Source: an uncultured Poribacteria bacterium
Lineage (GTDB): Bacteria > Poribacteria > WGA-4E > WGA-3G
Direction: 5' to 3'
Assembly: GCA_951813565.1 (NCBI GenBank)
Contig: OX638351.1
Coordinates: 2,752,001-2,816,000, forward strand
DNA length: 64,000 bases
This document shows positions 1 through 64,000 of this stretch, one piece after another (within the stretch, counting starts at the first letter, position 1; each line of letters opens with the position of its first letter). The position numbers and the translations under genes are program-made. The notes beneath the pieces are model-generated. The model saw only the letters and a list, made by a program, of their open reading frames with translations, did not search any database and was not told the DNA's origin.

Positions 1-39
1 TCATGAAAGCGCGCATACCGTTGTTTTTAGGTATAGGTT

Positions 40-381
40 TTACCTGCTTGGGAAGCCGATATTAACAGGAGCAGTATCGTGGCTTTCGCATGCCTGGTCG
101 GTTGGGACATCGGTTTCAGCTTCGTTAGCTGCGACAATACCTTCCTCAAGCAGATATTCCTCCACTTCATCGCCGCTAACATCGGCAAGAATGATGTCGT
201 CAATTTGGACACAAGGCTGATAAGGTTGCCGTGTCTTCTGAACCATTTCACGATAGTTGTCTTCGTTGTTGATGATGTCTCTGTCTTCATATTCCAAATT
301 GTATTTGGCGAAAATGGCACGAACACCGTTGCTCCAGCCACAGACAGGTTTCATGTAAGCGATAATTTTGGGTTGATCCAT
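40..381 (-). CDS. Glutaredoxin-family protein (monothiol CGWS motif)
   Basis: Thioredoxin-fold pattern KPVCGWS...QPYQPCVQID; directly downstream of sufD. Confidence 0.8.
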   Translation of the reverse strand: MDQPKIIAYMKPVCGWSNGVRAIFAKYNLEYEDRDIINNEDNYREMVQKTRQPYQPCVQIDDIILADVSGDEVEEYLLEEGIVAANEAETDVPTDQACESHDTAPVNIGFPSR

Positions 382-488
382 TGTAGTGACTCCTTTTCAT
401 TATACCAAGTTAATATGATTTGAAGTTCTATGATTATGTCATGTGTGCGAGGCACGGAGACCTCGCGCTACATATCAGGTTAATTGGA

Positions 489-1838
489 TTATGTTTCTAA
501 TTTACGTGAGACAAATTCTTGTAGTTCTTCTCGTACCGATTCCATCGGCACGCGTTCCATGACAGGTTCAAAAAATCCGTCAACAATCAGTTTTTCTGCT
601 TGTGCGTAGGGTATGCCACGACTCATCAAGTAGAAGACTTGATCTGCATCAATCGGACCTGCAGTTGCACCGTGTGTGCATCGGACTTCATGTGCTTCAA
701 TTTCTAATCCGGGCAAGGTATCGGCATGTGCGCGTTCGCTGAGCAACAGATTGTCATTTTTCTGATACGCATCGGTGTAGTTCGCCGCAGGATATACATA
801 TATGTTCCCACCCCAAGCCGTCTGGGATCTATCCTTCAGGACAGTTCTGTATAACAGATCGCTTGAAGTATGCGGTGAAACGTGTTCCTGTGCGGTGCTT
901 ACATCTAAATGTTGCCGCGCATCAGTAAAAGCCAAACCTAACAGCTGCGCGTTTGCCCCGTTGCCTGCTAACACAATCGCTTGATTCAGTTTACTTAAAC
1001 GACTACCAAACGTAGCAGTAACCCAGCAGAGCTGCGCATCTTTGCTAATGACAGCGCGCTGTGACGCGAAATTCCAGACTTGACGATTCCAATGTTGTAC
1101 TTGTACATAAGTAACATTGGCGTTCTGTCCGGCGAAAATCTCAACTGCGCCACAGTGTAAACCACCTGCATCCGGATTAGCAGACGAATTATCTTCCAAA
1201 ATAACAACTTGACTATCCTCTTCAGCAATGAGGAGGACATGTGACATATCCGCGTGCTGATCTTCAGCGAGTTGAATATAAACCCGTAGGGGGTCTTCTA
1301 TCCTGACACCTTTCGGAACGTGCAGGACATAACCGCCTTGCCAAAATGCACCGTGAAGCGCATCAAACGTGTTACGACTGGCAATATTCCCACTTTTTAG
1401 GGTCGTTTCTAATGTGACAGCCTTTGTCATAAAGTAGTCACGAATTAGGTCTCCACGTTCTTTTACAGCTGTGTGCAGATCAGCAAAATAGATGCCCTTT
1501 TTTTCTAATTCAGGAGACAAATAGGTGTGTTGAGGATTTCCATCAACCTGGACCAACACACCCGCACCATCTTCTACTTCAGTTGATGTGCTACCGTTCG
1601 TTTCGGAAGGAGGATGATAATTGTCAACTGCGAAGCCGCGGAGATGCCGCCGAGTTCGCCGCCAGTAATCCTGCGTCCGCATATCAACGGTGCGCCGCCA
1701 CGTATCATCTTCAGTGGTATGTGGCATCGGTAACGATTCGTAAAGCGAGTATGCCTCCAACCGTTTGTCACGCATCCACTGCGGTTCATCCCGCGCTATT
1801 TTCTCAACAAAATCTTTTGAAAAATCACCTTTTTGCAA
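489..1838 (-). CDS. sufD: Fe-S cluster assembly protein SufD
   Basis: SufBD beta-helix, C-terminal PGLEI...VRCTHGATAG...FYLMSRGI; follows sufB; TTG start. Confidence 0.92.
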   Translation of the reverse strand: MQKGDFSKDFVEKIARDEPQWMRDKRLEAYSLYESLPMPHTTEDDTWRRTVDMRTQDYWRRTRRHLRGFAVDNYHPPSETNGSTSTEVEDGAGVLVQVDGNPQHTYLSPELEKKGIYFADLHTAVKERGDLIRDYFMTKAVTLETTLKSGNIASRNTFDALHGAFWQGGYVLHVPKGVRIEDPLRVYIQLAEDQHADMSHVLLIAEEDSQVVILEDNSSANPDAGGLHCGAVEIFAGQNANVTYVQVQHWNRQVWNFASQRAVISKDAQLCWVTATFGSRLSKLNQAIVLAGNGANAQLLGLAFTDARQHLDVSTAQEHVSPHTSSDLLYRTVLKDRSQTAWGGNIYVYPAANYTDAYQKNDNLLLSERAHADTLPGLEIEAHEVRCTHGATAGPIDADQVFYLMSRGIPYAQAEKLIVDGFFEPVMERVPMESVREELQEFVSRKLET

Positions 1839-1853
1839 TTCGACACCTTTCCC

Positions 1854-3272
1854 CTATCCAATTGAACCTTCCATCTGAAGTTGGATGAGGCGGTTCATCT
1901 CAACAGCGTATTCCATCGGGAGTTCTTTGACAAGCGGCTCAATAAACCCGTTGACAATCATAGTGGACGCCTCTTCTTCGGATAATCCACGACTCATTAG
2001 GTAGAAAAGCTGCTCTTCACCGATTTTGCTGACGCGTGCTTCATGTTCAATGTTGGTATCGTTTTCATTAATTTCAATGACCGGATAGGTATCTGAACGT
2101 GAATCCTTGTCAAGCAGAAGCGCATCACAAACGACGTGAGATTTGCATCCCTTTGCCCCTTTTGCGACATCAACCCACCCCCGATAACTGGAACGTCCGC
2201 CATCTTTACTGATAGACTTCGACGTAATCTGTGAGGTGGTGTGTGGTGCGCAATGGTAGACTTTTGCACCCGCATCCTGATGTTGCCCTTTGCTCGCAAA
2301 CGCAATAGAAAGGATTTCTCCTCGTGCACCGGGTTCCATCATATAGACACTCGGATACTTCATCGTCAACTTACTGCCGAGATTGCCATCAACCCATTCC
2401 ATCTGCGCGTCTTGGTAAGCCACCGCACGTTTGGTGACGAGATTGTATACATTCCCCGCCCAGTTTTGGATAGTTGTGTAGCGCACCCGCGAACCTTTCA
2501 TACAGACGATTTCAACGACAGCGCTATGCAAGGATTCGCTGCTAAAAGTCGGTGCAGTGCAACCTTCAACATAATGCACCTGCGAACCTTCGTCAGCGAT
2601 GATGAGCGTGCGTTCAAACTGCCCCATGTTTTCGCTGTTGATGCGGAAATAGGCTTGCAACGGATATTCAACCTTTACACCGGGCGGCACATAAATAAAA
2701 CTACCACCACTCCAGGCAGCACTATTCAACGCGGCGAATTGGTTATCTGCAGAAGGAATAATAGTGCCGAAGTATTTCTTCACGAGGTCAGGATATTCTT
2801 TGACAGCAGTATCTGTATCAACGAAAATGACACCAATTTTATCCAATTCTTCAACGAGGCTATGATAGACAACCTCAGAATCGTATTGTGCACCGACACC
2901 TGCCAGGAATTTCCGTTCAGCTTCCGGTATACCGAGCCGGTCGAATGTTTTCTTGATGTCTTCCGGCACATCGTCCCAACTCCGTTCGCTTCGGTCTGAT
3001 GCCTTAACATAATAATAAATATCGTCAAAATCGAGTTGCGAAAGATCGCCACCCCATTTTGTCATCGGCTTCTGTTTAAAGATTTTGTAAGCTTCGAGCC
3101 TATACTGACGCATCCAATCCGGTTCCTCTTTGATGTCGCACATCTGATTGATGACCTCTTCGTCCAATCCTTTTCGGGATTTGAACGTCGGCTTAACATC
3201 ATCGTGGAATCCGTATTGATAGTCTTTACTAATTCCGATTTCGTCAAGTTGTTGTGTTTCAGGGGTTGCCAT
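1854..3272 (-). CDS. sufB: Fe-S cluster assembly protein SufB
   Basis: [55 protein letters not shown] motifs. Confidence 0.97.
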
Positions 3273-3351
3273 AGTATTTCTCCTTCAAAATATTTTATAG
3301 TTATGATTTTCAAGGGTTAACAATTCGTTGTTGCTTTAGCGTTTCTATTTC

Positions 3352-3681
3352 CTATGTGAGCATTTCAATCTGTCTTTCAAGGGCGCGATCCCTTCCACTT
3401 CGCAACGCGATAAGAATTTGTGGGATTGCTACAGCTGCGACTATGAGTGCTATTAGTCCGTAAGTGATATTTGTTCCGTGCGTGATTTGTTTGTCAACGT
3501 TTTCAAGTTTGCCTCGCATCCATGCGACATCTGTTTTTAGGGACACAATATCGGCTTTTATAGGCTTAAGTTCCTCATTGATAATCAATCGGATTCTATT
3601 GAGATCAGTATCTGTTAACTCACCGAGAGCTGGCAACGCGATTACACAAAAGAGTATTGAGAGGAATAGGATAATTTTCAT
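3352..3681 (-). CDS. Hypothetical membrane protein (signal peptide, coiled coil, TM helix); possibly truncated by a premature TAG
   Basis: ORF track, AAGGAG RBS; frame continues after TAG as EIETLKQQRIVNP* to 3310. Confidence 0.7.
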   Translation of the reverse strand: MKIILFLSILFCVIALPALGELTDTDLNRIRLIINEELKPIKADIVSLKTDVAWMRGKLENVDKQITHGTNITYGLIALIVAAVAIPQILIALRSGRDRALERQIEMLT

Positions 3682-3749
3682 TGTGGTCTCCTTTTGACTC
3701 TTGTGATGTAACTATTGTGTCTCAGAGGTCGCCATTTTGTATCTTAATT

Positions 3750-4544
3750 TTACTGAACGGTTTCTGCTTCAATACCATATTTTTCACGAATTGGATCGTA
3801 ACCTTCTGCTTCTAACACGTGTGTAAGTTCCCATCCTCCTGATTCCACAATCCTACCATCAAGTAGTATATGCACAAACTGCGGACGGATGTAGTCCAAC
3901 AGGCGCGGGTAGTGTGTGATAATCAGCACACCAAGTTCTGGTCCGACCAAGCTGCTGACGCTTTCGCCGACAATGCGGACAGCGTCAATATCGAGTCCGG
4001 AATCCGTTTCATCAAGGATAGCGATTTTCGGTTCAAGCATCGCCATTTGCAGGATTTCAGCGCGTTTTTTCTCACCACCAGAGAATCCATCGTTGAGATA
4101 ACGTCTGGCAAAGGAATCGTCTACACCGAGTTGTGTCATTTTTTCGCGTAGTTCTGTGCGAAATTCCCGCATCGGAATCAGTTCGCTGTTTTCGGAACCG
4201 TTTGTTGCTTCAGAACGGACTGCACTGACAGCGATTCGCAGGAAATTCGCCATACTCACCCCTGGAATAACTGTCGGATATTGAAAAGCGAGGAACAGTC
4301 CCAATTTTGCGCGTTCATTCGGTTCTAATTCCAGAACATCAACACCGTTGAAAATCACCTCACCTGAATCGATCTCGTAGGAAGGATGTCCCATCAATCC
4401 GTTTGCGAGTGTGCTTTTGCCGGACCCATTTGGTCCCATGAGGGCATGAACTTCGCCCTGTTTAACACTTAAATTTAATCCTTTGATAATCGGATTTCCT
4501 TGGACGCTGATATGTAAGTCTTTAATTATTAGGTCATTGCTCAT
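3750..4544 (-). CDS. sufC: Fe-S cluster assembly ATPase SufC
   Basis: MGPNGSGKST Walker A, LFLAFQYP, GFSGGEKKR, LDETDSGLDIDA. Confidence 0.97.
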   Translation of the reverse strand: MSNDLIIKDLHISVQGNPIIKGLNLSVKQGEVHALMGPNGSGKSTLANGLMGHPSYEIDSGEVIFNGVDVLELEPNERAKLGLFLAFQYPTVIPGVSMANFLRIAVSAVRSEATNGSENSELIPMREFRTELREKMTQLGVDDSFARRYLNDGFSGGEKKRAEILQMAMLEPKIAILDETDSGLDIDAVRIVGESVSSLVGPELGVLIITHYPRLLDYIRPQFVHILLDGRIVESGGWELTHVLEAEGYDPIREKYGIEAETVQ

Positions 4545-4616
4545 CTTTTGGCTTCGGACTCCTTGTGAAATAAGATTTGTTGTTATTGCATGTATTATTG
4601 TTTATCATGAACACTC

Positions 4617-4644
4617 TTGTAGGAGGGCTTTGTAAGCCCGATTT
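4617..4644. repeat. REP-like palindrome, family TTGTAGGAGGG-hairpin-CCCGATTT (related copies at 36084-36111, 36173-36239, 61973-62000, 62240-62267)
   Basis: ttgtaggagggctttgtaagcccgattt; related copies read directly, always intergenic. Confidence 0.7.
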
Positions 4645-4662
4645 CTTTTATTTATACACCCT

Positions 4663-5658
4663 TTATCCGCCAATTCTCGACATATTCCGCTCAGGTTTAA
4701 CAAAGTCCGCAGCATTAATCTTATGTCCTGCTTCTTTTTTTGCCACTGCATCAATAATTAAGTTTTCAATCACTTCATCGTCTGCGCTTTCGCGTAATGG
4801 GGTAAGTAAATCAATTTCTGTAAGCGAGAAAAGGCACGTTCGGAACTTCCCATCAGCAGTGAGACGGATTCGATTGCAGCTTTCACAGAACGGTTCACTG
4901 ACAGAAGGTATAACCCCAACTTCAGTAACATTATCAGCGAAGCGGAAACGTTGTGCAGTATCACTCTTTGCATCACCGTTTAGCGTCATTCGTTCCAGTG
5001 GATAAACATTGCTAATTCTATCTATAATTTCTTTGCCAGGGATGAACATGTTGCGTCCCCAAATATCATCGGCATCAAGCGGCATGAACTCTATGAACCG
5101 CAGCTGATAACTGTTTTCGCGTGCGAAGGTGGCTAAATCCACGATTTCATCGTCTGTAAATCCGCGCATTGCAACGGCGTTGACTTTAATCGGATTGAAC
5201 CCACAATCATGCGCTGCTTTAAGTCCTTTAATTACACGCGAGAGAACTTTCCGCCGCGTCATCTGCTCAAACTTCTCTTCGTTGAGCGTGTCCAGACTAA
5301 CGTTGATACGTCTTAGTCCAGCATCGTAAAGTGCCTGCGCTTGGGCAATTAGCCCGATGCCGTTAGTTGTCAAACTAATGTCTTTCAACGCATCTATCTG
5401 CCCAAGTTGTTCAATGAGGTGCGGCACACCGGGACGCACGAGCGGTTCACCTCCCGTAATCCGAATTTTGTTAACACCTAACCCGACAAAGATACGTGTG
5501 AAATGCAAAATTTCGTCGTAGGTCATCAGTGCCGAATCTGGCATAAATACCATGTCTTCAGGCATACAGTAGATACACCGAAAGTTGCATACATCTGTAA
5601 CGGAGATTCTGAGGTTCGTATGGACACGTCCGAAACTGTCGAGTAGTTGCTGTTTCAT
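4663..5658 (-). CDS. moaA: GTP 3',8-cyclase MoaA (radical SAM)
   Basis: LRISVTDVCNFRCIYCM (CxxxCxxC), RITGGEPL, FCESCNRIRLTADG, C-terminal MSRIGG; start set at MKQQ. Confidence 0.96.
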   Translation of the reverse strand: MKQQLLDSFGRVHTNLRISVTDVCNFRCIYCMPEDMVFMPDSALMTYDEILHFTRIFVGLGVNKIRITGGEPLVRPGVPHLIEQLGQIDALKDISLTTNGIGLIAQAQALYDAGLRRINVSLDTLNEEKFEQMTRRKVLSRVIKGLKAAHDCGFNPIKVNAVAMRGFTDDEIVDLATFARENSYQLRFIEFMPLDADDIWGRNMFIPGKEIIDRISNVYPLERMTLNGDAKSDTAQRFRFADNVTEVGVIPSVSEPFCESCNRIRLTADGKFRTCLFSLTEIDLLTPLRESADDEVIENLIIDAVAKKEAGHKINAADFVKPERNMSRIGG

Positions 5659-5689
5659 CGTTAAATAAACCAACTCTTCATTTTTTAAT

Positions 5690-5718
5690 AGTATAGCATG
5701 TTGTTATCTGGTTTGCAA
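5690..5718 (-). promoter_or_regulatory. Sigma70-type promoter for moaA-suf
   Basis: TTGCAA-17 nt-TATACT with extended -10 TG on minus strand. Confidence 0.55.
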
Positions 5719-5931
5719 GTATTTTTTATAGTGTTTACTATAAAAAAGATTTAGGTGATTTTTTCCCGATTGCCTTGCCCAAACGTTAGATCAGAGGCAT
5801 TCAATTGTCGGTTTATTACCCGTTTTAGTCGAAAGGTCGCGAGCTGGAGCTCGCTCCTACAGGAAGATGTTTTAAGAGAAAAAAGAAATTATTGGAAAAT
5901 TGAATGGCTCTGAACGTTAGTTATTTTTCAG

Positions 5932-5960
5932 TTGACACGAACAGAGATTTTATGTATAAT
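5932..5960 (+). promoter_or_regulatory. Perfect consensus sigma70 promoter
   Basis: TTGACA (5932-5937)-17 nt-TATAAT (5955-5960). Confidence 0.8.
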
Positions 5961-5993
5961 TGCCTTAATATCTCTAAAACAGGGAGAAAAATC

Positions 5994-6362
5994 ATGGAAG
6001 AAAAAGTATTCCACGCGGGTGGTGTTGAGTTCCACGTGGACAACCGCAATTTCGGTGAAGATGGTGGTCCTTCTGTGCGTGTTTTCGGAGAAGCGGATGG
6101 AGAAAATATCCAACTGTTACGTTTTGACTGCTTCCGCAAAAACCCGCACTACCATTACGACCCTTCTGGAAAAAACGATCATCGAAACCTTGATAAAGCA
6201 GAAGTGCCGGATTCGGTTGCTTGGACAATTGAACAACTCGAACAAAATCTCGCTGAGATGATACACACCGCAGGTTACGCTAGTATTGCTGAACAGGTTG
6301 ACCAAGCAGCGGTGGTGCAAATACTCCCTGAGATAGAATCTCTCATGCGAAGAGAAAGTTAA
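5994..6362 (+). CDS. Conserved hypothetical protein (LRFDCF...PHYHY motif)
   Basis: ORF; GGAG RBS before ATG 5994; consensus promoter upstream. Confidence 0.75.
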   Translation: MEEKVFHAGGVEFHVDNRNFGEDGGPSVRVFGEADGENIQLLRFDCFRKNPHYHYDPSGKNDHRNLDKAEVPDSVAWTIEQLEQNLAEMIHTAGYASIAEQVDQAAVVQILPEIESLMRRES

Positions 6363-6404
6363 TCATATAGACAGCGCATACAAGCGCAAAGGGAGAAATT
6401 TAAC

Positions 6405-7082
6405 GTGTACAGAGTTATTGTTATAAATGCAGTCATAATGACTGTGTTAGTAGGATTCAGTGTCTTTGCAGGCACCCCACAGGAATTAGGTAAATGGGAG
6501 AAGGGTGAACTACTTCTTGAAAATTATAGTTTTGAAGATGATTTAGCCGCCTGGGAATTAGAAGATGGCACATGTTGTGAGCGGGGCGGAGAGTATAGGA
6601 TGGAAATTGACAAGAAAAATCCACAACACGGGGATAAATGCCTTAAAGTCATTGGTGTCAAAGCGACTGGTACAGCTTGGCACGCTAAAGTTAAGCAAAA
6701 GAACGTCTCAATGCAAAAAGGAGAGGAGTATACTGTCATTTTCTGGGCGCGTTCCGAAGACCCACGCGAGGTACTTGTAAATCTCCAGAAACAAGGTGAT
6801 CCTTGGGATAACCATCTTCAAGGACTTCCTCGGCCCGCTATCATTTTGACAGGCGAGGAGTGGTCAGAGTATCATTATACTTTCACCGCAAAGGTAGATG
6901 TTGTAAGAGACATGTGGGTGGCTTTATCTATTGCCCAATCAGATGTTGATTTCTGGATTGATAACTTCCGCTTCTTTGAGGGCGAACCACAAGATGATTT
7001 GACACGCGATGAACCGTTTCCGGTTGATGCGAAAGAAAAATTGACTACGCAATGGGCATCTGTTAAGACGGAGCGTTTTTAA
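6405..7082 (+). CDS. Secreted carbohydrate-binding (CBM4/9-like jelly-roll) protein with Poribacteria-type C-terminal motif
   Basis: Signal peptide; NYSFE...W, G.EYTVIFWARS, WSEY.YTF, FWIDNFRF; ends PVDAKEKLTTQWASVK. Confidence 0.75.
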   Translation: MYRVIVINAVIMTVLVGFSVFAGTPQELGKWEKGELLLENYSFEDDLAAWELEDGTCCERGGEYRMEIDKKNPQHGDKCLKVIGVKATGTAWHAKVKQKNVSMQKGEEYTVIFWARSEDPREVLVNLQKQGDPWDNHLQGLPRPAIILTGEEWSEYHYTFTAKVDVVRDMWVALSIAQSDVDFWIDNFRFFEGEPQDDLTRDEPFPVDAKEKLTTQWASVKTERF

Positions 7083-7103
7083 TAGAGCGTTACCCAAAAC
7101 CAT

Positions 7104-7147
7104 AGCCATCACGTCCTTATCTAAGAGTGTGATGGTTGTGTCTTTTT
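7104..7147 (+). terminator. Putative intrinsic terminator
   Basis: gccatcac...gtgatggt stem followed by gtcttttt, between convergent genes. Confidence 0.45.
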
Positions 7148-7193
7148 AAGTTACGGGTTTATCCCAACGAAGAAGTTCTCCGTATAAGGTTTA

Positions 7194-7628
7194 CTATCTT
7201 TCCGATGACACATTATTGGGTCTCAATCCTTTTGACAACATTGATGTAACAAGCGTATTTAGGTTTACGCCTTCCTGCTCTGCACGCTGCGAAAGTTGAA
7301 TTTGGATGTGCTCAGGAAGCTGTCGAATCCAGTCTCCGTTGAATACATCGGCAGAACCGGGTTGAGGGATTTCATCACCGAAATCTTTTGCAGTTTCTAT
7401 CCAGCAGAAAACAGCGTCTTTTCCATTCTCTATCGTTTCTTCAATTGTCTCGCCATCGGACATACACCCCGGCAGGTCGGGAAATTCGATTAAATAGCCG
7501 CCACCTTCCTCTGGAGGCAATATGCTCATAAAAAACGGGTATCTTGGTAGGAAAGGAAATTTAGCCAAATAGCCGCCTTCCTCTGAGGGTAATATACTCA
7601 TAAGAAATGGATATTTCAATTCATTCAT
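7194..7628 (-). CDS. hicB: HicB-family antitoxin with duplicated N-terminal segment
   Basis: EEGGGYLIEFPDLPGCMSDGETIEE HicB motif plus RHH-like C-terminus (AEQEGVNLN). Confidence 0.88.
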   Translation of the reverse strand: MNELKYPFLMSILPSEEGGYLAKFPFLPRYPFFMSILPPEEGGGYLIEFPDLPGCMSDGETIEETIENGKDAVFCWIETAKDFGDEIPQPGSADVFNGDWIRQLPEHIQIQLSQRAEQEGVNLNTLVTSMLSKGLRPNNVSSER

Positions 7629-7871
7629 GATTCATCTTCCTTTAAAGACTCAATTATCTGCACAAGTTGCCGAATATATGCAGGTTTAATTGGACGGCGT
7701 GCAGGAATAGTCAAATTTTTAGTTTTATCATGCCGTAGTGTTATATGGCTCCCACCACCCTTAGGACGACTTATCTGAACCCATATCGCTTCGCAAGTGT
7801 CTCAACGTGTGAAATCTGCCAGTCACCTCGTGGGTTGTTTTTCATTTTTGTGAGTAATTTATCTCTGCCAT
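7625..7871 (-). pseudogene. hicA: Frameshifted HicA-family toxin
   Basis: Manual translation: RDKLLTKMKNNPRGDWQISHVETLAKRYG / ISRPKGGGSHITLRH...LTIPARRPIKPAYIRQLV; frame break at CCC 7780-7782 and probably at CC 7868-7869; stop overlaps hicB ATG (ATGA). Confidence 0.8.
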
Positions 7872-7962
7872 GTTAATTAAATATTATTACATACAATATC
7901 ATGTTTGTCAAGATAATTCGTTTTCCCTTAGCACATCGTATTGCGATTGCAATTCAACAGTA

Positions 7963-8604
7963 TCACTTTATAATCGCCCGTCTAAACGTTAGTGATATTC
8001 GTCGCTGCCGTGGGAATTTACGACCATCCCACACATCCGATTTTCTGGCAGGAATACCGTGCATCCACGTATACCTCGCCTCTTCCCTTAATACAGCAAC
8101 ACTTCGCCGCGCAAGCCAAACCGGAACTTTCCTTGTTTTGTCATATTTGTTTGTAAATTCCATAATACAACTTGATCCCAGACTTAAATTGACAATGGTA
8201 TCCTTAAACCAAGGCTCTTTATCAATATGCCCGCCAATGCCTTGTCCAGGTTCATATTCATTGATAAGCACCTGATTGGGAACCTCAGGTATGTGTCCAT
8301 CTTTGTGTAATTTGTTAGCAACTCTTTTTAGCCATTCTGGTAAATCGCTTATCTGCCTATCATCTTTCAACTTTCCCGTTTCGTAGTCAAACTTAGTGCC
8401 GTAATGCTGGTAGCGCCGCTTAGAAAAGTAGGACCACTGTTGCTTGTCGATCTGGTCTAACAACCAATCATGTTGGAATTCGGTAATATAGTCTTCTATA
8501 TAACGCAAGCCGCGGATTTTATTCACCGCTTCCTCGTTTTTTGGTGGTGGTTGGGGTTGAGAAAATTGCTGCTCTAATAAGGGAAATAGGGTAATTTGTT
8601 CCAT
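7963..8604 (-). CDS. AlkB-like 2OG-Fe(II) dioxygenase
   Basis: NEYEPGQGIGGHID (HxD), LSLGS, WMHGI, RRISLTFR. Confidence 0.9.
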   Translation of the reverse strand: MEQITLFPLLEQQFSQPQPPPKNEEAVNKIRGLRYIEDYITEFQHDWLLDQIDKQQWSYFSKRRYQHYGTKFDYETGKLKDDRQISDLPEWLKRVANKLHKDGHIPEVPNQVLINEYEPGQGIGGHIDKEPWFKDTIVNLSLGSSCIMEFTNKYDKTRKVPVWLARRSVAVLREEARYTWMHGIPARKSDVWDGRKFPRQRRISLTFRRAIIK

Positions 8605-8635
8605 TGTCGGTTACTATTAAGTCAATTACTCTGGA

Positions 8636-9874
8636 TTATATTTTCGGATCCGCTTCCAACTCGCTGTGATAGGCGAGAAGAATCGTTACAGCAATGCACG
8701 TCCCGACAATACCAACTGGCGAGAAGTTTCCGACACTGTCTACTAACCATCCGAGCAGTGGTGCCAGAACAATTGTAGCCAACGATTTGGCTTGCGCCTC
8801 AATAGATAAAACCGTAGCACCCATGTCCGGTGTTGACTGAGCGTCAAATCTACTAATCAATACGGGACGCCAGAAGTTTTGAAGAATTGCCAAGCCAATG
8901 AAAAGTACTATCATAGCAGAATGCCAACTGAACCAAAGTGCTGGAATCAGGAGCGCAAAAAGTGCTAAATCTATCCACCACATAAACTGTGCTGCGCCTT
9001 CATCTCCACCCCGCCAATCTGAGACTCGGTGAGAATTCCGAGAAGCAAAAGACGATAGGAAATAGAGCGGAAAATAGATAACCGTAACGAGAAAAGCTGT
9101 CCGTTTTGATACATCCAACGTTATCAGAATAGGCAGTGCAATAGCAGTCTTTTCAAGTATCGGTTGCAGGTAGTCCTTACTTGCTTTATACATTCCCTCG
9201 AACCCCATTCCTTCAAAAACGAGGCGGCGGAGTGGAGGAAATTGCACTGACTGTTTCAAGGCACTACCAAGCAGGTGTGCAACTGCTTTGAGTGAAAATT
9301 CACTCTGCCTATCCCCATCCAGTTCCTTCGGATAACCGAAGAAATTGATGATGTTTAAAAAGTAAGGGATAATTGAAAACCAGAAGATGTCTGTAAAATT
9401 GCCACGATAAAATACTAATACCCCTGCGATGAGAACAGAAACGGCCGAACCCATTTGTGACCAAGAACGTGTAAAGCCGTATATTTTCGTTTTCTCATCC
9501 GATCTGCCTTGCAGACGGAGCCAGTCGAAAATCATTGCTTTGTGCGTGCCAGTGCGAAACGCATCTCCTAAGCCAAAGAAGAACATCGCTCCGAAAAGCA
9601 TCGGGAGCGATTTACTCACAGCAAAAGTGGCAAAAGAGACAATATAGGCACAAAATGAAAAAATCATGGCGCGTCGGCGACCGTAAAGGTCAGCGAGTGC
9701 GCCGGAGGGTATTTCAAATAGGTTGGTGCAAACCTCCCGAAATCCAATTAGGATACCAATTTGGAAGAAGGACAAACCTTTCTCAAGAAACGCTAAAATC
9801 AGAAACGGATCGTAGTAGCGTTGATTTTTTAAGAATCCGTAGAGCGAAAAACGGAAGAGCATCGGTATGCGCAT
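8636..9874 (-). CDS. MFS transporter
   Basis: About 12 hydrophobic segments, EIPSGALADLYGRR motif A. Confidence 0.9.
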   Translation of the reverse strand: MRIPMLFRFSLYGFLKNQRYYDPFLILAFLEKGLSFFQIGILIGFREVCTNLFEIPSGALADLYGRRRAMIFSFCAYIVSFATFAVSKSLPMLFGAMFFFGLGDAFRTGTHKAMIFDWLRLQGRSDEKTKIYGFTRSWSQMGSAVSVLIAGVLVFYRGNFTDIFWFSIIPYFLNIINFFGYPKELDGDRQSEFSLKAVAHLLGSALKQSVQFPPLRRLVFEGMGFEGMYKASKDYLQPILEKTAIALPILITLDVSKRTAFLVTVIYFPLYFLSSFASRNSHRVSDWRGGDEGAAQFMWWIDLALFALLIPALWFSWHSAMIVLFIGLAILQNFWRPVLISRFDAQSTPDMGATVLSIEAQAKSLATIVLAPLLGWLVDSVGNFSPVGIVGTCIAVTILLAYHSELEADPKI

Positions 9875-9892
9875 AGGTTAACTGAGATTATC

Positions 9893-10396
9893 TCACTGTT
9901 TCTCCCAGATTTGCACATTATGGCGTGGTAAATCAAAAGGATATTCTCCGTATTCAAGGATTGGGATGCCGTTATCATCTACGGTGACAATAGCGTAGAG
10001 TTGATGGGGAGAAACACTTGTGTCTACCCGTTCAAGGAATTGCCACTTATCTCCTTCAGCGGTTATAAGCCTTATTTTTGTCCAGAGGATACCTTCACCA
10101 TCAGTGTATGTTCCATCTGATGTTTGTAGAATAGGTTGAGGATCTGCAGGTAGGGTAAAACTTTCTCCGATTGTAGATGTCGAATTTAGGTGGTTATGTG
10201 ATACTAACACCCATGTTCCGGGAACAGGCACTTCAATACCGTTCTGGTCAACAGGCCATACATGGTCACGTTCTTCTATCGGAGTTGGAGTTTCCAACTG
10301 AGAATCTAATACTTGTGAGACTCGTTCACAACCGGAAAACCCAAAAACTAAAACAGTAAGAGCTAATATAAACGTAAGTTTTGTGATTGTTTTCAT
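9893..10396 (-). CDS. Hypothetical lipoprotein
   Basis: Signal peptide with FSGC lipobox. Confidence 0.7.
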   Translation of the reverse strand: MKTITKLTFILALTVLVFGFSGCERVSQVLDSQLETPTPIEERDHVWPVDQNGIEVPVPGTWVLVSHNHLNSTSTIGESFTLPADPQPILQTSDGTYTDGEGILWTKIRLITAEGDKWQFLERVDTSVSPHQLYAIVTVDDNGIPILEYGEYPFDLPRHNVQIWEKQ

Positions 10397-10462
10397 AAGC
10401 ACGTTGAATTCCTTTGTTTTAAAATAATTGTAATGGTTGGTAGGATATGTCCGTTTGAGAAT

Positions 10463-10710
10463 TTATAAACTTACTGTAGAATTTTCATTCGTGTAAACAA
10501 CCATTTGTGCTTTTTCTCTATCTGCTGCATACGCAAGACATGCTTGAATGTCGGTCTCAGTTAAATAGGGAAAATCATCAAGAATTTCGTCTACTGTCAT
10601 GCCCGAAGCAAGATAGTCTAAGACATCGTAAACGGTGATTCGCATTCCCGAATACAAGGTTTTCCTCCGCGTTTCCCAGGTTCAATGGTAATAATGTCTC
10701 GGTAATTCAT
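10463..10710 (-). pseudogene. DUF433 (VapB45-like antitoxin) gene with -1 frameshift
   Basis: GGAGG RBS; MNYRDIITIEPGKRGGKPCIR / MRITVYDVLDYLASGMT.DEIL.DFPYL; restoring one G at 10647-10649 gives the canonical KPCIRGMRITV. Confidence 0.85.
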
Positions 10711-10917
10711 CTATCCGACCTCCCAAGTAAGTTTTACAATTCCAGATTTACTTTTCGACCCTTTAACGGTGTTAATCCACTGTAATGATATTATAGGTCT
10801 TACATCTAACTTACGTTATATTATACCACAATATTATCAACTTGTAAAATTTTTCTATCCATTCGTTTAAATTGTGCTATTTTTGCGATTCACAAATTAT
10901 TAGGTAACCTATTACTT

Positions 10918-11283
10918 TCAACCGACAGTCTTATCCTTTCGCTGGTGGACAATGACATGATTACCATCGGGGTCTGCGACAATCGCCCAAAAACATACTG
11001 CAGATTCCCCCAGAGGTGCATGTATATGGATTCCAGCTTGTTCTAATTCCTGGACAGTAGCCTTTGCGTCTTCAACTGCAAGCGCGACTGTCCCGCCACC
11101 GGGAGACGTAAAATCATAACCCTGCCCTAACACAAGTGTGCCGGGATTTATCTCAAATTCTGCCCATGTGCCTTCATGCACTAAACATGCCAGTGGAATC
11201 CCAAGTACATCACGATAAAAGGCGATTGATTTCTGCATATCACTCACCCGAAAGAAAGTAAAGTCGATACCTAATACATTCAA
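10918..11283 (-). CDS. VOC/glyoxalase-family protein
   Basis: VSDM.KS.AFY.DVLG, DPDGN motifs. Confidence 0.88.
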   Translation of the reverse strand: MNVLGIDFTFFRVSDMQKSIAFYRDVLGIPLACLVHEGTWAEFEINPGTLVLGQGYDFTSPGGGTVALAVEDAKATVQELEQAGIHIHAPLGESAVCFWAIVADPDGNHVIVHQRKDKTVG

Positions 11284-11320
11284 AGCTGCAATCTCCTCTG
11301 CTCACTTTTACAATGATGTA

Positions 11321-12292
11321 CTAAGCAGCAAGTGTTTGGATCGGATATTCGTTATCGTATTCGGGGGCTGCCCAGAACGGACTCCAATCTGTGGCTCGCT
11401 CCTTTCCGATGTAAAGCGTCTTTCCGATAACTGCCCATGCTGTTCCATCGGATGTAAACGCAATACAACCCGTGCGAATTCGATCGGTGGATTCTGTGAG
11501 CTGATCGTTGAGTTGAGTCCACGTCGCGCCACCATTCTCCGAACGACAGAGCCAAGCGCCACCGCCTCTTGGTCCGTTTTGAACTGTGGCGATCAGTAAG
11601 TCTGGGTCTGCTGGATGTACTGCAATAGCGGTGCCGTAGCGAACCGGCAACCCTTCAATCCGGTTTACCCACGAGTTCCCTCGGTCTTTGCTGACATAGA
11701 CACCGTTTTGGGTATTCGCATAAACTTGATGATCGTCCGCGGGACATGTAGCGACCTGATGGACATCTTTATGAAGTTCTGGCGTTACAGGTTCCCACGA
11801 AACACCTTCATCGGGGGAACGCATGACACTTCCCACATGGATATCTGCATAACAAAAACCGTCTTGAGTTTTAGCAAAAGTCCGCACGGCTGGTGGGCCT
11901 CCCCACGGCGTATACCAATCTTTCCGACATTCTAATTCGTCAAATGCGATGACCCGTTCAGCCGGCCCTTCTTCTCCAACGAGGCGATAGACATAAGCAC
12001 CCTCATCCGTTCCGATGAGCAGAGTCAACGGATCCTCACGAACAACGAGCAACGAAGCGATTGGATCCTCTATACCTGTTGGAATCTGTTTCTCACCATC
12101 CTCCGATAAAACCAGTAGCGTTCCATCCGACAAAGCGGACACCACGGTTTGACCGCTTGACAGTGAAACCATTGCACCGTGCGGAGCCTTTCCGCCGAGA
12201 CCTTGATAGTCTGTGCTTTTGTAGATTATGGTGGGTTCACCACTTCCATTATCTTCAACAGCATAGATAGCGTTGTAAGTAGCAATAAACAT
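11321..12292 (-). CDS. Beta-propeller protein with BNR/Asp-box repeats
   Basis: S.D.G.SW repeats (SPDEGVSW, SKDRGNSW, SENGGATW). Confidence 0.8.
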   Translation of the reverse strand: MFIATYNAIYAVEDNGSGEPTIIYKSTDYQGLGGKAPHGAMVSLSSGQTVVSALSDGTLLVLSEDGEKQIPTGIEDPIASLLVVREDPLTLLIGTDEGAYVYRLVGEEGPAERVIAFDELECRKDWYTPWGGPPAVRTFAKTQDGFCYADIHVGSVMRSPDEGVSWEPVTPELHKDVHQVATCPADDHQVYANTQNGVYVSKDRGNSWVNRIEGLPVRYGTAIAVHPADPDLLIATVQNGPRGGGAWLCRSENGGATWTQLNDQLTESTDRIRTGCIAFTSDGTAWAVIGKTLYIGKERATDWSPFWAAPEYDNEYPIQTLAA

Positions 12293-12300
12293 TATGTTCC

Positions 12301-12450
12301 CTGTTCCTTCAAAACTGTGTTTCTCAATGTAAACATCAGTTTTAGTGTTCCTGCTTCAGCGTCCACTGCCTTCCAACGAGGTCTTACACGGACTCGATAG
12401 GCGTTTTACATCTCATGCGAACCGCACACGATGGTTCTTAGGTTGATAGC
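12301..12450 (-). ncRNA. Putative omegaRNA/reRNA scaffold of TnpB
   Basis: Overlaps tnpB 3' end and runs to the predicted right end; contains GTAAGACC...GAAGCAGGAA and a terminal hairpin; 5' boundary approximate. Confidence 0.55.
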
Positions 12451-13500
12451 AGCATTTACGTCGCGGTCTTCTGTGAAACCGCAACTTTGGCAATGATATT
12501 GCCTTTCTGATAGTGATAAATCTTCTTTCTTATCACCGCAGCGGCTACAGGTCTTGCTTGAGGCGAAAAACTGCGGGGCTTCTACAACAGGTATACCCAA
12601 CCCTTCGGCTTTGGATTTGAGTTTCGCCAGAAAACCACTGATCGCTGAATCCGATAAGGCTTTCGCCAGTTTCTGATTCTTGAGCATGTTCGTAATTTTC
12701 AGCGTTTCAATACCGATAGCACTCGCATTCTTAACTATCTCCGTTGTCGCTTTATGGTGTGCGTCCTCACGGATGCAGGCAATACGATAGTGGAGTTTTT
12801 CCACTGCCTCTTTCTGCTTATACCAATTGTTGGATCGAAACACCTTCTTGCTCAACTTACGTTGCTCCCGCTTAAGTTTTCGCTCATAACGCTTCAGCGG
12901 TCTTGGGTTCTCATACTTTGTGCCATCATCAAGAGTTGCGAGAGTGTTGATACCTACATCTATGCCGACGACAGGGAGTCCACGGGTATCACGTGGAACA
13001 TTCGGTAATCCTGTTTCGACAAGGATGCTAACGAACCAACGATGCGCTTTCCTTGAAATTGTCACGCGACGGATTTCACCGTCAAACCTCAACGCTTCAA
13101 ACATAGAAACCTTCCCAATTTTCGGGAGACGGATATGTTTGCCTTCCACTTTTACCTTTGTGCCTTCAACCGTATAGGACTGACGGTGTGAACGCTTTTT
13201 ATACTTCGGAAACTTGTTTGCTCCATCCTTCCAACGTTTGATAGCCTCACCAAGATTCTCAAACGCATACGCAGAGGCGCGCTGATCACAGGCACCGCAC
13301 CAGTCAAACTTCTCACGTTTTGCGGCGTTGAACCGTTGGCGCAACGTCCGAGCAGAACGCCATTCGTCTTTCGACAAACCGTCTTTGAAATCAGAGAGTC
13401 CATAGTTGAACGCAACACGCGCATAACCGCATTGTTGGGCAAACCATGACCGCTGTTTTTCTGTAGCGCGCAAGGCTATCTTGTGTGCTTCTAATGCCAT
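12406..13500 (-). CDS. tnpB: RNA-guided endonuclease TnpB
   Basis: N-terminal HKIAL...CGYARVAFN, RuvC-I GIDVG, RuvC-II GIETL, Zn ribbon CSRC/CQSC, RuvC-III DRDVNAAIN. Confidence 0.95.
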   Translation of the reverse strand: MALEAHKIALRATEKQRSWFAQQCGYARVAFNYGLSDFKDGLSKDEWRSARTLRQRFNAAKREKFDWCGACDQRASAYAFENLGEAIKRWKDGANKFPKYKKRSHRQSYTVEGTKVKVEGKHIRLPKIGKVSMFEALRFDGEIRRVTISRKAHRWFVSILVETGLPNVPRDTRGLPVVGIDVGINTLATLDDGTKYENPRPLKRYERKLKREQRKLSKKVFRSNNWYKQKEAVEKLHYRIACIREDAHHKATTEIVKNASAIGIETLKITNMLKNQKLAKALSDSAISGFLAKLKSKAEGLGIPVVEAPQFFASSKTCSRCGDKKEDLSLSERQYHCQSCGFTEDRDVNAAINLRTIVCGSHEM

Positions 13501-13513
13501 TCGGGTATATCTC

Positions 13514-13597
13514 GTATCTCGTTTTTACCGCTTGTCAGAGTCGGTCGGCGAGGAGACCGCACTTGCGTGCGGCTGACAAGTCCTCGCCACGAGATAC
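13514..13597 (-). ncRNA. Candidate structured 5' leader RNA of tnpB (three-way junction with loop-bulge kissing/pseudoknot)
   Basis: Perfect complementarities 13514-22/13589-97, 13547-54/13581-88, 13531-38/13573-80, and 13557-62/13567-72 (GCAA loop on minus strand). Confidence 0.65.
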
Positions 13598-13601
13598 TAT
13601 C

Positions 13602-13631
13602 ATTATACTACTTTTCTACACGAAATGTGAA
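13602..13631 (-). promoter_or_regulatory. Element-borne sigma70 promoter driving leader+tnpB
   Basis: TTCACA-18 nt-TATAAT; predicted start site coincides with the first paired base of the leader. Confidence 0.5.
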
Positions 13632-13671
13632 GAAAAACATACAGAAACATAGAAAAAGAACTGTTTAGGAA

Positions 13672-14301
13672 CTACTCCTTTTTCGTGTAGCATCGGAATA
13701 ACTTTGGTCCGTAGTGGAAGTCTGGATCAAGCTTTGCAGCTTCTTTAACCGCCTCTTGTTCAGTATAGGTTGTCGTTGTGTAATCGCGGCCATAATCACG
13801 CTCCCGTGTCATGAGATTATAGAAAAAGTTGACAGCAAAAACCAATCCTGAAACGGTATCAACATAGCCTTCAGTGGGTCCGATGTAGGAGCGGTAACCG
13901 GACTTTAGGAAGGCTTCAGCCAATGGCTGTCTGCCGGCGCCACAAGGTATAGCGATTAGGGTGCCCTCTCGGTTTTGGACATGTTCAGTAATTTTATCGG
14001 GTGTCAATTCAACGATGACCGAGTCCCAATCTTCTTCGTTTTCGTAATCGCCCGAAGCCTGATCTACAACGTCAAGTCTGAGGGCCATATCCTCTGGCGT
14101 GCCGCCTCCGCCGTGGCAAAGGATGATCGTATACGCATAGTTACGAGGTTGTGCGAAGAAATCAAACACTTGTGGTTTCTGGACAAAGCGATAGAAATCA
14201 ACACGCAGCCTAAAACTTTCGAGCATTCCACGAAGGGCAGACGCTTCTTCAGTCATCGTATGGTCACAAACGATTGCAACCGGTGTAAATAGTCTTAACA
14301 T
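13672..14301 (-). CDS. Stand-alone CHAT/caspase-fold-like protein
   Basis: YTIILCHG...TLIAIPC...LAEAFLKSG..SYIG...VD...F...FFYNL resembles the CHAT His-Cys dyad pattern; AGAGGA RBS. Confidence 0.6.
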   Translation of the reverse strand: MLRLFTPVAIVCDHTMTEEASALRGMLESFRLRVDFYRFVQKPQVFDFFAQPRNYAYTIILCHGGGGTPEDMALRLDVVDQASGDYENEEDWDSVIVELTPDKITEHVQNREGTLIAIPCGAGRQPLAEAFLKSGYRSYIGPTEGYVDTVSGLVFAVNFFYNLMTRERDYGRDYTTTTYTEQEAVKEAAKLDPDFHYGPKLFRCYTKKE

Positions 14302-14473
14302 TTGAAATTTCCTCTTATAATTTTACTATGTTCTATACAAGTTGGATACAGTATACTAAAGTTTGAACCATTTTTTAGAATCTTTAGGTGGTAAACTGGA
14401 TTGAGAAATACCTTAATGGAAGTAAAATCTTCACGAGTTAGGGAAGAAGTGCAAACTCAGAAGAACCTGCAAT

Positions 14474-15040
14474 TCACAGTATGTCTTGTGAGAATAGTGA
14501 GAACACTATAGTATTCGGTATACCGTCATTCAAAGGAGAATTATCTTTTACTCGTTTTTTCTCAGAAGGATTGAGTTTTTCAATGACTCGTGCACTCGGA
14601 ACATTTTCAATTGAAGTCACCACATCAATACGTTTGAGTCCAAGCTGCTCAAATCCAAAGCGCGCAAGAAGTCTTGAAGCAGCCGTTGCAATGCCTTGTC
14701 TTGTTCGAGACGTTCTCACCCAATATCCAAGGTTCGCCGTTTGGTTAATCCAGTTGACCTCATCTAAACCACACCCACCTAAAATGCTGCCGGTTATCGC
14801 ATCGGTAATGACAAAGTGGTATTCACTTCGTTGTTCCCAGAATCTCGGAATCATCTTTTCAATCCATGTCTGAGCTTCTTCAATTGAATAATCTTGATGA
14901 CACCACGATAGATGACGTGATACTTCTGCAACCGACTCTCGCACAGCCTCAAAATATGGATGAACGTCACTGGATTTGTGGGTACGAATGGTGATTGTTC
15001 CATCGCTAAGTTCCGTTGGGGTTTCGACAGTGAGTGTCAT
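14474..15040 (-). CDS. GNAT N-acetyltransferase (RimJ/RimL family)
   Basis: ANLGYWVRTS..RQGIAT.A, GFEQLGLKRI, EN.PS.RV.EK. Confidence 0.9.
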   Translation of the reverse strand: MTLTVETPTELSDGTITIRTHKSSDVHPYFEAVRESVAEVSRHLSWCHQDYSIEEAQTWIEKMIPRFWEQRSEYHFVITDAITGSILGGCGLDEVNWINQTANLGYWVRTSRTRQGIATAASRLLARFGFEQLGLKRIDVVTSIENVPSARVIEKLNPSEKKRVKDNSPLNDGIPNTIVFSLFSQDIL

Positions 15041-15107
15041 TAATATAACCTTTTTATTTTTACGAATGGGTTAGGTGAAAGTTTAATTTTCAGAAGATGA
15101 TTTCTCT

Positions 15108-16208
15108 TCAGCCATCGATTAAACGCAAGTCTATAATTGCTGCAATAAATCGCTCGGCTACTGCTTGTGCGAGTTTATTTTCCCTGTCATTTTTTGGATT
15201 TAATGAAGCCACCATAAGGACTGCTTGGACAAAGTAACGTGATATAGCGAGGCGATAGTCTTCCCAACACGCCTCGAAGGTATATCCATTAACTCCATTT
15301 GTCTTTAGTGTTTCGTGATAGATTTTTAGGAGTTGCTGTTCCTCCACCTGCCGGTTTGATGTAACTTGCAAGCACCCGCCGATAAACCATGCAACGTCCC
15401 AAACTCCCTCTCCGCGTGATATATCTTGCCAGTCAATCACGGCAAAGCCTGGTTTTCCAAGAGAAGCACCAAAAAACACGTTCTCCAAGCGAAAATCACC
15501 GTGGACCAGGGTTTTCGGTGGTTTCCTGAATTGGGGCTTATCCATTAATTTCTCAGGCAATTGTTCTCCAAAAGCCTTAGCAGCATCAGTTAACAGAACT
15601 CCTACTTTGCTAAGAAAAATAGGAAATGCTTTTCGATATTGATCGAGAACCCAACAGGTCATGGAATCAGAATCCGTTGGCGACCCAGGTAACCAGTCAA
15701 ACCCTTCAAGCTTTTCATTTTGCCACCAGTGGGCATGAAAACCGGCAATTGCACGGAGAGCAAGTGCTGTTTCTTCTGCTGTACTTCCTTTGATTTGATC
15801 TCCGACTTTAGCCGGGGCAAGGTCTTCAAGAATCCGAACATACTTCCCATCCGGGACGTTCATCGCACTGTAATAACAATAGGGAGTGCGAAGGTGCGTC
15901 TCTTTGACAAGTTGCTGATAAAATAAAATTTCGCACTTGTCTGGCGTAAATGGACGCGTTTTTACCCGCATAGTTTCATCTGGCGCATGTAGTTTGGCAA
16001 CCAGCGTGCTTGGTAGTGCTGATTGAGATTGACTAAAACTGAGATGCAAACGTGCTAACTGTCCAGCGCAAGTCAACTCAGCGATTGGTTCAATGCGAAG
16101 TGATGTTACGACAGCATTCAGGGATATACCAGTTGAACATAAGGCTTCAGTGAGCCATTGAGGTGTAATATCCTTAGGTGTGTCGGGAATACTTAAAAGA
16201 TCCATCAA
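15108..16208 (-). CDS. APH/EcKinase-like phosphotransferase
   Basis: LVHGDFRLENVFF, VIDWQ, D.AWF. Confidence 0.88.
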   Translation of the reverse strand: MMDLLSIPDTPKDITPQWLTEALCSTGISLNAVVTSLRIEPIAELTCAGQLARLHLSFSQSQSALPSTLVAKLHAPDETMRVKTRPFTPDKCEILFYQQLVKETHLRTPYCYYSAMNVPDGKYVRILEDLAPAKVGDQIKGSTAEETALALRAIAGFHAHWWQNEKLEGFDWLPGSPTDSDSMTCWVLDQYRKAFPIFLSKVGVLLTDAAKAFGEQLPEKLMDKPQFRKPPKTLVHGDFRLENVFFGASLGKPGFAVIDWQDISRGEGVWDVAWFIGGCLQVTSNRQVEEQQLLKIYHETLKTNGVNGYTFEACWEDYRLAISRYFVQAVLMVASLNPKNDRENKLAQAVAERFIAAIIDLRLIDG

Positions 16209-16265
16209 GTTCTAATCAACGATTTCTTTTCTCAAAAAGGTGCTACAAACAATAAGGTCTTTTTG

Positions 16266-16907
16266 TTAGGCATGCAGCATTTTCAGGAATGTATCATGAC
16301 GTGAAAAGTCTTCGACCCAATATTCACACTTTCCCTTTAACCGTGTTCCGACTCCTATGAAGTGCCATCCGAGTTCTTGGGTCGCCTGCATATCCCATTC
16401 AGCATCGCCTATGTATACGATACGCTGGAAGCAATGACCTAATTGCAATAGGCATTTCTTCATAATCACCACGCGTTCATCACCATCATCACTGGAAGTT
16501 AAAATCGTATTCTTCAAGTTAAATCCTGCGTGCCGAAGTTTCATTTTCGCGGTATGTCTCCAACCGCCTGTCGCGAATCCAACTTCGTAGTCCTCTGCAG
16601 CGAGAAGTTTATTAATCAAATGAGTAGCACCTCCTTTTGGGAAGCATTTGCCACCGTTTTGAAAATGCTGCCGAATCAATTCGCCGAATTTTGTGCGAAC
16701 TTCCTCAACTTGTCCCGCTTCCTGAATATTATTCTCTTCCATGATTTGTCGCAAACTACCTGTGTCGGTTACATTCTTGTATTTGCTCCAATCATCATGG
16801 ATATAAACTTCACCCAGGACTTCTCTTATCGCGGAAATGTAACAGGTATCATCGAAACCGAAACTTTCCACCAAAGTGCCATCAATATCAAATATCGTGG
16901 CAATCAT
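16266..16907 (-). CDS. HAD-family hydrolase
   Basis: FDIDGTL motif I, YIGDAEWD motif IV. Confidence 0.9.
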   Translation of the reverse strand: MIATIFDIDGTLVESFGFDDTCYISAIREVLGEVYIHDDWSKYKNVTDTGSLRQIMEENNIQEAGQVEEVRTKFGELIRQHFQNGGKCFPKGGATHLINKLLAAEDYEVGFATGGWRHTAKMKLRHAGFNLKNTILTSSDDGDERVVIMKKCLLQLGHCFQRIVYIGDAEWDMQATQELGWHFIGVGTRLKGKCEYWVEDFSRHDTFLKMLHA

Positions 16908-17174
16908 TTATTACTTTTTCCCTATTTTTTGGGTTGTTATACCATTTCTAAAGTTTATATCGCATTAACCGCACCTTAGTGCACAGACTAACAGTCTATG
17001 CTACAAAGGAAACGCAAACTGAAAGTTTATGCTACAATTTCAATCAGAAATGGTATTATGTTCAGGACGATCACCCCTTATGCGTGGGTGCAGTTCACGT
17101 TCTATCCGTGTAGCATCGCCGCGTTCAGGTGCTCCGTTTTCTCGGAGTATTTCAGTGAGGCGTTTGGGAGTCAG

Positions 17175-18047
17175 TTACTCGTCCCCGGTGGAATTCACGA
17201 GCAGTTTTCGTCCATTCAGGGGTTGTACTGGTCGGTTGTTGTCATGAATAATCGCTTTGAATGCTGCGATTTGTGCTTCAGACATCTCGATCGGGGTTGT
17301 CAGTACAATCCATTTGACACCTTCTGAACACGGCGGGGTCGTCAACGAACCGTCGTAACGATAGTAGTGCCGGAAACGCGACGGTGCTTTGTCGGTTATC
17401 TGATCATTTGGTGAGAACATAAAACGAGGATCGACTATTAAGCTGCCATCCTCGGTGACATTCTCAATACGTTGCGTTTCACCTGAGCCTGCGGGTAGAT
17501 GAGACCAGATAGGGTCAAATGCGAAGTTGTGACGACCTCTCTGAATTAGCAATCCAACAACTGCCAACATGCCATCTTCACTTTTGTGAACGAAATGCAC
17601 CTCCATATCAAAGGATTTACCGGCCACCGTGTGTTCGCTCGGTGCATGGAAATGGAATTGGAGCAGCTGATACCGCGTGCCATCAACCTCAATCCAACTT
17701 CCTTTTGGACATGCGACTTCAATTGTATGGCCAGTGTTGCGGATGTTCATGCTTGTTGGATGGTAGTTGTACGGAATAGAATAAAGTTTTGCTGGTGTGG
17801 GGTTCGTAAGATCAATTGGCGATTGGTGTTTACCCTCAGCACACAAGACGTATTCGGGACTGAGCTGCGCCCAAACCCCGGGGCCATTTTCTGCTTCGTA
17901 GCCCCATTCCACTTTCCCGGTGGTGGATGTGACACTCCGTGCCTTTCCACAGCCTGTTATACACATAAGCACACACATAATACTTATCAATGAATTTGCA
18001 ATATGATGCAAACCACGTCCTAAAGTTAACTTTGCATAGTTATCCAT
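17175..18047 (-). CDS. Alpha carbonic anhydrase (probable lipoprotein)
   Basis: QSPID, QFHFHAPSEH, EVHFVH, GSLTTPPCSEGV.W, N.RP.QPLNGR. Confidence 0.95.
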   Translation of the reverse strand: MDNYAKLTLGRGLHHIANSLISIMCVLMCITGCGKARSVTSTTGKVEWGYEAENGPGVWAQLSPEYVLCAEGKHQSPIDLTNPTPAKLYSIPYNYHPTSMNIRNTGHTIEVACPKGSWIEVDGTRYQLLQFHFHAPSEHTVAGKSFDMEVHFVHKSEDGMLAVVGLLIQRGRHNFAFDPIWSHLPAGSGETQRIENVTEDGSLIVDPRFMFSPNDQITDKAPSRFRHYYRYDGSLTTPPCSEGVKWIVLTTPIEMSEAQIAAFKAIIHDNNRPVQPLNGRKLLVNSTGDE

Positions 18048-18214
18048 TTTAACATTCCTTTCGGAGTGGATGCCTTTCTGCAGTAATTAGCATCCGCAGT
18101 AGTCATTATATCTAAACACTCACCTTTGCTTCACCTATACGTCATTTCTGGAAGTTGCCGAGGATGCACAGCAGCCGTCCATCAGTACCTTCTAATATGA
18201 GACAGATTTACATC

Positions 18215-19480
18215 CTATTCATACGCCTTAACGATCAGAGGAAGTTTCTCGCTGTCTTTACCTAATTCAGCACAGACACCGTTTGGATTTAGCACAGTTA
18301 TTGTTCCTGTGACATCTTGAAGCGGTAAATCACTGTCTTGTTGGGTATAGGCAACGGCAGGACGATCATAATTGTCCTCAACAAAACAATCAATGAAATC
18401 AATCCCACCCATCGTTTGAACTATGTTCGTTTGTGGTAAAGATAACGAAATTGGTGACCATTCACCACCGAACTTTCGATCGGTCGCAGCGTTGATAATA
18501 GCACAATCCGTAAACGTCACGCGTGCACCATGAACCGATTTTTCCTGAACCTTAATGCCGTAAGTAAGGGTGTTTTCTACTGTACAGTTATTAAATTCGA
18601 TGTGTCCATCTGGACCTTTGTCTCTGATTTTGGATACGCGAATACCTGCCCCGTGTCTACTGCTAATGTAGCAATTATCAAAGCGGATCGTCACATCTTC
18701 AGTCTCATTTGTGGTATGTGCCAAGAAGATTTCAATTCCGTCACCAGCGTTGTTGATAAACTGGCAACTGGAGAATTGCACATTTTTGATCCGTTGATCG
18801 GGCAAGTCAGGCTCAATGTCTAAACCGGATGAAGGCGGCGTTCCCCACGTGTTTGAAAACGTGCAGTTTTCAGCTATTAGGTTTTCAGCACTAATCACGC
18901 TGATTCCCTGCCGATAATGGTTTTCACAGACAATGTCGCGTAGCAGCACATTTTCAGAGTGTCTGAGTTCCTTACTCCCATTAACATAAATCCCATCTCC
19001 GCCGCTATCTTTGAGCGATAAACCGTATACCTTTACATTCTTAGAACCGCGTATAGACAAAGTCATTCGCCACTCTGCCTTTGGATACTGTCCATACCAC
19101 CGATGCCATCCCATCTGCTCCAGTACAAGTCCCGTGATATAGTCCTGTTTCCACATACGGAAAGTTGCCCCATATCCGCGTATGGTAAGGTTCTCCACAT
19201 CTTGTGCGGTAAACATTGAATCACCTTTGCCGCGAAATTCACCCCGTTTCGCGGAGACGACTGTCCCTCGCTCAAAAATCAGTTCCTGATTGCTGGCAAG
19301 TTTAATTGGTCGAATTATCCAATCGGAACGCATATTTGGGACGATCAATCGCCGCGCGCCGGAATCAATTGCGGCTTGCAATCCATCTGTAGCATCTTCC
19401 GGCTCAAATCCCCACCATGCAGCATTCGCATCTGTCCTTTTTCCTGACTGTACATCTGCAATCGCTTCAAGATTTTTCAT
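18215..19480 (-). CDS. Right-handed parallel beta-helix (pectin lyase-like) protein
   Basis: DAT.GLQAAID, GGDGIY, RQGISVIS, GLDIEP repeats. Confidence 0.85.
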   Translation of the reverse strand: MKNLEAIADVQSGKRTDANAAWWGFEPEDATDGLQAAIDSGARRLIVPNMRSDWIIRPIKLASNQELIFERGTVVSAKRGEFRGKGDSMFTAQDVENLTIRGYGATFRMWKQDYITGLVLEQMGWHRWYGQYPKAEWRMTLSIRGSKNVKVYGLSLKDSGGDGIYVNGSKELRHSENVLLRDIVCENHYRQGISVISAENLIAENCTFSNTWGTPPSSGLDIEPDLPDQRIKNVQFSSCQFINNAGDGIEIFLAHTTNETEDVTIRFDNCYISSRHGAGIRVSKIRDKGPDGHIEFNNCTVENTLTYGIKVQEKSVHGARVTFTDCAIINAATDRKFGGEWSPISLSLPQTNIVQTMGGIDFIDCFVEDNYDRPAVAYTQQDSDLPLQDVTGTITVLNPNGVCAELGKDSEKLPLIVKAYE

Positions 19481-19545
19481 CGTTTATGCTCCATAATGCA
19501 GTTCCATTAACATAAAATGCCCAAAGAATCAGACCAGTTAAGTTA

Positions 19546-19803
19546 TTAAAGCGCTTTTGGTTCATTCGGAAAAACTTCACGAATAGCATTCCAATCAATT
19601 ATTGCAACCCACAAATCCTCTTCGTCCGAGTATTGTACTATACCGTCCACTTCCAATTCTTCACTGTAAAGAATTAGATGTTGACTATCTCGTAAAGTGA
19701 TTTTCTGACAGGCAATATCTGCCAGAGTGCCTGCACAATTCAAACGTAATCTGCCTTTCGGGTCAGCGTTATGGAAGCCTGCAAAGACTCTTAATTTCTT
19801 CAT
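19546..19803 (-). CDS. Small conserved hypothetical protein
   Basis: MKKLRVFAGFHNADPKGRLRLNC...W.A.IDW; ATG lies 2 nt after the restored stop of the upstream gene. Confidence 0.6.
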   Translation of the reverse strand: MKKLRVFAGFHNADPKGRLRLNCAGTLADIACQKITLRDSQHLILYSEELEVDGIVQYSDEEDLWVAIIDWNAIREVFPNEPKAL

Positions 19804-19805
19804 CA

Positions 19806-20032
19806 CTATTTGAAAACTGCAACTGGTACGAATCGTTTTGTCGCGAGATTTTCCGGGAACGTTTAATGTGTTCAATTTGATCCAATGTCTGTGCAGTCAT
19901 ATATCTCTCACCACAATGAGGACAACAGATTACAGGCACATTTTCAATAACCAGGAGCGATTCCCCTTTTCCGTAACTACGAGTAAGATAACGTTGACGC
20001 GCTCCTTCTTTTCCACACACATCGCAAGTCAT
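19806..20032 (-). pseudogene. YgiT/MqsA-type zinc-finger antitoxin with -1 frameshift near the C-terminus
   Basis: CDVC...IENVP..CCPHCGE; restoring one base at TTTT 19849-19852 gives the family-like ending RKNLATKRFVPVAVFK*. Confidence 0.75.
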
Positions 20033-20061
20033 AGTATCACCCCTTGCTATCGGAAAATCTA

Positions 20062-21345
20062 TTATAACGCAAACGTCTTCTCATCATCAAGATCCATCAT
20101 CGCGAACCAAGTATTGATATCCGCAGGGTCAGCATCAAGTTTTTTGAGCATTTTCGCCATCATCGCTTTATACCGTTCGGTTTCGGGACCCATTTGCGTC
20201 ATCTTTTCATTAAATGCTTTGATGTCCGCTTCGCTTTTTGAATAGTTCTGCTTCAGCCATGCCTCTACCGCCGCATCGGTTGACAACGTCTTTAGTGCCT
20301 CAGTAAAATCAGCAGGGGGCACTCCCAAAAATCCAAGCGCCATCCTATCCATTCCTGAATCTTCTCCATAAAAATAAGGTCCCAAGGTGTTGCCAATAAA
20401 TGCCCTACCTTTGTCAATCAATCGGGCAAGATGCACCATACCGTATACATCAGTATTGTAAGGGCTGCGTGGTGCACGACGATTGAGGTCAACGATACCG
20501 AAACTCAACTGATCGTCTAAATCTTGGAGTGCCACCCACGTGGTGATGTCCGTGCGGGTCGGATCTACTTCTTGGCGGCGTGCTTCAAAACGTTCCCGTG
20601 AAGCTTCATCAGGACCACGATTGACCATAGCATGATTGTACGCCTCAATCTCATCTTGTGATTTATTGCAGTTTTCCTGCACCCATTCACCTATCTCAAT
20701 ATCGTTCGGATTGTTAACCGCTGCTTCCTGAAAATCATCGGCAGAAACACCAAGGAACGTCAAAATTCGCACATCTTGTCCAGAAATATCGCCATATTTA
20801 TAGTCACCGATTTTTCCTGCGCGTTCCGCGCGTGCTTTATCCGCCATGCGTGCCACACCGCAGATACCTGCAACGTCCCTTGCACGTGCACTGCGTGGTG
20901 GGCGTGCAGTGAGATCTACCTGCCAGAAACATCCCCAATCGTCCAGTTCAATGGACTGCAGTACTGTCTTAATATCGGTGCGATCTGGCGCGAACTTTGC
21001 AAGCCTTTCTTTTAGAAGTTGCTGATGCTTTTTGTCTGTCGGTAGCCGTTCCAATTCCGATTGGTTGAATGCTGCAATCTCCTCATCTGTTTTCTTTCCC
21101 TTTTCAAGCATCCAACTACTGAGTGTCGCATCATCGGACTCGTCAGCTGCCTCCGCAAAATCGTCTGCTGAAATATCCAAAAACGCTAATATGCGCCGAT
21201 CTAAACCTGAATGATTTCCATAGACAAAATCGCCGAGGGTTTCCTCGTTATGTGCGCGTGCTTTGTCTGTCATGCGTGCCGCGCCGACAATCCCTGCAAC
21301 ACCCAGGTTTGAAGGACGACGTGGTGGTTGGCGTGTTAAATCCAT
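20062..21345 (-). CDS. Protein with three tandem DUF5069-like domains
   Basis: Three repeats of DL...PR......G....ARM.DK.RA...G...YG..SG.D...L.FL. Confidence 0.8.
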   Translation of the reverse strand: MDLTRQPPRRPSNLGVAGIVGAARMTDKARAHNEETLGDFVYGNHSGLDRRILAFLDISADDFAEAADESDDATLSSWMLEKGKKTDEEIAAFNQSELERLPTDKKHQQLLKERLAKFAPDRTDIKTVLQSIELDDWGCFWQVDLTARPPRSARARDVAGICGVARMADKARAERAGKIGDYKYGDISGQDVRILTFLGVSADDFQEAAVNNPNDIEIGEWVQENCNKSQDEIEAYNHAMVNRGPDEASRERFEARRQEVDPTRTDITTWVALQDLDDQLSFGIVDLNRRAPRSPYNTDVYGMVHLARLIDKGRAFIGNTLGPYFYGEDSGMDRMALGFLGVPPADFTEALKTLSTDAAVEAWLKQNYSKSEADIKAFNEKMTQMGPETERYKAMMAKMLKKLDADPADINTWFAMMDLDDEKTFAL

Positions 21346-21486
21346 AATTCGTTTCCTTTCAATTTATTTTAAAATATGGTATCATATCTGTTATGACATT
21401 GTATCATATTTAGTAAGTGTGTCAATAAAAAACTGGCAGAATTGTGTCATACGAATAGCATTGCAGAAACAGGAAATTCACATCTC

Positions 21487-23835
21487 ATGAGACATAGAAT
21501 CAAATCTTTCTTGAGTTTACTGGAAAAAACTTTTGTGTTTCTCTTTTCACCAGATTTATGGATGGAGAAGAAAGCGAAAGATTCCATTGTCCGCTTAGTG
21601 AGCAAAGGTGACAAATCAAATACTCTTGGCTGTGGCTTCTTTGTGGACAAAAACAAGATTGCAACAAGTATTCATGTGGTCGCACAACCTGATCCCATTT
21701 TCGCAAAACTTAGCGATAAAGAGGAAATCTTATCAATTGAAGGCATTGTAGCTTATGATGTTAAAAACAATCTCGTTATCTTAAAACTCTCTGGTGAAGG
21801 TACTCCACTGCAGATAGGTGACAGTGATGCGGTTCAAACCGATGAGTCAGTTTCTGTTATAGGATACTCTGACGGAAAGTACAAGGTTAGAAAAGGGAAA
21901 GTACATAATATCCGAAACAGTGACAAATGGATCCGGACGAAAGTCAACACTTCTTCAGTGCGTAGTGGATCTCCAGTCATAAACAGTAAGCAAGAGGTTA
22001 TTGGGATTGTTGCTTGGTTTGGGGTTTGCACTTATGCTATTCCCACAAGTGCTCTCAAGGTCTTGCTTCCAAAATTAGACGTAATGGAATCTTTGGCAGA
22101 CTGGCAAAAACGAGAACTTATCCGTGCCTATACTTACTTCAATGAGGGTAAAAATAAATATAACGCTGAGGACTTTGATGGAGCAGCAGCAGCTTTCAAT
22201 AAAGCTATTCAACTAAATCCGGAATATACCTTTGCCTACTTCGAGCGTGGAGTCACGAAGTCCAATCTTGGCGACTATTCTGGTGCAATAGATGACTATA
22301 CTCGCGTTATAAAACTAAACTCTGAGTACGCTGATGCCTACAACAATCGCGGATGGATGAAGTATACGCTTGGTAAATCTAAAGCAGGTCAAGGAAATGC
22401 AGCAGAAGCACAGAATTTCTATCAAGAAGCGATAGATGACTACACGCAAACAACTACGATTGACCTTGAGCATCCTCTTGCTTACGATAATCGCGGATGG
22501 GCAAAGGCTGCTCTTGGTGACATAGTATCCGCTCAGGGGAATCCGGAGAAAGCACGCAGCTTGTATCAATCGGGTATCGCCGACTATTTTAAATTAGCAG
22601 ATGCAAATGCACAGAAATCAGGATCGGATTCCGAAAAAGGCAGAGAATCTACAGTCCGTGTCATGTGCTGGACTGGACCTTCGAGTGAATTTCCCTATGG
22701 TAGCGGGTTCTTCGTAGATAAGGACAAGATTGTAACAAACATCCACGTTGTTGCAAGACCCGGTCCCATATTCGCAAAACTAAATGATAAAAAAACAATC
22801 TGGACAGTTGAAGGTGTAACCGCGTATGATATAGAATACGATATCGTTGTCCTAAAACTTGCAGGTGAAGGCACACCATTGCCTTTGGGAAACAGCGATA
22901 CAGTTCAAAGAGGTGAACCTGTTGTTGCTGTGGGATATCCCGATAGAAAATACAAGGTCAGTTCTGGAAATGTACACGGCATACGAAATAGCGACAAATT
23001 GCTTGGAACCACAGCTGAATCTGCCAAAGGAAGCAGTGGCGGCCCAGTGTTAAATGGCAAAGGAGAAGTTGTCGGGATTACCACTCGATCGGACTATTAC
23101 AACTTCTCTGTTCCATCAAACAGACTTAAGGTATTACTCGCTCAATCTGGACCATCGGAACCTTTGGAACAGTGGCATCAGCGCGACCATATCCGCGCTT
23201 ACGCTTACCACCTTGAAGGAGAAGTTAGATTCAATGCTGGAGACGATGCCAACGCGATAGTTAGCTTTGATAACGCAATCCTACAAAACCCTAAACATAT
23301 TCTCGCATACTTCTGGCGTGGACGAGCAAAGACTAATCTTGGTAAATCTAAAGCAGATCAAGGGGATATAACAGAAGCACAGCAACTTTATCAAGCAGCT
23401 ATAGACGACAACACACTAACCCTCAAGATTAATCCAGAGTTTGCCCTCGCCTACAATAATCGAGGGTGGACACAGCATGAATTTGGAAAATCTAAAGCAG
23501 GTCAAGGTGATGTAGCAGAAGCACAACAACTTTATAAAGCAGCAATTAATGACTATACACGCTCAATTAAGATTGACCCTAAATATACTTTCCCTTATTT
23601 CTCTCGGGGACTCACGAGAACGGCCCTCGGTAAATCTAAAGCGGAAAAAGGCAGTATAGCAGAAGCGAAAAAACTTTATCAGAAAGCAATTGATGATTAT
23701 ACACAAGCAATCAAGATTGACCCAAAGCATGTGCTTGCTCACTATAATCGTGGAAACGCAAAAAAAGCACTTGGACAGTCTGATGAAGCAGAAAAGGACT
23801 TTACAAAGGCGATAGAACTGGAAGCCGAAAAATGA
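21487..23835 (+). CDS. Tandem trypsin-like peptidase + TPR protein (two protease domains)
   Basis: GFFV...IAT.IHVV, SGSP/GSSGGP motifs, AY.NRG TPRs; start set at ATG 21487 after ACAGGA. Confidence 0.88.
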   Translation: MRHRIKSFLSLLEKTFVFLFSPDLWMEKKAKDSIVRLVSKGDKSNTLGCGFFVDKNKIATSIHVVAQPDPIFAKLSDKEEILSIEGIVAYDVKNNLVILKLSGEGTPLQIGDSDAVQTDESVSVIGYSDGKYKVRKGKVHNIRNSDKWIRTKVNTSSVRSGSPVINSKQEVIGIVAWFGVCTYAIPTSALKVLLPKLDVMESLADWQKRELIRAYTYFNEGKNKYNAEDFDGAAAAFNKAIQLNPEYTFAYFERGVTKSNLGDYSGAIDDYTRVIKLNSEYADAYNNRGWMKYTLGKSKAGQGNAAEAQNFYQEAIDDYTQTTTIDLEHPLAYDNRGWAKAALGDIVSAQGNPEKARSLYQSGIADYFKLADANAQKSGSDSEKGRESTVRVMCWTGPSSEFPYGSGFFVDKDKIVTNIHVVARPGPIFAKLNDKKTIWTVEGVTAYDIEYDIVVLKLAGEGTPLPLGNSDTVQRGEPVVAVGYPDRKYKVSSGNVHGIRNSDKLLGTTAESAKGSSGGPVLNGKGEVVGITTRSDYYNFSVPSNRLKVLLAQSGPSEPLEQWHQRDHIRAYAYHLEGEVRFNAGDDANAIVSFDNAILQNPKHILAYFWRGRAKTNLGKSKADQGDITEAQQLYQAAIDDNTLTLKINPEFALAYNNRGWTQHEFGKSKAGQGDVAEAQQLYKAAINDYTRSIKIDPKYTFPYFSRGLTRTALGKSKAEKGSIAEAKKLYQKAIDDYTQAIKIDPKHVLAHYNRGNAKKALGQSDEAEKDFTKAIELEAEK

Positions 23836-23893
23836 TACCACGCGTGCCTGTCTACGATCAGGTATTAGTCTACAAAGATGAAATTTATATCTT

Positions 23894-26659
23894 ATGAAGT
23901 ACAGCATCAAAACTTTCCTGGGTTTATTGGTAACCTTTGCGTTTCTCCTATCCTGTGCACAGGCACCCCAGCAGGTTGCTGAAAAAACTGTAGTCCCACC
24001 AGCAGACATAGCAACCCAAAAAGCAAAAGATTCTACAGTCCGTTTGGTGAGTAAATTTGGAGATGCAGTAAGTTTTAGTAGTGGTTTTTTCGTGGACACG
24101 GATAAAATCGCGACGAATATCCATGTTGTCGCACAGCCCGGACCCGTATTCGCCAAACTTAGCGACAAAGAGACAATCTTGGCAGTTGAAGGTGTTGCAG
24201 CGTTTGATGTGAAAAACAATCTCGTCATTTTAAAACTTTCTGGTGAAGGCACACCATTGCCGATAGGTGACAGTGATACGGTTCAAAGCGGTGAGTCTGT
24301 TTCTGTAATAGGATATCCTGATGGTAAATACAAAGCCTCAACTGGAACTATAGATTACAGGCAAAAAAGTGATAAATGGTTTGAAGTGAAAGTCTCTGTT
24401 TCTAAGGAAAGCAGTGGCGGCCCTGTGCTGAACAGTAAGGGAGAAGTGATCGGTATTGCTGTCGGATATGGTGACGATTCTGGCAACTACGCTATTCCTT
24501 CAAACGCGCTTAAGGCATTGCTTGCACAATCGGTGCCCCTGGAATCTTTGGTAGAGTGGCGGAAGCGGGAAGTTATCCGCGCTGAGGGGCACCACAGTCA
24601 AGGTGAACAAAAATACGCTGCCAAGGACTATAAAAACGCGATAGTTGCCTTTGGTAAAGCCATCACGCTAAACCCTGAGCATGTTCCCGCATACTACAAG
24701 CGGGCAAGGGCGAAGTATTACATAAATGACTATGCGGGTGCGATAGATGATTGTACACACGCTATAAAACTAAATCCTGAACATGCCAGAGCATACAACA
24801 ATCGCGGAAGCACAAAGTTTCGGATTGAGGACTATTCTGGTGCGATAGACGACTATACACACGCTATCAAAATTGATCCTGAGGATGCGGGACTTTACAG
24901 TAATCGCGGAGGAGCAAGGATAAAATTTGGCGAATCCAAATTCAATGGCGGCGATGCGGAAAAAGCACAATATTTATATCAAGAGGCGATTGAAGACTGT
25001 ACTCAAGCGATCAAAATAGAACCTGGGAATTATGGTGCTTATAGGAATCGTGGAATAGCGGCAGCAGCACTTGGAGATGTCGAATCTGAGAGCGGCAATG
25101 CAAGTAAAATAAAATCCTTGTACCAAGGAGGCATCACAGACTATTATAAATCCATCCAACTGAAAAATTCAGAGGATGCTGATGTGCCAATAGCACCCAT
25201 AGAATTTCAGGAAGGCAATGCCTCCACAGTCCACGTGGCAGGTTGGACCAGTGTTTCAAGTGGATTTTTCACCGGTAGCGGCTTCTTTGTGGACACAGAC
25301 AAGATTGCGACAAATATACATGTCGTAGCCAGACCCGGTCCCGTTTTCGCTAAACTCAAGGACGAAGAAACAATTTGGGAAGTTGTGGATGTAACCGCGT
25401 TTGATGTGGAAAACGATCTCGTTGTCCTAAAGATTTCCGGTGAAGGTACGCCGTTACCTTTAGGCGACAGTGATACGATCCAAATTGGGGAATCTATTGT
25501 TACTGTGGGGTACCCCGCAGGAAAATACAAGGTCACCAAGGGGAAAGTACACAACATCCGAAACAACGACAAATGGCTCCTAACAACAGCCAATACTTCT
25601 TCAGGAGGCAGTGGTGCTCCTATGCTAAACAGTAAGGATGAAGTTATAGGGATTAATGCACAGTCAGGCAATTACGGTCGTGCTATCCCCTCAAATACAC
25701 TTAAGGCATTGCTCGCGCGGTCAGAATTAACTGAATCTTTGGAAGAGTGGCAGGAGCGGGAGCTGATCCAGGCCTATGCCTACTTTGTTCAAGGGCACAT
25801 TAAACACACACAAAAAGATTATGAAGGGGCAATAACTGATTTAGACGCAGCCATCCAACTAAGTCCTGAATTTGCCCTCGCTTATTACGAGCGGGCAAAC
25901 GTGTATGAATCCCGTAAGAATCTTAAGGCGGCAATAGTCAATTATGATAAAGCAATTGAGCTAGGTCCTGAAGATGCTATTATCTATCAAAACCGAGGGT
26001 ATTTGAAGCACGACCTTGGTGTAGCTAAAGCAGGTAAAAGTCGAAAGTTAGCAAAAGCACAGAAATTCTTTCAAGAGGCAATAGATGACTATACACATGC
26101 TATCAGGATCGACCCTAAGTTTACTCATGCCTATTTCAATCGCGGGTTAACAAAGCATGACCTCGGTGAATCTAAAGAAGAACAAGGAAATGTAATAGAA
26201 GCAGAAAAACTTTACCACGCAGCAATAGATGACTATACACACGCTATAAAACTAAACCCTGACGATGCCGATACTTTTTACAATCGCGGGTTAACAAAGC
26301 ATGACCTCGGTGAATCTAAAGAAGAACAAGGAAATGTAATAGAAGCAGAAAAACTTTATCACGCAGCAATAGATGACTATACACACGCTATAAAACTAAA
26401 CCCTGACGATGCAGGCACTTTTCACAATCGTGGGGTAGCAAAGCATGACCTCGGAAATTCTAAAGCAGAACAAGGAAATGTAACAGAGGCACAACAATTT
26501 TACCAAACAGCGATAGACGACTATACGGATGCAATAAAGATTAACCCGAAGTATGTCCTTGCTTACTTTTGGCGCGGAAAGACAAAGAAAGCACTCAGAC
26601 AGCATGAGGCAGCGAAAAAGGATTTCAAGAAGGCAAGAGAACTGGAATCGGATCAGTGA
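23894..26659 (+). CDS. Tandem trypsin-like peptidase + TPR lipoprotein, paralog of preceding gene
   Basis: LLSC lipobox; two protease domains (ESSGGP, GGSGAP); many TPRs. Confidence 0.9.
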   Translation: MKYSIKTFLGLLVTFAFLLSCAQAPQQVAEKTVVPPADIATQKAKDSTVRLVSKFGDAVSFSSGFFVDTDKIATNIHVVAQPGPVFAKLSDKETILAVEGVAAFDVKNNLVILKLSGEGTPLPIGDSDTVQSGESVSVIGYPDGKYKASTGTIDYRQKSDKWFEVKVSVSKESSGGPVLNSKGEVIGIAVGYGDDSGNYAIPSNALKALLAQSVPLESLVEWRKREVIRAEGHHSQGEQKYAAKDYKNAIVAFGKAITLNPEHVPAYYKRARAKYYINDYAGAIDDCTHAIKLNPEHARAYNNRGSTKFRIEDYSGAIDDYTHAIKIDPEDAGLYSNRGGARIKFGESKFNGGDAEKAQYLYQEAIEDCTQAIKIEPGNYGAYRNRGIAAAALGDVESESGNASKIKSLYQGGITDYYKSIQLKNSEDADVPIAPIEFQEGNASTVHVAGWTSVSSGFFTGSGFFVDTDKIATNIHVVARPGPVFAKLKDEETIWEVVDVTAFDVENDLVVLKISGEGTPLPLGDSDTIQIGESIVTVGYPAGKYKVTKGKVHNIRNNDKWLLTTANTSSGGSGAPMLNSKDEVIGINAQSGNYGRAIPSNTLKALLARSELTESLEEWQERELIQAYAYFVQGHIKHTQKDYEGAITDLDAAIQLSPEFALAYYERANVYESRKNLKAAIVNYDKAIELGPEDAIIYQNRGYLKHDLGVAKAGKSRKLAKAQKFFQEAIDDYTHAIRIDPKFTHAYFNRGLTKHDLGESKEEQGNVIEAEKLYHAAIDDYTHAIKLNPDDADTFYNRGLTKHDLGESKEEQGNVIEAEKLYHAAIDDYTHAIKLNPDDAGTFHNRGVAKHDLGNSKAEQGNVTEAQQFYQTAIDDYTDAIKINPKYVLAYFWRGKTKKALRQHEAAKKDFKKARELESDQ
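26137..26412 (+). repeat. Intragenic 144-nt (48-aa) near-perfect tandem duplication
   Basis: caatcgcgggttaacaaagcatgacc... starts at 26137 and at 26281. Confidence 0.9.
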
Positions 26660-26702
26660 CAACACACATGACTGTTTACAGCAGGTATAAATTTACAAAC
26701 AA

Positions 26703-28388
26703 ATGAAAAATAAAACTATTCTTATTATCTCTATACTCGGTGTACTGTTTTCAATCATACTAAGCGGCATCTATCTCAACTTTTCCTATTTTGAACCCGA
26801 CACCGTGTCGTATCTATTTCAGGCGAAGCTATTTGCAGAGGGTAAAATCTCAATGCCTGCGCCACCCGAACACGGGTTCTCGTCTTCACCGCATATTAAC
26901 ATATTAAACGGCAAATGGTATTCCAAATATCCATTCGGCAATGCCTTGATGCTAATGTTTGGGGTGTTTGTCAACGCCCCGTGGCTTATTCCTGCGCTTG
27001 CGACAGGTGGTGCGTTGTTCCTGCTTTTTCTTTTTGTGAGAGAAACATACAGTAAACCGATTGCGCTTATTGCTGCTGTGGTTGCACTTATCTCACCTGC
27101 TACTGCAGGTATGGGGTCCACATGGTTTAGCGAACCGGTAAGTCGATTTTATCTTGCGCTCTATCTATTTGCGCTGATCCGCACCTTAAACGGTACAGGT
27201 AATGTCCTTTATCCGCTTCTATCAGGATTTGCTTTGGGATATGCTTTCAACACGCGACCGCTTTCTGCTATCGTTTTTGGCGTTGTCGGTGCGGGCTTCG
27301 CGCTTTATCATCTGTATAAGCCGAGATTGACAGGTGAGTCCAGTGAAACGGAAACGCAAAATCAGAACAATTTACCTACACGCAGGCAGTTAGTATCCCG
27401 GTTGGGGATTTTCTTGATTCCATTTACTACCATGATTTTGGTGTGTATGGCATGGAATCACCATTTTACCGGGAACCCGTTCACGTTTACGCATACCGCC
27501 GCGCAACCTTACGATAAAATAGGGTTCGGTAAACGGACGGAAGGCTACGAACCAGACCTTGAACGCGCATTTGATTTTAAACCCGAATGGGCAATCAAAA
27601 GGACATGGCGACACATTCTCCCATGCATCAGTTTCAACGCATTTGGATGGGGTAATTATCGTCCCAGATTGATTGAAGAAGCTGAGTTTTCAATTGGTTT
27701 TATGATCGACTTTTTACCATTACTTCTACCGTGGTTTTTTGTCCTCATACCCTTTTTCCATGCCTCACGAAACAGATATGATGTGTTATGTGTTGCTTTC
27801 ATTTTGGGGAGTCTGTTGCTTTACGCCTTTTTCTATTTTGAAGGGTCAACATGGGGATTTACACCGGTCAATGCGCGCTACTACACAGAGGCAATATTCC
27901 TCGGTTTCATTCCGCTGGCAGCAAAAGGAATGTTTATACTTTATGAACGACTCAAAAAGCCGATTTTGGAAAACAAACTTACGGATGTTGCAGTGATACG
28001 TTATGTTGCAGTGATATTTTACATTGCTGGAGCATGTTCAGTTCTGATTAGTATAAACACGGTGCAAACTTATGTACGCATCGGGAAAGTGTATCAGAAT
28101 TGGGGTCATGTCTACCAGAAGCTGCCACCGATGGTAGAGGAGCAAAACATTCACAATGCCGTTATTTTCGTATCTCGACACCGAGGTGCACCGATTGGGG
28201 ATTATCCTTTTCAGAGTTTAGAAGAAGCAGATATTATCTATTTTAAACTCGGTCCTGCACCACGATGGAAGTTGACAAATAGCGACTGGAAAGCGGTTTA
28301 TGCACAATATTTTTCCGACAGCAGTAGAAAAGCGTATTTGTATGAACCGGGACAGAATGAACTCAAACCTTTGTCTCTTGATCCTTAG
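26703..28388 (+). CDS. Polytopic membrane glycosyltransferase (GT-C, PMT/ArnT-like)
   Basis: N-terminal EPD..SYLFQA, SKYPFG, many TM helices, NTRP. Confidence 0.75.
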   Translation: MKNKTILIISILGVLFSIILSGIYLNFSYFEPDTVSYLFQAKLFAEGKISMPAPPEHGFSSSPHINILNGKWYSKYPFGNALMLMFGVFVNAPWLIPALATGGALFLLFLFVRETYSKPIALIAAVVALISPATAGMGSTWFSEPVSRFYLALYLFALIRTLNGTGNVLYPLLSGFALGYAFNTRPLSAIVFGVVGAGFALYHLYKPRLTGESSETETQNQNNLPTRRQLVSRLGIFLIPFTTMILVCMAWNHHFTGNPFTFTHTAAQPYDKIGFGKRTEGYEPDLERAFDFKPEWAIKRTWRHILPCISFNAFGWGNYRPRLIEEAEFSIGFMIDFLPLLLPWFFVLIPFFHASRNRYDVLCVAFILGSLLLYAFFYFEGSTWGFTPVNARYYTEAIFLGFIPLAAKGMFILYERLKKPILENKLTDVAVIRYVAVIFYIAGACSVLISINTVQTYVRIGKVYQNWGHVYQKLPPMVEEQNIHNAVIFVSRHRGAPIGDYPFQSLEEADIIYFKLGPAPRWKLTNSDWKAVYAQYFSDSSRKAYLYEPGQNELKPLSLDP

Positions 28389-28424
28389 AGCATGTTCACA
28401 AAACTATTGGTCCACAATGCTGCT

Positions 28425-29198
28425 TCATGATCGTATCATCTCTCGAAACCTTTGTGTAAATTCACAACTACGTTTGATGCTCGCCACATCTTCCATCTTA
28501 TATTGGACAACAAGCGGACCCGAGAAATTGATCTCTTTCAAACCTTTCGCAAAGGTCTCAAAATCGAAGACACCGCCTCCCGGCTCACCACGATTGCTCC
28601 CTGATACATGCACATCTCCTAAACACGTCTCCATCGCAAGTGCTGCAGCGTGCGGATCCGCGCCATCGTTGTTAAGATGATAGGTATCGCACGTCAAATA
28701 AACAGGTAATCCTGTGTCTGATATGAACTCTACACCTTCGCGATAGTTATCCAGTGGGCATCCCTTCTCAAACTCAAGAGCGATTTTTATGTCGTGTTCC
28801 TGACAAGCAGGTATCATCTGAGACAGGTTATCGGCAAGTGCATCCAGAGAATCTTGGCGCGGGACATCCGCCGATGGGTTTACCCACACCCCAATAAAGT
28901 CAGCATCAAATTGGCGTGCAACTTCAAGCACAATTTCAAAGTGTTGTAACGCCTCATCTTTTCGGGCGGGGGTTGTCAATATGTGATTGCCGAAACCAAT
29001 TGTTGGTGCAACGAGGTTGTGCTGGTCAGCAAGGTCAACTACATCCTCTATTTCCGCAGTTGAAAGTTCACCAAGAAAAGCGGAATTCACGGGAATGTTG
29101 ATGCCTTCGTAACCTGCTTCGGCGACAAGGTCAAAAATCTCAGCACGGGTAAATTTTCCTAATGTGCCAGCGTACGGATCGTAACAGATTGTTAACAT
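28425..29198 (-). CDS. Sugar phosphate isomerase/epimerase (TIM barrel)
   Basis: GYEGI, ALEFE, DTYH, VHVSGSNR.EPG.G. Confidence 0.85.
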   Translation of the reverse strand: MLTICYDPYAGTLGKFTRAEIFDLVAEAGYEGINIPVNSAFLGELSTAEIEDVVDLADQHNLVAPTIGFGNHILTTPARKDEALQHFEIVLEVARQFDADFIGVWVNPSADVPRQDSLDALADNLSQMIPACQEHDIKIALEFEKGCPLDNYREGVEFISDTGLPVYLTCDTYHLNNDGADPHAAALAMETCLGDVHVSGSNRGEPGGGVFDFETFAKGLKEINFSGPLVVQYKMEDVASIKRSCEFTQRFREMIRS

Positions 29199-29266
29199 GT
29201 TCTTTTTGTCCTCTTTGATTCATAGGGCATTTCATAATATGAAACCGAACGTTATCAATGTAAGAA

Positions 29267-29292
29267 GCGCAATGAATTGCGCGACTACAAAC
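29267..29292. repeat. REP-like palindrome GCGCAATGAATTGCGC(GACTACAAAC); further copies at 45996-46011, 51130-51155, 62154-62179
   Basis: Identical 16-nt core in four intergenic regions. Confidence 0.85.
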
Positions 29293-29346
29293 GCTGATAG
29301 TCTAAAGTAAAATGTATAGGTATTATTAGATTTCAGGAAAATAACG

Positions 29347-30387
29347 TCAATAAACAACGTCTATTTCTTCGCGCCAGGTGTCTAATAGCTGCATGTTGCC
29401 CAATGTATCATCCCAAGACATTGCAGGGGCTTGCCGATCAGCGATATGGTTTGCCACCATATCTGCTTCGTAGGTAAAGAGATCACGGTCCGCTTCAACG
29501 GTTATCTCGGATGATTCTCCGCGCTGATACGAGTTGAGGACAATTTGGCTTGGAGGAATAGGCGTATCAGGCGGTATAGGCGTTCTGGTGCCACGACATG
29601 GTGATGAGGGCAGCCAAGGGCTTGGAATCGTTATAATTCCACCAGACCCATAGATAGTGACACTACTTCCGATGTTACACTCAACAGCACACGTTATCTG
29701 TGCAACGATTTCGTTTTCAAATTTGAGTGTTGCCGCCGCAATATGGTCAACACCTGTTGGTCCCACTTTTCCGTTCGCCTTCACAGAAATCGGATCTAAG
29801 AAAAGTTTGCCGGCAGCAGCGCCTGCCACTTTGCGTGCCATTGAGGCAGTATAACACCCGATATCAAGGATACCGCCGCCACCCATTTCTCGATTGAAAA
29901 GTCGACTTTGCGGATTGAAATTTGATTGAAAACCGAATGTTGCTTGAATGAAGCGCACCTCACCGATTTCCCCATCCTGAATTAAATCAACCATTTTCTG
30001 TATCTGCGGATGGCAACGGTACATAAACGCTTCCATCAGAAAGACATCGTTTTTACGCGCTGCTTCAACCATTGCTGCAGCTTCCGCGTGATTCATGCTT
30101 ATCGGTTTCTCACACAGAATATGTTTCTTTGCTTCAGCAGCCTTAATTACCCACTCAGCGTGAAATGGATGAATTGTTGCAATATAAACTGCGTCAATAT
30201 CATCGTCTGCCAAAAGTTCTTCATAAGCGCTGTATTGGCGTGGAATTTCAAAATCGTTAACAAATCTCTCCGCTTTTGACTCAGTTCGGCTTGCAACGGC
30301 AAAAATCTGTCCAGTATCTGTAAAACGCATTCCGTTGCAAAATACATAGGCGATGCCACCAGCACCGATAACTCCCCAATTTAACAT
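29347..30387 (-). CDS. Gfo/Idh/MocA oxidoreductase
   Basis: WGVIGAGGIA, LCEKP, EAFMYRCHP, GGG.LDIGCY. Confidence 0.93.
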   Translation of the reverse strand: MLNWGVIGAGGIAYVFCNGMRFTDTGQIFAVASRTESKAERFVNDFEIPRQYSAYEELLADDDIDAVYIATIHPFHAEWVIKAAEAKKHILCEKPISMNHAEAAAMVEAARKNDVFLMEAFMYRCHPQIQKMVDLIQDGEIGEVRFIQATFGFQSNFNPQSRLFNREMGGGGILDIGCYTASMARKVAGAAAGKLFLDPISVKANGKVGPTGVDHIAAATLKFENEIVAQITCAVECNIGSSVTIYGSGGIITIPSPWLPSSPCRGTRTPIPPDTPIPPSQIVLNSYQRGESSEITVEADRDLFTYEADMVANHIADRQAPAMSWDDTLGNMQLLDTWREEIDVVY

Positions 30388-30403
30388 CTATTGTTTTCTC
30401 CTT

Positions 30404-31609
30404 CTAACTATTTTGTGCTTTTGCTGCTTCTGCACGCTTGTTCGCAAGCGGATGCATGATCCCTGCCCCTGTTGGCCAAACTCCTGGATCTGCTTTAATC
30501 CACTTGCACAGTTTTTGTGTATAAGGTGTTAAAGTTTCCCAGATTTCATGTGGCATACTTTTGGTAAAACCTTGCGGTGTTCGCCACGGCGCTGCATACT
30601 CAACATTTGGCAATGCCCGAATTTCTTTGGACAGATTCGGTGTTGCACCGTGCCACGCCCGATTATCTCGAAAAACACCTGAACCAGCAGTAGCGCCGAC
30701 AAGCGTTGAGTGGCGCATCCATTCTGGTTCATCGGTAGATGATGGTGGTGATTGCTGTAACGCATGTGTACCTGGTATCTGTCGAATTGGACCATTTTCC
30801 CAAGTTAGATCACACATTAAAAAGTTTATTGTCACCATAGGTGGAGTCATCTCCACAATCAGTCTTTGTGTAGCAACACTGAGATTACCAGAATCATCTT
30901 TTTCAAGTTCAACACCAACGCGTTTTGCTTGCTCAATTCGCTCTTCAAATAATTGTTGTGAATCACGTATATCAGAGTGTAGATGTTGATATTCAATCGC
31001 ACCGGGAAGGCAGAGATCACCGCCTGATCCCCACACTCTATATTCTGAAGTGCCAAATATTTCTGTAATAAGCGGAGTTGTTGTTGGTAGGTCCAACATA
31101 CTTGCCCAAACGGGATGGTGTAGCATCTGTCTTGAAGCAGATGAAGTGCCGTAACTATATCTGTGAGGCAAACGTCCAGTTTCATTGGCATATTTTCTAT
31201 TTCCTTGTCCGGGAATAGAAAGGATTTCTCGTAGTGCCTCGGCACACCCTTCTCGCCAACGAGCGAGCTGTTCTGCATTGAGCAGGTCTTTGACCACAAC
31301 AAAACCGTCACGACGAAATATCCGAGCAGCTTTTTTCACTTCAGTCGGTTCACATATCTCAAGCCCACGAATCCCGTTATGTTGACGTAAACGTGCTCTG
31401 AGTGCTTCTACCTCCGGATCATCATAAACTCGACGACTGGGAGAATTCGGATCTGATACACCAAACCCACGATTTTCTGGTAAAAGATTGCCATCAGCAT
31501 CCACGGTTTCATTGGGAGGCGTATTTTCGTCCCAACCCACCCGCGTTTCACCGTAGACCTGCATCTCTTCCAATTCTGATTGCAGAGGCGTTCTATTGGT
31601 GTCTCTCAT
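30404..31609 (-). CDS. Phytanoyl-CoA dioxygenase (PhyH)-family 2OG-Fe(II) oxygenase
   Basis: F.RDGFVV, QHLHSD, ENGP...IPGTH, AWHG. Confidence 0.85.
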   Translation of the reverse strand: MRDTNRTPLQSELEEMQVYGETRVGWDENTPPNETVDADGNLLPENRGFGVSDPNSPSRRVYDDPEVEALRARLRQHNGIRGLEICEPTEVKKAARIFRRDGFVVVKDLLNAEQLARWREGCAEALREILSIPGQGNRKYANETGRLPHRYSYGTSSASRQMLHHPVWASMLDLPTTTPLITEIFGTSEYRVWGSGGDLCLPGAIEYQHLHSDIRDSQQLFEERIEQAKRVGVELEKDDSGNLSVATQRLIVEMTPPMVTINFLMCDLTWENGPIRQIPGTHALQQSPPSSTDEPEWMRHSTLVGATAGSGVFRDNRAWHGATPNLSKEIRALPNVEYAAPWRTPQGFTKSMPHEIWETLTPYTQKLCKWIKADPGVWPTGAGIMHPLANKRAEAAKAQNS

Positions 31610-31745
31610 TACATATAACTCCTCAACTACTACCTAATGTGGTGGTTAAGTGAAAGTCGCGTTGTAGCGGTAATTAACGAGATAGGGTTTCAATTTATCA
31701 TAATCCCCGTTTTTAAGCAACAGTCCGTAATTTAGTCATCCTTTC

Positions 31746-31993
31746 GGGTGTGTAAAGTTTTTGTAGAAATCCGCACAACTCCTATTGTAGGGGCGGGTTT
31801 CCGTGCCTGCCTGTTGCATGGCACGTCCTGCGCAGTGGCGGGGCACCAAATCAAGAAATCAACGGTATGAATAACATTTAGTTATTCACCGGGTATGAAT
31901 GCCTTATGGCATTCCCCGGGACCCCGCCCTACAGTGGAAAACGCCGCGTAATCATTGCAAATTGAACCTATGTAACCAAATATTTACACACCC
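31746..31993. mobile_element. MITE, 248 bp, with 11-bp TIR and 8-bp target-site duplication
   Basis: GGGTGTGTAAA...TTTACACACCC flanked by ATCCTTTC at 31738-31745 and 31994-32001; internal GTAGGGGCGGG/CCCCGCCCTAC. Confidence 0.8.
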
Positions 31994-32008
31994 ATCCTTT
32001 CATTAAAA

Positions 32009-32037
32009 TTGACTTTTTTTTCAAATTAAAGTATAAT
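32009..32037 (+). promoter_or_regulatory. Sigma70 promoter
   Basis: TTGACT-17 nt-TATAAT. Confidence 0.7.
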
Positions 32038-32193
32038 ACATTCCAATATCTTCAAATTCCCAATATATGTTACGTAATGCACCTCACCCCTGTATTTATT
32101 CAGACTAAAACTGAACTTGTCAGAGATAGACTTGCTCAAGAAAATAGAACATGGGCAGTCGTGCGAACATACATAATCTTTCTAAGGAAAAAG

Positions 32194-32438
32194 ATGGCAA
32201 CAATCGTAAAACACAATACAACAGGCAAAATTACTGCTTACTTGGTACAGGTTTTGGTGTTTTTCAGTCTTCAAAACCGAACGTCTTTTTGGGTAATTTA
32301 CTGGCTGATGTAGACGAAGGACAATACGCAATGGTCTGTGTTTGTGATAGCACAGGAAAAATTTTCTGGATAGATGCAGATGATGTCACAGTTGTAAGCG
32401 TTGATGGACAAAATGTCGGAGAACTACCGCTTACATAA
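32194..32438 (+). pseudogene. Small conserved hypothetical gene with -1 frameshift
   Basis: AAGGA RBS; MATIVKHNTTGK / YCLLGTGFG...VCD..GKI.W...VVSVDG; one A apparently missing at 32227-32230. Confidence 0.65.
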
Positions 32439-32514
32439 CTGAATTTCAATTCTTGTCCGATAGGGCGGTTTTATCTCCGAACGATTTTACTCACGAAAGG
32501 AAACTTTTATTCGA

Positions 32515-33093
32515 ATGGATTTACAGCAGATTAATATTAAGGTTTTTACAACCGAAGATAGCAAGGTCAACTACACCAACTTCATCAAGGTTTTCAACCG
32601 CTGGATGGAGGAGGCTGATTCTGAAGATTATCTGAACTATGCTGACTATTCACACGTTGATGCGGGACCGGGTGTGCTATTGATTTTGAAGCAAGCCAAC
32701 TATAGCATTGACAACGCCTATCATCAACCCGGATTTCTCTACAACAGAAAGCATGATGTGGAAGGTGATAACGCTGACAAGATTCGTCAAGCGCTCACTG
32801 AAACGCTTTCTAAATGTGAACTACTTGAAGCATCAGAAGAATTGGAAAATGCTATCCATTTCAACGGTTCAGACATTCTATTTATGATAAACAACCGCCA
32901 CATTGCACCGAATACAGCAGAAGCAGCAGAAATAATTCAAGCAGACCTTGAACCTGTTCTAAAACAGATGTACGGTGGTGATGATTTCACGATAGAACGC
33001 ACCTCTGAGGATGTCCGCGAACGTTTCGCAGTGCGAATCTCTGCGAATTCAGACAAACCGATTTCAGAACTCCTCTCTAATCTCGGAGGATAA
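32515..33093 (+). CDS. Conserved hypothetical protein coupled to moeB
   Basis: 192-aa ORF, ADYSHV..GPGVLL motif; stop 1 nt before moeB ATG. Confidence 0.75.
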   Translation: MDLQQINIKVFTTEDSKVNYTNFIKVFNRWMEEADSEDYLNYADYSHVDAGPGVLLILKQANYSIDNAYHQPGFLYNRKHDVEGDNADKIRQALTETLSKCELLEASEELENAIHFNGSDILFMINNRHIAPNTAEAAEIIQADLEPVLKQMYGGDDFTIERTSEDVRERFAVRISANSDKPISELLSNLGG

Positions 33094-33094
33094 G

Positions 33095-33901
33095 ATGTTT
33101 AACTTTACGAATGAACAGATTGAGCGGTATAGTCGCCACATTATCCTCAAAGAAGTTGGCGGGATAGGACAGACGAAGCTGCTTGAATCAAAAGTGCTGC
33201 TTATCGGGGCAGGCGGACTCGGTTCGCCTATCGGTGTTTATCTTGCCGCGGCAGGGGTTGGCACGCTTGGCATTATTGATGATGACGTGGTTGACCTCAG
33301 CAATTTGCAACGCCAAATCCTACACGGCACCAGTGATATTGGTATCCCGAAAACAAAATCCGCAGAAGCCACTATCGCAGAAATGAACCCAGATGTTAAG
33401 GTAATCCCTCACAACGAACGTATCAATTCAGAAAATGCTTTTGCGATATTGGAACAGTACGATTTGATTGTGGATGGGTGCGATAACTTTCCGACGCGCT
33501 ATCTTCTCAACGACGCGTGTGTCATGCTTGGCAAACCAACTGTGCACGGTAGTATTTTTCAATTTGAAGGACAAACAACCGTGCTTTATCCGGGTAAGGG
33601 CCCGTGCTACCGATGCATCTTTCCTGAACCGCCACCGCAGGGGATGGCACCGAGTTGCCAAGAAGCAGGCGTCTTCGGTGTGTTACCCGGTATTATCGGC
33701 ACAATTCAAGCTATTGAAGCGATTAAAGTTCTTTTAGACATTGGTGAGTCGTTGATCGGAACCCTCCTCCTTTTCAACGCGCTCACAATGGATTTCAAGC
33801 GACTGAAACTCCGTCAAGACGAAAACTGCCCAATGTGTGGTGAGAATCCTACCATTAAAGAACTTATTGACTATGAGGAATTTTGTGAAGTACGGTGGTA
33901 A
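33095..33901 (+). CDS. moeB: Molybdopterin-synthase adenylyltransferase MoeB (ThiF/E1-like)
   Basis: RYSRH, GAGGLGSP, DLSNLQRQ, DNF.TRYL, PCYRC, CPMC; GGAGG RBS. Confidence 0.93.
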   Translation: MFNFTNEQIERYSRHIILKEVGGIGQTKLLESKVLLIGAGGLGSPIGVYLAAAGVGTLGIIDDDVVDLSNLQRQILHGTSDIGIPKTKSAEATIAEMNPDVKVIPHNERINSENAFAILEQYDLIVDGCDNFPTRYLLNDACVMLGKPTVHGSIFQFEGQTTVLYPGKGPCYRCIFPEPPPQGMAPSCQEAGVFGVLPGIIGTIQAIEAIKVLLDIGESLIGTLLLFNALTMDFKRLKLRQDENCPMCGENPTIKELIDYEEFCEVRW

Positions 33902-33942
33902 ATATTAATTTAGAATCTATTTAACTTCAGGGGACTAACGAA

Positions 33943-34110
33943 ATGACAACAGAGATTGCATTTGGTATGCTTCTTGGTGGAATTATTGGAATGCTGATTA
34001 ATATTACGATCATTTTAGGACAGATATCTAAAACGTTAAAGAGTAATGGCGAGAGTTTGTCAAAAATTGCGAAACACTTTGAGCAAACCGACGAGAAAGA
34101 TAAAGATTGA
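33943..34110 (+). CDS. 55-aa single-TM microprotein (absent from ORF track)
   Basis: MTTEIAFGMLLGGIIGMLINITIILGQISKTLKSNGESLSKIAKHFEQTDEKDKD; AGGGG RBS; paralog follows. Confidence 0.6.
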   Translation: MTTEIAFGMLLGGIIGMLINITIILGQISKTLKSNGESLSKIAKHFEQTDEKDKD

Positions 34111-34237
34111 TAAATAGAGATAGCCAATTATTACAATACGATGCTGCCTCTAATTGCCCTCATATTCTCCAAGAACCTGCCAGTTGAAATGTATTCAATT
34201 ATTCAATTAAAGGAAGATAAACCAATATCAAAAACTT

Positions 34238-34378
34238 ATGGATCTGGTTATTTTTGTCTCATCTATTATACTTTCGGCTATTCTCTTAATGATACGCGGA
34301 GAACTAAAGGATATTGCGGAAAGTCTATACAAGATAGCGAAACATCTTGAGCAAATTAATGAGAAAGATGATGGTTGA
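34238..34378 (+). CDS. 46-aa single-TM microprotein, paralog of 33943-34110
   Basis: MDLVIFVSSIILSAILLMIRGELKDIAESLYKIAKHLEQINEKDDG. Confidence 0.55.
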   Translation: MDLVIFVSSIILSAILLMIRGELKDIAESLYKIAKHLEQINEKDDG

Positions 34379-34411
34379 TGAACAAGTGCCGATAAGTGGT
34401 GTTCAGATATT

Positions 34412-34843
34412 TCAGATTTCACTATGATAAAGTTCTGTCATCCATTCGCCATCATGTGCAGGATTATAGATTAACCCCTTCTTCATGTCAAGGCAGAGGT
34501 CAAGGTCTTCTAACAGTATATGTCCAATGAGAACAGGTGTGCCTTCAGGGACGCCCAGGACGGTGGTGATTCCTTCACGTTCCAATATTGTAAATTGCAC
34601 GGGTGAATAGATCCATAACTCTGTAATACCGTTGACAGTTCGTACCTGCTCACTTCGAAATGGCGTTAATCCGAGTTGCTCAATAAGGGATGGCGGCAAA
34701 CCGAGACGTGTTGCTCCAGTATCAACGAGTGCATCTTCAATAGTAATTCGCCGCACTTCTTCAGGGGTCATATAGCCTGCTCTTGCTAAAGTGAGTTCAT
34801 CGTTATTTGCGAGTTCTATTTTTGCTGTATGTCTCATTTTCAA
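34412..34843 (-). CDS. Clan AA (retropepsin-like) aspartic protease
   Basis: ALVDTGA catalytic motif, LIG..LLE.LDL. Confidence 0.85.
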   Translation of the reverse strand: MKMRHTAKIELANNDELTLARAGYMTPEEVRRITIEDALVDTGATRLGLPPSLIEQLGLTPFRSEQVRTVNGITELWIYSPVQFTILEREGITTVLGVPEGTPVLIGHILLEDLDLCLDMKKGLIYNPAHDGEWMTELYHSEI

Positions 34844-35015
34844 TACACCTTGTTTTTTGATACTATTTTAACACCTTTTCCTAAGTGTTTCAAACAAAAG
34901 GCATCGGCACAATAGTCATCAGTAAGAATAACTTGTGGACGTTACGTCCCTTTTGCATCCCGAAAGCACTATGACTGCTATTTGCTAACGAAAAACCGAT
35001 TACCAAAAACGTATA

Positions 35016-35155
35016 ATACCAAATTCATTTGATTCATCGTCTTCACATACTGCTCCGCTGGAGCGGAAGACGGAAAACTCCACGTGGACTATAAACATAC
35101 CGCTCCGCTGGAGCGGAAGAGTGGAAAAACAAGACGAATTACGTTAATTTGGTAT
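35016..35155. mobile_element. Small MITE-like element carrying two GCTCCGCTGGAGC palindromes
   Basis: ATACCAAATT (35016-25)/AATTTGGTAT (35146-55) inverted ends; two internal gctccgctggagcggaaga copies. Confidence 0.55.
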
Positions 35156-35165
35156 AAAATCTCTA

Positions 35166-35927
35166 TTATGCCAAAACTTCCCGCCGGATTGGTGAATCGA
35201 TAAACAACGAATCGCCACCATCAATCGTCAATTCCAATCCTGTAACCCATGCCGCTTCGTCCGAGCATAGCCACAGCGCAGCGAACGCCACATCAATCGG
35301 GTTGCCTAATCTCTCTAATTGTGTTGCAACAGGTGCGATTTCTCCTTCTGGCAATGGATCCCAGATAATCCCCGGACATAACGCATGGACACGGATGTTT
35401 TTATCGTATAATTCTTTGGCAAGGTTTTTTGCTGTCGCCACCATTCCTGCTTTTGCAGCAGCGTAAGCGGCGTTAGCATCTTGGCGGACTCTTGCACCAG
35501 CGGAAATAGTGATGATACATCCGCCGCCTCTTTTCTCTAAAATTGGCACGAGACTACGGACAGGGTTAAAGAGTGTTCGCAAGTTGTTTTGCAACGCACC
35601 ATCCCAATACTCAGGATCCATGGTGGTAATATCGTGTTCAGTTGAGAAAAATCCACCCGCAGCGTGAATAAAGCAATCAACACCACCAAATTCGGAAACT
35701 GCAGCATCAATAAGAACCTCCACTTGTGCAGCATCCGTCAAATCGGTTTGATGTGTTAGCACGTTTCCACCGTTCGCGCGGATACGTTCTGCTGTATCTT
35801 CCATCTTTTCTGTTGTGCGTGCGGCGAGAGTCACTTGCGCGCCTTCTTGTGCAAAAAGCAGCGCTGTTGCTCGACTCATGTTTGAGCCTGCACCACCGAT
35901 TAGGACAACTTTATCTTTCAATCGCAT
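35166..35927 (-). CDS. SDR-family oxidoreductase
   Basis: AYAAAKAG (YxxxK), NIRV.A.CPG, DGG; AAGGAG RBS. Confidence 0.9.
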   Translation of the reverse strand: MRLKDKVVLIGGAGSNMSRATALLFAQEGAQVTLAARTTEKMEDTAERIRANGGNVLTHQTDLTDAAQVEVLIDAAVSEFGGVDCFIHAAGGFFSTEHDITTMDPEYWDGALQNNLRTLFNPVRSLVPILEKRGGGCIITISAGARVRQDANAAYAAAKAGMVATAKNLAKELYDKNIRVHALCPGIIWDPLPEGEIAPVATQLERLGNPIDVAFAALWLCSDEAAWVTGLELTIDGGDSLFIDSPIRREVLA

Positions 35928-36031
35928 TTTAATTCTCCTTTGCAATAATTTATGTTAAGAGCATACTTTCAAAACGCGCTTACATAGTATCGTCTTCCCT
36001 CATCACAATAGCCTATTACAGATATGCGTAA

Positions 36032-36301
36032 GTTGGGTTTCGCTTCGCTCTACCCATAGGCGTCAATTTAAGGATATATCCTCTTGTGGGAGGGGTTTTC
36101 AACCCCGATTTTCTGCTTGAATCTCGTTCAATCGGGCGGACAAGGTCTCCCTCCCACAATGTCTGAGTATTCTATCGGGCTTAGAAAGCCTTCCCACAAT
36201 GTCCGAGTATTCTATCGGGCTTAAAAAGCCCTCCCACAAGAAAAAATCCAGCATTTTTTTCTTAAGTTTACACCTATGGGTAGAGCGAAGCGAAACCCAA
36301 C
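36032..36301. mobile_element. 270-bp composite palindromic element with 41-bp terminal inverted repeats and internal 40-nt tandem repeats
   Basis: 36032-36072 vs 36261-36301 (first 29 nt perfect, 38/41 overall); tandem units at 36152-36191 and 36192-36231. Confidence 0.8.
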
Positions 36302-36362
36302 AATCCTGAAAATCCTATAACCTTGTAAATCATGGTTCAGACAATAAAAGCGTTTACCAGCA

Positions 36363-37700
36363 TTACACTTTTTCACTACAATAATCTATCGCATCCTTCA
36401 TGTGTTTTAACGCAGCATGAATCTGCGGGAGTTCCTCAAACCCATAAGAGATACGAAACTGCCGTTTACCGATGTCAATCATCTCCCCACTCGGATGGAC
36501 GCAGTGTTCACCGGGAATGTAAATCACTTTGGGATGCGGATTATGTGAAGGTCCATCTATGTCTTTCTGTCCTGTTGTTCGCGTCAAAAACTTGAAGAAA
36601 TCAGAGTTTGAATCGGTTGCGATGTTTGCAAGTGTCAGGTAATAATAGAACCCCGCACTCCCACCTCTGCATCCTTCAACATTATCGCCAAGCAATTCTA
36701 CTATCCACGTTTTGACCTGTTTTGCCTTCTCCCTATATCCGTTATTGACTTTCTCAATTTGTGCTTCAATACCGTTGTCAAGTAGATAACTTGCAATTTC
36801 CTGATTGATAAGCGGTGCGCTGAAACCGATGTCGCTTGTGCGTTGGATGATACTGTCAAGGAATGTTCCCTTTGGACCGATCAGGTAGCCGATACGCAAT
36901 CCAGGGGCAAGTATCTTTGATAGCGTGCCAATCTCATGTACAATACCGAGTTGATCGTAGCATAACGCAGACTCCAAAGGTTCAACGGTACTATCATGCA
37001 CAAGGTCGCGGTAGGCATTGTCAAAAAAGAGCGGGATTTTTCGTCCGATTTCGTACGAAAGTTCGGTTACAATCTCAACCAGTTCCCTTTTTTGACGATT
37101 AGAGAGGATAGTGCAACTTGGATTGTTAACCGTCACAACATAGAAAAACTGAATAGCCGCTTTTCCACTTCCCAACGCCTTTAATTTTGCCCTCAAAAGA
37201 TCGGTTTCAAGTCCGTGATTGTCCTCTGGTATAGCGATAACAGTGAAGCCTTTCCTTTCGAGATCGTTGCAATAGATATAATACATCGGATCGGCAGTGA
37301 AAACAATGCCAGCAGGGAGCAGATGCGTGATACTTTCCAACAGACTGGTCGCACCGTTTGCACCGATAACAATATCTTTTGTATTAAAGGTGTTTTTCGT
37401 TATGCCGCCGATTCGGTTGTGAATATGGAATTTTCTGATTGACTCAATCAGGTTTGGAGAGCCTTGTGCACCACCATAATTGAGAGAAGCACGGTATTTT
37501 TCAGGATTTGAGAGAACTGCTTCGCAAGCATTCTGAATTTCTTGACGTGGGATTGTGTTTTCGTTGACATATCCCACGCCGAGGTTAATATCGTATCCAT
37601 CCCGAAAACCGATAGCGAAATCGGTCATCATTCGGTTCACTGGAGATGGAATACTTGAGGCTTTTCCGTATTCAGAAAGCAAAATATCGCGAATTTTCAT
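36363..37700 (-). CDS. PLP-dependent aminotransferase, class I/II
   Basis: NNPS, DNAY, GTLSKILAPGLRIG, RISYG. Confidence 0.9.
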   Translation of the reverse strand: MKIRDILLSEYGKASSIPSPVNRMMTDFAIGFRDGYDINLGVGYVNENTIPRQEIQNACEAVLSNPEKYRASLNYGGAQGSPNLIESIRKFHIHNRIGGITKNTFNTKDIVIGANGATSLLESITHLLPAGIVFTADPMYYIYCNDLERKGFTVIAIPEDNHGLETDLLRAKLKALGSGKAAIQFFYVVTVNNPSCTILSNRQKRELVEIVTELSYEIGRKIPLFFDNAYRDLVHDSTVEPLESALCYDQLGIVHEIGTLSKILAPGLRIGYLIGPKGTFLDSIIQRTSDIGFSAPLINQEIASYLLDNGIEAQIEKVNNGYREKAKQVKTWIVELLGDNVEGCRGGSAGFYYYLTLANIATDSNSDFFKFLTRTTGQKDIDGPSHNPHPKVIYIPGEHCVHPSGEMIDIGKRQFRISYGFEELPQIHAALKHMKDAIDYCSEKV

Positions 37701-37723
37701 TTCTTGTCGTTGAAATCCGCCTT

Positions 37724-38632
37724 TTATAGTAAATCTTTGAGTGCAGATTCAAGCGTGCGGTACTGAAATTCGTATCCGCTTGCCTCCGTTTTTTCAGGGA
37801 GGACGTTCTGGCTCAGCACAACAAAGTCGGCAAACTCCCCCATCATTAACTTCAATACGAATGTGGGGACAGGGAAAATCGTCGGTCTTCGGAGAACCGT
37901 ACCGAGCGTTTTCGTAAACTCAATGTTTCTAACAGGGGTAGGTGCTGTCGCATTCAAGGCACCGCTAATGTTTTCATTTTCCAGAGCGTGCATCACAATG
38001 CCGACCACGTCATCAACGTGAATCCAAGACATCCACTGATTACCGCTTCCGAGTTTACCACCGACACCCATTTTAAAGGGCGGAAGCACCTGATCTAAAA
38101 GCCCACCCCCTATGCCAAGCACAAGTCCAATGCGAACGGAGACGACGCGTATGCCATACTCGCTCGCTTTATGCGCCTCCGCTTCCCATTCTTGGCAAAC
38201 TTCAGCGAGGAAATCGGTCCCCACAGGTGATTCCTCCGTCCAACTTTCGTCTCCGCTGCCGCCATAGAGACCGATTGCTGAAGCACAAACAAGCACATCA
38301 GGTTTGGTGTCGGCATCAGCAAAAGAGGCAACAAGATTCCGAGTAGAAAGGATACGACTGTCGCGTATCCTTTGTTTTTTCTCAGCGTTCCATCTGCCAG
38401 CTATTGATTCGCCTGCAAGGTGAATTATGGCTTGCACTTCGGATGTGGCTTCTGAAGGGAGTTGCTCCGTTTCAGGATTCCAAGCGTAGGTTTCTTGGAC
38501 AGATTGTAATTTAGTTTTGGCGCGTGCAGGGTCTCTTGACACCACATGCACTGCATAATCTTTTTTGTGGAGGGCATCACAGACTCGACTTCCGATGAAA
38601 CCTGTTCCACCTGTGACCAATACATTTTTCAT
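37724..38632 (-). CDS. TIGR01777-family NAD-dependent epimerase
   Basis: TGGTGFIG, HLAGESI..RW, SAIG.YG, G.QWMSWIH. Confidence 0.92.
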   Translation of the reverse strand: MKNVLVTGGTGFIGSRVCDALHKKDYAVHVVSRDPARAKTKLQSVQETYAWNPETEQLPSEATSEVQAIIHLAGESIAGRWNAEKKQRIRDSRILSTRNLVASFADADTKPDVLVCASAIGLYGGSGDESWTEESPVGTDFLAEVCQEWEAEAHKASEYGIRVVSVRIGLVLGIGGGLLDQVLPPFKMGVGGKLGSGNQWMSWIHVDDVVGIVMHALENENISGALNATAPTPVRNIEFTKTLGTVLRRPTIFPVPTFVLKLMMGEFADFVVLSQNVLPEKTEASGYEFQYRTLESALKDLL

Positions 38633-38738
38633 GGTTTACCTCCATTTTTCGGACGGTAGGTGCGGTTTCCTAACCGCACCATAGGCGTCAATTAGCATAT
38701 CGGTTAAGTAATTTGTAGCACGAACTTTCAGTTGTATT

Positions 38739-39479
38739 TTATTTCGAAAGTTCAGTGATAATGTCTTCCAGCTGCCGATAGTCATCTATCACTGCATCGC
38801 TGAGTGTATCGTTTGTTTCTGTTTTATTGAATCCTGCGAATCGAATTGCTTTCATACCCGCATTTTTTGCACCAACAATGTCTGTCCGCACAATATCCCC
38901 AATATGCACCGCGTTTTCGGGTTTAGCGTTCAGCTGCTTCAAGGTAGAATAGAATTGCACGACTTCAGGCTTTGTGTGCTCCGTTTCATCGGAGAACGTA
39001 AATACCGAAAAGTATTGCAAAATTTCGTCACGTTCCATTAGTTGCCGTGCATAACTGCCCGGTGTCAACGCAGAATCTGAGATAATTCCCAGTGGATAAT
39101 CTTCACTGAGTCTTGCCAGCACCGGCTTAATATGCGATATAAGAATAGGTGGAGACGCTAAAAATGCATTACCAAGACACATAATCAGAGAAGCAATTTC
39201 TGTCTCGTCAAGCGTAAGTTCAAGCGTTTCGGCAAACTTCATCATACATGTTTGGACAGATACGCCTTTGTGTTGATGCCACCGAGACGTCGCCACCCCA
39301 TAAGCGTCATCCATTCCAATTTCTATATCAGACACCTTACAAGAATAACCTTGGTTAATCAAATACTTATGACAATTATCCACACGTATAGCCTGACGTT
39401 TCTGCCAGTTTTCAAGCGTATCCGCATAAAGCGTTTGCCAAAAATCGAATGTGATTGCGTTGAACATTGCTTCTCCCAT
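38739..39479 (-). CDS. HAD-family hydrolase
   Basis: FDFWQTL, KP, HIGD..RTDI.GAK.AGM. Confidence 0.88.
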   Translation of the reverse strand: MGEAMFNAITFDFWQTLYADTLENWQKRQAIRVDNCHKYLINQGYSCKVSDIEIGMDDAYGVATSRWHQHKGVSVQTCMMKFAETLELTLDETEIASLIMCLGNAFLASPPILISHIKPVLARLSEDYPLGIISDSALTPGSYARQLMERDEILQYFSVFTFSDETEHTKPEVVQFYSTLKQLNAKPENAVHIGDIVRTDIVGAKNAGMKAIRFAGFNKTETNDTLSDAVIDDYRQLEDIITELSK

Positions 39480-39968
39480 CTTACTTAGATTTCTTTAAAT
39501 GACTATGTCTCTGATTTATTTTATCCTGCGTAATGTAAGATGTCAAGCATCAAATGCAGAATATAAGTTTACGCTATCGAATGTGATTAAAAAGAAAACG
39601 AAGAATATCAAAGAAAGTTGACTCATATAAGTTACTGCATAGATGGTTTTAGGTAATGTGGCTAAAATTTTCTTGTGGGAAGACTTGTAAGCCAAACGAG
39701 TCTACTTAAACTTACGACTTGTGCCAGTTAAGTGAAAGTTTTGTTGTTTTTCACAATTGTTCATATTTTGGAATCAACGCCAAATACGCTTTTGGCATTT
39801 GGCAAGAGCGATCTCCGAATCGCGACACGTTTGCAGTCGGGAATCGGAGTTCCCTCCTACCTTGAGGACAGCAGCTATCGGAAAAGTTGCGGAATGCAAA
39901 CCCAAACAAGAGGAATATGTGAAATATAAATATACTAAATGTTAACTGGCACAACGCGTTAAACTTAC

Positions 39969-39997
39969 TTGAAAAATCATCTCAAATAGGATATAAT
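39969..39997 (+). promoter_or_regulatory. Sigma70 promoter for the two-component operon
   Basis: TTGAAA-17 nt-TATAAT. Confidence 0.6.
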
Positions 39998-40046
39998 ATT
40001 AATATGCCGATATGTTTGAGATGTAATAAATTGCCCAGGGGGCGTT

Positions 40047-41525
40047 ATGGCGAGGTGGAATCGTAGCCTTACATCAACTTATCCGACTGGCGGGTTGATG
40101 CTCATCTATTTCGGTGTGGGTGTCTGCATATTGATATTAGTGTTTGCGTATTATACGCGCCAAATATCTCATTTGAATGCTGATATAGAGGCACAGATAG
40201 AAATCTTTGTGAACCTTGCCGCCGAATTGCCGAGTATTGAAGACCGTGCACTGCAAGCACGGCTGCTGAGAGTAATGCGGCAAGAACTTTATGCAGAGGG
40301 TCGATCTCGAAGGTTCTCTTTTATTATCACTGATGCCGATGGAAATGTAGAAATTTCGCAGGGAATTGACACTAAATTAGATGAGAAAGTCAACGAAAGT
40401 GACACTGTTTCGTTAACACAAGATGAGCAAGAATTGCTAACTTCAACATTGGAACGGATGAAAAGCAAGAATCAGCGGCGAAAAATTCCATTCCTTAAAG
40501 AAGATAGGCAGATTATGGGATATTTTTACTACGGGGATGCAAGTGAAATGGCACAACTTCCCTATGCAATTACTGATACCGAAAAGAGACCACAAAAATG
40601 GCAAATGTGGAAGGATGTCATCACCGCCGAGATTGCGACACCGGAGGAGAAAGAACGCGCAAAAATCTTCGTTCAAAATACACCAGCATTCGTTACACTT
40701 CAAACAGAACCCAATTGGCAAGAAGGTTACTTTTATTATGAAATAAAATCATTTTACGGGTTATTGATAACGCCTATTGTGCTGTCTATTATTTTACCGT
40801 TCTTCGCTTTTGGCTCTATTCTCATCTATCGGCGGATAAAATATTATGAACATGCGGCGATTTGGGGTGGATTAGCCAAAGAAACAGCACATCAACTTGG
40901 CACCCCTATCTCTGCTTTGTTAGCATGGACTGAGTTGTTAGATGAACGGAGTCAACAAACTGAAGATGAAGTACTTGCTGAGCTTTCAACAAACATGCAG
41001 AGTGACTTAGAACGGCTGCAGAAAACAACTACCCGATTCGGAATGATTGGCACGGAGCCAACGAAAACTGAGGTCAACCTTGAAGAAGTACTTGATGAGG
41101 TACTCACATATTTTGAGAAGCGATTACCTCAGATCAGTCGCAACATTGATATAAGTGTTACGCCTCATGATGTACCCGGAATTTCTGCGAATGCACATTT
41201 GTTACAGTGGGTTTTTGAAAACCTGATACGGAATTCGTTGGATGCCATGCATAAAGAGATTGGGCATATTGAAATTGAACCTCTTTATGATGACCGCCAA
41301 AAACATGTTGTAATCCGATATTCAGACAACGGCAGCGGTATTTCCAGCGAAAATCAACGTGCAATTTTTGAACCGGGTATGACAACGAAAACACATGGAT
41401 GGGGACTTGGATTGACAATTGTTCAACGAATTGTTAGGGAATATCATCACGGAAGTATCCGTTTAGTCGAAAGTAGTCCAGATGGGACAACTTTTGAAAT
41501 TCGCTTGCCGTGTAATACCTCTTAG
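40047..41525 (+). CDS. Membrane sensor histidine kinase
   Basis: Two TM segments, AKETAHQLGTP H-box, ENL..NS.DA, DNGSGI, GWGLGL. Confidence 0.93.
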   Translation: MARWNRSLTSTYPTGGLMLIYFGVGVCILILVFAYYTRQISHLNADIEAQIEIFVNLAAELPSIEDRALQARLLRVMRQELYAEGRSRRFSFIITDADGNVEISQGIDTKLDEKVNESDTVSLTQDEQELLTSTLERMKSKNQRRKIPFLKEDRQIMGYFYYGDASEMAQLPYAITDTEKRPQKWQMWKDVITAEIATPEEKERAKIFVQNTPAFVTLQTEPNWQEGYFYYEIKSFYGLLITPIVLSIILPFFAFGSILIYRRIKYYEHAAIWGGLAKETAHQLGTPISALLAWTELLDERSQQTEDEVLAELSTNMQSDLERLQKTTTRFGMIGTEPTKTEVNLEEVLDEVLTYFEKRLPQISRNIDISVTPHDVPGISANAHLLQWVFENLIRNSLDAMHKEIGHIEIEPLYDDRQKHVVIRYSDNGSGISSENQRAIFEPGMTTKTHGWGLGLTIVQRIVREYHHGSIRLVESSPDGTTFEIRLPCNTS

Positions 41526-41549
41526 TTAGTAGGTTTCAAAGGAACAGAT

Positions 41550-43124
41550 ATGCCAAATAAATCGCACAAAATCCTGTGGATAGATGATGAAATTGAGGCA
41601 TTGTTGCCTCACAGACGTTTCCTTGAAACTCGCGGATATGATGTTGTCCCTGCGACAAATGGTGAAGATGGGATTGAACTCTTAAAGCAGAACAATACGC
41701 AATATAATGCTATCCTACTTGACCAAGTAATGCCTGGAAAAGATGGAATGGCAACCTTAGACGCAATTCGGACTATTAATGCGCAAGTACCTGTCATTCT
41801 TGTAACACAGTCCAGTGATGAAAAATTTGTTGACGTCGCCCTTGGAAAACAGGTGACGGACTTTTTAGTAAAGCCGATTGGTGTCGCACAGATTGCGTCT
41901 ACCCTCAAACGGGTACTTGAACAACAGCAGATAGTGGAAACCCAAATACCAGGGCGCTACACCAATGACTTTAATACGATTAATACACTGAAGGCATCAC
42001 AACCCAATTGGCAAGATTGGATTGATATTTACGTCAAATTACTGGAATGGGATCTGCTTTCCGATCGGTTGTCAGAACAAGGCTTAGAAGAGACGCACTT
42101 AGAGCAAAAAAAGGAGTGCAATGCCGAATTCTCTGATTTTGTGGAAGCAAATTATCCCGAATGGGTGAACGCGAGCCAAGACAGACCCACATTGTCAGTT
42201 GACGTATTAGACCAACATGTTATGCCATTACTTCAAGCAAAAACGCCTGTTTACTTTATTGTTGTAGACTGTTTTCGGCTCGACCATTGGATGGCGATAG
42301 AGCCACTGCTCTACCCTTATTTCTCGATTGATCGCAAGTATAATTTTTCGATTTTGCCAAGTGCGACAATGTACTCTCGGAACGCACTATTTAGCGGGTT
42401 ATTTCCGGCAGAATTGGCAAAAGACTATCCACAATATTGGCAAGAGAAATCAGATGATGGTAGCAGCACAAACCAATTCGAACGGCAATTGCTTGAAGAA
42501 TACTTAAAAAGAAACGGAATCAGGATCAAACCTGGAGTCCAATACTTCAAGATTTTTGATTTGCGCGGAGGAAGTGAATATAAAAAACGGGTTGCCGCCG
42601 CAACACGCGTCGGCTTATCTGCATTAGTTGTCAACTTCATTGACATATTGACGCATCAACGTTCACAATCGGAAGTTTTACAACAACTCGCGCCAGATGA
42701 AGCTGCTTTTCGAGCCGTAGCTCGCTCTTGGTTTGCACATTCGGCTCTGTTTGATATTCTGCGCCTTATAGCTGAACAAGGTGTCCACGTTGTGCTTACT
42801 ACTGACCACGGTTCAGAGTTTTGTAACCGAGCGACTCGTGCTTATGGCAATCGTGACACCAGCACAAGCCTCCGTTTTAAAATTGGGAACAATTTAGTTT
42901 GCGATGATAACCAAGCCGTGTACATTCCAAACCCGCAGGTATATCGGTTACCCGCCGAGAGCACGAGCAAGGATTATATTATCGCTAAAGACGACTATTA
43001 TTTCGTCTATCCAAACGAATTTTACAAATACAAGCGGCAGTTTCAGGGAGGGTTCCAGCATGGTGGTATTTCAATGGGAGAACTCATAACACCAGTGGTG
43101 ACTTTGACCCCGCGGAACGGATAG
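41550..43124 (+). CDS. PorX-like response regulator (receiver + PglZ/alkaline-phosphatase domain)
   Basis: ILWIDDE, LLDQVMPG; VVDCFRLD, LPSATMYSRN, NFIDILTH, TDHG, FQHGGIS. Confidence 0.88.
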   Translation: MPNKSHKILWIDDEIEALLPHRRFLETRGYDVVPATNGEDGIELLKQNNTQYNAILLDQVMPGKDGMATLDAIRTINAQVPVILVTQSSDEKFVDVALGKQVTDFLVKPIGVAQIASTLKRVLEQQQIVETQIPGRYTNDFNTINTLKASQPNWQDWIDIYVKLLEWDLLSDRLSEQGLEETHLEQKKECNAEFSDFVEANYPEWVNASQDRPTLSVDVLDQHVMPLLQAKTPVYFIVVDCFRLDHWMAIEPLLYPYFSIDRKYNFSILPSATMYSRNALFSGLFPAELAKDYPQYWQEKSDDGSSTNQFERQLLEEYLKRNGIRIKPGVQYFKIFDLRGGSEYKKRVAAATRVGLSALVVNFIDILTHQRSQSEVLQQLAPDEAAFRAVARSWFAHSALFDILRLIAEQGVHVVLTTDHGSEFCNRATRAYGNRDTSTSLRFKIGNNLVCDDNQAVYIPNPQVYRLPAESTSKDYIIAKDDYYFVYPNEFYKYKRQFQGGFQHGGISMGELITPVVTLTPRNG

Positions 43125-43380
43125 TCATTCGTCCACATTAAACCCGACCTGAACTGATTTTTTTTGGTAGTATAGAGATTATGGTAAATTATTTTACCTT
43201 TTTTCATAACACACAACGACACTCGTGCCTTGAGGGTTCAATATGTTTTATTAAACCCGTTTTTTCACTGAAATTGAGTCGTCGTACCATTCTTCTGCAG
43301 AACTGCCGCTTTTTGAGATGATTGAATTAACTACCGAGATGTCTTTTTACGAAAAGGCATGATAGGAGGAAACGCTAATA

Positions 43381-44931
43381 ATGGAGAAGGAGATACTTAT
43401 TTCTGATGATGAGTTTGAAACACGTTGTGCAGTTCTTGAAAAAGGAATATTAAATGAAATCCAAATTGAGCGAAAAGCGGTAAAACCTGTCTTAAATAAT
43501 CTATATAAAGGACGTGTTGAGAATGTGTTACCGGGTATGCAAGTGGCTTTTGTTGATATCGGATTAGAACGACATGCTTTCCTACACATTTCGGACCTGA
43601 AATATAACAATAGTACTGAGAACGGTACACCAGATGACGGGTTACCAATTTTAGATTTACAAGCAACACCATCAAAAAAACCACGTGGCGGCAGGGGATT
43701 CCCATATCTTATAACTGACCTCATTTCTAAGAATCAGGAACTTCTTGTGCAAGTCGGCAAGGAGCCGATTGGCAGTAAAGGTGCACGTGTTACAAGCAAC
43801 ATTACCCTTCCAGGACGTTATGTTGTCTATTTGCCGAATTCGTCCACGATTGGGGTTTCGAGACGGATTGAATCTGAAACTGAGCGTGACCGATTGCGTG
43901 ACTTAGCACAAAACTTGAAAGCTGACGTCGAGGGCGGTTTTATTATTCGGACAGCTGCTGAAGGTTTGAGCGAAGATGAATTTGCCGCAGAAATCCGAAA
44001 CTTGATCAATCAGTGGAAACAAGTACGCGAACGTGCCAAACGAAAAACCGCACCAAGTTTAGTTAGTAGAGACGTGAGTTTCACGAATCGGATTGTTCGC
44101 GATATGCTTACTAAAGATGTTAAACAGCTTCTAATTGATTCACAATCCGGTTATCAGGAAACAGTTGATTATGTCACATCTGTTATGCCGAACATGCTGG
44201 ATCGAATAACCCTTTACAATAAAGACACCGCCCTTTTTAAGGCTTATGGTGTAGAGGAAGAACTACATCGAGCACTGAGCGAAAAAATCTGGCTCAAGTG
44301 TGGTGGGCACATTATCATCCAGCAAACTGAAGCGATGGTCTCAATTGATGTCAACACGGGACAGTTTGTCGGTAAATCCGATCCGGATAACACAATTTTA
44401 AGTGCAAACCTTGATGCTGTTGATGAAGTGGTCCGACAAATTCAGTTGCGCGATTTAGGTGGTATTATCGTTGTTGACTTTATTGACATGGACGAACCTG
44501 CACATCGGAAACAGGTTTTCAAAATACTCCGGGAGGCACTGCGCAAAGATAAAGCACGCACGAATATCCTTCATTTTTCAGATTTAGGGTTGGTGGAAAT
44601 GACGCGCCAACGTACACGGCCGAGTTTATCTACTTTGCTCACAGAACAATGTCCTTACTGTGAAGGACACGGGACCATTTTGTCAATTGAAACTGTTGTG
44701 ATTGGATTGCTCCGAGCAATTAAGGCTGCATATCGCAAAACTCGGCAATCCAAATTACGGATTATCGCGAATGATCACATTGTTTCGCATCTCAACGCGC
44801 AGATGTCCGCCAAATTCCGTGAACTCAAACGAAACCTGAAACTTGAATTGACCCTTGAACCTGATGCAGACCTGCATCTTGAAGACTATCGAATCTTTGC
44901 TGCAAACGGTGAGGAACTGTTTTTAGATTGA
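43381..44931 (+). CDS. Rne/Rng-family ribonuclease
   Basis: YKGRV..VLPGMQ.AFVDIG, KEP...KG.R, IDVNTG, RDLGGIIVVDFIDM, EMTRQR. Confidence 0.95.
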   Translation: MEKEILISDDEFETRCAVLEKGILNEIQIERKAVKPVLNNLYKGRVENVLPGMQVAFVDIGLERHAFLHISDLKYNNSTENGTPDDGLPILDLQATPSKKPRGGRGFPYLITDLISKNQELLVQVGKEPIGSKGARVTSNITLPGRYVVYLPNSSTIGVSRRIESETERDRLRDLAQNLKADVEGGFIIRTAAEGLSEDEFAAEIRNLINQWKQVRERAKRKTAPSLVSRDVSFTNRIVRDMLTKDVKQLLIDSQSGYQETVDYVTSVMPNMLDRITLYNKDTALFKAYGVEEELHRALSEKIWLKCGGHIIIQQTEAMVSIDVNTGQFVGKSDPDNTILSANLDAVDEVVRQIQLRDLGGIIVVDFIDMDEPAHRKQVFKILREALRKDKARTNILHFSDLGLVEMTRQRTRPSLSTLLTEQCPYCEGHGTILSIETVVIGLLRAIKAAYRKTRQSKLRIIANDHIVSHLNAQMSAKFRELKRNLKLELTLEPDADLHLEDYRIFAANGEELFLD

Positions 44932-45201
44932 TCTCGGAATAGCATAAATTCAACATAAAAAGTCCGAGTTAGTATTACATTTTATATTTATAAAGAAGAC
45001 TCATAATCCTTCAAAAAGACTTGACTTTTGATGTGAAATGTGGCATCATGTAATTATCCGAATTACAAACATGGGCGGATAGGTGCGTCCAAGGCTCTCG
45101 TTACACGTTCCCTATAACATGTCTGAATAGAGCATAAAATTAAAAGATAGAAAATTCCTTTGATTCTAATGGATTTCTACACCTAAAAGGAGTGAAAGTA
45201 A

Positions 45202-45564
45202 ATGTATGCAGTATTTGCAAGCGGCGGGAGACAGCACCGTGTTGAGGTAGGAAGCCTTATAGATGTAGAAAAGTTAGACAATGCTGTTGGTGAAACGGTG
45301 ACATTTCCTTCTGTCTTAGCGATTGCCAGTGAAGATGGTCAGCTGCAAACCGGCGCCCCTTATCTTGAAAACATGTCAGTTACGGGTGAGGTGGTTCAGC
45401 AAGGCCGTGCAAAAAAAATTGTCGTTTTTAAGTCTAAACGTAGAAAAGGTTACAAACGTAAGTTAGGTCACCGTCAATCATTTACCCGAATAAAAATTAC
45501 CGCGATTGGCGGGGAGGAAATTACCGCGATTGGCGGAGAGGAGATTGAATCTGATGGCACATAA
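45202..45564 (+). CDS. rplU: 50S ribosomal protein L21 with duplicated C-terminal octapeptide
   Basis: MYAV..SGG.Q.RV, KRRKGY....GHRQ.FT. Confidence 0.96.
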
Positions 45565-45820
45565 AAAAGGTGGCGGAAGTACCCGCAATGGTCGTGACAG
45601 CATCGGGAAACGGCTTGGTACTAAAAGGTTTTCAGGAAACTATGTTACAGCAGGAAGTATCCTTGTCCGGCAGCGTGGAACTCATTTACATGCTGGTAAT
45701 AATGTCGGCGTTGGCAGGGACTATACACTCTTCTCGAAGATTGATGGTTATGTCTGGTTTGAGCGAAAAGACAAATACCGCCGTAAGGTGAGTGTTTACA
45801 CAGAACGTCCTGCGTATTAG
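45554..45820 (+). CDS. rpmA: 50S ribosomal protein L27
   Basis: [24 protein letters not shown]. Confidence 0.97.
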
Positions 45821-45832
45821 AGCGCATTTCAG

Positions 45833-45861
45833 AAAGCCTCACCTTAGTGTGGGGCTTTTTT
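45833..45861 (+). terminator. Intrinsic terminator after rpmA
   Basis: aaagcctcac cttagt gtggggcttttt. Confidence 0.8.
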
Positions 45862-46104
45862 GCTTATTGACCTATGTGTTGAGTTCTGTTAGATTGCCGA
45901 CACACTTATATCTTGATCTTACAATTATAGTGAAATCCATAATTATTTTATATTCTGTTCTTATGCGGATTTCAAACACACCATAAATGTCCGAGGCGCA
46001 ATGAATTGCGCTTGGTGAATGCGCGTCCGGCATTCACATTAAACGCCGCTAATCTTAAGAAAATGTCCAGGTATTTTTAGATTTTACTATAAGAGGAAAA
46101 TAGC

Positions 46105-46509
46105 GTGAAATGGATAACCTCGCTTCTGATGTTAGTTGTTGCATTGGGATGCGGTAGCAAGCAAATAGAACAATTGGGAATTGAAACTGTAGATAATGCG
46201 CGGGTAAGTATTGCTGCTGCGGAAAGCGTTGGTGCGCGCGATGTTGCCGTGAGTGAAATAACCTCAGCGGAGAAGATGCTAACCAGTGCCGAATCCTCTC
46301 TGCAATCAGGTGATGTGGAACGCTCGTATCGACTGGGATTGCGAGCATATCTTCACGCACGAATTGCAACAGAGAAGTCATTAGCGGTTCGGCAGGAAGC
46401 ACAAGTTAAAGAAGCACAGGCTGAATTAGAATTACGGCAACAGGCTACGGAAGAAGTTCTCAATAATCTTGAGAAACTCAAAGCAGAACTCGCTGCTCAG
46501 AAAAAATAA
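46105..46509 (+). CDS. DUF4398-like helical lipoprotein
   Basis: LGC lipobox, A..A...GA...A..E...A pattern; precedes an OmpA-domain gene. Confidence 0.7.
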   Translation: MKWITSLLMLVVALGCGSKQIEQLGIETVDNARVSIAAAESVGARDVAVSEITSAEKMLTSAESSLQSGDVERSYRLGLRAYLHARIATEKSLAVRQEAQVKEAQAELELRQQATEEVLNNLEKLKAELAAQKK

Positions 46510-46520
46510 AGGAAGTTCCG

Positions 46521-48161
46521 ATGCGGATTCATGGATGGCTACTACTCATAGGATGTCTCATCAGTTACGGATGCGCGTCTCTTGAAATTGATGGTGTTCT
46601 CCTTGAGACACAACTTCAAAATGGGCAGAAGGCAATTGCCAGTGCAGCTGAACTCAATGCTGAGCAGCTCGCAACCGATGAATACAGCCGAGCTGTTAAA
46701 CTCCTAAAATTTGCCAAACAGGCACAGGAACGCGAAGATATTGCTCAAAGCATGGAATTCGCATATCAGGCAGAACTTGTAGCACAAATCGCTTTGTATA
46801 AAGCAAAGCAGCAGCAAGCACGTGCACAACTCATTGCAATCCGGGAACAGATGTACCAAGAGGTGATAACAGAAAAAGAATATGAAATAGAAATAGCAAA
46901 AATACGCAATGAGATGAAGACGATGGAAATCGAACAAAAGTTAAAAGAGATTGAGGCAGGAAATGAACGTGCCGGTTCACTCACAACGGATCTTAGGGAA
47001 ACAAAAGAAGCACTTCGCCGTGCGGAAATTCGCGTGCCAATGTCCGGAACAAAAATCTTTGTGACCATTGCAAAACTCACTTATCCTGAAATTATAGAAA
47101 CACCAGAGTATGAACGTGTGCAATCAGCAATTGCGTTAGCGACATCACACTTGGAGCGAAAAGAATTCACTGAAGCAGAAAAAGTTGCAACAGACGCGCT
47201 GACACAAGCTAACAATCTTTATGAACTGGCAATTCAGAATCAGAAAATCCGTGCAGCGGCGGAAAATACTGCGCTTATTGCTATTGAACGCGCGCAGCTT
47301 AAGATTGCGCGCGCTGAATCTCTAAATGCAGCCACGCACGCCACACAACAATTCCAGCAATCACGTAACCAATTAGATAAGGCAAAAAAAGAGTTCCAAG
47401 AAAATCGTTATGGAGAAGCACGGCAAACTGCTGAAGGGGTTGAACAGATTGTTGACAAGGCGATTACTATCTCTGAAGTCGCTGAATATCGACGCCGGGC
47501 ACAAGAAGAAGTTACAGCAAAGATAAAAAAAGCAGAAGGGGCTGTAGCATCAGCGAAAGCAGCGATAGCAGAACAAGCCCAAACTAAAGTGCCGCAGTTT
47601 GCACCAGAACTGTATGAACTGGCTACTTCAGCACTCGCAACCGCCGAGTCAGCACTCGCTAAAAAGGAATACGCATCTGCGATTGACGCTGCACAGCAAA
47701 GTCATGATTACCTGCAACGCGCTATTGAAAAGACAAAACAGCAGAATTCGGCTCAAACGGCTCTGGTTAAAGCAGTCCAGCAAATTTCAAAGGCAACCGT
47801 TATAGAACTTGAAGAAGGAGTACTCATTAGAATCAGTGGCAACCTATTTGCCACCACAAGCACGCGTTTAAATGAGGCATTTTCTCCAACCTTTATGAAA
47901 CTCGCATCTATATTGCTACAAGATGAATTCAAAGACTATGCTGTCAAGATTGAGGGGCATAGCGATTCACTTGGAGATGCAAGAACGAATCAGGCACTAA
48001 GCGATAAAAGAGCAAATTCAATTAAAACATTCCTGATTAATAGCGGTAAAGTACCAGCAAAACAGTTAAACGCTGTTGGTTTAGGTGAATCCCAGCCAAT
48101 TGATAAAAATTCAGAAGAAAAAAATCGCAGAATTGACATTATTATCACTAAAACACCCTGA
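46521..48161 (+). CDS. Lipoprotein with repeated DUF4398-like helices and C-terminal OmpA peptidoglycan-binding domain
   Basis: YGC lipobox; IEGHSDS.G....N..LS..RA, G.GE..P, NRRIDI. Confidence 0.85.
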   Translation: MRIHGWLLLIGCLISYGCASLEIDGVLLETQLQNGQKAIASAAELNAEQLATDEYSRAVKLLKFAKQAQEREDIAQSMEFAYQAELVAQIALYKAKQQQARAQLIAIREQMYQEVITEKEYEIEIAKIRNEMKTMEIEQKLKEIEAGNERAGSLTTDLRETKEALRRAEIRVPMSGTKIFVTIAKLTYPEIIETPEYERVQSAIALATSHLERKEFTEAEKVATDALTQANNLYELAIQNQKIRAAAENTALIAIERAQLKIARAESLNAATHATQQFQQSRNQLDKAKKEFQENRYGEARQTAEGVEQIVDKAITISEVAEYRRRAQEEVTAKIKKAEGAVASAKAAIAEQAQTKVPQFAPELYELATSALATAESALAKKEYASAIDAAQQSHDYLQRAIEKTKQQNSAQTALVKAVQQISKATVIELEEGVLIRISGNLFATTSTRLNEAFSPTFMKLASILLQDEFKDYAVKIEGHSDSLGDARTNQALSDKRANSIKTFLINSGKVPAKQLNAVGLGESQPIDKNSEEKNRRIDIIITKTP

Positions 48162-48214
48162 CCTTTAAGCACAAAATATACGCTATCCTGATAATTGTGT
48201 AGGTTATCAAAGTA

Positions 48215-48496
48215 TTGTCCAGTTTAAAAATTGATCCTTATGTTGTCAACCAGATAGCACACAGTCTGTTTGGTGATCGCTACATTATCATTTATGAGAA
48301 TACGATTCAGTTCCACAATCATTGTTACCACGTTCGTACTATTGAATCTGAGGAACATCCGTACAAAGGGTGCTACTATTTGCAGGACGCGAATACGGAC
48401 TTAGCGATGTGGGACGATGTAGCATTCGCGCCACCGGGGTACTACGGAGCAATTTTTGAACGTGAAACAGGCGAGATTATTGATTGCGAACCGTAA
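48215..48496 (+). CDS. Hypothetical protein
   Basis: 93-aa ORF on the operon strand, TTG start. Confidence 0.55.
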   Translation: MSSLKIDPYVVNQIAHSLFGDRYIIIYENTIQFHNHCYHVRTIESEEHPYKGCYYLQDANTDLAMWDDVAFAPPGYYGAIFERETGEIIDCEP

Positions 48497-48647
48497 CGGT
48501 GATATGTAGAATACCTTTTTGAAATTGTCAAACACAACCATAATTTTAATTTAAAGCGTCCTTATAATAGGAAATTACCGAACTAAACCCTTAAACTTTA
48601 TATTGGCAATTCTGCCGAAATCCAATATCTAAAAACGGAGAAAAGAC

Positions 48648-50189
48648 ATGAAGCGAGATGCTATTGTCGTTTTAGACTTTGGCTCGCAATATACGCAGTT
48701 AATTGCTCGGCGCATTCGGGAGCAGCGAGTCTACTGCGAAATTCAACCTTATACGTTACCGCTTAGCGACATTGAGAAGATGGCACCAAAAGGAATTATC
48801 CTTTCTGGTGGCCCCGCAAGCGTCTACGAGACAGATGCCCCGAAGATAGATGCAGCGCTTTTCACACTTGGAATCCCTGTCTTAGGTATCTGCTACGGCA
48901 TGCAACTTATCGCTTTTCTCTTAGAAGGCGGCAAAGTCCACCCCGCAACAGAACGGGAATATGGTAACGCACAACTCCAAGTCAAATCCACATCAGAACC
49001 CTTATTTGCGGATTTGCCATCGGAACTGTCTGCGTGGATGAGTCATGGGGATAGAATTGACGAACTCCCTGAGGGTTTCCACACAATTGCCCAAACCCCA
49101 AATTCACCTATCGCCGCCATGGTCAACTCGGACGGCACCTTGTACGGGTTACAATTTCACCCTGAAGTTGAGCATACACGAGATGCTGACAAAATCCTCC
49201 ACAACTTCGTCAGACAAGTCTGTGGATGTGAAGCAACTTGGACGATGGACACTTTTATTGCAGAAGCCATCGCACACATCCGATCAACAGTGAAGGACGA
49301 AAGGGTACTGTGTGCAGTTAGCGGCGGCATAGATTCAATGGTGCTTGCAACTCTCCTCCATGAGGCGATAGGCGATGCGTTAGTCCCTGTTTTTGTAGAT
49401 AACGGGCTGCTACGCCAAAATGAGGTAGAACAAGTTTTAGCTACTTGCAAAGCACTGGGAATAAAAATTGAGTTCGTGGATGCCGCAGAATCATTTTTGG
49501 ATGCGTTGGTAGGCATCATTAACCCAGAACAGAAACGAAAAGTTATCGGGGCGCAGTTCATTGAAACCTTCAGAGCAAAAGTGACGCAACTCGGGCCTTG
49601 TCGCTTTCTCGCACAAGGCACACTCTATCCAGATGTTATAGAGAGTGTTTCTACCAAAGGTCCTTCTGCCACGATAAAAACACATCACAATGTCGGTGGA
49701 CTCCCACCCGACATGCCGTTTGAACTCATTGAACCTTTCCGTGAACTTTTCAAAGACGAGGTGCGAGCGGTCGGGGCAGAACTAAACGTCCCATCCCACG
49801 TACTCGGTAGACATCCGTTTCCTGGACCAGGACTTGCTGTCCGGATTCTTGGCGAGGTAACACCAGAAAGGTTAGCAGTGTTACGGTTGGCCGATGCAAT
49901 TTTTATCAACGAAATCAAAGCAGCGGGATTGTACGATGAAATCTGGCAGGCGTTAGCAGTACTTTTACCTGTTAAGAGTGTCGGTGTGATGGGGGATGAG
50001 CGGACGTACGAAAACGCGGTTGCTCTACGTGCTGTCACCAGCAGTGATGCAATGACAGCCGATTGGGCAAGAATTCCAGACGATGTTTTAGCAAGAATTT
50101 CTACCCGAATTATCAATGAAGTACAGGGTATCAATCGTGTTGTCTACGACATTAGTTCAAAACCACCCAGCACGATTGAATGGGAATAA
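48648..50189 (+). CDS. guaA: GMP synthase (glutamine-hydrolysing)
   Basis: [50 protein letters not shown]. Confidence 0.98.
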
Positions 50190-50194
50190 TTCGG

Positions 50195-51052
50195 ATGAGA
50201 GTCCGAAACTATGCCGACGTCGTAAATCGCATCCTTGAGACTCTTAGGAAGTCTGAGCATCTTACAATCTGGCATCAAACGCATATTCCTTCCACTTCTA
50301 CAAGAATAAAAGGTTTACCATATCCATTATACTGTTTGCATTACACTGCTAAACAGAACAGTTCTTCTTTGATTTATGTATCTGCAGGTATCCACGGCGA
50401 TGAACCTGCCGGTGTTGAGTGCGCGATACGTCTTATTGAGCTACTCGCCGATGGTGAACAGCACAACTTTGGCACATTCCCATTAGACGCATACAACTGG
50501 CTCATCTCCCCTTGTGACAACCCTTACGGGTATGAACGAAACATCCGTGAAAATGCTGCGGGGCTTGACCTTAATCGGATGTTTGAAATCCCAAATCGAT
50601 GTCCAGAAACAACGTTCATCGCAGAATCACTGCAGCGTAAACGATGCGCGGACACGCAAAAACCTCTCAGTCAAAATACTATGGGAAGAAGGCAGGCGAT
50701 TGAACTCGCGCTGGATTTGCACGAAGATAGTGACAGCGATGGGTTTTACCTGTGGGAACGCCGCACCTCACAATGTTTTCCAATCGGCAATGCAGTTGTG
50801 AAAAACGTAGATGGGCTATGCGCGATCAATCGAGAACCTTTGATAGAAAATCATCGCAACGAAAATGGTGTAATCACATTACTCAATAAAGTTACGACTA
50901 AGGGATGGACACGCGGAAGGTATTTAGCCGAACAAGTAAATACGCGGTGTCTAATTCTTGAAACACCGACACAGTTAGACTGGGAAACACGAATCGCCGC
51001 ACACATGATAGCTGTCCAAACGGCTATCAAACATGCTTTGAAACCATTATAA
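50195..51052 (+). CDS. M14-family zinc carboxypeptidase/desuccinylase-like protein
   Basis: SAGIHGDE (HxxE), NP.G, DLNR.F, LDLHED. Confidence 0.85.
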   Translation: MRVRNYADVVNRILETLRKSEHLTIWHQTHIPSTSTRIKGLPYPLYCLHYTAKQNSSSLIYVSAGIHGDEPAGVECAIRLIELLADGEQHNFGTFPLDAYNWLISPCDNPYGYERNIRENAAGLDLNRMFEIPNRCPETTFIAESLQRKRCADTQKPLSQNTMGRRQAIELALDLHEDSDSDGFYLWERRTSQCFPIGNAVVKNVDGLCAINREPLIENHRNENGVITLLNKVTTKGWTRGRYLAEQVNTRCLILETPTQLDWETRIAAHMIAVQTAIKHALKPL

Positions 51053-51197
51053 TACCAATATTGATAAATAAAATGCCATTACGGAGGTTTTATGAGATTT
51101 TAAAACGCCTCTTATGTTGAATGTCCGAGGCGCAATGAATTGCGCGACTACAAACACTGCTCTCTCAATGGCACTTACAGGCGAGTGTTTACTTATT

Positions 51198-52373
51198 TCA
51201 ACTGTTCTGATAAACCGCAGCGGCTGCGCTAACGGCCGTCCCAGTATCAACTTCGTACCCGAATTCAATAAGGAGCGTTTCAATTGCGTTTAGAACAAGC
51301 AAGACATTCTGCTCGTTAGCAGCATCACCCATAAGTCCAATTCGCCACGCTTTACCGGCAAAGATTCCCAAGCCACCACCAATTTCAATACCGTAGTCTT
51401 GAATAAGACGTTTTCGTATAGCAGCATCATCAATTCCATCAGGAATAAGTAGTGTGGTTAGCATCGGCGCGCGATGATTTTCCGTTGCGGCAGGTTGTAA
51501 ACCGATAGCTTCAGCGCCAGCAATCAAAGCTTTAGCATTGCGTTCATGTCGTTGGTAGCGTGCTGATACGCCTTCCTCTATAACAACTCGAATTGCCTCG
51601 CGTAATGCATAAATCATGGACATAGATACGGTGTGGTGATATTTTCGTGTATCTCCCATCCAATATTCGGCAAGCAGTGTCACATCCAAATAGAAACTTT
51701 GAATCTTCGTTTTACGGCTCCGAATCACTTCTACTGCCCGCTCACTAAAACTGATTGGTGAAAGTCCGGGAGGACCAGCGAGACATTTCTGTGTACAACT
51801 GTAGGCGATGTCAATACCGCGTGCATCTAATTCTACAGGTTGTCCTCCGAGCGATGTAACGCAATCAGCAAGAAACAGTGCACCTTTTTGATGGGAAATG
51901 TCAATTATTTCTTCTAAAGGTTGTAGAATACCGGTAGACGTTTCGCCATGAACTACTGCCACGAGTTTTGGTATAACTTTGTCGCATGCTTCAGCAATCT
52001 GTTGCGGTTCAATAATATTGCCCCATTCAGCGTGGACAGGTGTAACTTGCGCACCGCACCGTTCTGCAATATCTGCTATCCTGCCTCCGAAATAGCCATT
52101 AATACCAACGATTACAGGATCCCCAGGTTCAATAATGTTTGCGAGTGCCATTTCCATTCCTGCAGTACCGGTGCCTGAGACAGGAAAAGTAAGATCATTT
52201 TGGGTGCCATAGACCTGACGTGTCAAGGCGACGGTATCATCCATAACATCAACAAAATCTGCGTCTAAATACCCAAGCATGGGGGTCGTCATTGCTTTGA
52301 GTACACGGGGGTTTGCGATACTGGGTCCTGGGCCAAGTAGGATGCGCGGGGGCACTCTCAATTCATCATGCAC
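51198..52373 (-). CDS. Alanine-glyoxylate/serine-pyruvate aminotransferase (class V)
   Basis: LLGPGPS, SGTGTAGME, HGETSTG, TQKCL..PPG, WRIGLMG. Confidence 0.93.
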   Translation of the reverse strand: MHDELRVPPRILLGPGPSIANPRVLKAMTTPMLGYLDADFVDVMDDTVALTRQVYGTQNDLTFPVSGTGTAGMEMALANIIEPGDPVIVGINGYFGGRIADIAERCGAQVTPVHAEWGNIIEPQQIAEACDKVIPKLVAVVHGETSTGILQPLEEIIDISHQKGALFLADCVTSLGGQPVELDARGIDIAYSCTQKCLAGPPGLSPISFSERAVEVIRSRKTKIQSFYLDVTLLAEYWMGDTRKYHHTVSMSMIYALREAIRVVIEEGVSARYQRHERNAKALIAGAEAIGLQPAATENHRAPMLTTLLIPDGIDDAAIRKRLIQDYGIEIGGGLGIFAGKAWRIGLMGDAANEQNVLLVLNAIETLLIEFGYEVDTGTAVSAAAAVYQNS

Positions 52374-52477
52374 TTTTTAGTAACTCCTCTAATTGTCCTT
52401 TATGATCTTGATAACTCTACCGCAAAGATATACAATTAATACGGTCTATAAAACTATAAAAGTAAAGTAGGAATTCT

Positions 52478-52798
52478 AACGTGAGTTTGACATATAGGTC
52501 AGAGAAATCCGACACAATAATATCGCGCTATCGCATATTTGATGACGGATATGTTCCGCACTCCAGCGGAGTGCTATGTCTATAGAAAACCAATATCCAA
52601 GTTCCTGCACTCCAGCGGAGTGCTATATGTAATAAAATTACGGACCGCTCCGCTGGAGCGGAAACGTCGGTTTTGATGGCTGCTATAGACATATTGCTCC
52701 GCTGGAGCAAATGCGGACGTTTTGGGTATTGCATTGGGTCTGTCTTTGGTTCATTTGAATCTACGTGATGAACCAATTTCTTATATCGAACTCACGTT
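52478..52798. mobile_element. MITE, 321 bp, with TIR and 9-bp target-site duplication
   Basis: AACGTGAGTTTGA...TCGAACTCACGTT flanked by AGGAATTCT at 52469-52477 and 52799-52807; four CTCCAGCGGAG/CTCCGCTGGAG palindromes inside. Confidence 0.82.
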
Positions 52799-52915
52799 AG
52801 GAATTCTACGTAAGGAGAAATTGTTTGTGAGCGGATAATCTCCCTGCGTATAAAATAGGATAGGGACAGGCATAGAACCTGTCCCTACGAATAAGGGTTT
52901 CACCCATCTAAGTTA

Positions 52916-55900
52916 TTAGTTACCTTCCTCAGGCGCTTGTTGTAGTGGCTGAATGTTGTTAGCTTGCATATAAGCTTTAATCTCATTAGCCTTAAGAATA
53001 CAATAGTTAATTGCATCCTGAACCTGAGGGTCAGGTGGGTTTATAACTGCGTATTTCTTAGGCAAGACTTGGAAGTAATACAATGCCTGTGCATAATAGT
53101 TTTCCTCTTTATTCGCGAGGATCGTATACGCTTCACCTAACTTACCGTAAGAAAGATCACCATACTTGGTAGTTGAATATGCTTTCGTGATTGCCCTAAA
53201 GAGCTCAATTGCTGCTTCAATGTCAGACTTTTTGGATGCTCTTTGGGCTCTACCAAGCGATGAGATAGCATACTTATATTCATTATGTGCAAGAAAACTT
53301 GCGGTCTCATTTAGAAAACCCTGCGCAGTGTTTTTGGACTCTGCGCTGAGACCGGGCGCAGCTAATGCACGTTCATAGTTTTCAATCGCTAATCGGAACA
53401 GTCGAATTTGCTCGGTTGCTTCAAGATCTGTATCCAACGCGGCATTATAGTGCTTATTACCGATGTTGATAAAAGCTTCACCCGCGAACTTACTATCCTT
53501 ATATTCTTTGACAAGTGTTTCGTTTGTTTCAAACAGTTTGTCAAGAAACGCTTTTTCAGCATCTGCATTGCCTGCGTCTTTCGCTGCTTCAGACAGATAT
53601 TGATAGCAAGTAGCAATAGCATATAAAGATTCAGGGGCTTTTTCATGCGATTTGTTAACCCGTCTGACCTTATCATATTCAGCAATTGCCTTTTTAAACT
53701 GTTCAGTTGTATAGTAAGCCTCGCCAGCTTGATACTGCCAAAGCGCAGCATCAGCAGCATTCGGGTAACGTTTAACCAAATCATTGAAAACCTTCACAGA
53801 GCTTTCAAAGTAAGCTACAGCTTGAGGAGACATCTCTTCATCAAGTCCTACCTGCATACGTCCCAGATCAAAGTTTGCAGAGGCTAAGTATGTCAATGCC
53901 GTTTCCACGTTTGCTGATAGGTCATCCGAAGCAGGAAATACGCCTGCATCCGCATATTTTATAAACTCTGTAAGCGGATCAATGGTAAGTAACAATTCCG
54001 CGCGTCGCCTGTTACCAACACCGAGAGAATAGTAAATCTGACCAGATTGGAAAAGTGAATTTTGCACATACGGAATGACCGTCTGTTTATTCGCCTTTTC
54101 TACGGGAGAAGCAAGTTTGCTGACTTCAAAGAAAGCAGCGGCAGCTAATCCACTTGTATCAAAGTATGGCTTAAGATCAAACCCTGGAGGGAGCTCCTCA
54201 GGATAGAGAGTGCGCGCTTTATCAGAATAGAGAAATCCGAGGTTATATTGCGCAGCGACTTTCTGCGAAACAGTTGCGGTCGAACTTGCCTTGAGGTCAT
54301 CAACCGAAGTAACGGCTTCTGCAATAGCCTCGTCTAAACGTCCCAATTTCACATAGAGTTCAGAACGGCGGAGGTTTGCGTCAGCAACCATAGAAGCAAC
54401 GCCAGTATTCTGTTCGTTACTATGGTTCGCAATCAAGTTTTGGAAAACTTCCAATGCTTTATCAAACTCGTTAAGTTTATCTTGATAAATCAAACCCATC
54501 CTATAATAGGATTGTGCCTTTACCACATCATCGGCTAACCCGATGGCGTTCTGATAGCTTGCTAATGCATCATCATACACCTTAAGGTGTTCGTCTTGTG
54601 CGTATGCCATTGCGAAATAGGAACGCCCACGTAGATCATCTTCTTCTGTATTCGCGATAATATACTGATACTCTTTGACAGCCGCGGCATAGTTCCCAAC
54701 GCTACTGTGTAATTCAGCGAGCCTTGAGTGTGCCTGCGAGATGAGATTCTTGCGCGCCTCGTCTTCAGTTTGACCTTCCAAGGCAGTAACCTGCATGAAT
54801 GCTTCAATTGCAGCTTTGGTGTCTTTCAAACCTAACTTTGCCAACCCGAGCGTATAGCCTGCGCTGATACGGTTGTCAACGTTATCCGTCATTTCAGCGA
54901 CCTTCTCCGCCGCGCTGGCAGCATTAGTATAGGCAAGTTGTGCTGCTTCGGCATCGTCTGCTTGCTGGGCTATCTGGTAGTAACAGACAGCAGCTTGATA
55001 TTGTGCGCTTGGCGCAATTTCGCTATTTGGGAACTTTTCTACGAACGAATTGTATGCAGCAAGCGCTTCCTGATAGCGTTCTTTACCATAGTAAGCATGC
55101 CCAATTTTGAGTTGTGATCGCATGCGGGCATCTTCAAGTGCTCCAGGATTATCAATAACTCGTTGTAGGCTTGCAACAAGACTGTCAACATCATCAGCGT
55201 TCGTATTTTCAAGAGCAACAGCTTTGATCAGATCAATACGTCCGAGGGTCTGGAGAACCACCTCTTCGCTGCTGTTAGCAAATTTTTCGCTGGCTGCATC
55301 CGCTGTCTGAACGATAAGTGACCACTTGGCTGTATCACCCCGTTTTTGCGCGGCATCTTGATAGAGAAGAACTAATCCGAAATATGCGTCAATGGCATTA
55401 GGAGTGTCCCCATATTCAGCAATAACCCGATTGAACGCTGCTTCAGATTTTTCTGCTAATTCGGGTTTCTCTGATGAAGCATTATAATAACAGAGACCGA
55501 TAAGGTAGAGTGCATCATCGGCATACTCACCTGTGGGATTGCTTTCAACAACAGCTTGGTATTGAACAGCAGCTTCTTCAAAACGTTCCTCTGCACGCAG
55601 TAGGTCCGCGAGCTTAATCTCCGCTAATGAAAGATTATTCTTATCTGTGAGTTTCGGCAATATTGAATCATAATAGGTGATAGCTTGGCTTTTTTCGCCC
55701 TGCTTCACATAGCTATCTGCAGTAAGCAGAAGTGAACGTTCATAGAAGTCACTGGTTTCAGGTATCATCGCGTAGCGTTGTCGTGCTACATCCCATGCGC
55801 CAAGCATTTCGTGTGAAAGTGCCTCATTCATGAGACATGCCTCAACCTGTGAAATACGGTCTGGAAAATCTTGATAGCGCCCTTCTTCAATACCCGGTTT

Positions 55901-57622
55901 GAAGGCTGCATCAGAAAACTCGTTGACAGCAGCTTCGTATGCCTTAACAGATTTTTGGAGATATTCCATATTGAAATCTGCTGAAGCATCACCTTCTTGA
56001 TAACCTTCAGGTTTAGCAGCTTCATAGTAGGAACGACCTTCAAAGAATTTTCCCATCAACTTGATAAGATGGAATTTAGGAAGTGGTCGATAATCCCATA
56101 ACTTTGCGTATTCTTCTGCGGCTTCAACGTATTGTTTAAATTCAGTGCGTTTCATGTTAGCGAAACTGAGTTGGACCTCTGCAGCAAGAATATCGTACTC
56201 GTTATCGTTACGATTTTTTTCAATAAACTCTTGGGCAACCTTTTCTAAATCTTCCTTACGATCTAAGTCATTCAATGTCCAGATTGCGCCATATATTGCA
56301 TGCGGCACAACAGGGTTCTCAGGAAAGTCGTCAACAGTTTTCTGGTACCATTCTAACGCGAGTTCAAGAGTTGCTGTTCCTTCTTGCATTTGGCCGGCAT
56401 CGCGCTGATTAGTACCCAGTTTATAATATGCTTCCCCGACTTGGAAAGAACAATAAGGTGTATAATTGAGTTCAGCAGCATCGGCTTGCATAGCGTTTTT
56501 TTCGTGTTCAATAACCAACTGATAGGAACTGGCTGCCTCATTCCAACTTTCCAATTGGAACTGGCTGTCGGCTATGCCAAGTTTTGCCTCATCAACGTAT
56601 GTGCTCTCCGGATATTCTTCAAGCAATTTCGTGTAAGAAAGGATAGCATTTTCATAGTCAGCTTGATCAAAATATGTTTGTCCAATGGCAGACTGTATTT
56701 CGGATTGGACGCCTCGGTCCGCTGTATTTTGGAGTGCCAACTCGTAGTTAACGCGTGCATTGTCATAGTCTTTCTGTGCAGCATAAATAGAGCCCTGGTC
56801 GAAGTATGCTGCGGTGACAAGCTGATCTTCCGGAAATTGTGTGATAAAGTTGGTATATCGGCTAATCGCTTCATCATGTCTGTTAAGCAGCTTCAAACAG
56901 AGACCAGCTTTATACATCGCCTCGGCATGTAGTTCGGGATGGTTTTTAAACTCTTCAGTCGCAAATTTATCAAATTCCGGATAAGCTTGTTCATAGTTGC
57001 TTTCATTAAGGAATGATTGAGCAATGTGAAGCTGGGCATCGTCCTTGAATTCGGAGTTAGGAAAACCAACAAGAATATTACTGAAGGCTGTTCGTGAGTC
57101 CTCATAATTTCCTAACTTATAGTTCAATTGACCAATTGCATACCACGCATTCTCCACTTGTAGGCTGTTGGGGAAGTTTTCAATCAACTGCATGAATTTT
57201 GCTTCAGCGAGTTCATACTGATCAGTTCTATACAGAATATGTCCCCAGAGAAATGTTAAGCCTTCTTGGTGTTTGGCTATAGTAGCGTTAGGTGAAACTT
57301 CTTCAATATGTTGAAGTGCTTTATCATAATTAGTATCATCACCAGTCTTTTCCGCGATTCGAGAATAAGCTATAGCAATCTGAAGGTTGGCGAGCGTAGT
57401 GAAATCTTTGTCAATCACTTCGGTTTTCACACCGCGTTTCGTTGCCTCTTCCAGCGCCTCTTCATACTTGGCAATCGCACCTTCATAATCCCCTTGATCA
57501 GATAATCCTTTAGCGGAATAATAAAGTTGCTCTACCTTTTTGGAACTCCCCATCATAAAAGGTGAGAGGAGTGCGACTATAAGGGCGAGACCGCCAATAA
57601 TGCCCAAAATTCTTGGATTCAT
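52916..57622 (-). CDS. Giant membrane-anchored TPR protein (BamD/CpoB-like repeats), 1568 aa
   Basis: N-terminal TM; repeated F..LI..FP.S...A.Y..G TPR units throughout. Confidence 0.88.
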   Translation of the reverse strand: MNPRILGIIGGLALIVALLSPFMMGSSKKVEQLYYSAKGLSDQGDYEGAIAKYEEALEEATKRGVKTEVIDKDFTTLANLQIAIAYSRIAEKTGDDTNYDKALQHIEEVSPNATIAKHQEGLTFLWGHILYRTDQYELAEAKFMQLIENFPNSLQVENAWYAIGQLNYKLGNYEDSRTAFSNILVGFPNSEFKDDAQLHIAQSFLNESNYEQAYPEFDKFATEEFKNHPELHAEAMYKAGLCLKLLNRHDEAISRYTNFITQFPEDQLVTAAYFDQGSIYAAQKDYDNARVNYELALQNTADRGVQSEIQSAIGQTYFDQADYENAILSYTKLLEEYPESTYVDEAKLGIADSQFQLESWNEAASSYQLVIEHEKNAMQADAAELNYTPYCSFQVGEAYYKLGTNQRDAGQMQEGTATLELALEWYQKTVDDFPENPVVPHAIYGAIWTLNDLDRKEDLEKVAQEFIEKNRNDNEYDILAAEVQLSFANMKRTEFKQYVEAAEEYAKLWDYRPLPKFHLIKLMGKFFEGRSYYEAAKPEGYQEGDASADFNMEYLQKSVKAYEAAVNEFSDAAFKPGIEEGRYQDFPDRISQVEACLMNEALSHEMLGAWDVARQRYAMIPETSDFYERSLLLTADSYVKQGEKSQAITYYDSILPKLTDKNNLSLAEIKLADLLRAEERFEEAAVQYQAVVESNPTGEYADDALYLIGLCYYNASSEKPELAEKSEAAFNRVIAEYGDTPNAIDAYFGLVLLYQDAAQKRGDTAKWSLIVQTADAASEKFANSSEEVVLQTLGRIDLIKAVALENTNADDVDSLVASLQRVIDNPGALEDARMRSQLKIGHAYYGKERYQEALAAYNSFVEKFPNSEIAPSAQYQAAVCYYQIAQQADDAEAAQLAYTNAASAAEKVAEMTDNVDNRISAGYTLGLAKLGLKDTKAAIEAFMQVTALEGQTEDEARKNLISQAHSRLAELHSSVGNYAAAVKEYQYIIANTEEDDLRGRSYFAMAYAQDEHLKVYDDALASYQNAIGLADDVVKAQSYYRMGLIYQDKLNEFDKALEVFQNLIANHSNEQNTGVASMVADANLRRSELYVKLGRLDEAIAEAVTSVDDLKASSTATVSQKVAAQYNLGFLYSDKARTLYPEELPPGFDLKPYFDTSGLAAAAFFEVSKLASPVEKANKQTVIPYVQNSLFQSGQIYYSLGVGNRRRAELLLTIDPLTEFIKYADAGVFPASDDLSANVETALTYLASANFDLGRMQVGLDEEMSPQAVAYFESSVKVFNDLVKRYPNAADAALWQYQAGEAYYTTEQFKKAIAEYDKVRRVNKSHEKAPESLYAIATCYQYLSEAAKDAGNADAEKAFLDKLFETNETLVKEYKDSKFAGEAFINIGNKHYNAALDTDLEATEQIRLFRLAIENYERALAAPGLSAESKNTAQGFLNETASFLAHNEYKYAISSLGRAQRASKKSDIEAAIELFRAITKAYSTTKYGDLSYGKLGEAYTILANKEENYYAQALYYFQVLPKKYAVINPPDPQVQDAINYCILKANEIKAYMQANNIQPLQQAPEEGN

Positions 57623-57805
57623 TACATTCTCCTTTGGATATGAATAAAAGAAAACAAGGGGGAACTCAAAAATCTTCCGCCCCGTTGATTTGTCAAAATA
57701 TGGGCGGAATATGGCAACCGCCCTGTCTTTTTATGGATCCGCCTTGATAAGCACATCAAGGCAATACTATGAGGTATCAAAATGCCTCGTCTATTTGAAA
57801 TTCGG

Positions 57806-58729
57806 TTACAATTTACTTAGATCGTAGAGTTCTGGTGTCGTAAGTATTTCTGAAGACACATCCATCAATTTGTCAGCAAACCGAGATGAGCTACGCTGCT
57901 TTCGTTGATATTTCTCTAAGAAGGGGGCAACTTGGATATCCAATGGAAGCGTCGCAAATTCATCAATTTGCAGCGGTGATTTCCTGCTTAAGATGTCAGG
58001 TTGTGCATAAACAAGCAGTTCGGTATCAGCAGCATCACTCGGAACAGAACGATCATTGTCAACATGCATAACAATAATATGCCCTTCGGTTTCAGTCGTT
58101 AAAGGTTCGGTCAATTTCCAATAGGCTACTTTTTCTGTATCTGCTACGAGGGTTGGTGAACCAACTTCACCGGGAGTCTTCCGCTTTGTATTACGATCAT
58201 TGTAGATATCAGGCCTTAACACTGATTTTTCGTTGACATTAGCAAACTCTCCAGATATTACCGGTTCAGTTACTTGTTGTGGATATACCTTAGGCGGTGA
58301 CGAAACTTCCTGTTTTAGCAGGTGTGTTGCCACAAATCCTGTTACTATTAATATTAAAAGCGCTCCTAACGGTAACGCATTCATCCTGGCGAAACTATAT
58401 CGACCAAAACTTTGACGAAGTTGCGTCAGTAAAGACCAAGTAAACTGTCCTAACGAAGTTTTTAAACGTTGGTTTAGCGAGGTAGGACCTTTATTTTCTA
58501 TGCAACGGTGCAATTCCACCTCAAATTGGTGATAATAACTATCAGGAGCCTCAGGTTCAACATAGAAATCAACAACAAGATCACGTGTCTTTTTGAGGGC
58601 CCTGGCTTCTTGTTGACACACTATACAAAACTGGAGATGTGTTTCAACCTTCGCTTTGTCGTGTGCTGAAAGCGTATCATCTATGTAGTCTGATATAAAA
58701 CGTTGTATCGCGTTACACTTCAATTTCAT
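57806..58729 (-). CDS. Anti-sigma factor (zf-HC2 + TM)
   Basis: C...I..YID..L......HLQFCIVC (HxxxCxxC), one TM; follows ECF sigma; start set at MKLKC. Confidence 0.85.
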   Translation of the reverse strand: MKLKCNAIQRFISDYIDDTLSAHDKAKVETHLQFCIVCQQEARALKKTRDLVVDFYVEPEAPDSYYHQFEVELHRCIENKGPTSLNQRLKTSLGQFTWSLLTQLRQSFGRYSFARMNALPLGALLILIVTGFVATHLLKQEVSSPPKVYPQQVTEPVISGEFANVNEKSVLRPDIYNDRNTKRKTPGEVGSPTLVADTEKVAYWKLTEPLTTETEGHIIVMHVDNDRSVPSDAADTELLVYAQPDILSRKSPLQIDEFATLPLDIQVAPFLEKYQRKQRSSSRFADKLMDVSSEILTTPELYDLSKL

Positions 58730-58834
58730 AACTTTTCCGGTTTCCGCGTTTTTTCGCTGTATATTTGGAAACTGCTCCCACAAGAATTATCTAACACTTT
58801 TTAATCTTAACGACAACAGTGGAAAAAAAACTCG

Positions 58835-59422
58835 CTAAAAATCAGCGTTCGCATCAACATACGGCTTTAACAACGTTCTAAGTTGTTTTCGGGCGTAGTG
58901 TAAACGTGAACGAACTGTCCCTTCGGAACAATTTAGGATTGACGCTATCTCTGGATGTGTTAACCCTTCCAATTCATGGAGAACAACTACAATCCGATGT
59001 TTAAGTGAAAGACTGTTGACCGCCTTTGTTACCCAGTGCCGTAATTCTGCCTGCTCAGCTTGAATTTGTGGATCATTCGCCATCTCCACTTTTTGCCGGA
59101 CGCGTGGATGAAATTCGGATTCTTCCGTAGTCTCAAGCGGAGATTCACGACGCCGTTTGCGCCGTTTGACGAAGTTAAGTGCCTCATTGACAGCTATTCG
59201 ATACACCCATGTTTCAAAAGCTGCTTCCTGCCGAAAAGTGTGAATTGACTGATACACCTTAATAAAGGTCTCCTGCATAACATCGTTAGCGTCCTCGTAG
59301 TTTCTGGTAATCTGCATTGCGAGGCGGTGCACCATCCGTTTATATTTTTCAACTAACGGTGCTAACGCTGTTTCATCTCCTTCACGGAGATGGTCAATGA
59401 GTAAGGCTTCAGTCCTTTCCAC
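58835..59422 (-). CDS. ECF RNA polymerase sigma factor (RpoE-like)
   Basis: DA.D..QE.FIK, F.TW.YRIA.N, EIA..L....GTVRSRL. Confidence 0.95.
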   Translation of the reverse strand: MERTEALLIDHLREGDETALAPLVEKYKRMVHRLAMQITRNYEDANDVMQETFIKVYQSIHTFRQEAAFETWVYRIAVNEALNFVKRRKRRRESPLETTEESEFHPRVRQKVEMANDPQIQAEQAELRHWVTKAVNSLSLKHRIVVVLHELEGLTHPEIASILNCSEGTVRSRLHYARKQLRTLLKPYVDANADF

Positions 59423-59451
59423 GAAAAATTCTCCTTCGGCTTCTATTATAT

Positions 59452-59479
59452 TTAGACAACGCTATTTTAAAAACCGTTC
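59452..59479 (-). promoter_or_regulatory. Candidate ECF autoregulatory promoter
   Basis: GAACGG-16 nt-GTCTAA about 30 nt upstream of the sigma start. Confidence 0.5.
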
Positions 59480-59564
59480 ATTTTTTTCAGACATTATAGC
59501 ATAAATTATAAAATTATGTTTAAAAAAAGTCTCTCATATATTAAACCTACAGCTTTAAATCCAT

Positions 59565-59597
59565 AAAAAAGGACAGCGTATCAAAGACACGCTGTCC
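59565..59597 (-). terminator. Intrinsic terminator after Ig-domain lipoprotein
   Basis: ggacagcgtgtc ttt gatacgctgtcc tttttt on minus strand. Confidence 0.85.
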
Positions 59598-59619
59598 GGT
59601 AAGTGAAATAGTCGAAAAT

Positions 59620-60267
59620 TTACTCTTTAGCTTTCGTAACAAAAGTGATACTGACTTCAGCTTCGTTACCGGCACCGTCTTTGACTGTACCAGCGATCTC
59701 ATACTCGGTCTCGTTGCTGAGTTCTTGGCCGGCATTTCCTTGTAGCATGATTTTATTACCATCAGCTGATGATGTCCAACCGACATCGTCATCGCCGTCC
59801 ATTAACATGAGGTCGCCTGTGACAGGTTCGCTGAAGGTAACCTCTATACCATCGTCAAACACATTCGCAGGGTCAACACCTTCAGCACCGTTCTCAGGGC
59901 TGCTGCTTGTGACTTCGGGTGCAGTTTCGTCTGCTGCAACTATGGTATAGTTAAGTGTATGGCTGCCGTCACCGTTTGTCCATTCAATTGTTAGGGCAAG
60001 TGCACCGGGAGTGAAAGGACCTGTGATGTTACGCGACTTACCAGACCCTGCGACTGTACCAGCACTGACTGTTACGTCACCCGGGTTGTTGTCAAATGTG
60101 ACCGAGATACTACCGTTTGCAGCGAGCTCACTGCCGTCTGCGGGCGTAGCACTTTGAAACGCTGCAGCTTCAGGTTCAGGTTCTTCATCGTCTCCACCGC
60201 AACCAACCATGTAAACGGCGAGCAATACTGCGATGACTATTGCCAAGGTTCTAAAAAAAAGTTTCAT
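59620..60267 (-). CDS. Lipoprotein with bacterial Ig-like (Big_5/SbsA-type) domains
   Basis: VGC lipobox; D.TAPEV....P.NGA.GV, I.VTFSEPV, VKD.AGN. Confidence 0.8.
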   Translation of the reverse strand: MKLFFRTLAIVIAVLLAVYMVGCGGDDEEPEPEAAAFQSATPADGSELAANGSISVTFDNNPGDVTVSAGTVAGSGKSRNITGPFTPGALALTIEWTNGDGSHTLNYTIVAADETAPEVTSSSPENGAEGVDPANVFDDGIEVTFSEPVTGDLMLMDGDDDVGWTSSADGNKIMLQGNAGQELSNETEYEIAGTVKDGAGNEAEVSITFVTKAKE

Positions 60268-60768
60268 GAGTAGGTAACTCCTTAATTAAGGTTTATCAGA
60301 ATGTAAGGTACCCGAAAATCGGGCACAAATTAAAAACTTCATATATAGATGGGGTTCCCGTGTCGTTATTTGTTAGTTCCGACGGAAATACCGGAAACTT
60401 ACCATCATGTCCATATTTAGTCAAGTAATTTTCAGACTATTTCGTTTGCCTTCCTCCGTGAAGTTCAGAGGATAGACGATGCTTTGAGAATAGGACTTTC
60501 TGCGGAACTGTAACCTTATTAACACCATTGGATAGGTAATTTTCAGTTCCGAAAGCCAACGCCCAAACTCTATACCTTTAAGTTTAGCAAAATTTGCAAA
60601 ATCTGTAAAGGTAAAAATCGATTTTCGCCAACTATTATACAAAATTCTGCTTATTTTGTAAAGCGAAAATTAAAATTTTTAATAAATTTTCTATAGATTA
60701 TCATAAATTAATACATTTTTCAAGTAAAATAACACATATTCGTTAAATTTTCTGAAATTTGAAAATAT

Positions 60769-61746
60769 TTAACTTTCTTGATGTTCAAACAGTCCCATCT
60801 GTTCAATTGAAGTTCCGATAATATGATTCTGAAGCCGTTCAGGATGCATTAATATATCAATAACGTTATCAAGTTGATCTGGTAAGAAAGACAAAGCGCC
60901 GGTTCTAATAAGTTGACGTGTTCCCTCGCTATGTTGATTATGTGAATCCCACTGACATGCAAAAAGAGGACGGTCTTGTAGCTGAGCGTATCTTGCAGTG
61001 TGCATTGCCCCTCCCTCTTTAGAGGTTTCAACTACCACCGTAGCTTTAGAAAGTCCGCTGATAATTCGATTGCGTAAAACCAGATTGGCAGGCGTTGGCG
61101 AGGTTGGAAACGGGTGTTCTGAAAAAATACATCCGGTTTCATAAATTTTCATAGCAAGATCGCGGTTTTCAGGCGGGTAGATAGATGATAGATCCGTAGA
61201 TATAACCCCAATAGTTGTTCCGTTTACGCCTAACGCTCCGTAATGTGCATTCGTGTCTATACCGTTGGCAAGTCCACTTACTATGGTAAAACCAGCTTCA
61301 ACTAAGCGGATCGAGAGTTCAAGTGTTACATTAATACCTTCCGCCGTGGGACGTTTGCTCCCTACAATTGCAACGCACTGTTCGTCCACTTCAGATAATT
61401 TGCCGACTTTGCAAAGTACCGTTGGTGCGTCTGGCACTGAATTTAGAAGTGTTGGATATTCAACATCTTCCGGAAAAAGCACCTTTATACCTTGGTTACC
61501 TAATTCATCCAATTTTTGGCGTAATTCGGTAAACTTATTACGTACCGTAAGGATCCGTGATGCTAAGATCGGGTTGAAGTTTGGCAACTGTGCTATCTCA
61601 ACCAGTTCCGCATCAAAAATACGTTCTACACTACCGAAACGCGTTAACAAGCGTTTGAGCCGAACTGCTCCAATTCCTTCAATCGAAGCAAGTGCAAACA
61701 AATATTCCCGATGTCTCTTTTCATCTGTTTCGGTTGAATGCGACAT
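60769..61746 (-). CDS. dprA: DNA-processing protein DprA
   Basis: YP..L....DAP, VAIVGS, IVSGLA.GIDT.AH, RNRIISGLS, GG...TA. Confidence 0.93.
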   Translation of the reverse strand: MSHSTETDEKRHREYLFALASIEGIGAVRLKRLLTRFGSVERIFDAELVEIAQLPNFNPILASRILTVRNKFTELRQKLDELGNQGIKVLFPEDVEYPTLLNSVPDAPTVLCKVGKLSEVDEQCVAIVGSKRPTAEGINVTLELSIRLVEAGFTIVSGLANGIDTNAHYGALGVNGTTIGVISTDLSSIYPPENRDLAMKIYETGCIFSEHPFPTSPTPANLVLRNRIISGLSKATVVVETSKEGGAMHTARYAQLQDRPLFACQWDSHNQHSEGTRQLIRTGALSFLPDQLDNVIDILMHPERLQNHIIGTSIEQMGLFEHQES

Positions 61747-61876
61747 ACCGTCAGCAAATTCTCCAATAATGTTAATTTTAAAGAAATGGTATTACAAAAT
61801 TGAAATTCCAATATCTGAGAATCTAAATCTCTTTCTACAGTTAACCTAAGTGGTTCACTCGCTAAACATTTATTAC

Positions 61877-62034
61877 ATAACCTAAGTTGCTACGGACAAG
61901 ATTTCAAGCTTGTAGACATTGCTTTTTACTGAAAAACAAGGATTTCCAGCTAATTCTTATGCTTTCTTTTCTAAATCGGGGTTAGAAACCCCTCCTACAA
62001 GAGCATTCGCGATATAGGTAGCAACTTGGGTTAT
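61877..62034. mobile_element. MITE-like element with 17-bp TIR enclosing a REP-like palindrome
   Basis: ATAACCTAAGTTGCTAC / GTAGCAACTTGGGTTAT (16/17); no clean TSD. Confidence 0.6.
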
Positions 62035-62374
62035 ATTAATGTAACACATATTGACAAATTTTACAAATGTAAAATGTTGTACATCAGAACCATTTAATTT
62101 TCAGTTTTGAATACAGAAGTGTCAAACAACACTTCAAAGGGTGTTAAAAAGAGGCGCAATGAATTGCGCGACTACAAACACACATACTTTTTAAGATGAT
62201 GCGACTACAAACGGATTGCTACTAATTTAATTTGAACTAAAATCGGCTCTACAAAGTCCTCCTACAAGAAAAGCGACCTGGTTAATGCCAAATATTTACA
62301 CACCAAGAAATCAGTTGACACTTTTGTACTATTTAAGGTATCCTATAAAGATAAGATTAAATCAGGAGACAAAG

Positions 62375-63157
62375 ATGGCAAATCAACCTATAAATATTCT
62401 TGAAGTGCGCGAGTTGAGTCGACACTATGGCGGTGTCATAGCATTGTCGAAAGTTACATTGCAGGTGCGTGCTGGGCAAATTTCCAGTTTGATAGGTCCT
62501 AACGGTGCCGGAAAAACAACACTGTTTAATTGTGCTACCGGATTAGATAAACCTACGCTGGGAAAAGTCAATTTTTTAGGGAAACAAATTACGGGCTTAC
62601 GTCCAGATGAGGTTACTGGACTTGGTGTTGCAAGGACGTTTCAGAATATCAGGCTTTTCACAGAGTTAACGGTCCTGGATAACGTCAAAATCGGTAGACA
62701 CCCGCGCACTTCCAGTACATTTATAGGGGCAGTATTTCGAACTAAGAGACAACAACGAGAAGAGAGGGAAATTAAAGAATACGCCGAGGAGATGCTAAAA
62801 TTTGTCGGATTAGCGGACGTTAGCAACCAAACAGCGGGAAATCTATCCTACGGAGATCAACGACGTATTGAGATCGCCAGAGCTATGGCAACAAAACCTT
62901 TACTTCTTCTCCTTGATGAACCTGCCGCAGGCATGAACCCGCAAGAAACACGAGAACTTATTTCTTTGATCTATACTATCCGCGAACGAGGAATCTCTGT
63001 CCTGCTGATTGAACATGATATGAAAGTGGTGATGCAGATTTCTGATTGGGTAACTGTGTTGGACCATGGCGAGAAAATTAGTGAGGGGCAACCCACAGAC
63101 GTGCAAAACGATGAACGCGTTATCGCAGCATACTTAGGAACATCTGACGATGCTTGA
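62375..63157 (+). CDS. livG: Branched-chain amino acid ABC transporter ATPase
   Basis: GPNGAGKTT, ARTFQNIRLF, LSYG.QRR, LDEPAAG; AGGAG RBS. Confidence 0.92.
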   Translation: MANQPINILEVRELSRHYGGVIALSKVTLQVRAGQISSLIGPNGAGKTTLFNCATGLDKPTLGKVNFLGKQITGLRPDEVTGLGVARTFQNIRLFTELTVLDNVKIGRHPRTSSTFIGAVFRTKRQQREEREIKEYAEEMLKFVGLADVSNQTAGNLSYGDQRRIEIARAMATKPLLLLLDEPAAGMNPQETRELISLIYTIRERGISVLLIEHDMKVVMQISDWVTVLDHGEKISEGQPTDVQNDERVIAAYLGTSDDA

Positions 63158-63854
63158 ACTTAGAGGCATTCACACTTATTATGGAAATATCCGTGCGGTG
63201 CGCGGCATTTCAATTGAAGTCAACGCTGGCGAAAAGGTTTGTATAATCGGTGCAAACGGTGCTGGCAAATCTACTACATTGATGACTATTTCTGGCGTTC
63301 ACACACCAGTAGAAGGAACCGTATATTTTGAAGATGAGGATATCACATCTACTTCTGCGGAGCAGCGTGTTACATTCGGGATTTCGCAAGTGCCTGAAGG
63401 ACGTCTGATTTTTCCGGATATGACTGTGCTGGAAAATCTTGAACTTGGTGCCTACATACGAAACGATACCGCAGGGATTAGATCCGATCTTAACAAAATC
63501 TTTGATTATTTCCCTGTGCTTGCGGAGAGGCGGAGACAGCGAGGCGGCAGCCTGAGCGGTGGTGAACAACAGATGTTAGCAATTGGTCGTTCTCTGATGT
63601 CAAATCCAAGGCTCCTGCTTCTTGACGAACCTTCTTTAGGACTTGCACCGCTTATTGTCAAACAGATTTTTGAAATTATTCAGCAAATTAATGAAGAGGG
63701 TACGACAATTCTATTGGTTGAACAGAATGCACAACTTGCTTTGAATGTAACAAACAGAGGGTATGTGATGGAGACAAGTGAGATTACAATTGAAGGGCCC
63801 TCCGCGGATCTTTTGGCAGACGAACGGGTCCGGCAAGCCTATCTCGGAGAATAA
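63150..63854 (+). CDS. livF: Branched-chain amino acid ABC transporter ATPase
   Basis: GANGAGKST, VPEGR.IF, LSGGEQQMLA, LDEPSLGLAP, VEQNA. Confidence 0.93.
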   Translation: MLELRGIHTYYGNIRAVRGISIEVNAGEKVCIIGANGAGKSTTLMTISGVHTPVEGTVYFEDEDITSTSAEQRVTFGISQVPEGRLIFPDMTVLENLELGAYIRNDTAGIRSDLNKIFDYFPVLAERRRQRGGSLSGGEQQMLAIGRSLMSNPRLLLLDEPSLGLAPLIVKQIFEIIQQINEEGTTILLVEQNAQLALNVTNRGYVMETSEITIEGPSADLLADERVRQAYLGE

Positions 63855-63860
63855 TTGTAG

Positions 63861-64000
63861 ATGTATCCTACCTTAATTGATTTTGGGACAATTTTTTCTA
63901 TTCCCATCGGCATTCATAGCTACGGCGTTATGTTAGCCACTGCCTTCATTACATGTAGCATAATTATACAACGCGAATTAGATAGGAGAGGTTTTCAAGG
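63861..64000 (+). CDS. lgt: Prolipoprotein diacylglyceryl transferase, N-terminal fragment (runs off window)
   Basis: MYPTLIDFG...I.IHSYGVMLA.AF. Confidence 0.75.
   Translation, partial: MYPTLIDFGTIFSIPIGIHSYGVMLATAFITCSIIIQRELDRRGFQ

Follow-up and report, generated by a model that had tools for sequence, protein, structure and literature searches.

An IS607-like element between two host genes

The window analysed here, a stretch of 64,000 nt, comes from an uncultured Poribacteria bacterium, a sponge symbiont (GCA_951813565.1, contig OX638351.1, positions 2,752,001-2,816,000, forward strand). On its minus strand, an upstream host gene at 13672..14301 (209 amino acids, no Pfam family) and a downstream one at 11321..12292 (323 amino acids, BNR/sortilin-type repeats) flank a 1,374-bp insertion (12301..13674) of the same orientation that carries an intact tnpB (12406..13500, 364 amino acids, ATG at 13500). 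Its product matches HTH_OrfB_IS605, OrfB_IS605 and Cas12f1-like_TNB in Pfam and has RuvC-type acidic motifs as well as two CxxC motifs (residues 179, 263, 318, 337 and 345). The best named relatives are about 40% identical and several adjoin IS607 transposases; the named relatives in a set of 80 genome loci all belong to Poribacteria except one labelled 'uncultured bacterium'.

The bounds of the element follow from contigs of RNA libraries, which stem from relatives of the window genome (shares 0.05-0.13) and were used for junctions and coverage. In contigs of runs X1 and X7, position 12300 is followed directly by 13675, the two letters at the joint being assignable to either flank, and the element therefore spans 12301-13674 at an AG core; a contig of run X3 has the empty-site joint one base off. 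Sequence comparison finds both ends in sister copies. The left end (13632..13674, minus strand) is free of an IS605-type hairpin, and its first codon is the stop codon of the upstream host gene. The right end (12301..12414, minus strand), judged from its position a putative omega-RNA-like scaffold, is conserved in sister elements, has no match in Rfam and, in the RNA libraries, lies within many contigs from related elements. Its last bases form a replacement Shine-Dalgarno sequence for the downstream host gene, whose start codon lies 8 nt beyond the element.

The AG core thus used lies between the host Shine-Dalgarno sequence (GGAG) and the host start codon. Sister copies have GGAG or TGAG as left flank wherever the left junction was recovered, and 17 of 19 right-end matches have a plausible host start codon 3-11 nt further on, opening 16 frames of at least 116 amino acids and one of 23 codons. 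That short frame, next to sister L384, ends in CTT TGA, and we take it to be the programmed-frameshift start of release factor 2. With the element removed from the window, the upstream stop overlaps the downstream start (TAATG, 12292-12300/13672-13680); in the filled site the first codon of the element is the stop, leaving the upstream host protein two residues shorter. At the joint, relatives differ from the TAATG read in the window by a base or two. Insertion at such a site was considered as a novelty and dropped: the available text of PMC11061315 gives AGGAG as the TAM of ISFba1-type IS607 TnpB, with RAGATH-18 as its guide RNA, and this target motif accounts for the insertion site here.

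The element has no tnpA, as originally predicted, and its left end is 43 bp from the -35 box. Three IS607-type serine tnpA genes elsewhere in the genome (G000:C1 at 1,649,073, 2,156,606 and 3,270,087) are possible mobilizers in trans. Each of them is followed by an unusually long TnpB-like frame of about 550 amino acids. The AG core dinucleotide and the restoration of the empty site on removal agree with IS607 insertion, a serine tnpA is missing from within the element, and IS200/IS605 subterminal hairpins are absent from the left end of this copy, whereas many other carriers of the leader described below have them. We read the carrier as a non-autonomous IS607-like element. One further element, L055, is chimeric, with a left end like that of the window's IS607-type copy and a right end of the IS605 hairpin type. 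The sister L398 (1229-1595) is an internally deleted copy of 366 bp in which both ends and the scaffold survive, whereas the -10 box and the leader are gone.

A knotted leader family

Ahead of tnpB lies an element-borne sigma-70-type promoter (13602..13631, minus strand) with the -35 box TTCACA at 13631-13626, an 18-nt spacer and the -10 box TATAAT at 13607-13602, from which transcription is predicted to start at 13597-13595. Of 69 homologous leaders, 66 have a promoter score of at least 14 at this position. The fold behind it, 84 nt on the minus strand, fills the tnpB 5' UTR. At the predicted 5' end of the transcript stands the 5' strand of helix P1 (13589..13597), the strand that would switch partners, followed by P2 (13588-13581 with 13554-13547), a bulge (13580-13573) with the kissing strand at 13579-13573, the hairpin P3 (13572-13557) and the hairpin P4 (13527..13545). 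The P4 loop (13538-13532) is complementary to the bulge over 7 bp, or 8 bp if P4 frays, and forms the 3' strand of a kissing helix. The 3' strand of P1 comes in two copies: copy 1 (13514..13522) would close P1 in state 1 with 13 nt free before the AUG, copy 2 (13507..13515), on a weak Shine-Dalgarno sequence, in state 2 with 6 nt free.

Promoter, P1, both arms, bulge and tnpB ATG all lie where the original prediction had put them, and folding confirms the almost fully paired segment that it had described: the minimum free energy structure is that very fold at -43.2 kcal/mol, with z scores of about -5 (-4.98 for 100 nt, -5.49 for 87 nt), and 0 of 200 shuffles were as stable. The opposite strand folds almost equally well (z -4.3), so that the strand is not fixed by folding energy alone. 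An IStron intron had been set aside on grounds of length, rightly so: 174 bp separate the left end from the ATG, and none of the group I models gave a match.

In 106 homologous loci (110 less four that have no N-terminus), the sequence upstream has the same topology in different letters. In class A, that of the window, the kissing strand lies in the bulge and P3 caps the arm; in class B, P3 is absent and the kissing strand is a hairpin loop; in class C, which precedes other tnpB families in the same genome, the second P1 partner overlaps the AUG. Covariation was assessed in MAFFT alignments unfitted to structure, with 26 sequences of one subgroup for class A (A5) and 18 of equal helix length for class B (A3); other leaders of both classes were kept out where MAFFT misregistered them, and disrupted copies (L047, L052, L060, L078, L100), a copy that has no copy 2 (L024) and near-duplicates were kept out of alignments and energies alike.

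Class A leaders are paired in 96.5% of cells with two-sided changes in 20 of 34 pairs, class B leaders in 95.7% with 19 of 26. In class A, P2 reaches 98.6% and P3 99.4%; the kissing helix is paired in 99.4% of class A cells (two-sided changes in 5/7 pairs) and in 99.1% of class B cells (6/6). P4 is 100% paired and shows no two-sided change in class A, and the equivalent class B hairpin covaries at one pair. The one-sided changes in both classes are G-U on the transcribed strand. Slid partners pair in 33-48% of class A cells and in 33-52% across both classes, a contrast inflated by the use of these sequences, which are kin, in deriving the structure; no shuffle reached the observed values. An automatic finder recovered kissing helices of at least 6 bp in 66 of 89 class A, 22 of 50 class B and 1 of 5 class C leaders, and among its 59 distinct kissing pairs, complementary by selection, 44 of 3,422 cross-combinations pair. 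Comparative support for a real kissing pseudoknot, predicted originally as a loop-bulge pairing, is strong, and the alignments are compatible both with a kissing helix that coexists with P1 and with one that alternates with it.

Compensatory changes preserve a compact core of P2, a small hairpin, a kissing helix of 6-7 bp and, optionally, P3, fixed in position between the promoter and the nuclease start codon. Invariant columns, which in a riboswitch could line a ligand pocket, number 8 in an 18-sequence alignment of class A and 4 in a 37-sequence alignment of class B; several are at the junction, few are common to both classes, and the linker is A-rich. The P3 arm is optional across the family and its loop varies freely. 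By eye, a hairpin with a 3-nt loop seems recurrent between the two P1 partners in class B (alignments A2 and A3); it uses part of copy 2 and could offset the two states.

Covariance models seeded from tnpB leaders were run on 151 Poribacteria genomes. The class A model (R1) matched in 90 of them with at least 1,110 matches, the class B model (R2) in 47 with at least 250 and a broader model (R3) in 101 with at least 1,390, all lower bounds, with at most 26-29 candidates scored per genome. Every match falls in two Poribacteria families (f1 and f3), one 4.0-Mb genome alone having 63, and none in 25 genomes of the seven other families. R3 had no match in 5 genomes of other genera. Nor had R1 in 9 distant tnpB loci of plasmid, phage or metagenome origin, a sample far too small to argue for absence beyond Poribacteria; a TnpB scan of viral contigs gave no match either. 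A 16-letter leader motif in 91 viral stretches was dismissed as chance, with 0 of 80 examined stretches matching R1. Within its own genome the leader is single-copy by blastn, which also found no match in plasmids, and a descriptor scan of that genome gave 33 hits, 11 of them true leaders including 2 new ones, one in a mini-element and one ahead of a palindromic insertion and an ORF of no known family, both described below; the remainder were called chance by eye, and the scan missed several known copies.

In Rfam, whose families include IS605-orfB, RAGATH-18, C4, riboswitches and small ribozymes, the window has no match at gathering score. At E values up to 10, Rfam 15 returned three chance matches in 12200-13800 (E 3-7.6), all off the leader and none to RAGATH-18, and 12 loci covering classes A, B and C gave none at E up to 1. 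We found no published description of the family, mainly in the open literature outside the supplements of motif screens, where it may be listed; the available text of PMC5737381, PMC13565253 and PMC10691335 contains none. The undescribed cis-regulatory RNA of the original prediction thereby passes both the check for covariation in homologues, which is strong, and the Rfam check, which is blank and leaves its novelty standing. On comparative grounds the leader is a real, uncatalogued RNA family.

What follows the leader was surveyed for 149 model hits, a non-random set of top and low scorers further biased by the tnpB-seeded models. A TnpB confirmed by blastp lies downstream in 122, from families with identities down to about 25-35%; 23 precede what by eye appear to be broken tnpB starts, 3 precede GIY-YIG genes (by Pfam, L257 falling just under the GIY-YIG cut-off) and 1 belongs to a mini-element. 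The three GIY-YIG genes share a 141-kb contig (G110:C1; L145, L257, L366, L253), probably a plasmid or phage, on which no IS ends were seen; a fourth similar ORF there follows a class B leader, a tnpB also stands behind a leader, and the leaders are of class A or class B. In the window's own genome, with 49 OrfB_IS605 matches, the leader is absent where tnpB follows tnpA or a remnant of it, as well as from one tnpB family with a very short leader; the commonest tnpB family there mostly has only a tnpA 3'-end remnant ahead of tnpB and no leader.

Carriers have IS605-type ends, IS607-type ends or no visible IS ends, which argues against a transposase-binding DNA end, and in IS605-type carriers the end hairpin is separate and upstream of the promoter. 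The leader goes with promoter and start codon and not with the element ends. Mini-elements devoid of tnpB (G000:C1 at about 963,560-963,950, minus strand, L373 and L378; and L333) consist of an IS605-type left end, promoter, leader, short spacer, omega-RNA-like scaffold and right end, and could be guide-RNA donors or recent deletions. At about 5,087,970-5,088,810 of G000:C1 (minus strand; L372, L377), promoter and leader are followed by a palindromic repeat insertion and a 108-amino-acid ORF that matches no Pfam family; a GTG with a stop close behind lies within the second P1 partner of this copy. The ORF behind one leader had been likened to HicB, a reading abandoned when no Pfam family was found.

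Two registers at the start codon

The original prediction had noted that the tandem P1 3' strand offers an alternative register over the ribosome-binding region, and this second partner covaries in classes A and B. Copy 1 is 88.9% paired in class A, with two-sided changes in 6 of 9 pairs; copy 2 is 83.8% paired with 5 of 9 in class A and 91.1% with 5 of 7 in class B, compared with 20-52% for slid controls. The cell counts for copy 2 exceed those of all shuffles, and its kin-robust pair count was reached by 44 of 500 shuffles in class A and 41 of 500 in class B. Among 144 distinct leaders, two registers of at least 6 bp, some of them miscalled, were identified in 86 of 89 (A), 42 of 50 (B) and 5 of 5 (C). 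The layouts differ: the copies form a 7-nt tandem in class A and lie about 17 nt apart in class B, and copy 2 contains the AUG in class C. Median distances to the AUG are 6, 7 and -3 nt from the end of copy 2 and 13, 24.5 and 13 nt from the end of copy 1 in classes A, B and C. At positions where the copies differ, 49 of 88 pair in both registers (77 distinct triplets, after 17 of the 144 leaders were dropped for short or miscalled registers) against 26.7 expected, which homogenization of the repeat alone would not give.

Computed with no pseudoknot term and with an assumed start site, the two states are close in energy. State 2 is predicted to lie 0.6 kcal/mol above state 1 in the window copy, the medians being +1.4 (A), -1.2 (B) and +1.2 (C) kcal/mol, and the states are within 2 kcal/mol of each other in 49 of 89, 35 of 50 and 3 of 5 leaders. 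Opening the start region in a transcript from the element's own promoter would cost 1.8 kcal/mol here and a median of 2.1 (A), 4.6 (B) and 2.7 (C); being cheap to open, the leader looks poised, not locked. In the window, copy 2 overlaps the best anti-Shine-Dalgarno duplex (-3.0 kcal/mol). Class A Shine-Dalgarno sequences are weak (median -3.0 kcal/mol) and overlap copy 1 in 61 of 85 leaders and copy 2 in 57 of 85, about equally, so that ON and OFF are assigned mainly by the free length before the AUG. The overlap with copy 2 in 43 of 43 class B leaders results in part from the design of the search, which did not reach as far as copy 1.

Both a covarying 5'-UTR fold and mutually exclusive pairing over the Shine-Dalgarno sequence or start codon, two of the marks of a translational riboswitch, are found here by comparison and computation. 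From the conserved knot, the two partners and the fixed position we infer a function: with a probability of roughly 0.6, the leader is a cis-acting two-state translation switch that makes up the entire 5' UTR of selfish-nuclease transcripts. Copy 1, emerging first during transcription, would close P1 on the knotted core and leave the start region open (ON); a shift of P1 to copy 2 would then block 30S binding (OFF). Given their similar energies, either folding kinetics or a binder of the three-way junction could decide between the states, and in a kinetic version each transcript would be translated for a short time. Such a switch would serve to keep a genotoxic DNA nuclease scarce while its message, which in the case of tnpB also carries the guide RNA, continues to be transcribed. 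Several observations speak against such a switch. The leader is kept in the tnpB-less mini-elements, where no adjacent nuclease start is there to be gated, and one leader stands ahead of a distant non-nuclease ORF; the class B copy L024 has no copy 2; the weak Shine-Dalgarno sequence of class A overlaps copy 1 as often as copy 2; and the pair count of copy 2 was reached by some of the shuffles mentioned above.

If the leader is a switch, kinetics or plain equilibrium tuning has about even odds of being what sets it, and a host protein and a metabolite or ion are each a less favoured trigger, one as much as the other. None of three triggers tested, read-through, antisense and pairing with the element's 3' end, held. 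A further-reaching proposal, which we regard as less likely than not, is that the leader is a riboswitch of a class not yet described, with aptamer and expression platform in one, or senses a host protein, and that a cellular signal thereby licenses homing nucleases of both the TnpB and the GIY-YIG kind.

The main rival is a 5'-end clamp in which the knot pairs the first nucleotides and shields the transcript or guide precursor from 5'-end-dependent decay, copy 2 serving to keep the clamp closed. The first paired base follows the -10 box by 4-8 nt in all 127 of 127 leaders (offsets of at least 4 searched), as a clamp would have it, and mini-elements (G000:C1 near 963.7 kb; L333) join promoter and leader to an omega-RNA-like scaffold with tnpB missing. 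A clamp, however, leaves unexplained the placement of copy 2, which is on the start region or AUG in each of three layouts, the mini-elements are possibly recent deletions, and the deleted sister L398 keeps its scaffold but no leader. We consider it improbable as the sole function, and it may operate alongside the switch. Protection from read-through, whereby transcripts from host promoters would extend the helix over the start so that protein is made from the element promoter only, fits an element that sits between two genes of its own orientation. In 51 of 56 clustered leaders the opening energy rose with the native sequence upstream, and in 38 of 56 it exceeded the value for shuffled sequence, with a large effect in class C (14.6 against 6.3 when swapped, n=2). 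Yet it exceeded swapped upstream sequence in only 31 of 56, in the window copy the native value (3.7) was lower than those for shuffled (5.2) and swapped (6.5) sequence, and in 78 of 89 leaders of class A read-through favoured copy 1 over copy 2; a plain hairpin would also suffice, making the pseudoknot superfluous. Such protection seems distinctly unlikely.

Antisense control, named in the original prediction together with a likeness to the P1 C4 and P4 CI RNAs, would have a counter-transcript, as in IS200 art200, contact an exposed loop and flip P1. The exposed and highly variable loops would lend such a system element specificity, and opposite-strand promoter-like sites near the start are in small excess (score of at least 14 in 9 of 69 loci against 1 of 69 controls), 20 of the 69 best sites falling within a single 10-nt bin. 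Their median best score is nonetheless 13.0 against 12.0 for a mid-gene control and 16.5 for the sense promoter, the clustering may stem from coding sequence that kin have in common, perfect partners for the loops exist in cis and no Rfam family of the C4 or CI type matched; we rate antisense control as very unlikely. No better, in our view, fares the idea of a catalytic RNA or of a second RNA component for TnpB, the latter also part of the original prediction. The compact pseudoknot, some invariant junction bases, the A-rich linker and the leader-plus-scaffold mini-elements would suit either, but the Rfam searches at the locus and in 12 loci matched no ribozyme family, HDV/theta, pistol, hammerhead and twister included. 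The helix order is unlike that of HDV-type ribozymes and the P3 loop is variable. An arm that is optional, with a freely variable loop, fits neither proposal. The leader is moreover common to GIY-YIG genes and missing from other tnpB families, and the 3' end of its own element pairs with it better than swapped ends do in only 25 of 63 cases. Nor is it an omega-RNA, which lies at the right end with a flank-derived guide: the leader sits 5', and a separate putative scaffold is at 12301-12414. Finally, IS605 ends work as single-stranded hairpins, and the strong folding of both strands could suggest a DNA structure at the left end that a transposase binds as single-stranded DNA. The end hairpin of IS605-type carriers is separate from the leader, though, the fold also occurs with IS607-type ends and at GIY-YIG genes where no IS ends are visible, and its position is tied to the -10 box and start codon instead of the element end. 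This reading is largely refuted and the least probable of all. The original prediction as a whole is thus partly supported, with its RNA standing and its antisense and second-component roles not supported.

A two-state switch would address a topic that is little described, as we found no paper in the literature on the control of TnpB expression in tnpA-less elements. TnpB cuts DNA and its message is a guide precursor; the element must therefore transcribe well and translate sparingly. The leader family is a concrete candidate answer: a switch of about 90 nt, rich in natural compensatory variants, either register of which could be locked by mutation. Portable across unrelated nuclease families and types of transposon end, it behaves as a module of its own. 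Its known range, established by sequence comparison, is narrow, comprising two Poribacteria families with uncultured hosts. If a ligand flips the leader, it would represent a new riboswitch class; if none does, a natural two-state switch would still be useful for work on RNA folding and for tuning compact editors. Should a cellular signal license it, transposon homing would be tied to the state of the host through RNA in over a thousand mobile elements of one lineage.

Relation to known regulatory RNAs

A close functional parallel is the tnpA 5' UTR of Salmonella IS200, where a stem-loop hides the Shine-Dalgarno sequence with a reported 20-fold repression, in the available text of PMC5435999; it likewise illustrates that a transposon's own leader can hide the Shine-Dalgarno sequence of a DNA-cutting gene. 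IS200 employs a simple stem-loop, the antisense RNA art200 and Hfq on tnpA, whereas the Poribacteria leader, found on tnpB and GIY-YIG genes, is a three-way junction with a pseudoknot and two alternative partners that co-evolve, and its predicted state is open, with median opening energies of 2.1-4.6 kcal/mol. Hairpins sequestering the ribosome-binding site are likewise described, in the available text of PMC3014915, for phage I-TevI, I-TevII, I-TevIII, mobE, segB and T4 gene e. There, too, RNA structure at the start region gates selfish nucleases, GIY-YIG enzymes included. These hairpins form only in transcripts initiated upstream, in contrast to a leader whose whole fold is downstream of its promoter and for which no specific read-through effect was found.

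Among mobile elements, ISFba1 resembles the present case in its IS607 type, its TnpB and its target motif, a Shine-Dalgarno sequence; its RAGATH-18 is a 3' guide scaffold, and a 5' leader is not described in the available text of PMC11061315. IStrons are IS605/IS607 elements with a large self-splicing group I intron, as far as the available text of bioRxiv 10.1101/2023.11.20.567912 goes, and in them, too, a structured RNA precedes tnpB at the left end; the characterized CboIStron uses a GG core, against AG here. The leader differs in its length of about 90 nt, its own promoter and the absence of a match to group I models.

In architecture the leader comes close to translational riboswitches with loop-loop or bulge-loop pseudoknots, such as the purine, ZTP and c-di-GMP-II classes, with which it shares a three-way junction, a 5' P1, a kissing pseudoknot and a swap of P1 partners near the Shine-Dalgarno sequence. 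It departs from them in having no Rfam match, a kissing sequence free to vary and few bases invariant across classes, and the regulated nucleases suggest no metabolite. By the tests run, the leader belongs to none of the compared systems: it would work like the IS200 and phage leaders and is built like a riboswitch.
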